Source of the DNA: Eledone cirrhosa
Lineage: Eukaryota
NCBI GenBank assembly: GCA_964016885.1
Contig: OZ024741.1
Coordinates: 393,514,001-393,578,000, forward strand
Length of the DNA: 64,000 nt
Reading direction: 5' to 3'
This document shows positions 1-64,000 of the stretch, one piece after another. Below the pieces are notes generated by a model. That model did no database searches and was not told where the DNA came from. It was given only the letters and a program-made list of their open reading frames with translations. A program made the translations under genes and the position numbers. The stretch's first letter is position 1. Each line of letters begins with the position of its first letter.

Positions 1-1127
1 CATGCATACACACAGTTACATGATTATTCTGAATTTTCTCTGCACACTGAGCACAGGGCTGTGTCCTCAATTTATGTGGAATTCACAAGATATTTTTTTA
101 TTATCTTCTCTTACTGATTTTGTCATGGAATAAGCTTTTCGGTATAACCACCTCGGCATAGGTGCAACTGCATATTATGCACAAACCTGCTACTGCTTTT
201 TATGGCGAAACTAGCTTCAAATCCCATTCCCGACTCACTGTGGAATATCAGCTGTTCAGCTACACTAAGCAACTCGCTGCTCCATAAACTTACACAGCCA
301 ACAGTATCGATTCAGCATGTTTCAGAGCATACTCCAGCAATCAAATTTTGCTACCCTTTGTGTTTTCAATCCGGGCAGAAAACTAATGTAGCGAAATCTT
401 GTCACAGGCTGACCACAAAATGACATTCAGCTGTCATTTCTATTTTTATCTGGCTTGACGTAAATTTGTTTTGATTGGCCGGTCAGCTTGAGGTGAAAGC
501 AAAATAAGATCTTATTTCCCTCAGTCAACTGGGAAACCTTGAAAAGTAAACATGTAGTCCATTGCTTCATACAGACCCTCTGGGTCACTCTTACACTCTC
601 TCTTACTCTCTCTCTCTCTCTTTCACTCACTAACTCTCTCAGTCTCTCTTAGACCAAGCCAGCGAAGTTCATAACATCAACAGAAGTTTGGTAAATACAT
701 TTTAATTATACCTTTGCAAACAAAAACGAATACACATCATCTGTGTTTATTTATTCTTCATGTATTGTCATATAATTCGGTGAAAGTTATATTCAATGAA
801 TCAGTAACATAGTGGCTTTGTGTTATTGTAGTTTATATATTTCATTTCCTACATGAAAGAAACCATCATATCATCATCATCATAATGAACACTCTTACTC
901 ACTTACTTGCACACATGCAATCTCTGGTCACACTGTATTAGGCACATCAAGCTTCTCTCACCTACACTCACACAACAGTGACCACACCACTCAGCAATCT
1001 ACAAGTGAGCACTCATGCAACAAATGAATCAACAACACAACCAACCATCCACACCAACATTCGACCCACTATAAGTGTATGTGCATATGTATGAATGTGT
1101 GCATATATATTCATTTATATACTCAAT

Positions 1128-1255
1128 GAAGGCACGTGGCTGAGTGGTAAGAGAATCTGATTAGCAATTGTGAGGTTGTGAGTTCAATTCCTGGACCGGG
1201 TGATGTACGATTTCCTTGAACAAGACACTTTATTTCACGTTGCTCCTTCTACCTG
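1128..1255 (+). mobile_element. tRNA-derived SINE with CORE-like domain (further copies ~8985-9050 and ~55085-55205, minus strand)
   Basis: A-box TGGCTGAGTGG and B-box GTTCAATTCC, followed by CTTGAACAAGACACTTTATTTCACGTTGCTC, which recurs elsewhere in the window. Confidence 0.75.
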
Positions 1256-1699
1256 GAGTTGTGACTGATAGAGAATATTAGCAATTGAAAAGACCAACGG
1301 AAACATTGTTTCCTCAGTTCAATTTGATGAAAGTTGATGCTCAATGAATGAGGAAGATATTATGCAATGTATGGTGTAGAGTATATTGTTATTTAAACTC
1401 AATAATTTTTCAAGACATGAATTTCACACCATTGTAATCGTCAGGCAAGCAATTTTTTAACAGTATTTCAAACTCGTTTCATATACATTCAAGTTGGTTA
1501 ATTATTACATGTGTGTAAATATTGTTTTCATTAACGAGATTTTAAATATTATTTTATTAAGATCGTGTTTTTATATTATAGCTATTGCTTTTTATTTCAC
1601 ATATTTATACATGTTGATTAGGACATGAGTATATATAAGTTTTGTTGTGTCTGGTCAGTGTGAGTTCTACTGAAATCATGTAATCCAATACAACTGGTT

Positions 1700-2300
1700 A
1701 GACAACCATGTCACTGGCAACTAAAATGGCACCTCCATCTGAATAAGGTTGTTAGATGATAAGTAAGACAAAAACAAGACCTGTTAACAGAATGGATGAA
1801 CCTAGCATAGGTCAAAAAGGTTCCAGTAATAGTGTGTAGAAAACATAAAAATACAGAAAAATGGGTGTATTCTAATTTAGGACTGATATGCATTTAATTT
1901 TCGTCAGAACATTTTTTAGGAGATGGAATGATATGGTTCTTCAGCTGTGGTAGAAGCAATCTATCTACATTATCCTACTGTCTTGTGGGTGGATCCAGGA
2001 AGACAAAGGCTAAGAGAGTATACTCCAAGCTGTGGTGGTTAGTTTTAAACTGGTTTCTAATAGCCTGGATCTCTAGCATTTGAGAGGATGTTCCTGTCCT
2101 CTTGGGTCACTCTTTTCACTGGATTTATCTTTTTCTCGGTGAAGATAATGCTGCTGAGAAACGTGCCCCCCCCCCCCCCCCCCCCCCGTGCTGATCATGG
2201 GTTCTTGATCTTAAGAATGTTATTAGTATGGTGGTTGGAGTATCACACATGCCTGCAATAATGAAATACTGTTATTGCTTTAGATTCCTCACTCATGAGG
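1700..2300 (-). mobile_element. highly decayed R4/Dong-like retroelement relic
   Basis: Minus-strand fragment LETSLKLTTTAW resembles LDIALKTATIG of the intact 20.4-23.2 kb ORF. Boundaries are approximate. Confidence 0.4.
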
Positions 2301-2791
2301 GCACAGAGTAAGTGTAGCATAGGTGTTAGAAGTTGTGTTTCTCCTGTTATCTATGCAGCTGCAACTTCTGTTGCTGCTCTTCATTAAGCAGTGTAGTCAT
2401 GAAAGATATATAACTGAAGGTGAAGATGGTCATCATATTAGATAGACAAATACATAAGATTTTCTTTTTTAGTAACTACAATATTAAATCCATACCATAG
2501 TTTCCTGCTGGATCTGGACAGATGTTAATCCAAATGAAAATTGACAATCCCTATTGGATACAAGGCACAGATAGAAAAAAAAACCCTTTTATTAGGGAAC
2601 AATTGTTTTTTAATTAAATTATTTACAAAATAAAGAGAACACACATATAATACATGAAAACATACATTCAAATACACATAAATAGATACATATAAATATG
2701 CATACTTTCACATACTCACACATACACAAATATACATAAATGCATATACAAGGATTATTTTAGGATAACACTTAATAATAAAACTTCTTAC

Positions 2792-2904
2792 ATAGGATCC
2801 TGGCTCAACAAGAGCTGTTTGGATAAACCAAGGGAGAGCAAGTCCCAAAAGAATATCAAACACATTGCTTCCAATAGAATTTGACACAGCCATATCACCC
2901 ATTC
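2792..2904 (-). CDS. SLC24: SLC24/NCKX alpha-2 repeat exon ([38 protein letters not shown])
   Basis: tttttgcag acceptor, gtaaga donor, 113 nt, phase 1->0. [15 protein letters not shown] contains the Asp diagnostic of K+-dependent exchangers. Confidence 0.96.
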
Positions 2905-3890
2905 CTGCAAAAATATAATATAAATTACTCATATAAATTATGATATTTATTTAATACTTATTTAATACTTATTTAACAACAGAGAAGCTGAACAAGTGAC
3001 TAATCATCTTATGAAAAAATAATCATTTTTTCTTTTATTTGTTTCAGTATTAGACTGCAACAATATTAGGGCAACACTTTGAAGAGATTTAGACAATCAT
3101 ATCAAACCTAAAACTATTTTTGTTTTTGAAATCTGGTACTTATTTTATTGATATCGTTTTGTTACTCTGCTAAGTTACAGGACATACACACACCATCAAT
3201 ATCATCATTGTTTAATGTCTATTTTTCCCTTCTAGCAAGAGCAGGACATGTCATCACAAACGGGTCAGTACTCAATTGGACCCTCTGACCTTTAGGTGGG
3301 TCATGGGCTTAACATACAATCTTGTGCTCTACTGTGTGCATTTTATCATGACACCAACACTAGAGGAGTTGTCATGTATTTGACATAGCTGAAGAATCTT
3401 CCCAACCCTTTGTTTGACAGGTTTCCTACTACTTGGTGTCCCTCCTATCTCTACCCACTTTACAGAGTGTACTGGGTGTGTGTGTGTATATATATATATT
3501 TAATACATTAACAGAGAAAGCCTTAAGCGATACTCCAACCAACTCCATCTCACTCAACAAACATTAGGATATACCTAAGTATTTTCCCAATTTAGTGTTT
3601 GGGGTGCTAACTAATCAGTATTTCGTGGATAGCTGGTTGTATTATTTTATATGAGACATAATTAAATAAATATCTCTTTCCTTCCAGACGATCATTTTGT
3701 TATAAGATTTCTACAATTTGGGATAAATAATGTCCAGGTTATGTAGAAACTTGTATATAATCCATAGTTTTATACACAAGCGAGCTCTTATAAACTCATC
3801 AGTGGATGCCCAAATAATATCGATATAAAAATTACATCGACATTAATAGATTAGTGATGGTCTCCTTCAGCGCTAAAATATATATATATA

Positions 3891-4518
3891 TAAATGTAAT
3901 CTGAGTTTTCGAATATTAATAATAATATTCGATTCATTTGCAATTATGCAAACAAGCTTCATTTTTAAAGCCATGTCAGTAGAATGAGCCCCTTATTCTT
4001 GCTCTTGTGTTGGCATGTAAACAGAACTGCAGACACTAATGTTTCTGGGTATTACCCTTCATCAGTACAGTTCACTGTTCACCTGCCAACTGTCAGAGAT
4101 AGTGAAAATGTATGCTATTTTCTAAAATATACAGTGACGGATCGGCCTGATTTGCATATTAGCAGACTGGCTGATCAGTCAGATCTGCATATTAGCAGAT
4201 CAATTGATCAGCCAGATTTGCATATCAGCAAACTGGCCAGTCTGTATACGAGCAATCAATGGCTGGCTTTGCCATATTCAAATAATAAAAACATTTTTTG
4301 CTCTACATGGCTGACAGCTCTGACAGTTGGCAGGTAAACAGTGAACTGTACTGTAATACCCAGAATCATTAGTGCCTGCAGTCCTGTTTACATGCCAACA
4401 CAAGTGCAAGAATGAGGGGCTCATTCTACTGACATGGCTTTAAAAGCGAGGCTTGTTTGCATAATTGCAAACAAATCGAATATTATTATTAATATTCAAA
4501 AAACTCAGATTACATTTA
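3891..4518. mobile_element. non-coding fold-back element: ~210-bp inverted arms, each with a hammerhead motif, around three 33-bp palindromic repeats
   Basis: Begins TAAATGTAATCTGAGTTTT and ends AAAACTCAGATTACATTTA, and the arms are reverse complements. Core units at 4140-4238. Further copies at 4673-4905, 31720-32128 and 62562-62962. Confidence 0.85.
4024..4073 (-). ncRNA. type I hammerhead ribozyme (canonical core)
   Basis: Minus strand reads GAACTGTA-CTGATGA-AGGGT AAT ACCC A-GAAAC ATTAGT GTC-TGCAGTTC. Stems I, II and III pair and the cleavage triplet is GUC. Confidence 0.85.
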
Positions 4519-4590
4519 CTGTACTCAGCCATGTAGAGCGAACATTTTTTAAAATTATATATATATATATGTTAGTTATATATATATATG

Positions 4591-4631
<41 letters not shown>

Positions 4632-4904
4632 ACTAACAGATAGTGTTATCGTTCTACATAGTTGAATACAAGAAATGTAAATCTGAGTTTTTTTAATATT
4701 AATAATAATATTCGATTTGTTTGCAATTATGCAAAAAGCATCTTCAGCCATGTGAGTAGAACAACCTCGTCATTCTTTCTCTTGTGTTGGCATATAAACA
4801 GATAAACAGAACTAATGTTTCTGGGTGATTACCCTTCATCAGTACCATATACTGTTTACCTCCCAACTCTCAAAGCTTGTGAAAATATATTATATTTTCT
4901 GGAA

Positions 4905-6445
4905 TATATATGTTCTTCCAGAACAACACTGGGCATACTATGAAATTATTTCGTCAGCCAGAGGAATTTCCTTTCTTGATATTCCCAGTGGCACAGGTAA
5001 AACATTTATAACAACATTGCTTCTCTCCAAGGTAAGGCAACAATAAAGAATTGCAGTTGCTGTAGCATCGTCTGGCATTGCTGCCACCCTTCTCCCAGGA
5101 GGATGAACAGCTCATTCTGCTTTTAATTTGGTCACAAAACCTGGTCAACATATGACAGTCCAATTTGTAACATAAGCAAAGGTTCAGTTCAGCAGAAGTG
5201 CTGCACCAATGCCACCTGATCATTTTGGATGAATGCACCATGTCACATAGAGGTGCAATGAAGCGCTTGATAGGACCTTACAGGACATAAGAGACAACAA
5301 TACATCTATGGGAGGAGTTACATTAGTTCTATCAGGAGACTTTAGACAGATATTACCAGTCATTCCGAGAGGAACAAGAGCTGATGAAATAAAGGCATGC
5401 ATCAAGTCTTCGCACCTATGGAATAAAGTACAGAATTTCTCCTAACATGCGAGCTTTATTACACAGGGACCAATGTACAGAACAGTTTTCAACCCAACTC
5501 CTTCAATTAGGAAATGGGGCAGTACCGATTGATGGGAGTGGTGATATCAATTTGGCTCATATTGCTATCATGGTGTATTCCCCAGCTGAATAGAAGAACA
5601 AGGTATTTTCAGACTTAAGTAATCATTATAATTCACATAAATGGTTGTGTGTAAGGGCAATTCTTGCTATGAAAAAATGAGACAGTAGCAAGAATTAACC
5701 ATGAGCTAATAAGTAAGATTGCCACAGTAATTAAGGAGTACAAATATTCAGTCTTTGATGAAAGTCAAGCTGTCCACTACCAAACAGAGTTCCTAAATTC
5801 TATTGAGCCACCTGGAACTCCTCCACATAAACTTTTCCTGAAGGTAGGAGTCCCAATAATGCTTCTAAACATTTTAGATCCTCTTAAATTATGCAATGGG
5901 ACAAGGTTGATTGTGAAGACATTATCACCTAATGTGATAGAAGCTGCCATCATCACTGGATGTGCCTCTGGGGAAGATATTTTCATTACAAGAATTTCAA
6001 TCAAACCAATGGACAATTCTCAGTGTGACTTTGCTTCACAATGTCTATCAATAAAGCTCAAGTTCAGATAATGAAATCTACTGGCTTGCATTTAAGTGAG
6101 TCTTGCTTTTCTCATAGTCACCTTTATGTTGGTTGCTCCAGGGTGGGTAGTTTACAAGATTTATTTGTCTATGCCCCAAACCATAAAACAAAGAATGTTG
6201 TTTATCCAGAAACTCTTATGTAATTTCCTTCAACATATGTGATAGAATTTATCTCCCCTCATAAAAGCGATAAATTTGTATTTTCATTTTTTTCTTATTT
6301 TTTTTTGTATTATGAATTCAGAATTGATTTCATCATGTACCTCAATTGAAGAATAAATGGAATTTAGAATATCAAACATGTTTTGCATTCTTCTAACATT
6401 TAATGAGCACTTTCATTCTCGGGCAACGCCAGGTGCCTCTGCTAC
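4905..6445 (+). mobile_element. Helitron 3' portion, decayed PIF1-family helicase
   Basis: GTGKT Walker A, ASSGIAATLL, GDFRQILPV, LCNGTRL, SINKAQ and LYVGCSRV fragments with stops and frameshifts. 3' end has a CGGGCAACGCCAGG hairpin-type motif then CTAC (normally CTAG) before TA. Confidence 0.9.
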
Positions 6446-7236
6446 TATATATATAAAGTACACAAAATGTAATCTATGGATGCACAGGAGATGAGGCCAG
6501 GGCCCATCTGATTAAGTACTGACTTGATCTATGATGACCCATCTAACCCTTGCTAGCAGGGAAAGCGGATATTAAATGATCATATATATATATATCATGA
6601 CAAAAAGCACCCAGCACACACTGTAAATGTGGTTGGCATTAGGAAGCACATCCAGTCACAGAAACCAAACCAGATAGGGTTCTGTTTGAGAAAGACACAG
6701 GCAAGACACGGTCACCTGACCTGATGTGTCTCAAACCCATGCTAGCATGGAAAACACACCTTAAAAGATGATGATGATGATATATATATATATATATATA
6801 CATAATATATATATATATATATATAGGAACCAAATAAATATATTTAAAAAAGAAAAAAGACTCCAGTTGCATTTTCGATTTCCTCTTTTTTCCTTATACC
6901 TTCATTCGTGTAGGACACCTTGGTTTTTTTTTCATTTTGTAAAAAAAACCTCACTTTCTAATATATATATATATATATTATGTATATACATATATATATA
7001 TATTATGTATATAGTAATAATAATAAATTTGAAGACTAATATATATATATATTATATGTGTATACATATATGTATTATATGTATATATATTTATATATAT
7101 ATAATATATATATATATGTTGACCCCGGCAGGATTTCAACTGAGAAACGTAAAGAGACGTAACTGAACAAATACCGCATGGAATTTCGTTTGATGAGTTA
7201 ATGAATTCTGCCAATCCACCGTCATAATAATAATAA

Positions 7237-7353
7237 TAATTGTTTCTACTTTTGGCACAAGGCCAGCAATTACTCAGCACATTACTGGTACTTTATTTTA
7301 TCGACCCCGTAAGGATGAAAGGCAAAGTTAACCTCGGCGTGATTTGAACTCAG
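7237..7353 (-). mobile_element. tRNA-derived SINE with Meta-like central domain. Other copies ~7370-7485(-), 14870-15030(+), 16285-16445(-), 16492-16672(+), 17690-17775(+), 29985-30165(-), 31941-32098(+), 47422-47610(-), 48880-48995(-)
   Basis: Recurring GAGTTCAAATCCCGCCGAGGTTAACTTTGCCTTTCATCCTTACGGGGTCGATAAAATAAAGTACCAG (B-box plus conserved domain). Confidence 0.85.
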
Positions 7354-7728
7354 AATAATAATAATGATTTCAATTTAGGTACAAAGCCAGTAACTTTTTA
7401 GTCGGGAGGGTGGGGGGAATCAATTAAATCGACTTCAGTACTTGACTGGTATTTTATTTTATCGACCCAGAAGGATGAAAGGCAAAATAATAACACAAAC
7501 AATAACAACAATAAAACAGATTTAGAGGGTGGGTATAATCTGCACACCCACCCAGAAATGTTTTGTTTCAGATAAAAAGATGCGACAATCTTTTCTTTCT
7601 TTCAAAATGAGATATTTACACAAGTTCAAAATTATAAAAATATTAGAAAATATCTCCATCTTGCTTGTGTAAGTGCTCATATGTGAATATGAATGTGTTA
7701 AAACAAAATCACACGCACATATACATTT

Positions 7729-7785
<57 letters not shown>

Positions 7786-7865
7786 TCATATGCATACATG
7801 TATTCATATACATAGATGTATTTATATACATTCATGTACTCATACACATGTACATATATTCACGA

Positions 7866-8383
7866 AACAAAGTATCATGAAAGTTGAAGCACCCCAAAGG
7901 TCAATTACAAAAAAGATAGTTGGCATGACAGGCCTTGACTATTGGGGTCGATTAGAAAAGCTCAAACTTTATTCTCTTCAACGTCGCTGTGAGCGCTACA
8001 TTATCTGTATGATGTGGAAAATATTCCATCAGCTTAGCCCAAATGATGTTGGCATCACCTTTAGTGTGCGCCCAAGGCTTGGGCCCCGGGCTATCCGCCC
8101 ATGACAAAAATCCCACTTGCATCACATAACAACAATACGGCACAATTATTTCACCTCAATTGGCCCTGCACTCTTTAACATTACACCAAAACACATCAAG
8201 TTCAAGAAGTCTTTGGATAAATTCCTTCAAGAAATCCCGGATAAACCTCCTACAACTTGATATGCTTGAGTGGGCCATGGTGCCCAAACACTGATTTGTA
8301 AGACTTCGCCAGGTGGTGCTATTAAGTTAGACATGGCCTGGGCCAATACTGGCCGAAACCTATCAAAGTTATCAAAGTTAAGT
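7866..8383 (+). mobile_element. CR1-group LINE, 3' end
   Basis: Y..RLEKLKLYSLQRRCERY and FKKSLDKFL motifs. Tail of tandem TATCAAAGT. Confidence 0.75.
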
Positions 8384-8424
8384 TATATATATATATATTA
8401 TATTATGAATATATATATATTATG

Positions 8425-8955
8425 TATCATCATCATCACCATTTTACGTCCGTTCTTCCACGCTAGCATGGGTTAGACGGTTTGTCCTGTTTTGGGCAGT
8501 AGCCGGTTGACTGACCATGCCTTGCTCATACGGGAACTGATTCTGGCTTGATTTCTACAGCTGGATGCCCTTCCTAACACCAACCTCATTTACAGTGAGT
8601 GCTGGGTGCTTTTTTTCCGTGGCGCCTCCACGTTCACTTTACAGTGTGGGCTGGGTGCTTTTTTGCCATGGCACCTCCACGACCACTTTGCAGTGGGAGG
8701 GTGTGGGGGCATATTGTCTATATGCTTCAGCTTGTACCCATGGGAGGTCGGGTACTCTGTATTACTGCGAGACGCCAGTGGTCATAATCATCATCATCAT
8801 CATTTTACGTTCGCTTTTCCCTGCTTGCAAGGGTGGGACTGGAACTGATTCTGGCTTGATTTCTACAGCTGGATGCCCTTCCTAACACCAACCTCATTTA
8901 CAGTGAGTGCTGGGTGCTTTTTTGCCGTGGCACCTCCACGACCACTTTGCAGTGG
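8425..8955 (-). mobile_element. RTE-type 3' UTR fragments with (GAT)n tail, partly duplicated. Similar pieces at 6595-6780, 9395-9730 and 15947-16272
   Basis: Reverse complement of the 61400-61740 RTE 3' UTR (TTTCTACAGCTGGATGCCCTTCCTAACACCAAC), beginning with (CAT)n. Confidence 0.8.
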
Positions 8956-9216
8956 AATGATAGGGACCCTAGTCCTTATCATCTCATTTCTACAGCTGAG
9001 TAAACTGGAGCAATGTGAAATAAAGTGTCTTGCTCAAGGACACAACGCATCAATATATATATACATAATGTATATATACAATATAGACCCATGCTAGCGT
9101 GGAAAATGGACGTTAAACGATGATGATGATGATAATGATGATATATATATATATGTATGTATATATTTATATATGTATATATACATATATATGTATATAT
9201 ATATATAGACATATAC

Positions 9217-9279
9217 ATGGGAGTGCGTGGCTCTGATGAACGCCAACCAGCATGAAACAGACTGTTAGCTACTCTCCAT
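9217..9279 (+). ncRNA. orphan type I hammerhead ribozyme inside a (TA)n tract
   Basis: GTGGCT-CTGATGA-ACGC CAACCA GCAT-GAAAC AGACT GTT-AGCTAC, with an outer GGAG/CTCC pairing. Confidence 0.75.
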
Positions 9280-9336
9280 TCTTTCGCTGAAAAGAAGTAA
9301 GTGATATATATATACATAATATATATATATATATAC

Positions 9337-9395
<59 letters not shown>

Positions 9396-10301
9396 TCATC
9401 ATCACATCATCATCATTTAACATCCATCTTCCATGCTAGCATGGGTTAGACAGTCTTGTGTCTCGCTTGCACGGAAGTGTCTCTGGCAGGTTTTTTAGAG
9501 CTGGATGCCCTTCCTAACACCAACTACATTTACAAGGTGGGCTGGGAGCCTTCTTACTGTGTCTCCTACATGACTACCTTACATTGTGGACTGTTGTGTC
9601 ATCGACACAGTGGACGGAACTGGAAAGGGAGGGTGGGGTAGGGTGTGGGCGTGGGGTATACATTGGGTTAAGTGGTGCCTACTGACTGTAGGTTTGTATA
9701 CAATGGCAGTCGGGTCTTCTGTACAACTGCATGGTGCCAAAGGTCTCGATCCAGTGTCATTATACATGTATATATATATAGTGTAATACAAAAAAGTTAG
9801 AAGAGATGCAAACAGTTAAGACAAGAAACAATAATTTGGCTAATATTACACCACATGAACATTGAAATGGGATAGCAGTACAGCACATAATATTTATGAT
9901 TTGATCTATTCTGTAGATATTAAATTGGTTCATATTTTTTGTATTTGAGTTGGCACTGAAAGTGCAGTCCTATCGTCAAGTACTTTCCAGATATTTTCAT
10001 TTTGTTTCTTTTTTGTTTTCGTCTTTTGTTTTGTATATTCAAGACTACATTATCCAATATGCCCAGCTTTTATGATTGTCGGATGGGATTTGATGGATAT
10101 TTTGCTGCTGTTTCTAGTAGGAAGACCAATTACATAGAGAATCTCTTGAGTTATTTCAAGTTGAGTCAAAAATATTTCTACTTTACTGATAAGGTTTCTC
10201 GTTAGCATTACCTATAGGAATTAAATAATTAAATATTTTAGTTCTTAATTACTGTTAGTCAATTTAAATATATGAAATTAACGTGTAGAGACATTTTTTA
10301 C

Positions 10302-10416
10302 CTTGTTTAACAACATAGACACTAGCCATAGCATCTGGGATACTTGTGCCTGCAGCCAAAAATGTGATACCCATAACACTGTCAGGAATTTTCAATGTGA
10401 ATCCAATCAAGGTAAC
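10302..10416 (-). CDS. SLC24: SLC24/NCKX alpha-2 repeat exon ([38 protein letters not shown])
   Basis: ttttcccag acceptor, gtaaaa donor, 115 nt, phase 0->1. Canonical [13 protein letters not shown]. Confidence 0.96.
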
Positions 10417-10548
10417 CTGGGAAAAAAAATCAGATATTTTGAAAACGTATAGAAAAGTATCTCCAAAGATATATATATACTGTACATATATATATATTGA
10501 AAGAGTGAAGAATAACATAGTCAACAGTACAAAAAAGGGTTTTATTTA

Positions 10549-10662
10549 CAGTATTAACAATTGTTTCACTGATTAAGTTGTCTAAAAATTGCTGAACACT
10601 TGAAGCTGTGCCATTCAATTTTAAATATGTTGTTAGCTTAACCAGATCATCAGAAGGGACTG
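10549..10662 (-). ncRNA. hammerhead ribozyme with extended stem II
   Basis: CTGATGA-T CTGGTTAAG..~55 nt..CTTAATCAG T-GAAAC AATT GTT-AATACTG. Stem I is imperfect. Confidence 0.65.
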
Positions 10663-12357
10663 TTAAAAATATGCTCAGCGTTTAAAACTGGATTACCTAT
10701 AACAATATTTTGTTATTCCTTGTATATATACTAGTCATAATAATAATACATTTGTTTAAGTTTATTATTATTATTATTATAAACTTTAGGAGGTTGGTTT
10801 ATACTATTCCTATATATGTAGTTAATTTTATTGTTGTATCCAGCTCTGTGTAGAGCGTCATTGTAATATTCTGCGTTGTTATCAAATATATTTTTATTAG
10901 CTGAGAGTCTAGATATTCTTTGCTGGACACTATTAACTATAGCTTTTTTAACATTTCTAGGGTGGTTTGAGTAGAAGCTGATGTAGTTTAGGTTTTCACT
11001 AATCTTATGGAACGAGTAATATAGGCCGGAGTTAAGGTTTAGTGTAACGTCTAAGAAATTAATAATTTTATTATCATTTTCTACACAGAGCTGGATACAA
11101 TAATACAATTAATTACATAGATAGTATAAGCAAACCTAAAGTTTATTATAATAATAATATATTTAAACAAATTAACCAAAATAATAAATCAAATAAAAAA
11201 GCCAGAACTAGAAATATAATTTGGTATTCACCTCTAATTTCCTTAGGAATTAAGATACCTTTAGCACACCAATTCTTTAAAGCTTTAGATAAATGTTTTC
11301 CTAAGTCCCATAAGTATCACTCCATTTTTAACAGACATACAGTCAAGCTCTCTTACTCTACTACTATGAATATTACTCTACTACTATGAATATAGCCCAA
11401 AATATTGCTAGAATTAATAATAGGAATTTAAAATTAAACCCAACTGAAGTAAACTCAAATAACAATATAATTAATAACATTACGTATAATAGTAATAGCG
11501 AATGCATAAATAATAATACGGTATCTTTAAATAACAATATAAGAAAATGTAATTGCAGAAATAACATCTTATGCCCTTTGCAGAATAATTGCCTTGATAG
11601 AAATTTAGTATACAAATACACCATAAAAACTAGGGATAGATTATATAACTATATAGGAGCAACTTCTTCAAAATTTAAGGAGCGTTGGTATAATCATAAA
11701 CATACTTTCAAATGACTGGATAAAAAATTCTCAACCTCACTATCACAATTAATTTGGTCTTTAAAAGACAATAACACTGACTATTCAATCTCTTGGAGAA
11801 AAATATCGAATGCGGCAGTTTACCAAAATATGGCTCTCTCAAGAATTTGTCATCCCTGTATTGAAGAAATATTTCATATAATTACCAATCCTGGTAATAT
11901 TATTAACAAAATAAGGAAATATTTAATTCTTGTTTGCATCGATTCTCAAGAACATTTCACAACATTTTCTTATATTTTAAAATATGGAGCAGCTCCATAT
12001 TGCATAGTCCGCAGTGGGACATTCCATTTCTGTAGGCCCTTGCACTCAATAACTTCGGCAATTCATGAACTCAATACACTATATTAGTACGCCGTCCACT
12101 CACCAACATTTTGCCTATCATATATCGTATTTCTTTTCATGTTATTGTTATCATTACTGTCATCACTATTTTACACATCCACTTACTAACCATTATAACT
12201 TCATCTACCACAACCCCTACTACTATTATCAATAACGTATTTTTTGTTCTGAAAATATTTTTTATCATTTCATTAGTTTTTATTATTGGTGTTATTGTTT
12301 CCATTTACTTGATTCTCCGATGTATCTATAAATACCAGTGCCCTGTGTTACATCCTT

Positions 12358-12470
12358 CAGTATTCTGATGATTTGATCAGAGACACACTGTATTTAAGGT
12401 CGAGTGACGCAATTTCTAGTGATTAGCGACCTTTAGACTCACCTGATCAATGAAACGATTGTTAATACTG
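12358..12470 (+). ncRNA. hammerhead ribozyme with extended stem II
   Basis: CAGTATT-CTGATGA-T TTGATCAG..~60 nt..CTGATCAA T-GAAAC GATT GTT-AATACTG, with a perfect 7-bp stem I. Confidence 0.75.
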
Positions 12471-12519
12471 TAAATAAACCCTTTTTGTACAGCCATTATT
12501 CTTCACTCTTTCACTATAT

Positions 12520-12580
<61 letters not shown>

Positions 12581-12690
12581 TATAGTAATAATAATAATAT
12601 ATATAGTAATAATATATATATATATATAGTAATAATAATAATAAATATAAATATATAGTAATAATAATAAATTTGAAGACTAAAATCCAA

Positions 12691-12751
<61 letters not shown>

Positions 12752-14106
12752 CTACAAAAGGTGAACACTAGAAACAATGGTATAAAAAAGTGTTACATTC
12801 TTTTAATTGACTTCTATATTATAAAACTATTCTATATCATTTGAAAATATTGCACAAAAATGTTGATTAATGAAAATATCCATTTGTGTCACACCATTTC
12901 TTTTATATATACTGTGAATAGGGACTCTTACCATAGTATCATCGTCATCACCACCATCATCATCATCATCATCATCATTCTCCCAACTATCAATGGTTGG
13001 ATGTATTGTTACAGACCAAATATGTACTTAGTCAGAGCTACTGATCTCTCAGATGAGCTGGGGCCCTGCAGTTTGCTTACATATGTTCCCCCACACACTC
13101 TTTCCCTACAGAGTTCCTTGAGTGCAATTTCATGGTAGCAACATGTCTCCAACACAACTGAAGTGTCCTCTCAGCCCTTTGCTTGATATGGTTTCTATGA
13201 CTCGATGCCCTTCTTATCATCAACTACTTTACATGGTGTACTAGGCACATTTTCCATGATACCACACTAGTCAACAAAATCAATTTATGTTGCTGAAATT
13301 TGGTTATGCCATAGAAATATTATAGTCATTGTTAGCATATTTATTTAGAATAAAGTTTTTTGCATCATTATTGCTAAAGATAAACTGATTTCTCCAACAA
13401 ATTTTATTAGATGACCAAAATATTATAATAAAAATGATTTAAAAAAATCATCATCATTATCACATGACCTTTGACATTCTAGACAAAAGAGAAAAGTTAG
13501 TCTATTTTCCAATTTACATGAAATTTAACTAGATAATTCTCCCTTCAGTTATATCCAAGTGACACTTGAAAAGGTCTGTATGAGTTTTGCTGGAGAGAAA
13601 AATAACAACCCACAGATATCTCAATTTTGCTGTCAATACCATTTCTGTGGTAGAGAAAATTAACAAAAGAATAGGTTTGGTTGCTGGCTTGTGTTTCCTA
13701 TGTCATTTTATCAATTTTACATGACTTCAGAGTGGCTTTGAGGAAATCTTTGTACTACTTGCACTATCAACACAATCACTAATATCCTTTGTCCATCTGG
13801 CTGAATAGGAGAACCTTGTAGATGATGTTGATGTGCAGTCTGCAACTGGTGGAGTTTAACGTCAGTGATAGTGTGTTAGTAGCTAAGATACTCAAATCCC
13901 AAAAGCTGGGTTGACCTAGTGTTAAGTAAGTGCTGAAAGATGGTATTTCCATGGGAAATATTGACAAAAACCTATTGTATGATAAGAAAACAAATTAAGC
14001 ATATATCTAGTGTGTATAGAAATTTTCTTTTCTTCAGTTTCATTTTCTATTAATGACAAATACACATGATAAAAAAATGAAAGCACAAAAAAGATAACTG
14101 ACTTAC

Positions 14107-14185
14107 CATCCAAACCATTAGATAAGAGAAAATAGCAATCCATAAGATAGAAGCAATGAAAGTTGCAATAAAATATTGCTGAAAC
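14107..14185 (-). CDS. SLC24: SLC24/NCKX exon (FQQYFIATFIASILWIAIFSYLMVWM)
   Basis: cttttaaag acceptor, gtaagt donor, 79 nt, phase 2->0. Conserved TF..S.LWIA.FSYLMVWM. Confidence 0.93.
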
Positions 14186-14229
14186 CTTTAAAAGAAAAGA
14201 AAAAAAAAGAAGACATTAATAAACATTAA

Positions 14230-14865
14230 TGACTGGTATAAATTCAAATTCTTCCAAAAATTTATTTAAAATTGCTTCATTTTTCTATTGTTCCTGGTGA
14301 TTCTATCAGATTGAGATAAATAAGGAATGTGCATGCAAGGGAACATAAATGTACTTGCTTTGTGATGTATGTAGCATTGATTTTGGTGAGAAATTGATAA
14401 ATCTTTGTCATGCCTGTTTTTGTATTCATATGGTACTAAGGTGGTGCATGAATATATTAGGTGATCCACTGTTTCAGTATTTCTGTCACAGAACCGGCAT
14501 TTTGGTCATTATGTTTCCCCAATATTTTTTTTTCTCATAATTTTTGTGGCAAGGTCTTGTGCAGCCAGTATGAAACCTTCTCTTTTGGCTTTCAGTGCTG
14601 AACTGTGCAGCCACTGATGGGTTTGGGTTTTGTTTGCATCAGCTTGCCTGATTTGCGTCAAGTACTGACCCTGTAGTGCCTTATTTTACCATTTTTCCTT
14701 CCTCTGCTCAAGAGTTGCTTCCTTTGCTTTTGCTTTTGTAGCCTTTGCTGACACTGTTGGTGGTAGAGGAGTTTCTTGTGTCACATCTACACTTAGATTT
14801 ATTTCGTGCATACATTAGTGCTTTCTTTTATCACAGAGTAAAGCTTTTTGCTTATTGGACAACAT
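14230..14865 (-). mobile_element. decayed R4/Dong-like 3' fragment
   Basis: HQWL....LK...EGF, DHLIYSC and YKNRHD motifs, homologous to the C-terminus of the 20.4-23.2 kb ORF. Confidence 0.75.
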
Positions 14866-15099
14866 GCTTTGTGGCATTGGGTTACGTTCCTTCACATTCT
14901 GAGTTCAAATCCCGATGAGGTTAGCTTAGCCTTTCGATAAAATAAAGTACCAGTAACGCACTGGTGTCAATTTAACCGACTTTCCCTTCCTCTTCAAATT
15001 GCTGGCCCTGTGCCTACAGTAGAAACAATTATTATTTGAAATTTCCTTTGAATTCTGCTTCTTTCCCAGATCAGGCTGAGTGTCAACTTGGCACTCGAG

Positions 15100-15930
15100 G
15101 CAAAATTTGGTAATTCACACATTTTACAATTAATTGTCATTCAAATGATACCACCAGGGCACAAACAACAGTAAATATCTTTGCAGGGTATTTAAATAGA
15201 TAATGCCCTTCTCAGGGCATGGACAGTAGGAGTCAGCACTATTTTCTGTATCTCTTTCAGTTTCCTTTTTTATCATTCCAAATGCAGTGACTATCCCTGG
15301 TATTTTACAGGCATTAAGAAGTCACATTTCTCAATTTCAATTGCTAGATCTTTATATTTACTGAGATTTCCAAACTCTTGCAAGGAGATGTTACGATCTG
15401 ATGGAATGCTCTTGCCAATTAAGAAACAAATTTTCCCTCTATGGTCCTTCACCATTATATCTGGTCTGTTGGCCTTGATTGTCTGGTCAGTGTTCACAGG
15501 GAAATCCCATAGGATTTTAACGTTCTCGCCTCCTGTTACTGCATCTGGGTGGTGGTTGTACTATTTTCCCTCTGTTTTCAGACTATAGAAACTGCACATT
15601 ACCCAGTGTAAGTATTGTCCCACTCTATCAGGCTTTGTTTTATATTCCTGGGGAGCTAATACTTTGCAACCTGAAACCAGGTGGTCAATGGTCTCAACAT
15701 GCTCATCACCGTATCGATACTTTGGGTCAATTCCATTTCTGATCACATTGGCTTGAAAGTTGCATGTTAAAAGACACTGGTCTTGTGCATCTAAAATGAA
15801 GCCCTCACTCTCTGCCTTTAGCCCAGAACTCTGCAGCCACTGATGGGTGAGAGTTTGATCTACATCAGGTTCTTTACTACGGAGAACATACTGCCCATGC
15901 AGTGGTTTTTGCTCCCATTTAGTGTTTAGC
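15100..15930 (-). mobile_element. decayed R4/Dong-like 3' fragment (zinc knuckle and restriction-like endonuclease)
   Basis: ETIDHLVSGC, ANRPDIMVKD, KYKDLAIEI. Confidence 0.85.
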
Positions 15931-17289
15931 AGAATTTTAATATACCATCATCATTATCACCGTTTTTACGTCCGTTCTTCCACGCTAGCATGGGTTAGAC
16001 AGGTTGTCCTGTTGTGGGCAGCGTCCAGTTGGCTGACCATGCTTTGCTCATACGGGAACTGATTCTGGCTTGATTTCTACAGCTGGATGCCCTTCCTAAC
16101 ACCAACCTTATTTATAGTGAGTGCTGGGTGCTTTTTTTCCGTGGCGCCTACACGTCCACTTTACAGTGTGGGCTGGGTGCTTTTTTGTCATGGCACTTCC
16201 ATGACCACTTTGCAGTGGGAGGGTGTGGGGGCATATTGTCTATATACTTCAGCTTCGGCTTGTACCCGTGGGGGGTCATAATATTAATTGTTTCTACTTT
16301 TGGCACAAGGCCAGCAATTACCCAGTGCATTACTGGTACTTTATTTTATCGACCCCATCACCGAAATTTGAACTCAGAATAGAAAGGGCCGTAACTCTAT
16401 GCGTCAAAGCATGGCGTCCAACCCTCTACTGATACTGCCAATCAACCATGTTGCCAACACGGCATAATAAACTTTCTTATTAATATTATGTTGGCATAAT
16501 ATCGGTAGAGGGTCGGACGCCATGCTTTGACGCATAGATATACGGCCCTTGCCATTCTGAGTTCAAATCCCGCCGAGGTTAACTTTGCCTTTCATCCTTA
16601 CGGGGGTCGATAAAATAAAGTACCAGTAATACACTGGGAAATTGCTGGCCTTGTGCCAAAAGTAGAAACAATTATGTTGGCATAATATTAATAAGGAAGT
16701 TTATTATGCCGTGTTGGCATAATAAGAATAAGAAGATCATGTTATCGATGATAGTACACGGGGAGTATTTTAGCTAATTGTTATAGCGAGAAATGTAATG
16801 GTATATTATGTGTGAGGCAATGTTAGCCGGTTGAGAATATTGCTTGTATTAAAGATGAATGTTAGTTGATAAAGTAAAATGTAACTTAGAAGTTGTAGTT
16901 CGGTTGTAAGTTTTGTAGCCATGAAAGAAGTATATTTGTTGTTGTAGTGATAATAACCTTGGGAAAAGTATTTTACCATATCATGTCCAAAGGCGATGGC
17001 TGTGGTAAAAGCACTATTTACAAACCGATTACAAAAGTTGAGCTGGCATGCCAAACAGAAGAACAAACAAATTAAGAGTTAAGAAGGTCCGGTCGACTAG
17101 CTGACATGTCGCCGACCAGGCTGAAGTGGAGTTGTTGTTACATAATGGCTAGTGGTCGAACAGCAAGAGAAAAATGGTGTTTACCTTTCTACGATTAAGC
17201 AGCAACTGTTTAGTGAAAACAAAAGAAATGGGAAAATCTTTGTTTGGGCGGAAGTTGATATTCATGCGCGACTCATCATTGATCAACCA

Positions 17290-17680
17290 GTGACCTAATC
17301 CTGCATGAATAGATTATAGTTACATGCCATGCAAATAGCTCTGCTACAAGTGCAGAGTCTCTGTTGGCCTTCATGTTTTACTAACGTTTTGATATTATTT
17401 GCAGCTTTAATTGCAGAATCGCCATCATTATCAAAATGTATTCCCAATTCTTCCACAAAGTCCCTACTTTCTTTTGTAACTGAACGTAGCCTCTTTTTTT
17501 TTATGATCTGCAACCATTTTTATCATCCAGTCATCTATGGTTTAAAGGCAGTGATTCAGTTCAATGGTTGATATCTTGTATGATATCTCTAGCTGGATCA
17601 TTCATCTACCTCCATTTTGTCAAGGGAGATAGAGGTGATCCACATCTGCTTTTGGGTGTTGTATTTTATTATAAGTCTGT
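17290..17680 (-). mobile_element. decayed R4/Dong-like fragment
   Basis: HPKADVDHLYLP..GG and SVTKESRDF resemble the intact element. Confidence 0.65.
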
Positions 17681-19289
17681 TTTTATTATTGCCTTTCATC
17701 CTTACGGAGTCGATAAAATAAAGCACCAGTAATGCACTGGGTAATTGCTGGCCTTGTGCCAATAGGAGACACAATTATTATCATGGTGTTGTTTTCTTTT
17801 CTTATTTATATATACTTGAAACATGTATCTGAGAAAATAATAATATAGCAATAGAATGTCATGGCATATTATATCACATGTTAACACAATAGAGTATAGT
17901 TTATATGAAATATTGTGCAATATGTGGTTATGATTGTTTTAGGAAAGCCAGTACAATACAAGTTATAACTAGAGGAGTGAAAACAAGGGTAAAGTTAGAC
18001 AGACAAAACAACAGTTTCATTTTTGCTGATAGTGAGCTGACTTCACCATCACCATTTACTTATTTTGAAAAAGGGGTTCTAACCCTAAAATTCGAAATAT
18101 AAAGTAGAAATATAAACTTTTGTTTCATTTGTTTTACTTTATTCTTGTCTTCACTTCTTTATTTCTAACTTACATTGTGCTGGTTTTCCTAAAACAACCC
18201 ATTAAGTAATATAATTTGGTGTATAGTTTCATAATTTTTGTGTAAATAAGATGATTTATATGCACCGTATGCTGTTAATAAAGTATATCTATTCAGCTGG
18301 AAATATCTTCCTTTATGGTGAGATGTAAACTAGGATTTAGAGGTGGGTTTATTTTCTTTGTACCAACGAAATATTACAGTGTGTGGCAACATTTCTAACA
18401 CTTTGTTTTGTAATATGTTTTTTGTATTGTAACAAAACGATAATGATGTTGTTGTTGCTTAACTCCATGTCTGTCTTGATTGAATACACCTATGAACAAA
18501 TGAATTCAAGTCATTACCACCTCATCCTTTTAAGATGTTAGTGTATGATTGGAGGGATATTTGACAACTAGCTGAAGGTTGGGTAGTTCATAGACTATCA
18601 CATGCAATACATTGTCTACAGCCAACTCACTTCACCCTTAATGTCTCAAACTGCCTAGCTGTTAGTAGATGCCATAGAGTCCTATAGACCACCAATGCAA
18701 GCATTTAGGACATTGTAAAATGGACATGCTTTGTTTACTTGTACTACTGAATTCAGATGCTTCCACATATGAGGTGCCCCTTTTCAGGAGAAACCAATGA
18801 TCTGATATGTTTAAGATTTAGACTTTAAAGTGCTTGCTGAATGAATGGTAGGGTATTGGCATATGACTGCATTGTACACAACAAAGTAGCACTTACTGTG
18901 CCTTGTTATCTTACTTGACTGTTACCTCACAGTTTCTATGATGTGCCCTTAAGTTGTAAGTATATTGTGATTGTCAACAAAATAGTGATTAATTTTGGCT
19001 ATGGAGTATCATAACTTGATTAATAAAATATTTCCAAGATAATCAATTGTCTCTTTGGACATAGACTAACAGAGAAGGAAGATTCAGTAAATATTCATAA
19101 TCAGAAAAGGTTCAATACCATTAATATGCATAATCAATTTCTCAGGGTAGTTGGTGGTTTAGAAGAAAAGTGAAAGAGGGATATATATATATATATATAT
19201 ATATATCCCATTTGTCGCAATTTTACTAAACTTTATTTTCAGAGTCAACAAAGACAAATATTTGACAAATTCTAAATGACTCTACATAC

Positions 19290-19383
19290 CTTTGCTTCCT
19301 GCAATCTGGGATGGTATAACATAACGCAAATTGGATTGGGTAAGATATGATCCATTTTACTATCATCAAAATTCCATCAGTAC
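19290..19383 (-). CDS. SLC24: SLC24/NCKX exon (TDGILMIVKWIISYPIQFALCYTIPDCRKQ)
   Basis: ttcttgtag acceptor, gtatgt donor, 94 nt, phase 1->2. Contains the NCKX KW...P....L..TIPDC motif. Confidence 0.92.
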
Positions 19384-19699
19384 CTACAAGAATAAAAATA
19401 CCACCGTTATTGTTATTGTTATTATTATTAATATTATTATTATTGGTCATTGAAGTGAATGGACGTACTATCGTGAGCTTGAGTAAGTTTGTTATTTTTA
19501 CGGTTTTAAATACATTTGTTATTAATATTTTTGTTTCAAAAGGGGCATAAGACTTTATCTTTTCCCTCAAGAAAGGACTCCCCATAATATTTGGGCCTTT
19601 TGACCCAAATATTTAACCTTTGTGTGTTTAAAAGAAAATTTTTATCAGAAAAAAAAACATGGTGGAGCCACGCTGCCCAAGTTTGACAAAAATCAACTA

Positions 19700-20122
19700 G
19701 CCAATCTCTTCAGGAGAATTTTTGGGCCGTGGCCCATGGACAACTTCCAGGGTAACCGTGGCTTTTTTGTGGGCTTTCTCTACGAATGACCTTCGGAAGT
19801 CTCCCCACCCCCATTGTCTTTTCCTTCAGTACAACTTTGAGCATTGGCTCCCTACTCTCAGACACATATTCATGTAGACAGCTTTTCTCCATCTGAACAC
19901 AGTCCTCTACACTGATAAGACCTCTTACTTCTTCAGATCTCTTTAAGTAGAGTCTATCAATATCACTCTTCTTGTGGAACATGCTGTAGGTAGTCAATAG
20001 CTTCCTAGTCTTCTATCCATTTCTTTTTGTTCAGCAACATTCCATTTCAGAATTCCCGCACTGTACCTAATAATAGACACAGCTCGAGAATTTACTGCAC
20101 TTATGACATTCTTACCATTTAG
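19700..20122 (-). mobile_element. decayed R4/Dong-like fragment (second subfamily)
   Basis: YSAGILKW and HKKSDIDRLYLKRSEEVRGLISVEDCV. Confidence 0.75.
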
Positions 20123-20261
20123 ATGTGATTGGCAGTATCGGTAGATACTGCCAATCAATTATTATTATTATTATTATCATCAACTATCATCAATATTATC
20201 ATTATTATCATTATTATTATTATTATTATTATTATCATCAACAATTATTATTATTATTATT

Positions 20262-23200
20262 ATTTGCATTTATCTTGCTTTATGTTTATACGAGTTATCA
20301 CCAAGTCACAACCAGTGACCTCAAGAGACAACAAGGTCCGCCATGTTCAAGAAAGAACATACATATTCACACATGCATCTTTAGGTGTTTAGACTTGTGA
20401 TGTACTTATATTGACAGGATCTTCCTTAGTATATGGGCAGTTCCCATTAGTACTATCTTTTGTATTTCTCCTATACGCGGGTTTCCTGGGATTTGCGATA
20501 AGTAGTCGTTAGACCCCTTAGGTATCATTCCCAGAGCGCCTACAACCACTGGTATTGTTTTAGTTCTCAATTTCCACATTTTTCCAATTTCTATCTCCAG
20601 GTCCTTATACTTGCTCAATTTTTCAAATGTTTTTATAGATACATTCTTGTCTATTGGAACAGACATATCAATTAGCAGGCATACCCTCCTTTGAAAGTCC
20701 TTCAATATTATATCAGGTCTATTTGCATCTATTTTTCGGTCTGTTTGGATGCTAAAGTTCCACAAGATTGAGATGTGATCTTTTTCAAGTATGGGAGGTG
20801 GTTGATGCTCCCACCAATTCTTTTGATGGGGCAGGTCAAAATGCTTACACATTATCCAATGTATGTATTGTGCAGCTCTGTCATGCCTGTTTAGGTATTC
20901 GGTTGGAGCTATAGGACTGCACATTGAAATTATATGGTCAATGGTCTCTGGTTGTTTTTTGCATACACGGCATAATGGGCTGCACCCATTTTTTATTATG
21001 TTGGCTTGGTAATTTTTTGTTGGCAGACACTGATCTTGTGCCGATATAATCAGTCCTTCAGTCTCCGATTTCAGTCCAGAGGATGCCAACCACTGATGGG
21101 TTAAAGTTTTGTCAACATCAGGATTGTTAGCTCGCTCTGGGTATTTTCCATACAGAGGCTTTTCTTGCCATTTCTTAGCCAGTTTCTGTAGCAGTTCTTT
21201 CTTTGCAGTTACTTTTACCTGCTTTGCTTTTTCTGTGTTTTCCATTTCAGCAGTAAATGGGACTTCTGAAATTTGTAGTCCATTACTGTATCTTTGTGCA
21301 TCTTTTGTAATGGAATATGATCTTTTGGTGCTTTCGTGTTTCAAAACGAGTTTGATCATCCAATCATGTGATTCCCTTAGATATGTGGATAATCCAATTG
21401 TTGCAGTTTTCAACGCAATGTCTAACTGGATTAACCCACGTCCTCCTTCTTTCCTAGGGAGATATATTCTATCTATGTCTGCCTTAGGGTGATGCATTCT
21501 GTGCATGGTTAAGAATTTTCGGATTTTTGTATCGAGCCTACGGATCTCTGTGCTTGACCAGTTGATGACATTGTAACTGTAGGTTACTACTGGTATGGCA
21601 AGCGTGTTTATGGCATCGATCCTATTCCTTGCATTCAATTCCGTTCTTAAGATTGCTCTGACTCTGCGGTAACATTCCTTCCTTATCCTTTCCCTCATTG
21701 TCGAGTGCTTGATTCCGTCTCCTTCACAAACACCTAGATATTTGTAAGTTTTTTCTTGATCAAGCTCTCTTATCACGTTCCCCCGATCAAGATTAATGTC
21801 TGAACTCTTCAGCAGCTTTCCTCTGGTGAACGTTGCTTTGGCGCATTTATCCAGTCCAAACTCCATTTTAATGTCATCACTGAACTGCTTCACAGTGGAT
21901 AATAGCCCTTGCAATTGTTCATCATTTTTTGCAAATAGTTTCAGGTCATCCATGTAAAACAGGTGATTAATGGTTTTGTCATAGACTCTAGATCCATGTT
22001 TTGTTTCATTGAGCATTTTACTTAATGGTATAAGTGCAATGCAGAATAAAAGCGGTGATAAAGAGTCACCCTGAAAAATTCCACAATTAATGTTAACTTC
22101 TCCAGCTTCCAGTGATTTTGTTTCACTATTCAAAAGGAGTGTCGTTCTCCATGTCCTCATACTGAATGACAAAAACCTCCTGACAACGGGGGATATTTTG
22201 AAAATCTCTAAACATTTTTCAATCCAACTGTGTGGCAAACTATCGAATGCTTTTTTATAATCTATCCAAGCAATCGATAGATTTTTGTGTCTATTATGAC
22301 AATCTTCCAGTATCATTTTGTTAACCAGAAGCTGATCCTTACAGCCATATGAGCCTCGTTTACACCCTTTCTGCTCAATGGGAAATAGGTCATTTGTTAT
22401 CAGGTGGTCATATGTGTATTCAGTTAGGACTGATGTTAACATTTTATACATTGTGGTCAAGCAGGTTATCGGTCTGTAATTTTTGGGATTGTTTGTCTCA
22501 TCATTCTTCGGTAGCAGGAATGTAATGCCGTTAACTAGCCATGATGGTATCTTTTCTGGCTCCTTAACTATTTCATTGTAAAGTTGGGCTAACAGCTCAT
22601 GAGACTCTGTGAAGGCATTTATCCAAAAGTTTTGTATTTTGTCTTTTCCTGGGGATTTCCATTTGCTGGTTTTTCTTAGAGCCAAGCGCAGCTGTTCAAC
22701 TGTTATATTTTCCCATGTTTGTTCTTCAAGGTGAGCTGTTTCTTTCATTTGTCTGTCTATCCATGGGGCATGTATGTTATGAACTTTTTCTTCGGCCCAG
22801 ATCTTTTCCCAGAATTCTTGCACTTCCTCCTTGGGTGGTATTGATTTAGCAGTTATTGTTGACTTACCAATTTTTCTGTAGAAGTTTCTTTGGTTGTTTT
22901 TGAACATATTATTGTCCTTATAGAATCTAGATCGTTTTTCAAAGCGCCTTATACGAGCAGCTTTGGCCGACACTTTTTGCTTGATTGTTTCTATCAGCAT
23001 GTCTATGTCACATGTTGATCTTATACTGTACTTTTTTTTCAATTTTCTAAGTTTAGTTTGTTTAACATGTTCACCTACTTTATAGTTTGTTAAAATTTCT
23101 ATGTCAGATCGGAGAAGGTTTATTTGGCGATTGATGTTATCTTGCCAAGTAGATTTCTTGTGGGAATTCCTTTGTTTTTTCATCTTCACTCCACATAAGT

Positions 23201-23460
23201 GAGTGGTGACTTTAGCCGATGCATAATAGAGATGATTTAAGTCAGTAATGTTTAGTTTGTTTGTGATGATAATGTTTTTGAGAATTATGTTAGTCTTGTG
23301 TATTATCTTTTGGTTCTGTTTGGAGTTCTGGATCTTAGGGAGGGTGTCTCATTGCCCCATGTCAGATTCTTTCATTTTCATCCATTCGATCATAATTTCA
23401 TCCTTGAAGTTGGCAAGTTCATTCTCATTCATTTCTTTATCATTTACGATCTCATTATTT
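20262..23460 (-). mobile_element. R4/Dong-clade non-LTR retrotransposon, 5'-truncated and nearly intact
   Basis: Contains the 927-aa ORF. The frame extends ~90 codons upstream with one TGA. Short 3' UTR, and (TAA)n tracts on both sides. Confidence 0.92.
20406..23189 (-). CDS. reverse transcriptase + CCHC zinc knuckle + restriction-like endonuclease (R4/Dong)
   Basis: KSPGKD, NYRPITCL, DYKKAFDS, GIFQGDSLSP, YMDD, CRVC..ETIDHIISMC, RHD, RPD..D..K..KY. Confidence 0.93.
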   Translation of the reverse strand: MKMKKQRNSHKKSTWQDNINRQINLLRSDIEILTNYKVGEHVKQTKLRKLKKKYSIRSTCDIDMLIETIKQKVSAKAARIRRFEKRSRFYKDNNMFKNNQRNFYRKIGKSTITAKSIPPKEEVQEFWEKIWAEEKVHNIHAPWIDRQMKETAHLEEQTWENITVEQLRLALRKTSKWKSPGKDKIQNFWINAFTESHELLAQLYNEIVKEPEKIPSWLVNGITFLLPKNDETNNPKNYRPITCLTTMYKMLTSVLTEYTYDHLITNDLFPIEQKGCKRGSYGCKDQLLVNKMILEDCHNRHKNLSIAWIDYKKAFDSLPHSWIEKCLEIFKISPVVRRFLSFSMRTWRTTLLLNSETKSLEAGEVNINCGIFQGDSLSPLLFCIALIPLSKMLNETKHGSRVYDKTINHLFYMDDLKLFAKNDEQLQGLLSTVKQFSDDIKMEFGLDKCAKATFTRGKLLKSSDINLDRGNVIRELDQEKTYKYLGVCEGDGIKHSTMRERIRKECYRRVRAILRTELNARNRIDAINTLAIPVVTYSYNVINWSSTEIRRLDTKIRKFLTMHRMHHPKADIDRIYLPRKEGGRGLIQLDIALKTATIGLSTYLRESHDWMIKLVLKHESTKRSYSITKDAQRYSNGLQISEVPFTAEMENTEKAKQVKVTAKKELLQKLAKKWQEKPLYGKYPERANNPDVDKTLTHQWLASSGLKSETEGLIISAQDQCLPTKNYQANIIKNGCSPLCRVCKKQPETIDHIISMCSPIAPTEYLNRHDRAAQYIHWIMCKHFDLPHQKNWWEHQPPPILEKDHISILWNFSIQTDRKIDANRPDIILKDFQRRVCLLIDMSVPIDKNVSIKTFEKLSKYKDLEIEIGKMWKLRTKTIPVVVGALGMIPKGSNDYLSQIPGNPRIGEIQKIVLMGTAHILRKILSI

Positions 23461-23559
23461 TTATCATTATTATTATTATTATCATCATTATTATTATTAT
23501 TATTGTTCTTTCAGTCTCACTCATTGATGTTATCTAACTGGAAAGTTTGTTGAAATGAA

Positions 23560-24700
23560 TATCAAGCCACTACCTGCAGCCTCAGATATTCAGGACGTAT
23601 CGGAGGGTTCTTGCTGTTCCCAGCAAGCATGCCTTTTGAAGTGTTCCAAAAAGCAGGGCTGGACAAATATTCATTAACCATCCTTGAAAACTCCTTGAGA
23701 TAGTACCTAGTGCTTCTATGACAATTGGGACGACCTTGATCTCATGGCAGTTCCAAATCCCTTTTAACTTATTATTAATATAATTATTATTATTATTATT
23801 ATTACTTTCACAGAGTGTTGGTGTTAACTAGCAGTATTGTTCTTCTTACAATCAGGTTCCATTTCGGAGCTTAAGGTAATAAGAATTACTTTCTGCTCTT
23901 ACAAGTGGTATCCATCATTTTCTGATTATCCTGGCAATGCTAAGTAGGCATACTTTTTGCATAGGCTCTATACTAAGATCAAATCCAACTTGTTGCAAAT
24001 TCTCAGAAAGATTATCTGTTACACTGTTACACATCCTAGTGCTCCTATAATTATTGGTACCATTACTACTTTATTTACTTCACACTTCCATATTTAAAAA
24101 AATTCATATTTGAGGTCATTATAGCAGTTTTTCTCCTTTTCTTTATCATTTATTCTCATGTCAAAAGGGTAGGCTATGTCCACAATAGAGCATTCTTTTC
24201 ATTGTTGATTATCAATACTGTGTCCTATGTATTGTAATATCCCATAGAATTTTGAATTCATCATTTTGTAATGCGTTCACCTCTTTCATCACCAAGTGGT
24301 CATACAATTTCTCACTACAATTAAAACCAAACTCTTTACACTGTTGCCAATGTATTATTGCTGCCACTTTATCATGTCTCCATTTTTTATAATCATTCTG
24401 AGCCAGTTGTGAGCATTTTGAGATGATATGGCAAATTGTTTCATTTACATTTCTACACATTCTACCAAGTTTTGAGGTGACCACTTTATCGCCATTGACT
24501 TTAATCCAATTTTTCCTTATCACTTGGTCTTTGGTTGCCTTAATTAATCTCTCTGTTTCTTTCTTCAGATATCTTCTCCATAACCACATCTATGTGTCTC
24601 TATCATAGCCTGAATGCAAGGATTTTGCTTCAAATCCAGCCTTCTGTTCTGTGGTTATTTTGGCTTTCTTTTTCTTTGAATCACCCTTTCCATCATAGAT
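23560..24700 (-). mobile_element. two decayed R4/Dong-like 3' fragments (~23560-23770 and ~23900-24700)
   Basis: VVPIVIEALGTI..QKACLLGTARTLR; ETICHIISKC..YKKWRHDKVA..ILWD. Confidence 0.75.
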
Positions 24701-25413
24701 CCCATTCTCTTTGGGCCTGTTTTGATCTTATTAAATCTTCTCAGCAAAACATATTCACTTAGCAACTTGGCTAGACTAGAATTGCAGAAAAAGATACAGG
24801 AAAGGAGAAAGAAATTATGCACTAAGATTTAATACTGCAAGTAGCAAATAATGAGGCAGAGTATGCAGAGCTAGTCTTAGGCACTGTACAATAATTTGTT
24901 TGGTACTACAGTTCAAACCCCACTAAGTCTGAATATTACATTCATCTCTTTATAACAACAACAAACGTTCTGAGACCATCTTCTCCGCCAAAGCAGGGGT
25001 TAGCCTCGTGGTCACCATGACAAGCTTCTTCACTTTTTCCTATCATCTGCATCTCCTTGGTTTCCTTTCCCCCTCCATCATTTTTAACCATGTTTTTCTT
25101 GGTTTTCTCTCTCTTCTATCTCATTCCACATTCATTTCCATCACTCTTCTCACCCAATCACTTTCATCCTTCAACCTATGACCCAGCCATTACATTTAAT
25201 TTCTCTTTACAACATTCACCACTGGTTCTATTCCCATCATCCTCTGCAATTCATTGTCTTCTTCTCTCTGAGCAACACTCCACTCATCTACCAAACGATT
25301 CTCATTTCCATTATTTCTAGCCAATTATTTCTAGCCTTCTCTGTTGCTTCATGTTTAACACTCATCTTATTCCCATAAACACACTGCACACTCTCTTACT
25401 GGTAGTGAGTTAA

Positions 25414-25634
25414 CCCTTTAGAATTTACATTACTCTATATTTACTGTTGTATTTTCATCGTAAATACTTTATCTCACATAACTATCTCACCTGCTATTGA
25501 TTCTACGAGATTTTGATATTATTTATTTTGAGAACAATACCTTAAAGTCGGTATGAGGGGCCAGTTATGACCAGTTTGTACAGAAAGAGGTGAAAGAATT
25601 CTGGCCAGATATGGCTGGTTTAAATGCTAAAGGG
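25414..25634. mobile_element. piggyBac-like MITE (relatives ~29614-29828 and ~39920-40175)
   Basis: TTAA|CCCTTTAG ... CTAAAGGG|TTAA termini. Confidence 0.7.
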
Positions 25635-25988
25635 TTAATCTCCCATAGTCATCCCTCACTCAATAAACAAGAGAGTTCATAAAGAAATTAAGTTTTTGTA
25701 TATCTGATGTATGGTTATATATTTAGACATATAATCTAATAAAGGGTGACTACCCCCCCCCCCCCCCCCAAAAAAAAACTGGCCCCATGCACATTTTGTG
25801 TCACTGTATACTTATTTTCTAATCGTATATTGTATACTTATTGTATACTTATTTTCTTATATTTCAGGACATGGCAGATACAACGTTGAGAAGACAAGAA
25901 CCCAATATCTTTTTCATTTTTTTAACATTTGATCAGTAACAGCAATATCCTGTTCCAATTACTTTTTAAAACATATATCTATCTAAGG

Positions 25989-27595
25989 CAGGTATGTCAA
26001 ACTGAGGATCCCCCAAGGGCTGCATGGGTCACATATGTGTTGTCTGAGGATTGCATGTAGGAAAATGAACTAAATTTTCATTTGACATCTGTGACTTCCA
26101 TAAGCTAAGTTTTGTAATGAAGTGCTTGATGTCATCATACAACTGAGTGATGAGTTTGTTTTTACCTTGTAATTTCAAATAAAGATCAGTTAATTGTAAT
26201 ATCCACAGCAAAAGTCAGATCTTGGAGCCAACTTTCATTTTTTATTTCATCTGGGTTTAGACCTTTCGTCTCCAAAAACATAATTATTTCTTATCTCAAC
26301 AAATAGGATCTTTTTAGTACTTTGTGACATGACAACCAGCGGACTACTGTGTAGAATGGAACATTGGTGAACTGATTATCCATATCTTCCAACAATTGGC
26401 TGAACTGATGGCAGTTGAGAGCACAGCCTCTGATATAGTTCACTGTCTTTGTGACCAAGCTAAACACATGATGCAATTTTAAAATCTTTGAACACAAATT
26501 TTGCTGATGAATAATACAGGGAAAATGTGCAAATAATGAATCTGGATGTGAGTTTTCTATTCATGTTCGAAACTTGGCAGTAACACCATTATGTCTGCCA
26601 ACCATATTCACAACATTGTCAGTAGATAAGCATGCAAGTTTACTCAAATCAAAACCATAGTCATGCAGAACTTGCTCGATCTTCTCATAGATGTCCTGCT
26701 TGTTATAGTGTCATGCATGGGGACCAGTTCAATCAGTACTTCATAAATATTAAATTCACTGTCACAGGCCCTGATGAAGAATGCAAGCTGTGCTATTCCA
26801 GTGATGTTAACAGTCTCATCAATAGCAATATAAAAATGTTCAAACCTTGATGATACAGCCTTTAACTGTTGTTTCAGATCACCTGGCATTTCATTAATCT
26901 GTTCAGCAACAGTGTTCCTGGTTAATGAAATGTCTTTGAATAACTCTGCTTTCTCTGGACATACAATTTCAGCTGTTTTTACAAGGCATTGCTTTACAAA
27001 ATCTCCTTCACCGTAAATTTCCCACTCATGGTGATCATTCAGCTGAGTTCATAACTTACAGTAATGGAAGTGACATTCTCTTCCTGAATTTTCATAAAAC
27101 AGTTCTGTTGCTGTGTCAAGTTAGCCTTCAATTCTTTGAGTCTTGAAACATGCATTGGGCCTTCATATTTATCGTAAGTTTGATGGTTCGTTTCATAATG
27201 CCTTTTCAAATTGTACTCTTTTGGTGTGGCGATGCAGTTATTGCAAATTAAACAGTGTATCTTTCCGTTAACTGTTGTGCAAAAATACTGTAATTCCCAC
27301 TTTTCTTGAAACCCTCACTTTTCTTTGTTCAATTTCCTTTTTTTCTTAGTCGGAGGAGCACTAAGCCATTTTAAAAGCAAAAAGTTTTGAAATTTAGAAA
27401 AAGAGTTTTCTGTTTACAATTGTTAATGAGCTATGCATGATTCATCAGAAGTTAAAGGTAGTTGATAAAAATTGCACAAAAAAAAAACAATTGTATCGAA
27501 AAAAATTTTTTTTATAGTACGAAGATACAACATGCTCACGCTGTAAAAACCTTTGTGCGGGCCACAGGTGTGCTTGCAAAGGGCTTCCATGCCTG
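25989..27595 (-). mobile_element. hAT (Buster/SPIN-like, GTF2IRD2-type) DNA transposon, internally deleted and decayed
   Basis: CAGG...CCTG ends with a perfect 8-bp TSD ATCTAAGG (25981-25988 and 27596-27603). CLIC..NLKRHY BED finger, IAIDET..AQLAFFIR, VRWLS. Confidence 0.92.
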
Positions 27596-27757
27596 ATCTA
27601 AGGTACATGTGAAACAGGATAGCACTATTCAGGCAGGTTGTATAATTTTAATCAATAAGTGTTCATTGATATAGAAAGTTATTGCTAAAGAAAATGTAAC
27701 TAAAGGTTATTGAACAGTTTAGAAGCAATTAACTGGTAATTAATAGGAGAAACTTAC

Positions 27758-27813
27758 TAATACTTGGCATAGATTTCCATTGTTCTACTTGTTCATTTTC
27801 ATACGTTGTAACC
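27758..27813 (-). CDS. SLC24: SLC24/NCKX short loop exon (VTTYENEQVEQWKSMPSI)
   Basis: ttttatttatag acceptor, gtaagt donor, 56 nt, phase 2->1. It bridges the phases of the flanking exons exactly. Confidence 0.75.
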
Positions 27814-29395
27814 CTATAAATAAAATTGATTGTTAATTATGAAAAATTGTTAGAAATGATTCAATGTGTGTAACTGTCTTTGTAGAATATTAAAACAAAT
27901 TTAACAGAAAGAAATTATTCATCTGAATTTATTAGATGACTTCTTACTAAACTCACCTAAAATTTTTGGATTATTAAACTTATTTTTCATTTATTTTTGT
28001 CTTAAACTGTTTTGATCAGTTGACTTAAGCAATTATATTAAAGTGTTAATTCCTACATATAAACTAGGCTAGGTTAAAAATTCAGACATTATATAAGGTA
28101 CATTTTCAAAATACCTAACTACCTAAGCAACATCTTAAAAGTTTTATTAAATAAAAGTAATACAGACATGGACAAGAATAATACACACACAATCTTTAAT
28201 CACATTTGTAATTATAGCTATTTAAGAAAGGGGGAAGAATGATACTATCAAACAACAATGTTCATATATATATATGTATATATATATATATGAATAGGGC
28301 ACTTGAACTAGCTGAAATGCTTGTGGATAAAAGAATATAAAAGTTATTTTATAAACTTTTAACTTTAATTTTCATATTCCAGTTTTTAAATTCAAAGTCA
28401 TTTTTAACTCTAAGGCTTTATTTGATACCTAGCATAAAGCTTTATAGGGGGAAAATTTGAAACAATAAATGTGCTGTAAAATGGTTGTTGATATGAAGGA
28501 CATCTGGCTGTAGAAAACCTGCCAAATAAATGGCCAGGGGGGCTCTTCAGTTGTGTCAAAGACATGACAACCTCCCTGGTGTTGGTGCCATGATAAAATG
28601 CACTTGATAAAGAATAGGAATGTATGTAAATGAGATGCAGATCTTCAGCCTGTCTGAGTACATGTTATAGTGTAGGAACATATATAAGTGGCCCCCAGCC
28701 TAGCTGAGAGGTCAGTAGCTCTTTTCAGTACAGGGAAAACAGATGTTAATTGATGATGATGACGATGACACAGAAATAAATAAAATGTGAATTCAAATGT
28801 AAGATTACAATCACTATCACCATTATTTTAATGTCCGCTTTCCCTTCTAGCAAGGGTTGGACGAGTCTAGATAAACCAAGTCAGTACTGGAGTAGGGCTA
28901 CTGAGCTCCAAAACTATTAATTGTAGTTTCAGAAATAGTGAGTAGTGAAATCTAATGATGCACCTATGGAAATACATCTATTGACAACTATATCAGATGC
29001 TGAAATACATTTATCAAAATGTATTTCATCTTTCATACTGTCAGGAAAGCAAAAGATCATGGAAGAGTTACCATGTACATTCATGAGGATGTCAGACCCT
29101 TGATTTTTTTTTGTCACATCATACTTGATGGGTGATACACCAATGTTAAATATAAAACAACTGAGGTCAATGTTATGTACCACATATCACCAATTAAATG
29201 CTTTGATATTTGAGATCCTTAGTAAGAAAGGTGAAGCAATACAATCAGTGATTGCATAAAAAGGCTTCATTTATATGTTAATATTTAATTAAGAGAAATA
29301 TTTAAACCTTGAAAATATTGAAAGGAAATCTACTTTTTATGAAGAACATGTAATTTTTAACCACTTGACAGTGATAAAATAGAAAAACCACTAAC

Positions 29396-29499
29396 CAACT
29401 GCGAGGAGTTTTCGAATAAGATGTTACACTAGGTTGCTGAGCAGCACCCTTAAACTCTTGCCTTCGTTGGGCTGCAATAATAACATTCATTTTTCGGCG
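29396..29499 (-). CDS. SLC24: SLC24/NCKX loop exon (RRKMNVIIAAQRRQEFKG...KTPRS)
   Basis: ttcttcattgttag acceptor, gttagt donor, 104 nt, phase 0->2, open (overlaps ORF 29302..29490). Confidence 0.75.
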
Positions 29500-30324
29500 C
29501 TAACAATGAAGAAAATAAATAAAAATTATATTAATTTAAAAAGAAACAAGTTTGCAGCTTTTACAGAATAAGTGCTAAAGATGTAGAGAAAATTGGTTTT
29601 CTTTAGTGAAAAGTTTAACCCTTTAGGTACACATTTCTAAAGAAAGACACTCCCTATAATTTTCAAATAATTTTGAAAATAATTTAAAATTGCGAGGGAT
29701 TTAATTAAATAAGTAACTTTCTCATTATAAAATTGCGATGGAAGGTTTAAACACAGACACTTTAAAAGAAATGGCTTTGTGTCATAAAGCCAACGGTGGT
29801 TTAAACAGTTTGGTATTGAAAGGATTAAGCAGAATTTCTTGGTTGAATTTTAGTTATAATTAGATGACAATAATACCAAATCTATTTCTAAATCTCTAAT
29901 ATAATAAAGGGAGGAATGCGGGGCAGCGTCCATTTTATATCTTTTAATCCCATTAGTAAAATAAGTTGGATTACTTTGAATGAATAATTGTTTCTACTTT
30001 TGACACAAGGCCAGCAATTATCCCAGTGTATTACTGGTACTTTATTTTATCGATCCCGTAAGGATGAAAGGCAAAGTTAACCTCGGCGGGATTTGAACTC
30101 AGACTATAAAGGGGCGTAACTCTTTGCTACAAAGCATAGCGTCCGACCCTCTACAGATACTGCCAAAATGAATGAATATTACATAATTTATGTACTAAAT
30201 TTCATAAAACATGATTAAGCATATATAATGTTATTGCTTATTTCAAGATTCACTTCTTTTAAAAGATTCAAATTTCAATACTTCCGGTATATCAACACCA
30301 CCACCATATATATGTATGTATATA

Positions 30325-31170
30325 TACGAAGCTTGCATGCTCCGCTGGATGTGTAATAGTAATATACGCGAACGGCAAAGCATAAACGAACTAAGGAAAA
30401 AATTAGAAATAAGAGGGATCAGATGTTGTTTACTCGAGAGAAGGCTACGTTGGTATGGTCACGTGATGCGCATGAAAGACGACAGCTGTATAACAAAGTG
30501 CAGGGCAATAAAGATAGATGGTAGCCACGGAGTAGGCAGACCCAGAAAAACCTGGGACGAGCTGATAAATTCCGACCTCACACACTTACACCAATCCAAG
30601 ACAATGTCACTGGACCGAGACCTTTGGCGGTACTCAGTAACAGAGAAGACCCGCGTTACCTAAATACAAAGTAAAACCTACTACAGTCAGTAGGCATCTC
30701 TAACAAAATACACCCCCATCCCACCACCCCCACCCCATCCACACCGCCCCTTTCAATGTAAAGTTATGTTTGTGCCACAAAATCCAGGCCGAAACAAATG
30801 AGATTGTGTAGGTGTCACGAAAAAAAAAAACACACAGTCCACGCTGTAATGTGGCCGTGTAGGCAACACGGTAAAAATCTCCCAGTCCCACACTGTAAAT
30901 GTGGTTGGTGTTAGGAAGGGCATCCAACTGTAGAAAACCTGCCAGACAGTCCATGCTGTAATGTGGCCGTGTAGGCAACACGGTATAAACCTCCCAGCCC
31001 CACACTGTAAATGTGGTTGGTGTTAGGAAGGGCATCCAACTGTAGAAAACCCGCCAGACAGTCCTATGCGAGCAAGACAACCACTCTTGCCTCAAGTGGG
31101 AAAACTCCCGTCCAAACCCATGCAAGCATGGAACACGGACGTTAAACGATGATGATGATGATGATGATGA

Positions 31171-31173
<3 letters not shown>
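30325..31173 (+). mobile_element. RTE LINE 3' fragment
   Basis: RRLRWYGHVMRM..GRPRKTW, 3' UTR and (GAT)n tail. Nearly identical to 53530-54370. Confidence 0.9.
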
Positions 31174-31229
<56 letters not shown>

Positions 31230-31311
31230 AAGATAGAGCGAGAAAGCGAGAGTGTTTGAAGAGAGAGATACAAAGTGACTAAGTGACAGATATGTATATA
31301 TATATATATAT

Positions 31312-31550
31312 AAATAGAAAGATTTGAATGGATACAGTTTAGTTGAAAGGAATTTATTGACACGTGTTTCTATAACAGTTACATAACCTAAAACAGCTGA
31401 TGAAATGACAGTAAATAATAACATTGAAATATTGAATGTCTGCATAACTAAAAGTTTGTAGATAGCTGTTTTAGGTTATGTAACTGTTATAGAAACACGT
31501 GTCAATAAATTCCTTTCAACTAAACTGTATCCATTCAAATCTTTCTATTT
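31312..31550. repeat. 87-bp perfect inverted repeat with 65-bp spacer
   Basis: 31312-31398 is the reverse complement of 31464-31550. Confidence 0.9.
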
Positions 31551-31760
31551 TTCTCCGGATTACTTTTGGAACTACAACTGGAACCGTCGAGCAAACTCTA
31601 CGTGAGCTGATAATCTACTGTGTGTAATATTTATATTACAACACAACGGAAAATACTGTATATATATATAAATATATATATAAATATATAAAAAAAAAAA
31701 GAAAATATTTTTTTGAAAATATTTTTGAAAATACCATATATTTTCACTAGCTCTGACAGT

Positions 31761-31840
31761 TTGGCAGGTGAACAGTGAGCTGTACTGATGAAGGGTGATA
31801 CCCAGAAACATTAGTGTCTGCAGTTCTGTTCGCATGCCAA
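31761..31840 (+). ncRNA. type I hammerhead ribozyme (same family as 4024-4073)
   Basis: TTGGCAG GTGAACA GT GAGCTGTA-CTGATGA-AGGGT GAT ACCC A-GAAAC ATTAGT GTC-TGCAGTTC TGTTCGC A TGCCAA. Confidence 0.85.
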
Positions 31841-32139
31841 CACAAGAGCAAGAATGAAGGGTTCATTCTACTGACATGGCTATAAAATTGAGGCTTGTTT
31901 GCATAATTGCAAACAAATCGAATGTTATTAATAATATTCGAACGCCATGCTTTGCAGCAAAGAGTTACGGCCCTTTATGGTCTGAGTTCAAATCCCGCCG
32001 AGGTTAACTTTGCCTTTCATCCTTACAGGGTCGATAAAATAAAGTACCAGTAATGTACTGGGTAATTGCTGGCCTTGTGCCTAAAGTTGAAACAATTATT
32101 AATATTCAAAAAACTCAGATTACATTTATAAATATATAT

Positions 32140-32355
32140 ATATATTCTATAAAATGTACACAATGCAGATCTTGGGTACACAAGAGATATAGTGGGATAG
32201 CAGGCAAACTAACAGGTAGGGAAAACTATGTATGCAGTAGATGTACAGGGAAGGTTGACAGTAGAAGTCGCAGTGATAGACACATTTTTCAAATGCAGGT
32301 GGGTTCTATAGAAGTGGTTGATAGCTTCCAGTACCTGGGTGATCAGATTACCATG
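32140..32355 (+). mobile_element. RTE LINE fragment (Cys-rich segment)
   Basis: CTQCRSWVHKR..CSRC..SIEVVDSFQYLGD. Confidence 0.75.
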
Positions 32356-32546
32356 AGAGAGAGAGAGAGAGAGAGTTAGATATATATATATAGAGAGTTA
32401 TATATATATATATAGAGAGAAATGAAGAGATTAGGATGTTTTTCAATGCAGTTGTATAAAAAATATAATAATATAATGATTATAGAATGAAAACACAAAC
32501 AAATATATACAAAGGAAATGGAAAGGAAAAAAAAACAAAGAGAAAA

Positions 32547-34903
32547 AACACACAAGCAGGTAATACATACATCTAGGACCACATACAACACACAAGCAGG
32601 TAATACTCACATCTCAGACCACATACAACACACAAGCAGGTAATACACACATCTAGGATCACATACAACACACAAGCAGGTAATACTCACATCTCGGACC
32701 ACATACAACACACAAGCAGGTAATACATACATCTCGGACCACATGCAACACACAAGCAGGTAATACACACATCTAGGACCACATACAACACACAAGCAGG
32801 TAATACTCACATCTAGGACCACATACAACACACAAGCAGGTAATACTCACATCTCGGACCACATACAACATACAAGCAGGTAATACACACATCTCGGACC
32901 ACATACAACACACAAGCAGGTAATACTCACATCTCGGACCACATACAACACACAAGCAGGTAATACACACATCTCGGACCACATACAACACACAAGCAGG
33001 TAATACTCACATCTCGGACCACATGCAACACACAAGCAGGTAATACTCACATCTAGGACCACATGCAACACACAAGCAGGTAATACACACATCTAGGACC
33101 ACATACAACACACAAGCAGGTAATACATACATCTAGGACCACATACAACACACAAGCAGGTAATACTCACATCTCGGACCACATACAACACACAAGCAGG
33201 TAATACACACATCTAGGACCACATACAACACACAAGCAGGTAATACTCACATCTAGGACCACATACAACACACAAGCAGGTAATACTCACATCTCGGACC
33301 ACATACAACACACAAGCAGGTAATACACACATCTAGGACCACATACAACACACAAGCAGGTAATACTCACATCTAGGACCACATACAACACACAAGCAGG
33401 TAATACTCACATCTCGGACCACATACAACACACAAGCAGGTAATACACACATCTCGGACCACATACAACACACAAGCAGGTAATACTCACATCTAGGACC
33501 ACATACAACACACAAGCAGGTAATACATACATCTAGGACCACATACAACACACAAGCAGGTAATACACACATCTCGGACCACATACAACACACAAGCAGG
33601 TAATACACACATCTAGGACCACATACAACACACAAGCAGGTAATACATACATCTCGGACCACATACAACACACAAGCAGGTAATACTCACATCTCGGACC
33701 ACATACAACACACAAGCAGGTAATACACACATCTCGGACCACATACAACACACAAGCAGGTAATACACACATCTAGGACCACATACGACACACAAGCAGG
33801 TAATACATACATCTAGGACCACATACAACACACAAGCAGGTAATACACACATCTAGGACCACATATAACACACAAGCAGGTAATACTCACATCTAGGACC
33901 ACATACAACACACAAGCAGGTAATACTCACATCTCGGACCACATACAACACACAAGCAGGTAATACACACATCTCGGACCACATGCAACACACAAGCAGG
34001 TAATACTCACATCAAGGACCACATGCAACACACAAGCAGGTAATACACACATCTAGGACCACATACAACACACAAGCAGGTAATACTCACATCTAGGACC
34101 ACATGCAACACACAAGCAGGTAATACACACATCAAGGACCACATGCAACACACAAGCAGGTAATACACACATCTCGGACCACATACAACACACAAGCAGG
34201 TAATACTCACATCTCGGACCACATACAACACACAAGCAGGTAATACACACATCTCGGACCACATGCAACACACAAGCAGGTAATACTCACATCAAGGACC
34301 ACATGCAACACACAAGCAGGTAATACATACATCTAAGACTACATACAACACACAAGCAGGTAATACTCACATCTAGGACCATATACAACACACAAGCAGG
34401 TAATACACACATCTAGGACCACATACAACACACAAGCAGGTAATACTCACATCTCGGACCACATACAACACACAAGCAGGTAATACTCACATCTCGGACC
34501 ACATGCAACACACAAGCAGGTAATACTCACATCTAGGACCACATACAACACACAAGCAGGTAATACTCACATCTCGGACCACATACAACACACAAGCAGG
34601 TAATACATCTCGGACCACATGCAACACACAAGCAGGTAATACTCACATCTAGGACCACATGCAACACACAAGCAGGTAATACATACATCTAAGACTACAT
34701 ACAACACACAAGCAGGTAATACATACATCTAGGACCACATACAACACACAAGCAGGTAATACTCACATCGCAGACCAGATACAACACACAAGCAGGTAAT
34801 ACTCACATCTCGGACCACATACAACACACAAGCAGGTAATACTCACATCTAGGACCACATGCAACACACAAGCAGGTAATACTCATATCTCGGATCACAT
34901 ACA
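32547..34903. repeat. 40-bp minisatellite, about 59 units
   Basis: Unit ACACACAAGCAGGTAATAC(A/T)(C/T)ACATCT(A/C)GGACCACAT(A/G)CA, head-to-tail without spacers. Confidence 0.97.
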
Positions 34904-34904
34904 A

Positions 34905-35435
34905 CCAAAGGCAGGTGAAAGGGGTGGACAAACGAGTTACTACCAGAACAAAAAATAACAATATCGTGGGGAGCACTGGGAAACCTCTCTAATAATTTTT
35001 TAGGCAAGCCAGCACACTTGCAGTGTTACCTTGAGAGAAGGCGAGGCTGAGGTACTGGAACAACCAAGCGGCCTCACGAGCTTCACCAGTTACCTCTGTT
35101 AGGCGAGCCGCCAGTGTAGATAAGAATCTCGCTGTCAGTAGCCCGGCTCCTCCAAACGTCTCAAATGCCACAGGCTGGAAAATGTAGTTAGCCAACAGAT
35201 CATGGTATTTTAGGATTTTGTTCTGTTCAGCTGCGGATTCTGTAGCTCTCGCCCTTACCGTTGCATCCAGGATGTGGGAAGAAGCAGAAGAGTCACTAAC
35301 TGTGAGGTCCCAGGTAAGGCACCTGTCTCTTGTCCAGGGACGCAGGGTAAAACCATCAGGTCTTTTCCCATCAATTCTGGACAACCCAGACGGTTCTAAA
35401 GCTGAGGGGATGTTTTCCCGGGCCAAAGCTCTTAA
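34905..35435 (-). mobile_element. CRE-clade non-LTR retroelement 3' end (restriction-like endonuclease)
   Basis: EPSGLSRIDGKRPDG..PW....LTWDLTV..AE..K..KY..F.PVAFETFG..LS.A...GN. Confidence 0.85.
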
Positions 35436-36752
35436 GTGGTAATAGGAAAGTGTGTGTATGTGCGCGTGCATGAGTTTGTCGGCATTCTTAAATTAGCGAC
35501 GTGTGTGTTATATATATATATAGGCGTGTGTGTCATATATATATGTGTGTATGTGTTATATATGTGTGTGTTATATATATATATATATATGTGTGTATGT
35601 GTCACTGTTTTTAATTTAGGGACATATATGTGTGTATCTCCTTCCTTCCTTTTACACTCACATATATTCACACAAACACACACAGACATTTTGTGACGGA
35701 CGGATGGACAGAAGTCGCTCAAATTGATATACATATAAATGGAGTTCCACTGAAGCAGAGGGAAAAGTTCAAGAATCTCAAGGCTGTGTTCATGAGTAAC
35801 AGACTCGCTGGAAAGAATATTTGAGGAGGAATATTGTCAATTTACTTTTCAATTTACATATCATATCTATAAGCATATATATTTGAGTATAAAATCAATA
35901 TGTACACTACATACTCTAGCAGAAAACTGCCCAAAGGGCGATTTTTCTGCTAGTAAAATTAATGATGTAAAGGTGTATTTAACAATTTAAGAATCAATGG
36001 ATCACTTGCAATAGATATATAATCATATCAGTAGTCCTGTTTCTATTTTCTGTTTGAATTGGGGCTTGTATAATGTCTAATATCAATTTACATGGAAAAT
36101 CTTCACATTTAAATCATTCAAAATTGGTGGCATTACTGGGATGAAATTTTAGAAGATTGGAAAGATAATCATCAGTTATTGTCTGCCCTCTGCAGGTTGA
36201 ACACTACGGATTATTTTTTTTGTCTTTCTTGTGCTGTCCTTATATGTCCACTGTCTAATTGTTGATAATATCCATGTAATCCATGGTTTTCTTCATCCTT
36301 TCCCATTCATTTTGCCTTCTTTTAACCTTGCCTGTAAATCCTTTTTTAAGTATCCAAAATATTTTTATCTTTCATAGTGTCTAATAAAATGCTCTTAGTT
36401 TTTTGCAATTTTTAGTACTTTGCTTTTGATATTCTCTTCTGCCCGTCTTATTCTCAAATCTATGCCCACATCTCAGAATTTTAATCTTTTTTTCTGGTTT
36501 CAATATTAATGTTTCTTCATGATAGTATGTTTAAGATTTTTTAAAATCTACTGGTTCTGGTTGGCATACATTGTTCAGTATACTAAAGTCTTAAAACTTT
36601 AGTATACTGAGTTAGTATCTTGTATAATTATTAAACAAAAGTTTTTGGGTAAAATAGAAGAAGATTTTCACTTACATATTTATATCATTTATCATAAAGT
36701 AATTTTTTAAATTAATTTGAAATTATGTTTATTACATCTCTGGCATACTTAC

Positions 36753-36849
36753 ATATATTATAACCAGTCGTACTGCAGATATAAATCGGGTTTTTACTGG
36801 AAATTGATTCATCATAAGTAGTCGGAAAATAAAACCATAGAATCCATAC
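36753..36849 (-). CDS. SLC24: SLC24/NCKX loop exon (YGFYGFIFRLLMMNQFPVKTRFISAVRLVIIY)
   Basis: attcag acceptor, gtaagt donor, 97 nt, phase 2->0. Resembles the NCKX3/4 loop motif LRIMIT..F.P.TRL.MA.R.II. Confidence 0.85.
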
Positions 36850-37904
36850 CTGAATTAATTAAAAATAAATTAATAATTACATTTGATTCATTAAGAATGA
36901 AAATCAATTACATATTCTTAATATGATATCATGGTTACAAGTCTTTAATTTCTTGCTCCTAAACTTGTATTCTATTCTCCAGATCTGTTTTAGATTTTTC
37001 TCTCTAAGAATATACACACATTTTGGTGAAATTGAATAATAAACACTAAAATATCATTCTTTTTCTTTCATTGTAAAAATTTCTAAGTTCATTTACATTG
37101 AACAAATGCCTCAACTCCTTCTGTTACCAACTTTGCTTTTTTTGTAAATTAATACACATTAATACCTTACTCAATACTAAATAGGTAAACTATACACTTC
37201 TTGATTTGTTTTCATTAGCTCAAATAATGTGAGTAAAATAAATGATATGTAGGTAGAAGAATTATAGACAAATGTGTAGATAGAATTGAACTTAACAAAT
37301 AAAAGACTGCTAGTGAAATTTGGAAAACTGTTGGAAGGACATTTGAGCTCAATATTATACAATGTTGGAATTGTAATCACTTTTGTCTTAGTTAAAAAAC
37401 AAACAAACGAAACAAAACAATTCTTAAGACAATCATAACTAGTAATAAGTAAATATCTTTTAATGGTGAAACAGACTTATTGATCTCGGAGTATTACTCT
37501 ATTACGTGTTCAAGCCGACAGCCTGAGGCCATGCTGGGGCACCTCCAATAGTATCTGTAAGTTTTTTTAAAGAACACCTCTAGATATATCATAGTTATCA
37601 GTTGGTTTGTCTGAATTCAAAACACAATTATTTGTCTTCTATGATGAAAATTGTTCTGATTTTGTTTTAGAACTGAAGGTGGTGTTCCAGCATTGCACTA
37701 GCTGTGATTGCTAAAACAAGCTAAGTGACACCTTCTCAAGTGCAAACCTGGCTTGTTTGGACACCAGTGCAAGCTCTGCTGCTCACCTGGCCAAAAAGGG
37801 CAAACTGTCCAAGCTAAAGAACTAAAGATTGAATGGCATTCTATTTAGTGAATTATGTTTAAATCGTTTTAGTAGGATTATGTTCCAAACAGTTTGGAAC
37901 ATAA

Positions 37905-38029
37905 TTATAGTCATCAAAGTTCAGAGATTTGTGAAAAACTCTCAAAACCCATGTTATTTCTTTATTGGCTAAGGAAATTACATGGCTTTTGAGAGTTTTT
38001 CACAAACCTCTGAACTTTGGTGACTATAA
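37905..38029. repeat. ~125-bp near-perfect hairpin (MITE-like)
   Basis: TTATAGTCATCAAAGTTCAGAG...CTCTGAACTTTGGTGACTATAA. Confidence 0.8.
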
Positions 38030-38915
38030 TTTACAACTATGACCCAATTCACTTCATTTTAAAGTTTTTAATACTACCCTAAAATAGCTGAAATATTTCC
38101 AATTAGTTTTATACAAAATATTTCAGAAATCACTGGATTAAAATCCTGAATGAAGTTTAACCAAATTGTCACTGATATTCATACATTTTATTTAAACCTT
38201 TTCAAAATCTCAATGTATCAGCCTATAACAAATAATTTTCAAACCGTACAAAGTTTCTTATGTTCTAAATTGATATTTATTGTGCACAAAAGGAATAATC
38301 AACAGCATTGTATTTCATTGAACTGTTTTTCTTGTTTTGTTGAGAGTGTGTTTATTCAAAAATAATTTTCTAAATTATTTTCTTAGATATACTTTGCTTA
38401 TATTTATCAAAATCTTAAAATATATTACAGTATTTTACACTTATTTAGTTTATTTATTCTTCACAAATTATATTTCTGGCATTATCATAATTCAACATGC
38501 CAATATTGACAGCTTTTTCTAAATATATCTGAGTTTAAAGTATCAGACATGAAATCAAAGGACATAAATTGCATTTTTACAATCTGAGGAAATTACGTTC
38601 AATGCCTTACACGGTGTGCTGTTTGTATCTGTTCATGCATAAAACCAAATAAATTTTAACTTTGTTATTATCTATCATAAATAAGTCATTAATTATAGAA
38701 TTATACTTGCTAACACATCATTTTACCTACAATTCCAATTTTTCATCTTAGAGTCAAATATCCCTCCCTTCAATGAAAATACTTTGCTAGCAAGAAAACA
38801 GATGTTAGATGATGATGATAACAATTTGAAATCTTGGAGGTGAAATGATGATTCCCCAGTTACAAAAATTTGTTACTTTACTATTTCTCTATCTTTAGTT
38901 TTTCTGTTCTACACC

Positions 38916-38971
<56 letters not shown>

Positions 38972-39032
38972 TGTCAATCCCATTCCAATTCCACATTCAA
39001 TGTTTTATGTGTATATTATAATTTTTCTTTAC

Positions 39033-39153
39033 GGAATATAGTATTTGACAAGATATTCATCAACAGGTAATTGTTCTTGTGGCGTTTTAGATAGTGGTGG
39101 AAGTGGTGTTGCATCTCTGGAGAAAACGTCATCTTCGTCATTATTGAACATTT
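39033..39153 (-). CDS. SLC24: SLC24/NCKX loop exon (MFNNDEDDVFSRDATPLPP...LPVDEYLVKYYI)
   Basis: tttttcag acceptor, gtaaag donor, 121 nt, phase 1->2, open and compatible with both neighbours. VDE motif as in the NCKX3/4 loop. Confidence 0.75.
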
Positions 39154-39242
39154 CTGAAAAATCAATGGAAATTCATTTAACTTTTCTAAACATTCAATTT
39201 TGAAACAAGCTTCATTTTAAAATTGCATATGGATGTTAACCC

Positions 39243-39580
39243 TGAAGCAAGCATGCTTCCATGGATGTGCACTATTAATGTGTGTGAACAATGAAGTATG
39301 GATGATCTGAGAGAAAAAACTGGGTACAAGAGGAATTAAATGTAGTGTGCAAGAGAGAAGAATGTGCTGATAAGGACATGTGGTGGCTATGGATGATGAT
39401 CACTGGGTGAATAAGTGCCAAAAAATGCCAGTGGAAAGAAACTGCTGCAGAGGAAGATCAGAGAAGACCTGGGTGGAAATGGTGAGAGCTGAAATCAAAT
39501 TACTAAAGTTCACAGAGAAGATGATGAAGGACCATAATGATGGAAGGTGTATTGTGCTGGAAAAGACCCGTCCAATCAAT
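39243..39580 (+). mobile_element. decayed RTE LINE 3' fragment
   Basis: GHVVAMDDDHWV.KC..GRSEKTW. Confidence 0.75.
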
Positions 39581-40435
39581 GCGAGAATATATTTCAATTC
39601 ATTTTAGAAATAATCCAATATTTCAAGTAATTTTAGCAAAACAACTATTTTTTTTTTGTTTATTAAACTAGGGTTTGGAACATAACTTTAAAAAAAAAGG
39701 TTCTTACATTAATGTATAAGGGAAGACATTTCAATACTTGTAGCATATTGATGATAATAAACACAACTGATATGAAAAAATAATTTTATTAGCTATTAAA
39801 CTGAGAAAAATAAAACTCATGCAGTCTGATTTCAGAAAAAAACAAAACAAAAAACCCCGTATATTTTGTGAGAAACCATTTTAGCTGGAACTGCTGGCAA
39901 TTTTTCTCTAAATATTACATTAACCATTTCATTATGTAGAGATATACTACTTATACTTTCCAATTAAATTTGAAAATTATATAAAATTTGAAAGGATTCA
40001 GTAAACTAAATAAATTTGGTGTTAGTAGGCTGGTGTTTGGAACATAACTTATTAAGACATTCTGAGATAAAATTATAATGAGCAGTTTTGATTTAAATAT
40101 GACTATTATAATGAACCATTTTATATAATAAAACTTCAGGCAGTCATAGCTGGGTTGGTATCAAAAAGGTAAACCAAACAAATGTATATGGTATTTAAAC
40201 AATCTATTATGTGTATAAAAAGAATTCTCCGCATTACTTTTCTTCCATTTCTGTGAGGTTCTTGACACTGTTATGAAACAAGTATTTCATTAAAAGAAAC
40301 AAAAAAATATGGAAACCTTGTTATACTCAAAGTATCAATATATCTGATAGTAATTCTTCTGATTAAATTAATTGTGTATTTATTAATCATGGACACACAT
40401 CTGTGTGTATATATCATTATTTTATCTTCATCTAT

Positions 40436-42660
40436 CAGAAATAGTTGCTAAGATGCTAAAAGCATTGGGAGAGGTAAGAGTCAAGCTAGTAACCAGCATA
40501 GTCAATCAGGTAATACAGGACAATGTCGTAGCCATTGACTGGCGCAGTAGTGCAGTGGTAATACAGGACAATGTCGTAGCCATTGACTGGCGCAGTAGTG
40601 CAGTGGTAATACAGGACAATGTCGTAGCCATTGACTGGCGCAGCAGTGCAGTGGTAATACAGGACAATGTCGTAGCCATTGACTGGCGCAGTAGTGCAGT
40701 GGTAATACAGGACAATGTCGTAGCCATTGACTGGCGCAGTAGTGCAGTGGTAATACAGGACAATGTCGTAGCCATTGACTGGCGCAGTAGTGCAGTGGTA
40801 ATACAGGACAATGTCGTAGCCATTGACTGGCGCAGCAGTGCAGTGGTAATACAGGACAATGTCGTAGCCATTGACTGGCGCAGTAGTGCAGTGGTAATAC
40901 AGGACAATGTCGTAGCCATTGACTGGCGCAGTAGTGCAGTGGTAATACAGGACAATGTCGTAGCCATTGACTGGCGCAGTAGTGCAGTGGTAATACAGGA
41001 CAATGTCGTAGCCATTGACTGGCGCAGCAGTGCAGTGGTAATACAGGACAATGTCGTAGCCATTGACTGGCGCAGCAGTGCAGTGGTAATACAGGACAAT
41101 GTCGTAGCCATTGACTGGCGCAGTAGTGCAGTGGTAATACAGGACAATGTCGTAGCCATTGACTGGCGCAGTAGTGCAGTGGTAATACAGGACAATGTCG
41201 TAGCCATTGACTGGCGCAGCAGTGCAGTCATAAATTGCTACAAGGGCAAAAGTGATACTCTAGAAAGCAGCAAATACAGAGGAGTAAAACTAATGGACCA
41301 AGTTATGAAAGTGACAGAAAGAGTTATAGCGCAGCTAATTAGGGAAAGAGTCAAAATAGATGAAATGCAGTTTTTTTTTAATGTCTGGGAAAAGTACTAC
41401 AAATGCCCTCTTCTTAGAGAGGCAACTACAAGAGAAGTTCCTTGCCAAGAATAAGCCACTATATTTGTTGATCTAGAGAAGGCCTTTGACAGAGTACCTC
41501 AATCTATTATCTGGTGATCATTAAGAAAATTAGGTGTAGAAGACTGACTTGTGAGAGCAGTGTAAGCTATGTACAGAGGAGCTGTCAGTAAAGTGAGAGT
41601 AGGAAGTGAGTTTAGTGAGGAATTCAAGGTACAGGGAGGAGTTCATCAAGGTTTGGTTCTATGCCCACAGCTGTTCATCATAGTCCTCCAGTCCATAACA
41701 GAGGAGTTTAAAAATAGCTGTCTATGGGAACTTCTCTATGCAGATGATTTGATCCATATAGCCAACCAAATCCATTAAAAAATAGAAAATAAGTTCTGCC
41801 TATGGAAATGGAATTTGGAATCAAAGGGTCTGAGGGTAAACTTAGACAAAACTAAAGTGCTAGTGAGTAGGGAAGAAGATAGGACACTGATCCTTTCAAG
41901 GATGTGGCCCTACTCAATATGTAGAAAAGGAGTAGGCGTAAATTCCATACAATATACACAATGTAAATATGGGTAGACTAACAGGAAAGGAAGACTTTGT
42001 ATGTAGAAGAGCATCAGTGATATAAACCTCTTTAAGTTACAGGAAGGGTCCATAGAAGTGGTTGGTAACTTCTTCTATCTCAGTGGCTTAATTAGCAGTG
42101 GAGGAGGGTGTTCTGAGAGCATAATAGCTAGAATAAAGATAGGATGGAAGAAGTTTAGAGAGCTAGTCACTGTTGACAAGAAAAGGTTTCTCCCTACATT
42201 CAAAAGGATGACTGTATGATGCTTCTGTGCAAAATGCAATGCTGCATGGTAGTGAAACATGGGCAGTGACTGCAGAAGACACATGTAGACTGGAGAAAAA
42301 TGAAGCAGCCATGTTTCATTGGAAGTGCAATGTAATGTGTGAGGAAGGTAGATCTTGGATGAACTGAGGGAGAAACTGGGTTTAAGAGGAATCCGAGGTG
42401 GTGTGCATTGGTATGCACATGTGATGAGCATTGATGATGACTGATGGGTGAAGAAGTGTCAGTTGATTTCAGTGGAAGGAAGTCGCAGTAGAGGTAGATC
42501 AAGAAAGACCTGGGCAGATGTGGTAAGAGCTGATCTCAAATTGCTGAGACTCACAGAGGAGATAATGAAGAAATGCGATGAGTGGAGAGATGCTGTGCTG
42601 AGAAGGACCCTTCTAACCAATACAAGCAAAAAAAAAAAAATGGACGTAAAACTGATGATT
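40436..42660 (+). mobile_element. decayed RTE LINE (RT region to 3' end) carrying an in-frame tandem expansion
   Basis: YRGVKLMDQVMKV, DLEKAFDRVP, LLYADD, GRSRKTW and a GAT tail. Multiple stops. Confidence 0.9.
40510..41229 (+). repeat. 48-bp minisatellite, 15 copies, inside the RTE ORF
   Basis: GTAATACAGGACAATGTCGTAGCCATTGACTGGCGCAG(T/C)AGTGCAGTG, encoding VIQDNVVAIDWRSSAV. Confidence 0.97.
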
Positions 42661-42869
42661 ATATATATATGTATATGAAAATGTTGAAGGCCGCGATGGC
42701 AGAGCTCAAGCCGTTTCGACGTATATATACATCGATACAAAATTAGGTTAAATTCACATTTTTGTTGTGAATTAAACCTAATTTTTTATATTACAACTTG
42801 TCCCTTGAACTGAGTGCTCTACCAACTTTGGATACAAAACATCTTACATACATATATATATATACATAC

Positions 42870-42914
<45 letters not shown>

Positions 42915-42952
42915 GTGAAAAATTGAACATACATACATACATATATACATAC

Positions 42953-42983
<31 letters not shown>

Positions 42984-43009
42984 GTGAAAAATTGAACATA
43001 CATACATAC

Positions 43010-43058
<49 letters not shown>

Positions 43059-43064
<6 letters not shown>

Positions 43065-45459
43065 AAAATTGAACAGGAACAAAACAGAGAGGCAGTACGA
43101 ACAAATGTTTATTAGTTTCACGCTCTTGAGAGTGGGGTGGTGGTGGGGGACGACGTTTCGGGCATAAGCCCTTCTTCAGGCGAAAAGTGTGTGGGAAGAG
43201 AGTTCCAAGGGTGTGTAGGGGAGTGGGGGAGAGACATTTAGAAAAAAAGGGGTGAGAGGAAACGGTACAAATGAATAAATATAAAAGCATAATAAAAATA
43301 AAAATAAACTTGAAGTAAAACAAGTGGTGGAAGGGTGTGGGGCGTGTAGGGGTGGTAGCGGGTGGAGTGGGGAGAGGGAGGTGGGGTATCCGAGCGGGGA
43401 GGGCTGAAGGTGGTGTGTGTGTATAGGTGTACGTGTGTATGTGAATGTGAGAGTTGGGGGGAAGAACGGGGTTGCATGTTCAGGAAAAGGTGTGTGTGGG
43501 GTGGGGTGTAGGTCGGTGTGTGTGCGTGTGTGTGTGCGTGTGTGGATGGGGAGGGGTCAGAGGGGTGGGGGAGGGGAAGAGAGGATTCCAGAGGCTGAGT
43601 GTGTAAATATGTGGTGGTACGCATGTGTGTGTGGTGTTTATACGTATTGTGGATGTAGGTGGCGTGTGGGAAAAATTTTTTTTTTTAGTGTATGTCCGTG
43701 GGTAAGTTCCTAAGGTAGTTCCGTAGAGGATGTGGTGGGATGCTGGGTAATTTCCTTGTGATGGAGTTGATTCGTGGGAGCAATGTCCAATGTGTGTAAT
43801 CCGTAGTTGGGTTGGTTGGAAGAGGGGAGATGTGGGGTGCGCGCGCAACGGGAAGTGGTCAGAGGGTCAAGGCAGGAGGAGGGTTGTGTGTCTGTGTGTG
43901 CGGAGAGGTGGTCAGAGATTCAGGGCATAGCAGCAGTCGGGGAGAATGGCAGTGTATTAGTGTGTGCGGAGGTGCGGTGGACAGGGGAGAGGATGGGTAG
44001 GTGTGAAAGGTAGAGTGGGGAGGGTGTGTGTATTAGTAGAGGTATTAGTGGGATGTGTGTGTGTGAGAAGGGGTGTGGGTGGAGCGGGGAGGGGGAGGGG
44101 AGAGAAAGGTGTGGGGGCCGGTGGAGGGAGTGTAGTGTACTGGTGTGTGTGTGTGCGTGATAAGGCGAGAGGGGGGAAGAAAGGAGGGATGTTAGTATTG
44201 TTAGTTGGGGAAGGGTGGTCGGGTGTGGGGTGGGGGTGTTAGTATTATTAGTTGTGGGGTGGGTGGTGAAAAGGAGGGGTGTGTTAGTGGTGTTAGTGGG
44301 GGATGTGTGTGTGTGTGTGTGGGGGGACATGGCGGTCGAAGGCTAAAAGGAATAGGGGTGGGGAGTTCAGGCCGGGGGGAGTGTGGGTCTGTAGGGTGAA
44401 GATGGTGCGCTGTTCGACCCTGAGGAGGGTGGCGGGTGTTTCGTGGCATTGGAGTAGGCCACAGACTGTGAGGTGGTGCGGGAAATGTCCAGGGGCGCCA
44501 AAGTGGCGGGCGATGGGGGAACTACCGCCGAGACGAATATCCCGGAGGTGTTCGGTAAACCGGTCCGCCAGGCGACGTCCAGTCTGTCCAATGTAGGTTG
44601 CGCTGCACTCTGTGCAGTGAAGTCCATAGACTAGGTTGGAGGAGGTGCAGCGGAAGGCATGCCGGACAGAGAGAGAGTGGCCGTTGGGACCCTGGAAGGT
44701 GGTGGTGTTGGTGATGTGGGGACAAGTGTTGCAACGAGGCCTGGAACAGGGAAGGGAACCGGGGGGAGGTGGGGGGGGGCTGTGGACGAGGAGGGTGCGG
44801 AGATTGCGTGTGCGTTTGAAGGAGGGGAGTGGTGGGGCTGGGAAGATGTGGGAGATGGAGGGGTCGGACTGGAGGCGTCGGAAGAGGCGGAGGATGGTGC
44901 GGTGGAGGGGTAGGGTGGAGGGATGGTAGGTGATGGGGAAGGGGAGACGGTGGGTGTGGGTGTGTGGTGGCGTGGGGTGAGGGTGGTGGAGCGGTGGACA
45001 GCACGGGCGCGGGTGAGGGCGGTATGGACGAGAGGGGGGGGGGGGGGGGGGAACCTCTGCGGATGAAATGGCTGACTAGAGAAAGGGCTTGGGACTCGTC
45101 AGCATCTCGGCTACAGAGGCGGCGGATCTTGAGGAGTTGGTAGTAGGTAATAGAGTGTTTAGTGTGTGTAGGGTGGGAAGAGGTGAAGTCGAGGTCGGAG
45201 TGGGAGTCGGTGGGTTTGAAGAAGGCGGATGTGATTAGGGAGTGGTGGGAGGGGTCGAAGGCGATGGAGATGTCTAAGAAGTGGACGTCGGTGGTGGAGA
45301 TAGAGGTGGTGAAGTGGAGGGAGATGTGGAAGGAGCAGAAGAAGGAGAGAAAGGAGTCGAGCTGTTCTCGGGTGAGGGTCGTGGTTCCGATACAGTCGTC
45401 GATGTAACAACCGTACAGTTCGGGCGTGGGGCCGGTGTACTGGGCAAAGATTCGGGCCT

Positions 45460-45460
<1 letters not shown>
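43059..45460 (-). mobile_element. GC-rich Penelope-like element (RT C-terminus + GIY-YIG), 5'-truncated
   Basis: Minus strand: CYIDDCIG, FLDISI, KPTDSH, CSRPRCNTC, LVYGLHCTEC..YIGQTGRRLADRFTEH. Long C-rich 3' region. Flanked by (TA)n. Confidence 0.9.
43149..43182 (-). ncRNA. hammerhead-like core in PLE 3' end (stem I not evident)
   Basis: CTGAAGA-AGGGC TTAT GCCC-GAAAC GTC GTC. Confidence 0.5.
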
Positions 45461-45514
<54 letters not shown>

Positions 45515-46343
45515 TAATTTGTTCTACGTTGTTTTGTGATTCATTTATTTAATTTATGAACAGTTGTTTCATAAGGCTTATAGTTGAAATCATTCGGTTA
45601 TTTATTGGCTGGACTTGTGGTATTGTTTCTTTCCTTCTTTGGCTTTGAAATTAATTGATGATGATTGCAGGGTCTCAGCTTTATTGGGTTAATCAGGGTC
45701 CTGGTAGATGAGCATAGGGCTAGAGTTGTGTGCATCTCTGTACCGGGTCAGGTTCAGGTTCATAAAAGGTTTGGGTTGGTGGTAGTTTTTAAAGGTAGTA
45801 CTGGTTATGTGTGAGTTCCATGCGAATTACATAATGAGGTTGTAGTCACTGCAAATTATTATTGTCTAGAAACTATGTAGTCCAATGGTTGCAGCCTGAT
45901 GATGTCAATCATTCCCACACCAGTAATTGATGTGGGTCCTTGGTTGGTTTACTGGGAGGTGGGGACATAGTTAGGACATACATGGTTTAGCTCTTCCTTG
46001 AGTGGCCTGGATCTGGTGATTGGACTCAATTGTAGGTGTATGTTTGGTTGGGTTTGTAGTTAGTACACACACAAAACGTCAGAGCTGCAACAATCAATGT
46101 CAGTGTACAAAAAGACTATCTCTGGAGAAATTGTAAAGTTGTTTGAATGGAGAGTAATTAAAAAAGGGAATGATGAATGAGAATTAAAAAAGGGAATGAT
46201 GAATGAGAATTAAAAAAGGGAGAGTATGATTTGATGTGAAACAGAGTGGTAGGATGGTAGGAGAGTGAAATTGATAGTCTTTTGGAGCTTTTTATTTTTA
46301 AGGTTTAGCAAATTAATAGTATAATATGTAAAACAGTACTTAC

Positions 46344-46462
46344 CATAATCCCCAAAACCCTTCCCTATTGTTTTCATTGCTGTTCCACTTGTGTGGAGTA
46401 ACTCAGTACTTTCTCCACGTCGAAGCTTTGAAGACACATATGATTGTACTCTTGTATTGAAT
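46344..46462 (-). CDS. SLC24: SLC24/NCKX exon, start of cytoplasmic loop (FNTRVQSYVSSKLRRG...GFGDY)
   Basis: atttcag acceptor, gtaagt donor, 119 nt, phase 2->1. Gives M-R-F-N as in NCKX3/4 after the TM segment. Confidence 0.85.
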
Positions 46463-46659
46463 CTGAAATATATCATCATCAGCATCATCACAGTTTAATA
46501 TCTATTTTTCCATGCTTGCATGGTGCATGGGTTAGGCAGATTGTCACATTATGAGACAATTCAGGTTAGGCGACCATGTCTTGCTCATATGGATCTGTAT
46601 TTTGGGTTGGTTTCTATTGATGGATGCACATCCTAATGCCAACCATGTTATATATATAT

Positions 46660-46735
<76 letters not shown>

Positions 46736-47340
46736 GGTGGCTGCCAACTCGTTTTCGAGTACGGCCACTACTTTATATCCATGTAAGAGAACCCCTACCG
46801 ATGCGCTGAACGAGTGTGACGTTTTAGTCCAGCCAGCGACTTGAAAACTCTGGTACAAACACTACACTTGTGACAATTATTGACACATAGTGCTGGGCTC
46901 ATGTTACCATATGACGACAAGTGTAGAGAGATCTCCAGATATAAAGCAATGCCTGTGCCGTGAAGCTTTTATAGTGAGCAAAGGCACTGCACAAAGCCAG
47001 TCCCACTCTCTTAACCAAGATGATATTTACCAAAAAGAAGAAAAAGTCAACATCATTGGATACCATCAGAGTTGCAGGTGTTATATCAGAGTTTTCCTTC
47101 TCCTAGAATTCTGCCTTGACAAAAGCTAAGGGGTCATCTCTCCTGGTGATTTTGGATGGCCATTGACTCTTAAGAGCTCCTTTGGCCTTTGACAGGTTTT
47201 TTTTTTTGTCCTGCAGGATGTCCAAAGTCACCCTCCTCACCAAGAAACCTTGGTGGGGTTGCCAGTTTAGTCGCCAACGACCCGACCATGAGACAGGTTG
47301 TACTGGGATACATGTTACCAGTAGCACCAACTGGTGACCT

Positions 47341-47421
<81 letters not shown>

Positions 47422-47649
47422 TAATTGTTTCTACTTTAGACACAAGGTCAGCAATTACTAGTACATTACTGGTACTTTATTTTATCGACCCCGTAAGGAT
47501 GAAAGGCAAAGTTAACCTCGGCAGGATTTGAACTCAGACTGTAAAGGGACGTAACTATGCTAGAAAGCATGGCGTCCAACCCTCTACCGATACTGCCAAT
47601 TCACCGCCATATATATCATCATCATCATCATTTTACGTCCGCTTTTCCC

Positions 47650-47973
47650 TCCAACTTTGTCTAATTTACTCGTTTTATTTACAATCCTTTAAAATTTATA
47701 ATGGTATTAGAATGAAATAGTATGGTAGAATATTAAATGTTAAGTGTTGATTGAACAAGTAATTCATGCTTTCACAATCAATTGAAAATTGAACACAGTT
47801 GAAAATTGCAAACTTGACTGTCACCACAAAATATGAACCTGAAGATTGCGAAAGCATGAATTACTTGTTCAATTAACACTTAACATTTAATATTCTACCA
47901 TACTATTTCATTCTAATACCATTATAAATTTTAAAGGATTGTAAATAAAACGAGTAAATTAGACAAAGTTGGA
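47650..47973. repeat. ~130-bp inverted repeat with 64-bp spacer, containing a minimal hammerhead-like motif at 47834-47871
   Basis: 47650-47779 mirrors 47844-47973. TGAAC-CTGAAGA-TTGC-GAAAG..CTT-GTTCA. Confidence 0.85.
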
Positions 47974-48022
47974 ATTCCTTTTATTAATATAATCTTCTAT
48001 ACACAATCATACACACCCGTGT

Positions 48023-48097
<75 letters not shown>

Positions 48098-48356
48098 ACT
48101 AAACTACTGAGACATCATGTGTGTGAATAAATTGTAAGTAAGTTTAGATAAATGCATTTAATAAACATCCATTCAGCCTTATTGTGTATATATAAGTCTT
48201 GTACTTATCAATGCCAATGTTTCATGAAAGCAATAAAAACCGATATATCTGAGTTAGTCTGATCAACAATGATTCATGAAATAGGACTGTTGTCTCAACT
48301 TTGACATGGAAACAGCTGTAAATATCCAATAAAATACCCAATAAAACATGTGCATG

Positions 48357-48390
<34 letters not shown>

Positions 48391-49071
48391 AGAAAAGGGG
48401 TGGTAAAATACCAGGTGGACCATAACCCACCAGAGTACTCGATATTTGGGGTAGTATAGGGGATAATATGAAAAGATTCAGGACCCCGACAGCTGTGCTC
48501 CGGCCATTTCGACAGCTAGATCTGTGCTGGGGTGTTTAAGGACCTAAAACACCCCAATACTTGCCAACGCCACTCCCAATCAATTATCTTGCTCTTACCA
48601 TTCACTATTTTCTGTATCTATATATATGCTTTAATTCCTTTAAATCTTCATCAACACTCCTTCACTCCCACAGTCATTAAACCCCCCCCCCCCAGACACA
48701 TCCAAATCTCTCATACATATAGAGTCACACATCACAACACAACCTGATAACAGTTTGACTATCGCCACCGATGAAAGCGAGAAAGTTCTCCAGGAAAGTT
48801 AACCAGGAATCTTTAAAAGAATCTTCTCACCGAAGTTAACAAAGAACTTACTAGATCTAAAAACAAAATTGTTAAATTATAATTGTTTCTACTTTTGGCA
48901 CAAGGCCAGCAATTACACAGTGCATTACTGGTACTTTATTTTATCGACCCCGTAAGGATGAAAGGCAAAGTTAACCTCGGCGTGATTTGAACACAAAATT
49001 GTAAAATTATAATATAAAATTAAATCAAATTGTTTAGAACTATAAGTGAAGTCATTCGTTTCCTTTATATA

Positions 49072-49619
49072 TATATGAATAAATTTAGTCCTTCGTCAGT
49101 GATCTTCCAACCTTCATTGGTATTTCATTGCTTTAAAGACCATATACCTCCGGTTGGTGCGAGCAACAGCTAAAGAAAGTCGTTGGGACACGTAAATAAG
49201 GGGAATGAGTGAGACTGTAAACAATCAAAGATGGTAAGGCAACGAAAAGTCTTGTCTACGATTTCACAGAACTTATGTTCACCGAATTCAGGGACTAGAC
49301 TCCTTCTTCCTCCCGTTTGACCTGTGCGAAATTCTTTCCTTGCTCACATTTCGACTAGGTTTGATGGTCTTTATTCTCTCTCGTCCACAATTTCACAGAA
49401 CTTATATTCACCAATTTCTGGGACTTGACTCCTTCTTCCTCACTTTTCGTTGCATTACCATCTTTGATTGTTTACAGTCTCGCTCGTTCCCCTTATTTAC
49501 ATGTCCCAACGACTTTCTTTAGCCGTTGCTCGCACCAACCGGAGGTATATGGTCTTTAAAGTGATGAAATATCAATGAAGGTTGGAAGATCACTGATGAA
49601 GGACTAAATTTATTCATAT
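49072..49619. repeat. ~175-bp inverted arms around an internally duplicated spacer, probably PLE-terminus derived
   Basis: 49072-49250 mirrors 49442-49619. Each arm ends in CTGA(T/C)GAAGGAC. Confidence 0.8.
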
Positions 49620-50858
49620 GTAACCCATTTGCAACCACGCAGCACGTCTTGTTTTCATATTCACACATATATATATATATATATGTATATATAGGGGTTA
49701 TTCCCCTTGTGATTTCCACACGTGGTTTAACTTACCACCGTATCATTCACTTATTTGGTACAGAGCGAAATACCTGTTGATAACGTGATATTCCTTGTTC
49801 GATCGTTATACACAAAGCTTATATTTTTAAGCAGACTGTATTTTGATTTAGGTGTCACAGAAACTCTACATCGGATTTTAACAGCAATTCCGGGAGTCCA
49901 GGTCTGGTTATCATTTATTTTTTATCATTTATTTTGTTTTGACATGTTTAGCTTGATTTGGTTTTTGGCTTGGGTGGTTAATACCTTCTTGACCACCTTT
50001 TCAGTTTTCTATGGCTTCTTAACACATTGTTTAGCTCTGGTTTTGAACTATTGAGCACTTTGCCAGTATCATTTCTGATTTTTTGCGTTTTGCTTTGCTT
50101 TTCCTGCCTGCCGAAAATGCGATTCTCGCTGAATCTTTATTTGTATATATATATGTATATATATACAGTTTATATGAAGCATTGAGAAATATATGGTTAG
50201 GATTATTTGGGGAATGCCAATACAATGTAAGTTAGAATTATAGGAATGAAAACTAGAGGAAAGTAATACACACAGAACTAAACAACTATTTAAACCTTAC
50301 TCTTAGATTTCTTGATATTTCAAGGTTTTAAAAGAAAAGAAATGATATGTGATGGCGATGATGAGTGGAGTTGTATGCAGGCATTGTGTTCAAAAGATGG
50401 TGACACTCCCAGACATCAGTGTGATAGTCAATTGGATTCATGCCACTCATATCTGCTGTTAATGAGAGGTTTCAATCTATTGATGAGAATAGCCTCTTTT
50501 ATTCACAAGTTTCTGATGTTTTATTCTGTGGCTTCTATGATAACTTGAATGTGACATTTCTGTATGAGATTTTTTGACAGAAGGAACACACATGTGGATG
50601 TATTCTTCGATCTACACATTGTCCCAGAGAAACATCTAGTTCCCCACTATGTCATATTTACCATTCTCCTCCTCCTCCTTATCATATCCATCATGTACAA
50701 CATCTCTGAATCTATATTTTTATAAGGTATTTCTTTATATGCCTTATACTTCATTACCTATTTGATTGCAGTATTTTCCTGTTTAGGAACATCAGTTATA
50801 CATTTTACACGTATTGAGAAATAAAAACAGATGAAATAAATAGAACAAGATTACATAC

Positions 50859-50938
50859 CTCATTAAGATGATGTATAAAGCATAGAGAATTAGCATTATT
50901 ATAGACTCATACCAGGTTACCACGCCATCTAGCACAAC
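50859..50938 (-). CDS. SLC24: Na+/K+/Ca2+ exchanger (SLC24, NCKX3/4-like), first exon seen: VVLDGVVTWYESIIMLILYALYIILM(R), end of N-terminal TM cluster
   Basis: tttttgcag acceptor, gtatgt donor, 80 nt, phase 0->2. Resembles the NCKX D..V.WYE..L..Y..YI..M motif and joins in frame to the next exon. Confidence 0.9.
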
Positions 50939-51859
50939 CTGCAAAAAATTATTGTAATCTTTTAAAATTTCTTTTATAAAATACAGTTGAAGATATATGC
51001 TCAGGTATGTCTGTGAGTGTGTTTGTTTCTATGAGTTCATGTGTGTGTGTGTGAGAGACTATGTTTATTTATGTAAAGTTTTAACACACACACAAAATTA
51101 CTAGAACGTTTAGTAATTAGCAATTAGTAATTTAGAAATGTGTAATTAGCAGTTCAAACTTAAATTAGAATTTAGCAGTTTGAAACTTATCTTTACATTG
51201 TGAATAACTTGTAGAGAGAGATAATATGACATCTTGTTTTATGCATCAGTAATTTTACTGCTTAATTTTGGTATGAACAGTGCTTCACTATTAAATGGAA
51301 GGGAACATAAGAGAGTTACTCATAAAATAAAGATCAAATTTAATTCTGATAATTTCTCGTTTAATTTTTCTATTTTATTTGGTAAGTCATTCATGTGACA
51401 TGGTAATTTAAATTATTGAATACATGCAATAATCATGACTTTTAACTTTTAACATGCACATTATAATCATAGTCGAAGTATATATATTTTTGAAAATCTG
51501 ACACATACACACACACACACATACATATATACATACATACATACATACATACATACAATGGTATCTACCTGTCTATGGTAGGGCCAATAACGCTGTTAGA
51601 ACTCCATGTAGTATGGAAGTAAAATTCCAACAAAAATAGGTGATAAGAGCTTTTGTTTTTGTAGTAGAATGTCATCATATTAAAATTCGTTGAGCATTCA
51701 AAGAAGCTACAGGGACATTGAAAGGAGTGAAAGCAGCCATCAAGTTAAGCCGTCCTAAGGGGAGCTTCCACCAATAAAACTGTCTGAGTCAGAAGTTGTT
51801 TATGATAGACAAAAGACATTAAATAGTATAACTATAAATGGGGATGGGGGTTAATTTAC

Positions 51860-54442
51860 AGTCATGTGACTGTGTGTTTTGTCAGACATGCAGGTGTTTT
51901 AAGAGGTGTCTGGCATGTTCCATCATGTAGTGAGAACAGATGTGGGTGAGGGTGGCACTCATGTGGGTATGTAATAAATATGACAATTGAAAGAGGGAGA
52001 TTACTTGTTCAATCCTGAATAAAATATGTGTCTAGAAAATGTTTTGAATTCAGCACATCACATCCTCCTGGGGTTTTTGAAATTCATTCCCCTTTCTTGT
52101 ATTCATTTGGACCTTTAAAGCTGAATAGTTTCTGGAGCAGGTAAAGTTGTTTCCCATCGGCTTCAGCCTTTTCACAGAGTATACAAATGTCTTGGAATGT
52201 TGGATTTTACAAGAGAAGTTGTTTGCTCCGAATATGCTGATCGTTAACTCTGGCAATGAGATGATCCTGGAGTACCATGTTTAGCTGGTCACTGAAATCA
52301 CATCTGATTCCCTGGTGTAATTTCAAGATGAATTGACAGGACTCAGATTCACCATGCACTAATGATTTAAATTATGCTCTCTTAGTTACTTGAAACTTTG
52401 CCAGTTTTAAATGGTTGTGAAGATCCTCCTGCATTTCTTTTAAGGATGCTGGCTTGAGATCTTTCAGATAGATCACTGTCTTCAGTGAAAATGCTTCCTC
52501 TCCAATTGCAGTTAGGAAAGAACCCTTGATAAACTTTCCTGACAGATTTTCCCTTTGTTCTACCCAAAAGTCGAAATGATCCAAGTGGTCTTGAACTTCT
52601 TTAGCAGTCGAAGAAATATCTAAGAATTCAATCTTTAGGTCTATTTGAATGGTTGTAGAAATAGTTGTTGAAGTAAGGAATTATTAACAGCAGTGGTGAA
52701 TGATTGAAGAAGGTTAAACTCTTGAATTTCACTAGGGATTCTTGCTATCTTTGTCACCAGTTGAAATGAACAAAACAAGCTGTCTAATTAAGCCCATCTT
52801 GAGAGAAGTGACCACCAATTTAATTTGCTGTCACGTGATTGTGTGTTTTTTCAGACATGCAGGTGTTTTAAAAGGTGTCTGGTATGTTCCATTATGTAGT
52901 GAGAACAGATGTGGGGGAGGGTTGTACCCATGTGGGTATGTGATATGGCCGAGCTAGAGAAGAAATTCCAAACATGGAAGCACGACCTAGAATCAAAAGG
53001 CCTTAAAATTAACATGGCTAAGACTAAAGTTCTAGTTTGTAGGAAAGAAAATAAGGTGCCGGTCCCTTCCGGGAAATGGCCATGCTCAGTGTGTAGGAAA
53101 GGCGTAGGTAGAAACTCCATTTTATGTCCCAAATGCAAAGTATGGGTGCATAAAAGATGTAGTGGGATCACAGGTAAGCTAACTAAGAACATAGATTTTA
53201 CATGTGGCCGGTGCTCTGGTGCAATAAGCAGCAGTAAGTGCCCACAAAATACTAGCTCTTTCAACTGCGCAGAGGGTTCTATAGAAATAGTGGACAGCTT
53301 CCGTTACCTGGGTGACAAAATCAGCAGTGGGGGAGGGTGCTCCGAAAGTACAGTAGCTAGAGTCAGAACTGGATGGAAAAAGTTCAGAGAGCTTATACCA
53401 CTATTAGCCGCTAAAGGGTTCTCCCTAAAAATGAAAGGCAGGTTGTATGATGCCTGCATACGAACAGCAATGTTGCATGGCAGTGAGACCTGGGCATTGT
53501 GTGCAGAGGATATACGCAGACTAGAGAGGAACGAAGCTTGCATGCTCCGCTGGATGTGTAATAGTAATATACGCGAACGGCAAAGCATAAACGAACTAAG
53601 GAAAAAATTAGAAATAAGAGGGATCAGATGTTGTTTACTCGAGAGAAGGCTACGTTGGTATGGTCACGTGATGCGCATGAAAGACGACAGCTGTATAGCA
53701 AAGTGCAGGGCAATAAAGATAGACGGTAGCCATGGAGTAGGCAGACCCAGAAAAACCTGGGATGAGCTGATAAATTCCGACCTCACACACTTACACCTCT
53801 CCAAGACAATGTCACTGGACCGAGAGCTTTGGCGGTACTCAGTAATAGAGAAGACCCGCGTTACCTAAATACAAAGTAAAACCTACTACAGTCAGTAGGC
53901 ATCTCTAACAAAATACACCCCCGTCCCACCACCCCCACCCCATCCACACCACCCCTTTCAATGTAAAGTTATGTTGGTGCCACAAAATCCAGGCCGAAAC
54001 AAATGAGATCGTGTAGGTGTCACGACAAAAAACACACAGTCCACGCTGTAATGTGACCGTGTAGGCAACACGGTAAAAACCTCCCAGTCCCACACTGTAA
54101 ATGTGGTTGGTGTTAGGAAGGGCATCCAGCTGTAGAAAACCCGCCAGACAGTCCACGCTGTAATGTGGCCGTGTAGGCAACACAGTAAAAACCTCCCAGC
54201 CCCACACTGTAAATGTGGTTGGTGTTAGGAAAGGCATCCAACTGTAGAAAACCCGCCAGACAGTCCTATGCGAGCAAGACAACCACTCTTGCCTCAAGTG
54301 GGAAAACTCTCGTCCAAACCCATGCAAGCATGGAACACGGACGTTAAACGATGATGATGATGATGATGATGAATGAGGGAAATTATGTTCAATCTTGAGC
54401 AAAATATGTGTCTAGAAAATGTTTTGAATTCATCACATCACA
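51860..54442 (-). mobile_element. internally deleted Gypsy-type LTR retrotransposon (gag relic). LTRs at 51860-52062 and 52829-54442, the latter split by an RTE insertion
   Basis: Two similar ~200-bp direct repeats starting TGTGATG on the minus strand. Purine-rich AGGAGGA before the 3' LTR. Gag-like FLTAIGEEAF..L.NHL..CDF..L...LQDHLI in between. Confidence 0.75.
52942..54370 (+). mobile_element. RTE LINE, 5'-truncated, with open C-terminal frame (ORF 52909..53868)
   Basis: GLKINMAKTK, PHD-like Cys cluster, FRYLGD, RRLRWYGHVMRM, GRPRKTW and a (GAT)n tail. Confidence 0.92.
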
Positions 54443-54477
54443 CACACACACATATATATATAATATGTATAGATATA

Positions 54478-54900
54478 TGTAAACCATTAAAGCCAGTGAT
54501 AGCAATGTGGGCAACCTAAGAATTAAGGAAGCCTTGCACATACGTAGACTCAACCCGCAAATAAATAATAGATTAGAACTCAGCACACAGTACTTGCCAT
54601 ACAAAGACAAACCCACAGGCACACAAGCAAAACATCTCATATAAAAAAGAAAATTGATTTCGCGAAATACTATATTGGCAATTGATGTCATTCATGTGGA
54701 AAGCGAATTAACCATAAAAAAAACGCTTGAAAACGACTTAGAAAATATTTAAATCAAAATCCAAATTTTATCCCAAAGAGAGGAAATTGGAACGTTATCC
54801 TCTGAAAGTTCCTTAAACCCTGATGAAGGGACTTTTAGGTCCCAAAGTATTGGACAGATAAAAGAACAACAACAAAACAAAACAAAGATTACCAGGTAAC
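54478..54900 (+). mobile_element. Penelope-like 3' relic with decayed hammerhead (~54817-54850)
   Basis: ASDSNVGNLRIKEALHIRRLNPQIN (GIY-YIG C-terminus), then CTGATGA-AGGGAC TTTTAG GTCCC-AAAG with the G of GAAA missing. Confidence 0.65.
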
Positions 54901-55734
54901 TTTTTGTTACCTCATCTTACAGTCCATTCTGCATTGTTTGGCCTTCTATCTCTTTCAACGTTATGTATATCACCTTGATCGACCAGTCTATCGGGTGCCA
55001 ATCGGCGCTGCTGGTCACAGCATATCGTGCTGTTTTAGCCATAAGATAACGCCATCCCACTGGCTGGGCGGGCAGGCTGGTACACATTTCTACAGCTGAG
55101 TAAACTGGAGCAACGTGAAATAAAGTGTCTTGCTCAAGGAAACAACACATCACCCGGTCCGAGAATTGAACTCACAACCTTTCGATTGCAAGCCCAATGC
55201 TCTAACCTTCCCCCTTCCATAGCATTCCTAACAGTTATTCTCAACTTACTACTTCACTCCCCCTCCACACACACATGCATTCCTGGCAGGCAGCCCCGTA
55301 AAGTAGTTGGTGATAGGAAGGACTTCCAGCCACAGAGAGCTTGCCAAGCAAACAAACAAAGGGTTGGCAGGACCTGTCAGTCATGTCATGAATATGACAA
55401 CCTCCCCAGTGTTGGTGATTAGCATGATAAATGCACCCAGTACACACTATAGTGGTTGATGATAGGAAGGACATCCGACCATAGAAATCTTGCAAAACAA
55501 AGGGTTGGGAGGACCCTCGGTTGTGTCAAAGGCATGACGACTTCTCCTGAGCACTTGATACAACATGAGACCGTACATGAGTGAGACACAGATTCCAGGT
55601 TTGCTTGAGAGGTCAGTGGCTCCGATTTAGTATGGACTTGGTCTATATAGACCTATCCAACACTTGCTAGCAGGGAAAGCAGACGTTAAAACAACAACAA
55701 TGATGATGATGACACACACATGCACTTATACACA

Positions 55735-55768
<34 letters not shown>

Positions 55769-55769
<1 letters not shown>

Positions 55770-55870
55770 GGAAAAAGTATGACCCCGACGGCAGAGCTCA
55801 AGCCATTTCAACGGCTATTTCAAGCCGTCGAAACGGCTTGAGCTCTGGCGTCGGGGTGATACTCTTTCCT
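55769..55870. repeat. ~100-nt GC-rich hairpin of a small repeat family (related pieces ~42690-42722 and ~48395-48535)
   Basis: AGGAAAAAGTATGACCCCGACGGCAGAGCTCAAGCC...GGCTTGAGCTCTGGCGTCGGGGTGATACTCTTTCCT. Confidence 0.75.
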
Positions 55871-55948
55871 ATTTCCCACTCTACTACCCTAAGTATTGAG
55901 TACTCTGGTGCGTTATGGTCCATTTGGTTCCTTACCACAATTCCTTTG

Positions 55949-55990
<42 letters not shown>

Positions 55991-56044
55991 AAAAGTTAGG
56001 TGGAAATATCCAAGGGTAAGAACATTCAGTCCATAGGACGAGTT

Positions 56045-58238
56045 TAGTGTAAATAATTACAACAGTGACATAAACAGGTACTCAAGTTTTGTTGTCATAA
56101 TAAAAATAAAAATAAAGATGAGCGCCTAGGGTTGATTGTGTTTTCCTTTTAGGATTATATCATAAGAGTTTCAACAAAGGCAGATAATTTGGAAATACGA
56201 AAAAGCTGATCCTGCTACCTATAATGCCATTAATACTGAGGCGAAGGATATAGCCACCTCCCTTTAAGTAAATAACAAGTTAGAGTGCTTGGCTAGGAGG
56301 GAGGATAATATCACCCTTAAGGATCATAAGAATGACTTTGCCAATAAACCAGCTTGCAGATTCTTAAACCCTGCTAAAATAGAGCTAGGTCTTGTTAGTA
56401 AGTATATACTCAGGAAAATTAATACAGCCATTAAGAAACAGTCCAACCTTAATCAGTGGGATAATAGTCAAACCTTTATAGATTGGTTTAATGCCCTCAA
56501 ACACACTGAGAAAGCTAGGTTTACACAATTTGACATTATTAAATTTTATCCCTCAATACCCAGGATCTTATTTGATAAGGCCCTTGATTTTGCTACTAAA
56601 TTTACTAACATAGATGATTTGGACTGATTAGTCATATCCCACTGCAGGGAATCCCTCCTTTTTAGCAACGGCGATCCATGGATAAAACAACCCACAACCA
56701 ACAACCCATTCGATGTAGTAATGGTATCATTTGACAGCACAGATATATGTGATCTGGTGGGCCTGTTTATTCTATACACTATACAGAATAAATTCCTTGA
56801 CTTCCATATGGAACTATATTGTGATAACGGTCTGGCACTATCCAGCCATAAAAGTGGCCATGATTTTAACACCTTTAGGAAAAACTTAATCGCTACCTTC
56901 AACAGCCTAGGTGTAAAATTACGAGAGCCACCAATCTCACCAATGTCAACTTCCTAGACGTTAACTTAGACCTACAGACATGCACATAAAGACCATTACA
57001 CAAACCCAATGAGAAACGTCAGTAGATCCATAAGAACTCTAGCCACCCCACTATAGTTTTTAAAAATCTCACTAACAACATTAGTAAGAGGGGTTCCAAC
57101 CTCTCCTCCAGCAAAGCCATCTTTGATAGGGCAGCACCCTACTATAATTCAGCACTGAGTAACAGCGGCTTCTCCAAAAAAATCACGTACTCTCCAGATC
57201 ACAGCCCTACATCTAGAAAGAAAAACCCTAGACATAAAAATATCATATGGTTCACACCACCTTTCTCACTTAATGTGAAAACTAATTTAGGTAAAAATTC
57301 CTAGCCCTCATAGATCTCCATTTCCCTGATGTCCATAAATACCAAAAGATATTTAATCACCATACAGTAAAAATAGGATACTCTTGCACCAACAATGTTA
57401 GATCCTACATCACCGGCAAACACAAAAGCCCTCCACCATACGGTTGCTCATATAGAATACCTGAAACATGTCCACTAGACCAACAATGCAAATCTCCTGA
57501 GGTGATATACCAAGCAGAGCTTACCTCTACCATTCAGAACCATCAAACTGAAGCCTGGAGCTGTGTCGGTATGTCTGAGAGTCGGTTTATAAACTGGTAT
57601 CTGAATCACGAAACAACCTTCGGATATCTTGACAAAAAACATGCCACCCAGCTCACAAATCACGTATGAAGCCTTAAGAACAACGTCACGCGTTTTCCCA
57701 TCAAATGGAGGATATTAGAAAGATCTACTGCCTACGTGAATAGGTCGGAATTTTGTTGACTTGTAATTCTGAAAAATGGTATATACTCTCACAATTAGCT
57801 TCAGATAAGCACTGCCTCAACACACGGCTTGATTGCTTTGGCGGTTGTCTCCATGAGAAGAAGTACATTTTGAGTAAATGGCTTAGACCTGATTAACAGG
57901 TCTAGAAGTATACTTTGATTCATTGACTATTTTGTATATCAGGGAAATTGCATTCTTTGAGTCAGCTAGACAAATTTATTTCCCTTCTATTCTTATTCAA
58001 GCTTAATTGTGGTCTCTCAAGAGTTACCTCCCTGGTACCTTCTAATAAAAAAAACAACTTTTTCTAAATAATTTCCAAATTACCTGCCTTTATTTAAATT
58101 CTTATGATATATTCCTAAAAGAAAAGCACAATCAACCCTAGGCAGCCATCTTTATTTTTCTTTTTCTTAAGACAGTCTGAATGAGTAGGGGTCCAGAACC
58201 CAACGAAACTTGAGTATCTGTTTATGTCACTGTTGTAA

Positions 58239-58246
<8 letters not shown>
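56045..58246 (+). mobile_element. Penelope-like element (Naiad-like), decayed RT + GIY-YIG, with an inverted terminal copy at the 5' side
   Basis: ITLKDHKNDFANKPACRFLNPAK, NQWDN, FDIIKFYPSI, NFLDVNLDL, IIWFTPPFS. 56050-56153 mirrors 58113-58245. Confidence 0.88.
58171..58222 (+). ncRNA. hammerhead-like motif in PLE 3' terminus (one extra base in core)
   Basis: GACAGT-CTGAATGA-GTAGGG GTCCAGAA CCCAAC-GAAAC TTGA GTA-TCTGTT. Confidence 0.55.
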
Positions 58247-58302
<56 letters not shown>

Positions 58303-58449
58303 ATATATATATTGTTCTGTGTTTTCCTTTTTGAGTAAACTTTTTCCGGTTCATTTTCATCAGCATAAGTTGAACAAGCTGGTCCTCAGGGCTAATGAAA
58401 CATTCGTACCTGGTATGGCATCGTTGTAGTGAATAATTATATTCAAACT

Positions 58450-59385
58450 CACCCTACGGAGTTGAGTTGCTCAATATCTTGGATATTTTTATCTACCTAT
58501 TACTTCTATATGGAATTCAGAAACGAACACCATACAAGTAACCCATTCTTAAAACAAACTAACATTCACACACCACACTCACAACAAACAAAAAAAGTAG
58601 CAAAGCATGAAACATACCCTCAGCAAAACTATGACGATAATCCCAGAATTCATAGACAACACTATAACCCTACTAAAAAATCCAAGCACCCCCTAACACA
58701 AGACAGGACTTGATCCAACACCATAGATTGCAACTCACACAAAGGAACAAAAATTACAACCCGGACCAGCAACAAACCAAACCTGAGTACGTCTGCAACT
58801 TCTATAAAAGACCACACAATAACTGTTAAAATGCCATCAGATATAGTAATACCCATGAAAGAACAATTCTGAAAGATCATTTTTTAGACCAAGGCTACAG
58901 GACCCACAACACCCAATGGTACAAACCTATTTTGAAAAGTCGAAAATAATCAATCTTTCAAATACAAACTTCTCAATTCAACAAATAAAATTTCTCTCAA
59001 AAGGACTGAAATTTGTGTGGATTTCAGTCCTTTTGAGATAAACAACAATATTCCACACTTCTGTAGAAAATTACGTCTAACAGTTTTTGACAAAGAGAAT
59101 AGCGATGAATCAATTGTATGGAATAAAAGCAGCTACAACCCAACAAAGGGCAGGAACAGAATTCTGGACAAAGTTTGTGACCACATATCAACTTTCCCAT
59201 ACCATGAACTACCTTAACCTGAACTCAGTTGAAGGGAATGGGAGATTATTCATGAATTAAAAACAATAATGACATAATTAAGGAAGCTGATAAGGGAAGC
59301 ACTATCATCATTATGGATGCTGAACATTATAAAAACTCCATATCCTCTCTCTTACAAGACACTAACTACTATGAAAGAGCTACCA
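58450..59385 (+). mobile_element. Penelope-like N-terminal relic (a related relic probably at ~45520-46070, minus)
   Basis: KGLKF, FCRKLRL, IIKEADKGSTIIIMD..Y....L.D..YY. Confidence 0.7.
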
Positions 59386-59387
59386 GC

Positions 59388-59855
59388 ATCGACCGGTTAA
59401 ATTACTCGGTATCTGGTTTGGTCCAGACCTCCACATGGACAAAAACTGGCACGAGGTAAAGTTCAAGGTGGCTTCTCTCACCTAGAAATGGGCCAAGAGG
59501 AAGCTATCCTTGAAAGGCCAGGCAAAGGTGGTGAACATGTACATCATGTCCGTCATCTACTACTGCCTGGCCATCGTGCTTTGTGTTAGCCCCCATCTGA
59601 CTGCACTAGAGCGTCTATTTTTCGCTTTTTTTGGAGGGCCAGGTTCAATTGGTGAGGTGGTCCATCTGCTGTCAACACCCGCTACGTAGAGGATTGGGGA
59701 TGCCATGGCTGATGATGTGCAAACATGCGCTGAGGCTATGACATCTTCAACTTTTCCTGGATGGTGCGGTTGCTAGACATATTTTTCCCCAGCTTGTCAC
59801 CTTGATGGAACTGTAGTCCTGAGTCAAGCGAAGACCGAGGTAGAGTGTTTGGAGA
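59388..59855 (+). mobile_element. Tx1/L1-clade LINE fragment
   Basis: VKLLGIWFG...NW..V......W..RKLSLKG.A.VVN, F.FF and GLGMP. Confidence 0.75.
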
Positions 59856-59859
59856 CTGG

Positions 59860-61745
59860 AATGTCTTCAAGATGCTGAAGGCATCTGGTTCGGTAGGTCA
59901 CACCATAACCACACGTATTGTTAACCAGGTAGTACTAGAGGGTGTCATACCAAAGGATTGGTGTAGCAGCATCATTGTCAACTGCTACAAGGGTAAAGGT
60001 GATGCACTAGATAGAGGAAACTATAGAGGTATAAAGCTCATGGACCAGGTCATGAAAGTAACGGAAAGAGTTATAGCACAGTTGATTAGGGACCAGGTAA
60101 AACTAGATGAGATGCAATTTGGGTTTGTGCCAGGAAGAGGGACCACTGATGCCCTCTTCCTTGTGAGGCAGTTACAGGAAAAGTTCCTAACTAAAAGTAA
60201 GCTGCTCTACCTGGCATTCATTGATCTGGAAAAAGCCTTTGACATAGTGCCCCGTGACATAATCTGGTGGGCACTTAGAAAACTAGGAGTAGATGAATGG
60301 CTTGTGAAATCTGTACAAGCCATGTATAGGGGAACAGTCAGCAAAGTTAGGGTTAACAATGACTATAGCGAGGAATTTAGCATACAGATTAGTGTCCACC
60401 AGAGCTCTGTTCTTAGCCCTCTCCTGTTCATTATAGTTTTGCAGGCAATAACAGAGGAGTTTAAGACCGGATGCCCATGGGAACTCCTGTATGTGGATGA
60501 TCTCACACTTATAGCTAAATCTATGGTGGAACTAGAGAGGAAATTCCAAACAGAAGCAGGGACTAGAAAGAAAGGGTCTCAAAGTCCACCTAACAAAGAC
60601 TAAGGTCTTCGTAAGTAGACGAGAAAACAGAACCCAGATCCCCTTAGGGAAATGGCCTTGCTCAGTATGTAGGAACTCCATCCTCTGCCCCAAATGCAAA
60701 CAGTGGGTACACAAGAGATGTAGTGGGATCTCAGGAACTTAACTAAGAATGTAGGCTTCACATGTAGCAGCTGCGCTGGGACAGCAAGCAGCAAACAGCC
60801 ACAGGAAACAAGTACCACCAAACTCTGGGAGGGCTCTATAGAAAAAGTAGACAGCTTCTGCTACATAGGTGACCGAATTAGCAGTGAAGGTGGGTGTTCG
60901 GAAAATACAATAACTAGAGTAAGAACGGGATGGAAGAAGTTCAGGGAACTACTACCACTGCTAGCTGCAAAAGGCTTTTCCCTTAAAATTAAAGGCAGAC
61001 TGTATGATGCGTGTATCCGAACAGCAATGTTACATAGTAGTGAGACCTGGGCGCTGTGTGTAGAAGACTTGCGTAGATTAGAGAGAAATGAAGCCTGCAT
61101 GCTCCGATGGATGTGTAATAGTAATATACGTGAACGACAAAGCATAAATGAATTGAGAGAGAGACTGAGCATAAGAGGAATCAAATGTTGTGTGCAGGAG
61201 AGGTGGTTGCGTTGGTATGGACATGTGATGTGTATGAAGGATGACAGCTGCATAAAAAGGTGCAGAGTACTAGAAGTCAATGGAAACCACGGAGTGGGGA
61301 GACCAAGATGACCTGGGATGAGGTGATAAAAGCCAACCTTACCCAATTACACCTCTCAAAGGCGATGACACACAGCCGTGACCTCTGGTGTCACACAGTA
61401 ATACAGAAGACCCGACTTCCCACGGGTACAAGCCAAAGGTGAAGCATATAGACAATATGTCTCCACACCCTCCCACTGCAAAGTGGTCGTGGAGGTGCCA
61501 TGGCAAAAAAGCACCCAGCCCACACTGTAAAGTGGACGTGTAGGCGCCACGGAAAAAAGCACCCAGCACTCACTGTAAATGAGGTTGGTGTTAGGAAGGG
61601 CATCCAGCTGTAGAAATCAAGCCAGAATCAGTTCCTGTATGAGCAAGACAAGGTCAGCCGACCGGACACAGCCCACAACAGGACAACCCATCTAACCCAT
61701 GCTAGCGTGGAAGAACGGACTTAAAACGGTGATGATGATGTGATG
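59860..61745 (+). mobile_element. RTE LINE, 5'-truncated and frameshifted
   Basis: NYRGIKLM, QFGFVPGRGTTDA, FIDLEKAFD, LLYVDD, RWYGHVM, 3' UTR and (GAT)n tail. Confidence 0.92.
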
Positions 61746-61958
61746 ATATATATATATACATATATATAAACATATATACATAGATGACTCTCAGTTGAAT
61801 CAAAGACAATACAACCTTTATGCACTCAATAGAACGTGAGACTGTAGTTGGGTTATCTAGATCATTGGTTATCTGACTTGGTCTATGTAGACCTGTCTAA
61901 CTCATTCTAGCAGAGAAAGCGGACGTTAAAATGATGATGATGATCATGATGATATATA

Positions 61959-62490
61959 TACCGTATATACTCGGGTAAAAGTCAAATATTTTAGACCAAT
62001 TTTTAAGGTTAGATTTATGGGGTCGCCTGTTATATGGAGACTACTTTTGAGGGGCTTGAAATTCAAGCTAGAATCCAAAGTACCATATCAGAAGCAGAAG
62101 CCCAACTGATCTCTAAACGAATCAATACAAAAACACAATAAATTACAGTAATTTAATCCCATTCTATGCATCAAAACACATCTTAGTAAATAAAAAAATC
62201 CATAAAGAAGGCCATACAGCTCTTATAAATATTTACAATTGCTCTTTTAGTAGTATCTATCAAACTTAACTGACTAACTTAGGCTATGGTAAGGTAGACA
62301 CACTTTTGGGTCAATTTTTAGTTTTAGATATGTATTTGCAATAATAGAAATTTGCCTTAAATTCATGACAATTTTGTAAGTGTTATTTCTACGTACAAGG
62401 ATGACCTGTTATCCGTGGAATACTAGGATTGACTTTTTATTAAGTCTATGGAAAATTCCAGATTTTAGGGCCCAAAATAGGGGGTCAACA
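61959..62490. mobile_element. possible Tc1/pogo-type non-autonomous DNA element
   Basis: Starts TA|CCGTATATACTCGGGTAAAAGTC, resembling pogo-like TIRs. The matching right end is not clear. Confidence 0.35.
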
Positions 62491-62561
62491 TGTGTGTGTG
62501 TGTGTGTGTTTGTGTGTGCATGTGCAAGTGTGTATAGGTTTGTATATATGTATATATGTAT

Positions 62562-62962
62562 TAAATGTAATCTGAGTTTTTCGAATATTAATAAGAACAA
62601 GATATTTCGAATATTAATAATAACATTCGATTTGTTTGCAATTATGCAAATAAGCCTCAATTTTATAGCCATGTCAGTAGAATGAACCCTTCATTCTTGC
62701 TCTTGTGTTGGCATGTAAACAGAACTGCAGACACTAATGCTTCTGGGTATCACCCTTCATCAGTACAGCTCACTGTTCACCTGCCAAACTGTCAGAGCTA
62801 GTGAAAATATATGCTACTTTCTAAAATACACAGTGACTGATTGGCTTGATTTATATATTAGCAGACTGGCTGATCAGTCAGATCTGCATATTAGCAGATC
62901 CACTGATCAGCCAGATTTGCATATCAGCAGACTGGCCAGGCAATTTTCGCTCTACATGGCTG
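62562..62962 (-). mobile_element. one-armed copy of the HHR-bearing element (HHR at 62708-62787, GAAA mutated to GAAG)
   Basis: Colinear with 3891-4314, including the three 33-bp units. Confidence 0.85.
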
Positions 62963-63146
62963 AATACAATAAATGTAAATTAGAATTGGTGCTCTGAAAT
63001 AGCGATATATATATGAATGTATATATAGTGTATTTTGCAATACACTGTCGCTACTTTAAAACAATAGCGTATGGTCTTCAAAATGCTTTTAATTAAGCAT
63101 ACAGTGTATTGCAAAATACACTATATATACATTCATATATATATAT

Positions 63147-64000
63147 ACTGTGACAGTAATATCTGCGTAAGCACCCCAATCCGGACTGCCTGGCGCTATA
63201 AAAGGCAGATTCTATGAGACACTGATCCTCACTACCTCCGAAATAACCGACAGTGACTATATAATTATTGCTGGCGACCTAAATGGTCACATTGGACAAC
63301 ATTGTGACGGCTATGATGGAATCCACGGAGGCTATGGGTTTGGTACTAGAAACGAGGAAGGCTCCAGAATCCTGGAATTCTGTGACGCAAATAACCTAAC
63401 TATCTGTAACACTAACTTCAAAAAACGAGACAATCACTTGATCACCTACAGATCGGGGGAACACACAAGCCAGGTAGATTATATCCTTACCAGGAGACGT
63501 GACAGAGTGTCTGTTGTAAACACTAAATCCCTCCCCCATGAAGAATGCACCTCCCAACATAGACTGATAATTAGCGACCTCATAGTCAGGACGAGACGTA
63601 CTCGACAACAGAAGAGGACTATCCTCAGGAGAAAAATATGGAAGCTAAAGGACCCCACAGCCAGAAATAAATTTAAAAGCATACTACTTGATGCTTTCGA
63701 CAGTAAGGAAGAGCATTTAGAGTCGTACAATATAGAGGAACAGTGGGAATTCCTGAAAGCAAACCTGCTGATGGCGGCAGATGAAGTCTGTGGCTGGAGC
63801 AGGCCTATAGGCAGGAGGAGAGTAACATGGTGGTGGAACAGTAAGGTGGAGGAGTCAATTAAGGCCAAAAAGCAGGCTTGAAAAGTATGGCGGGATGGGG
63901 GAAGTAGAGAAGACTATCAAGTGGCCAGGAGGGAAGCTAGGAGGCAAGTGTACTTCGCAAGAAGGGAAGCAGAGGAAAGAAAGTTCAAGCATGTTCTACA
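63147..64000 (+). mobile_element. RTE LINE, APE endonuclease region (continues beyond the window)
   Basis: IIAGDLNGHIG, GGYGFGTRNEEG, NTNFKK, TYRSG..SQVDYIL, SQHRLI and TWWWN, with in-frame stops. Confidence 0.9.

Follow-up and report, generated by a model that had tools for sequence, protein, structure and literature searches.

A 438-nt non-LTR retrozyme family with a type I hammerhead motif, probably inserted into (TA)n by proteins of Penelope-like elements

The window, the whole stretch of 64,000 nt that was analysed, contains five copies of a non-coding repeat, found at each of the five places where an earlier note on this DNA had reported an arm bearing a hammerhead ribozyme. The coordinates are collected in Table 1, with positions in the repeat (u1-455) numbered on a natural copy, L014:1262-1716; the genome assembly searched (G000) amounts to 3.0 Gb. 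Both motifs with an intact core, in copies 1 and 4, contain CUGAUGA, GAAA and the GUC site, and the predicted C17 falls at 31818 in copy 4 and at 4032 on the minus strand in copy 1, in agreement with the cut position given earlier. The core of copy 2 is lost as had been described, and the GAAG reported for the core at 62708-62787 is seen in copy 5, where the u97-438 segment is followed by a short duplication and then by a 3' end and a TA-rich flank.

The segment at 3891-4518 had been taken for a single fold-back with inverted termini. It is composed instead of two head-to-head copies, one running on the minus strand from 4314 to 3891 and joined to another on the plus strand from 4316 to 4548, so that the second ends 30 nt beyond the proposed limit. 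The 3' end of copy 1 corresponds to the first of two initiation sites discussed below and abuts a (TA)n run at 3880-3891. Copy 3, described as decayed, is indeed damaged in helix III and at the cut site but both CUGAUGA and GAAAC are retained, and the copy is one of an older hexaloop subfamily. Copy 4 is interrupted at an AT-rich hotspot of the unit by a different insertion, which appears to be SINE-like. From position 32387 onward the window also contains a tandem array with a 40-bp unit, present in at least 60 copies of 93-98% identity.

Table 1. Copies of the repeat and associated features in the window
Feature	Position	Strand	Remarks
Copy 1, almost whole unit (u24-455)	3891..4314	-	88.9% to L014
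Type I hammerhead motif of copy 1, core intact	4010..4088	-	C3 at 4065, A·A at 10.1:11.1
Copy 2, inverted 5'-truncated arm (u244-455 and tail to u46)	4316..4548	+	hammerhead core deleted
(TA)n target microsatellite between copies 2 and 3	4557..4632	.	
Copy 3, older hexaloop subfamily (u222-454 and tail to u36)	4653..4899	-	80% to L014
Copy 4, u215-437	31720..31942	+	97.8% to L014; A/TA-rich upstream flank
Type I hammerhead motif of copy 4, core intact	31761..31840	+	predicted scissile bond 31818/31819
Different, later-inserted repeat within copy 4, apparently SINE-like	31943..32094	+	short direct duplication flanks
Copy 4 3' end (u422-455), then (TA)n	32095..32128	+	
Copy 5, u9-42 joined to u97-438	62563..62978	-	core A15.1 to G

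The repeat unit is 438 nt long: sequence past the end motif proposed earlier re-enters the unit, landmarks recur at 438 nt, and head-to-tail units have the same spacing. Its GC content is 37.8%, and the longest ATG-initiated ORF in two natural dimers encodes 54 amino acids. Searches of the genome returned 1,305 exact matches for the 34-nt core, 5,103 for a downstream 18-mer and 2,978 for a looser core pattern, each against none in the reversed control. With 1,305 core matches versus none in that control the family lies far beyond chance, and its copies in the genome number thousands. Two intact tandem cores 430-444 nt apart were found in 13 of the 235 family loci (a count that omits three L110 rows, which belong to the sister family B described below), and these loci suffice to template a full unit. 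Three sequencing-run contig sets cover the unit, although as contigs they are silent on ends, strand and expression. An insertion hotspot is located at u410-445, where 45 segments of 61-395 nt are found in the 235 loci; a SINE-like repeat is recognised in 42 of these, always in the sense orientation of the unit, and the variable lengths suggest that the insertions are independent of each other. Three pairs of loci (L255/L256, L117/L118 and L018/L027) have an identical insertion junction and flank and are likely to be segmental duplications.

All core bases (CUGANGA, GAAA and UH) are present in 38 of 58 unselected copies, in a motif whose helices II and III are closed while helix I is open. Judged from the sequence, the geometry is that of a canonical type I hammerhead. 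The earlier note had called the whole ribozyme canonical, and this holds for the geometry but not for the closing pair of helix II, since position 10.1:11.1 is occupied by A·A in 55 of the 58 copies in place of G10.1-C11.1. The norm at this position is G-C, with U·U described as the best tolerated mismatch (PMC3088659), and U·U occurs naturally at the base of helix II in the axolotl hammerhead HHR_Amex2 (PMC7229834). Because such natural exceptions exist, the A·A pair deprives the motif of the term canonical but not of the term hammerhead. No example of an A·A closing pair was met in those parts of the literature that were searched, and it is expected to slow the ribozyme. The Rfam hammerhead models, which had been suggested as a check, gave nothing at the gathering score over the window, nor at E<=10 around 31.8 kb.

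Across copies of the family, divergence is 2.9% in the 12 core columns and 5.7% in base-matched columns (P about 0.02), so that the core is better conserved than its surroundings, the reverse of one outcome that the earlier note had named as grounds for refutation. Shared variants are found in none of the 12 core columns versus 33 of 325 columns elsewhere, a difference that is not significant alone. Most shared variants in helix I retain pairing; those at u272/u273 break two pairs of a model with an 8-bp helix.

A distant sister family was found with a profile of 41 copies, and a pattern describing only the shared geometry returned 40,466 matches in the genome versus one in the reversed control. 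Among the 100 of these matches that were listed, three families can be distinguished by the pair at 10.1:11.1, namely family A (A·A), which is the 438-nt family of the window, family B (U·U), with a unit of 420-540 nt and an internal TA run, and family C (G-C), with a unit of 466 nt and one array of more than 30 units. Families B and C (L151, L152, L161-L190; G000:C1:5738332-5752438) are the more abundant sisters, and array length seems to increase from A through B to C. The hexaloop form with A·A gave 1,141 matches, of which those listed are older subfamilies of family A; the A·A pair is thus retained through several subfamilies. At least three further high-copy hammerhead repeats, unrelated to these families, were encountered (L147:703, L148:8686, L159:3266, L070:1035), one with the canonical G-C closing pair and the others with U·U.

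Covariation was computed on 13 natural rows drawn from the three families. Eight of the 12 pairs are changed on both sides, comprising five of six in helix I and three of four positions in helix II, and the covariation score is 0.611 versus at most 0.107 in slid controls, which are paired at no more than 37%; as the 13 rows are related, the shuffle control overstates the significance of this result. Unchanged across the families are the core, a GUAW/UC internal loop, U1.7 and the last A of loop II, the latter two being described as partners in a tertiary pair (PMC11875169). The long bulged stem I proposed earlier does fold (z about -5), but the comparison of sister families favours a 6-bp helix I followed by the GUAW/UC internal loop over an 8-bp helix with a 2-nt bulge.

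In the predicted fold of a lone copy the helix III strand pairs with the core, and the active monomer is placed at +6.2 kcal/mol. Families B and C show a similar penalty for the active fold, so that it must partly be a limit of the folding model, and the idea of a self-inhibited monomer special to family A was rejected. The helix III strand of copy 4 (31808-31817) is self-complementary over 10 bp, with a predicted dimer helix of -8.8 kcal/mol. With the core of a lone copy predicted to be sequestered and the helix III strand palindromic, the folding models fit cleavage as dimers, a mechanism described for other hammerheads (PMC4209133; PMC6155905). For Xenopus retrozymes, only one of nine predicted dimers is reported to have cleaved in vitro (bioRxiv 10.64898/2026.07.22.740005).

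The anatomy of the insertions was studied in a sample not selected for the core, comprising the first 100 matches of the 18-mer on contig C1, which merge into 83 loci. The 134 terminal segments fall mainly on two discrete 3' ends, at u445-455 (72) and in the tail at u37-63 (53), and nine end elsewhere. The end recognised earlier at AACTCAGATTACATT is one of these, and the second is 38 nt beyond it. After 105 of 125 ends there is a TA run, versus 509 of 4,150 background windows. The 5' ends are scattered, the copies being 5'-truncated partial tandems, and a head-to-head inverted arm is present in 46 of the 83 loci (47 of 79 and 30 of 40 in further samples). Arm lengths vary freely, single arms and head-to-tail tandems are common, and the tail is found on one side. 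All marks of insertion mobilised by Penelope-like elements (PLEs) are therefore present, namely 5' truncation, an inverted arm, a tail of 30-40 nt and a microsatellite target. For PLEs themselves the pattern is described as partial tandems with an inverted truncated copy and a 30-40-nt tail (bioRxiv 10.1101/2021.04.23.441226), the tail lying between two internal RT start sites (PMC11167929). Because the anatomy of the repeat matches both the tail and inversion and the two-site internal initiation, it is the signature of PLE-type insertion. Together with the unit structure and the cross-family covariation, this supports the earlier view of a high-copy, non-coding, MITE-resembling element that is retrozyme-like or derived from a non-autonomous PLE.

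The 5' ends are informative with respect to the predicted cut at u313/u314. They were counted for family A, family B being left out with 25 unselected copies, too few for the purpose; alignment artefacts at the semi-palindrome u319-345 were trimmed and fold-back pairs were counted once. The ends cluster just downstream of the cut, with 18 in u314-326 versus 6.6 expected in the 82 loci of the discovery set, a value reached in two of 200 simulations of an all-window scan. In a replicate of 40 new loci, taken from 532 anchor matches with the u314-326 interval fixed in advance, there are 10 versus 3.8 expected, and the pooled count is 28 versus 10.4 (P 4e-6). Only seven ends lie in the 13 nt upstream of the cut. 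The adjoining interval u327-339 is likewise raised (16 ends), and the edge is blunter in the replicate, with one end exactly at u314 versus five in the discovery set. The other long hairpin of the unit has no excess (16 ends versus 16.9 expected).

The concentration of 5' ends directly behind the predicted cut suggests that cleaved RNA serves as a template, with RT run-off at the cleaved 5' end accounting for the pile-up. The region also forms the 3' side of a 21-bp hairpin, in which there are two short palindromes, and stalling in helix I or fold-back at these palindromes could have the same effect; fold-backs account for 21 events there. Since 87 of the 150 ends lie upstream of u300, uncut multimers or circles would also act as templates. 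For the one PLE tested in vitro, Poseidon, cleavage is reported as dispensable for insertion, with no RNA ends at the site (PMC11167929).

These counts bear on a reading that we regard as unlikely, in which the repeat is a non-autonomous passenger of PLEs with a hammerhead that is inactive or plays no part, the templates are uncut tandem transcripts alone, and the pile-up reflects RT stalling or fold-back in a strong hairpin. Such a passenger would accord with the A·A mismatch at 10.1:11.1, with the predicted sequestration of the core, with the result for Poseidon, with the majority of ends past the site and the fold-backs at its short palindromes, and with the eight of nine Xenopus dimers that did not cleave. 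The core, however, does not vary among three families that differ in the sequence of their helices, and the A·A pair is conserved through several subfamilies. The pile-up moreover peaks beside the cut and falls upstream, while the other long hairpin is at expectation.

Candidate drivers are encoded in the same genome. Loci with GIY-YIG domains are abundant (150 of 10,597 candidates were scored), and the 20 loci fetched for long frames contain ORFs with RT and C-terminal GIY-YIG of up to 938 and 1,096 amino acids. The near-intact ORFs end in (TA)n, and most carry the CxnCxxC linker of Neptune/Nematis; autonomous PLEs and the retrozyme thus coexist. Four of the autonomous families (L141, L143, L144 and L270) bear minimal hammerheads of their own, some of which appear by eye to be a U3-A8 core variant. 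Within the window, a decayed PLE remnant with RT and GIY-YIG lies at 44377-45421 (-), and a minimal hammerhead-like motif is found on the same strand at 43179 (-), about 1.2 kb downstream of it. Further PLE coding remnants are found at 58504-59387 (+) and 54486-54596 (+), with about 70% amino acid identity to L141 and 59% to L151, and another hammerhead-like core is present at 9233 (+).

Four clear chimeras and one probable chimera were found in which the retrozyme is joined to 5'-truncated coding DNA for RT and GIY-YIG. Three were reached from the family-A side (L055, L091/L270 and L196), where 195 loci offered about 100 free 5' ends. In L055, 98 nt coding for RT stand between (TA)n and u196-455, which is again followed by (TA)n. 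In L091/L270 a single insertion combines family A, as the inverted arm, with a main arm that is a 5'-truncated PLE and extends as far as the 3' end of that PLE; L196 is built alike, its PLE being a more distant one. When sampling started from the PLEs, L353 and probably L318 accounted for two of the 36 visible junctions, counted by eye, among 58 loci of the L270 subfamily, with 13 unassigned bases at the joint in L353 and 14-54 in L318. No junction with family A was seen in 30 loci of the younger L143 subfamily. Given a density of about 1.3 sampled insertions per Mb, the number of such chimeras estimated to arise as background is far below one. Similar PLE junctions occur in family C (L173) and family B (L297). 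One further candidate, L087, was rejected as an insertion into a PLE, its tail abutting a PLE ORF of which the upstream piece is 2 kb away; in nine others (L017, L047, L085, L100, L120, L125, L241, L246 and L374) the PLE coding DNA is 145-1,500 nt away, and they were likewise left out of the count. The chimeras are few and involve at least two PLE families, and as copies are fused to RT and GIY-YIG coding DNA, these sequences point to Neptune/Nematis-type PLEs as the drivers.

It could be supposed that the copies are merely 3' (pLTR) remnants of one autonomous PLE so far not found, given that their truncation, tail and inversion resemble PLE ends and that Xenopus retrozymes are homologous to pLTRs. 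This appears quite improbable. Beyond the tail the sequence re-enters the unit, which has no ORF, and the 42 free 5' ends have no common upstream sequence at a fixed position of the unit; PLE coding DNA is joined at differing positions, u173, 196, 230 and 251. A comparison of the 41-copy profile with 40 PLE loci gave no homology except in inserted retrozymes, and the PLEs bear different, minimal hammerheads. No autonomous parent with an RT and GIY-YIG ORF between pLTRs of unit sequence is present in the 235 family loci and 40 PLE loci, and the possibility, raised earlier, that the repeat is simply the end of a catalogued PLE finds no counterpart among them. That the repeat is a DNA transposon, either a fold-back MITE or one linked to a Helitron, and resembles a hammerhead by chance is scarcely credible and effectively refuted, despite the resemblance of 3891-4518 to long inverted termini and a PIF1 helicase remnant beyond copy 3. 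Fixed terminal inverted repeats on both sides are absent, arm lengths are variable, many copies are one-armed, the tail is one-sided, head-to-tail tandems occur, and the pairing covaries across families. The remnant is a neighbour, the other four window copies having no adjoining Helitron. The remnant itself is a broken Helitron-type PIF1 helicase (PF05970, PF21530) at about 4930-6450 (+), directly upstream of copy 3, and terminates in a GC-rich hairpin-like 3' end near 6420-6447.

The repeat is thus probably a 438-nt non-LTR retrozyme with a type I hammerhead motif, predicted to cleave itself, likely as a dimer, and likely inserted into (TA)n by the RT and GIY-YIG of Neptune/Nematis-type PLEs. 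Loci with tandem units would be transcribed, and cleavage after GUC would follow the exchange of palindromic helix III strands between two hammerheads, a lone copy being predicted to sequester its own core. By analogy, a host ligase may circularise some of the monomers. A PLE protein would nick (TA)n and prime cDNA at two internal sites 38 nt apart, giving the two 3' ends, and the inverted arm would result from a second primed strand or a template switch, sometimes on PLE mRNA, which would yield the chimeras. On part of the templates RT would run off the cleaved 5' end, producing the pile-up at u314-326, and on uncut or circular templates it would read through the cut site.

A broader proposal can be put forward only tentatively, and may well not hold in full. 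It would have a superfamily of more than 40,000 hammerheads with three sister retrozyme families forming a natural G-C/U·U/A·A series at the pair that is the most conserved in helix II of the ribozyme; hammerheads of the A·A form would work in vivo as a switch that cuts only in dimers, the chimeras and run-off ends would name the proteins of Neptune/Nematis-type PLEs as the enzyme that mobilises the family, and cleaved RNA would be a real template.

The family bears on two questions, namely what moves animal retrozymes and what role hammerhead cleavage plays. For the first, it offers candidate drivers that can be named and whose near-intact ORFs lie in the same genome; it also gives two mapped initiation sites and an excess of 5' ends at the cut that recurred in the replicate. 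Families A, B and C allow the closing pair of helix II to be compared in three natural forms, and family A illustrates why such elements are mislabelled as MITEs and missed by Rfam. The open-access papers and preprints searched contained no account of family A, of an A·A closing pair or of chimeras between retrozymes and PLEs.

The class itself is already known as non-LTR retrozymes, of which family A is an additional member: its 438-nt unit is within the range of 150-450 nt, carries one type I hammerhead, is non-coding, occurs in tandem and has a GC content below 45-50%. The retrozymes of coral, mussel and axolotl described by Cervera and de la Peña (2020, PMC7229834) have the same 150-450-nt non-coding unit, a GC content below 45%, one type I hammerhead per unit, tandem copies and coexisting PLEs, which that paper names as a strong candidate for moving them. 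The axolotl HHR_Amex2 described there is also mismatched at the base of helix II and performs better as a dimer. In contrast to those retrozymes, family A has A·A rather than G-C or U·U and a palindromic helix III strand of 10 nt, and is mostly dispersed, with less than 1.5 units per copy; its tails, inversions and PLE chimeras are seen directly, whereas circles belong to the retrozymes of that paper and family A is known here from genomic DNA.

EN+ PLEs of the Neptune/Nematis type (PMC4209133; bioRxiv 10.1101/2021.04.23.441226; PMC11167929) resemble family A in 5' truncation, inverted arm, 30-40-nt tail, microsatellite target and palindromic helix III. Family A differs in its lack of an ORF and in its hammerhead, which has a canonical 6-bp helix I with an internal loop and a helix II of four positions, whereas the minimal hammerhead of those elements has an extra base after A9 and G10.1-C11.1. 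The retrozymes of Li, Clavereau and Pollet (2026, bioRxiv 10.64898/2026.07.22.740005) are of the same class, with the same proposed dependence on PLEs; they occur as dispersed monomers and clustered multimers, as does the sister family C. The evidence given there comes from co-occurrence and pLTR homology in 31 vertebrates and four invertebrates (three insects and one anthozoan). Family A has no pLTR homologue in the sampled loci, and its link to PLEs lies instead in insertion anatomy and chimeric junctions, clues to movement that are unusually direct within the known class of animal retrozymes.

What the first reader, a model, noticed from the sequence alone, without database searches (positions are those of the whole stretch)
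12358..12470. Pair of hammerheads whose stem II holds a ~60-nt inserted domain with compensatory base changes
Seen: the HHRs at 12358-12470 (+) and 10549-10662 (-) are homologous but diverged, and the differences keep pairing. The basal helix TTGATCAG/CTGATCAA corresponds to CTGGTTAAG/CTTAATCAG. The inner helix AAGGTCG/CGACCTT corresponds to AAAATTG/CAATTTT (three compensatory pairs). It is capped by AGTGACGC-AATTTCTA-GTGATTAG versus AATGGCAC-AGCTTCAA-GTGTTCAG. Known: PLE hammerheads usually have a short or minimal stem II. Inference: the insert is a selected RNA domain, such as an RT-binding or tertiary-contact module, nested in a ribozyme.
Basis: partly seen in the sequence, partly recalled or inferred. 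Interest (0 to 1): 0.8.

Follow-up and report, generated by a model that had tools for sequence, protein, structure and literature searches.

The report
Transposon hammerhead with a built-in domain
Thousands of jumping-gene copies in this animal genome carry a predicted self-cutting hammerhead RNA whose normally tiny second arm has grown to about 80 bases, keeps its base pairing across diverged families and holds two copies of one small conserved loop, likely a grip for the element's own reverse transcriptase.

Summary
Both motifs are type I hammerheads with a 79-80-nt stem II, at the 3' ends of two subfamilies of a Hydra-clade Penelope-like element (not Naiad). They are independent insertions, not a working pair. 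The extension is under selection for RNA structure. Across 7 subfamilies, 142 of 147 helix cells pair and 11 of 21 pairs change on both sides (null: 121.9 and 1.6). G-U outnumbers A-C 17 to 2. Private mutations break pairs 98 times in 151. New here: the extension carries the same 2x1 internal loop twice (5'-AN U-3'/5'-A G-3'). These 15 columns are invariant while 40 of 55 others vary, and the double loop recurs in four more distant families. 1,459 copies keep the extension; 12 lack it, and none founded a subfamily. Half of the listed copies carry a weakened U4C core. The 25 published Hydra hammerheads have 12-26-nt stems II. Function is untested: a site for the element's RT-EN protein is most likely (about 0.5), tertiary docking next. 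No RNA data were found, and cleavage was not shown. Verdict: new variant of a known kind; interest 0.55.

The parts
12358..12470 (+). Type I hammerhead, subfamily A; predicted cleavage after U12463 (GUU)
12373..12450 (+). Extended stem II of copy A: basal helix 12373-12380/12443-12450, variable linker 12381-12389, 52-nt module, 3' linker 12439-12442
12390..12438 (+). Lower 2x1 loop: G12390-C12438, U12391-A12437, A12392 and U12393 opposite G12436, U12394-A12435, U12395.U12434; then the 7-bp inner helix
12402..12427 (+). Upper 2x1 loop: G12402-C12427, A12403 and G12404 opposite G12426, U12405-A12425; cap helix with bulged A12422 and variable 8-nt loop 12411-12418
12455..12462 (+). Two-pair stem III with a near-palindromic loop (ACGAUUGU here, ACAAUUGU in the family): dimer-type hammerhead
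12464..12516 (+). Tail from the cleavage site to the element's 3' end, then (TA)n; this copy lacks 8 nt of the family tail
12054..12516 (+). 3' UTR and pLTR end of a 5'-truncated subfamily A Hydra-clade element
11960..12057 (-). Inverted piece of subfamily A's endonuclease end (5' inversion of the same insertion)
   Evidence: 94% to L231
10549..10662 (-). Type I hammerhead, subfamily B; 79-nt stem II 10646-10568; predicted cleavage after 10556
10494..10684 (-). Whole subfamily B copy, 5'-truncated 31 nt upstream of the core
11080..11967 (+). Broken RT-thumb and GIY-YIG ORF of a third Hydra family whose own hammerhead has a 25-26-nt stem II (that hammerhead is not in this copy); its inverted 5' part is 10750-11083 (-), its tail 10686-10730 (+)

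Best explanation
These are the 3'-end hammerheads of two subfamilies of a Hydra-clade Penelope-like retrotransposon, and their stem II is extended into a conserved, covarying RNA hairpin with two copies of one 2x1 internal loop that likely serves as a binding site for the element's own RT-endonuclease protein. Shown: the linkage to Hydra ORFs, the covariation, the invariant loops, the palindromic stem III, and copy ends 56-60 nt past the cleavage site. Inferred: (1) RNA from tandem copies forms dimer hammerheads through the palindromic stem III and cleaves slowly at GUU. (2) The RT-EN protein binds the extension, which gives preference for its own RNA and may help the ribozyme fold. (3) Reverse transcription starts about 58 nt downstream, on uncleaved or re-ligated RNA, so new copies keep the whole ribozyme and tail.
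For: Structure selected: 142 of 147 subfamily cells pair, 11 of 21 pairs change on both sides; null keeping relatedness 121.9+-7.6 (max 141) and 1.6+-1.1 (max 6) in 5,000 draws. 20 of 25 between-subfamily states pair, against 53 of 151 private changes (P 4e-5); G-U 17 versus A-C 2 points to the sense-strand RNA. Loop columns: 0 of 15 vary, other stem II columns 40 of 55 (P 2e-7). The module is 52 nt without gaps in 26 of 27 copies cut. A model of the module alone hits the 90-nt family at E 0.002 (its endonuclease is 54% identical). The double loop is in the commonest-letter profile of 3 of 4 further families (shuffles 0.0005-0.003), with U-A/C-G and G-C/A-U swaps. 1,459 intact versus 12 deleted copies, nearly all with different breakpoints. 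For a protein rather than docking: the loop lies 17-20 nt (5') and 14-20 nt (3') from the core behind an unconserved linker, the motif is repeated, and the extension is kept where the core is U4C (88 of 100 listed subfamily A copies; 50 of 100 listed clade copies). Copies end 56-60 nt past the cut in 90 of 138. Precedent: the Anolis PLE hammerhead cleaves only with its protein, and RT starts internally on unprocessed RNA (PMC11167929).
Against: No binding, cleavage or expression data. Many Hydra elements lack the module: all 25 published families and the abundant 25-26-nt family here, so it is not a general RT requirement. The 95-nt family has a three-way junction and no double loop (0 of 37). 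In the 27-copy alignment the count of pairs with double changes is not beyond shuffles (55 of 500; 149 of 500 for the module). The single upper loop is in 4 of 15 cluster medoids against 1.7 expected (P 0.07). The double-loop descriptor was written after seeing the alignments, and it matches few single decayed copies (6 of 14, 2 of 19, 1 of 13, 0 of 17). Most double changes are transitions, one at a CpG. All data come from one genome. A weak U4C core could equally call for tertiary help (PMC3088659).
Confidence: 0.5

Rival explanations
1. The extension is a tertiary-contact domain that folds back onto stem I or its flanks and speeds cleavage without protein, replacing the usual loop I-loop II contact and offsetting the U4C core.
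For: Natural hammerheads need stem I-II contacts, and core variants such as U4C are thought to be offset by them (PMC3088659). U4C is common in this clade. Invariant unpaired A and G residues suit docking.
Against: The distance from core to loop differs between families and the linker varies in 8 of 9 columns. Stem I is short or interrupted and variable. In the published data, shifting such contacts by a base pair or two lowers activity.
Confidence: 0.2
2. The module binds a host factor or governs RNA stability, export or translation of the downstream tandem copy, since the pLTR doubles as its 5' UTR.
For: In L475 the sequence past the hammerhead matches the region before the start codon, about 300 nt away. 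Viral type I hammerheads act in translation initiation (PMC13725137).
Against: The extension lies 5' of the cut, so it stays on the upstream RNA's 3' end and not on the downstream mRNA. No Rfam family matches.
Confidence: 0.12
3. Only a folded stem II is needed. The long hairpin is tolerated filler, and its matched changes come from hairpin-templated repair, CpG decay and shared descent.
For: Stem II length runs from 12 to about 100 nt in this genome with several unrelated folds. Few independent lineages were sampled. Some simple covariation counts are not beyond shuffles.
Against: Repair would erase internal loops, yet these are the invariant part. G-U bias and the contrast with private mutations. 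Same loops in families more than 40% apart. No amplified deletion form.
Confidence: 0.1
4. The 5' strand of the big internal loop pairs with the tail about 25-35 nt past the cut, as a pseudoknot or switch that couples cleavage to RT initiation.
For: Complementarity by eye in several subfamilies. All 10 representatives pair better than their shuffled mean.
Against: Cognate -5.1 versus non-cognate -4.3 kcal/mol; P 0.03-0.33 per representative; the register shifts between subfamilies; the tail has essentially two states.
Confidence: 0.08

Closest known systems
Hydra-clade Penelope-like elements and their hammerheads (Craig et al. 2021, PMC8557442)
   Same: RT followed by C-terminal GIY-YIG, RWK and DKT motifs, CxCx5C linker, (TA)n targets, 5' inversions, 3' type I hammerhead with extra U after CUGANGA and self-complementary stem III.
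   Different: Published stems II are 12-26 nt in 25 families. Here they are 78-82 nt with two conserved 2x1 loops, a frequent U4C core, and an element of about 3.4 kb with a 3' UTR over 1 kb.
Minimal PLE hammerheads (Cervera and de la Pena 2014, PMC4209133)
   Same: Type I, dimer-type helix III, unpaired base before a 7-8-bp helix II, short helix I, many covarying families per genome.
   Different: Their helix II is a simple stem-loop. Here the 8-bp basal helix carries a further 60 nt.
Anolis Poseidon PAc protein-assisted hammerhead (Frangieh et al. 2024, PMC11167929)
   Same: Hammerhead in the pLTR; copies keep a tail past the cut, fitting internal RT starts on uncleaved RNA.
   Different: The PAc stem II is short and overlaps the start codon. 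The binding element was placed only within the first 172 nt of the ORF. Here the hammerhead is about 300 nt before the start codon.
PLE-X1 hammerheads of Selaginella (Craig et al. File S2)
   Same: Long stem II regions (53 nt in PLE-X1_sMoe), flagged as deviating from the canonical structure.
   Different: Another clade; listed as a long loop with no described internal structure or covariation.
Pseudoknot-stabilised hammerheads (Perreault et al. 2011, PMC3088659)
   Same: Peripheral elements that support the core, and tolerated core variants including U4C.
   Different: Their contacts sit at constrained distances on short stems. The pseudoknot tested here was inconclusive.

Membership tests
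Type I hammerhead ribozyme | CUGANGA and GAAA-UH core in a three-helix junction with open stem I | tested here: met
   Both window copies. Subfamily A's usual core is CCGAUGA (88 of 100 listed), a known weakened natural variant.
Type I hammerhead ribozyme | Self-cleavage at the NUH site | not testable with these tools
   No RNA holder listed; needs an in vitro assay.
Type I hammerhead ribozyme | Match to an Rfam hammerhead model | tested here: not met
   No hit at gathering or at E<=10; expected with an 80-nt stem II.
Dimer-type metazoan/PLE hammerhead | 1-2-bp stem III with palindromic loop | tested here: met
   Unconstrained 4-mer palindromic in 155 of 199 cores and as the top 4-mer in 16 of 31 clusters (AATT, ACGT, ATAT, GTAC, GATC, TCGA, GCGC; chance about 1 in 16). 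Self-dimer -8.2 and -8.8 kcal/mol.
Hydra clade PLE | Single ORF, RT then C-terminal GIY-YIG, with RWK and DKT motifs | tested here: met
   L475, a broken full-length clade member: IRWKAY, KADKTS, endonuclease last, hammerhead downstream on the same strand.
Hydra clade PLE | CxCx5C linker, no CCHH, CxxC and CxH around the conserved E and N | tested here: met
   By inspection of L238 (KCNCHLPDKCPL) and L231 (HCGLCNMELL...FCRH) against section 11 and the published alignment.
Hydra clade PLE | Insertion into (TA)n | tested here: met
   Simple TA-type repeats follow the 3' end in 116 of 138 copies.
Hydra clade PLE | RT phylogeny groups with published Hydra RTs | not tested
Hydra clade PLE | Canonical short-stem-II hammerhead; generally under 3 kb | tested here: not met
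   Stem II 78-82 nt versus 12-26 nt; L475 about 3.4 kb. These are described traits, not the clade definition.
Naiad clade PLE | N-terminal endonuclease, CxC domain, DKA motif, no canonical hammerhead | tested here: not met
   Endonuclease is C-terminal, motif is DKT, hammerhead present.
Non-LTR retrozyme | Short non-coding tandem repeats, each with a hammerhead | tested here: not met
   Neighbouring clade copies are inverted (20 of 21 divergent, 1 convergent, none tandem within about 3 kb) and follow ORFs.

The most novel reading that the evidence does not exclude
A lineage of Hydra retrotransposons has built a repeated RNA motif into its hammerhead's stem II as the recognition site for its telomerase-related RT, making a protein-gated ribozyme. 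This would be the first defined RNA element of a Penelope-like RNP. Such long-armed hammerheads are invisible to current descriptors, so some elements reported to lack one (the Naiad 'half-core' cases with 35-50-nt spacing) may carry one.
Probability: 0.3. Interest if true: 0.75.

Novelty: new variant of a known kind. Interest (0 to 1): 0.55.

Why it matters
What hammerheads do in Penelope-like elements is open, and so is how their telomerase-related RT finds its RNA. A 52-nt module with two invariant loops, natural covariants, natural deletions and a natural weak-core variant gives a small, direct test of both questions. It also shows that Rfam and short-spacer descriptors miss at least about 5,000 hammerhead-like sites in this genome (2,360 and 2,608 pattern matches against 81 and 96 controls).

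Tried and rejected
Rfam: nothing relevant. Metagenome pattern scan: 118 matches, 2 with minimal stems, none with a Hydra ORF or a profile hit better than E 0.03, so treated as chance; the spread beyond this genome is unknown. Protein searches: one 734-aa Hydra-type protein without a name at 29%, none for the endonuclease piece. Pfam misses these ORFs. Tail pseudoknot: inconclusive. Single-loop descriptor across clusters: P 0.07, with 16 of 31 clusters dropped for weak stems. Endonuclease tree: A, B and the 90-nt family group (0.999), the 84-85 and 80-nt families group (0.998), but a single origin of all long stems is unresolved (0.71); fragments were short and the profile picked up (TA)n translations. 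SECIS reading of the cap: considered from memory and dropped, because the pairing is a 2x1 loop with a 6-bp cap and Rfam gave no hit. Loop E, UAA/GAN and kink-turn labels (recalled): dropped, because the U-A pair swaps to C-G as a Watson-Crick pair. The covariance model could not be run on the whole genome, only on 31 held loci. R-scape was not available. Three look-ups of earlier findings returned nothing.

Full report
Observation. Both motifs are at the stated places. They are type I hammerheads with CUGAUGA, an unpaired U, an 80-nt (A) or 79-nt (B) stem II, GAAAC, a two-pair stem III and a GUU triplet. They are 74% identical over 130 nt. The three double changes in the inner helix are real and the basal helix has three more. 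Stem II alone folds better than shuffles (z -2.75 and -2.20), the wider regions do not, and Rfam sees nothing.

Context. The genome is 3.0 Gb; the host was not identified. Copy A drew 2,484 candidates and copy B 1,118, of which 40 each were scored. In the window, A ends a 5'-truncated insertion (12054-12516 +) with an inverted piece of its own endonuclease end (11960-12057 -). B is a 190-nt end fragment (10494-10684 -). Between them lies the broken ORF of a third family whose own hammerhead has a 25-26-nt stem II. The two motifs face away from each other and are separate insertions. Within the clade, 20 of 21 neighbouring copies are such divergent inversions, the usual 5'-inverted PLE layout.

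Element class. Clade hammerheads lie mostly 600-1,000 nt downstream of same-strand endonuclease frames that are 54-94% identical among subfamilies. A broken full-length member (L475) shows RWK and DKT motifs and a C-terminal endonuclease. L238 and L231 show the CxCx5C linker and CxxC/CxH motifs. These define the Hydra clade (PMC8557442 section 11; published alignment), not Naiad. In that paper's File S2, 25 Hydra families have 12-26 nt between CUGANGA and GAAA; only the Selaginella PLE-X entries have long loops.

Scale. A core pattern with a 60-90-nt gap has 2,360 matches against 81 control, with a 91-121-nt gap 2,608 against 96, and with a 30-59-nt gap 420 against 388. Stems II in fetched loci run from 12 to about 100 nt and fall into many families.

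Selection on structure. 160 clade copies were collected. 134 fell into 7 subfamilies 9-35% apart; 26 copies in smaller clusters were left out. On each subfamily's commonest letters, 142 of 147 cells in 21 pairs pair, and 11 pairs change on both sides. A null that keeps relatedness gave 121.9 (max 141) and 1.6 (max 6) in 5,000 draws. 20 of 25 between-subfamily states pair, against 53 of 151 private changes, and G-U outnumbers A-C 17 to 2. On 27 raw copies, 90.0% of 562 cells pair (slid controls 25-51%; 0 of 500 shuffles), but the number of pairs with double changes was reached by 55 of 500 shuffles. R-scape was not run. The subfamilies sampled through the CTGA pattern are biased towards canonical cores.

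The module. From GUA to UAGAC the extension is 52 nt without gaps in 26 of 27 copies cut. It holds the same 2x1 loop twice: a closing pair, A and a variable base opposite G, then U-A. The 15 loop columns never vary among subfamilies, while 40 of 55 other stem II columns do. A covariance model of the module alone found the 90-nt family in register at E 0.002 among 31 loci; it did not find the other families. After fetching 20 loci for each of four more families, a double-loop descriptor matched the commonest-letter profile of 3 of 4 (shuffles 0.0005-0.003), with G-C/A-U and U-A/C-G swaps under the lower loop. The 60-nt family has one loop only. Single copies matched in 6 of 14, 2 of 19, 1 of 13 and 0 of 17; the clade in 64 of 99; the 90-nt family in 3 of 6; the 95-nt family in 0 of 37. 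The descriptor was written after seeing these alignments. A single-loop test over cluster medoids was not significant.

Natural variants. With matched flanks, 1,459 copies keep the extension and 12 lack most of it, nearly all with different breakpoints. No shortened form has amplified. The core is CCGAUGA in 88 of 100 listed subfamily A copies (333 in all) and in 50 of 100 listed clade copies, so the window's CUG in copy A may be CpG decay. U4C lowers activity in vitro yet works in a viroid (PMC3088659). Stem III is palindromic in 155 of 199 cores with several different palindromes, which argues that dimer cleavage is still selected. Copies end 56-60 nt past the cut in 90 of 138. The pLTR continues into the next copy's 5' UTR, about 300 nt before the start codon.

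Mechanism. Most likely (0.5) the extension is a binding site for the element's RT-EN protein, next to where reverse transcription would start. The loop's distance from the core differs between families, the motif is repeated, and the Anolis PLE hammerhead cleaves only with its protein and is copied uncleaved from internal starts (PMC11167929). Rivals are protein-free tertiary docking (0.2), a host or translation role (0.12), tolerated filler (0.1) and a tail pseudoknot (0.08; inconclusive). Cleavage, expression and binding are all untested.

Literature seen. PMC8557442: passages, section 11, supplement parts 1-2 and searches. PMC4209133 and PMC11167929: parts 1-2 of 4; their supplementary figures were not seen and could show longer stems. 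bioRxiv 10.64898/2026.07.22.740005: part 1 of 5 and passages; its supplements are closed. PMC3088659: passages and section 8. PMC7229834, PMC13725137, PMC6962438, PMC6155905: passages. The 2017 Terminon paper was not available. Eight searches found no description of a structured 60-100-nt stem II in PLE hammerheads; the library lacks most subscription papers and Repbase.

Verdict. A real and selected feature: a new variant of the Hydra-clade hammerhead with a conserved double-loop module of untested function. Interest 0.55.

Noticed in passing
L186:1456-2618, L193, L208 (G000:C1; pattern): A hammerhead family with a 94-97-nt stem II folded as a three-way junction (z -5.5 to -7), about 2,600 matches. 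It occurs as same-strand tandem units of 743-1,009 nt with no ORF over about 90 codons: a large retrozyme-like element. No endonuclease frame was found upstream in 30 loci.
   Followed up: partly
L203:1476-1664 and the published Hydra-1_Obim 5' end: The 95-nt family's stem II shares a 12-nt word, and looser flanks, with the sequence before the start codon of the published Hydra-1_Obim consensus. Seen by eye only.
   Followed up: no
L475, L476, L477: A short motif, CATT..GTTGAGCA, recurs about 20-40 nt before the start codon in L475 and L477 and in the matching region of L476: a possible promoter or translation signal shared by diverged Hydra families.
   Followed up: no
window 31785-31818 (+), 4032-4065 (-), 4810-4842 (-), 9233-9266 (+), 43149-43179 (-): Ordinary short-stem-II type I hammerhead motifs of other repeats in the same window.
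   Followed up: partly
window 56175-57756 (+): Another broken Hydra-type RT and GIY-YIG ORF, 32-35% identical to P0001.
   Followed up: no
window 20406-23348 (-): 980-codon open frame with an RVT_1 domain, probably a young LINE. Other RT or endonuclease pieces at 59806-60603 and 63171-63881, and a PHD finger at 52903-53868.
   Followed up: no
window from about 32390: Long tandem array with a 40-nt unit, about 95% identical copies.
   Followed up: no
L161:2608-2802, L203:218-395, L117:1788-1918: Further long-stem-II hammerhead families (about 100-nt rod, 84-nt three-way junction, 51-nt hairpin) without the double loop, suggesting that stem II was extended more than once.
   Followed up: partly
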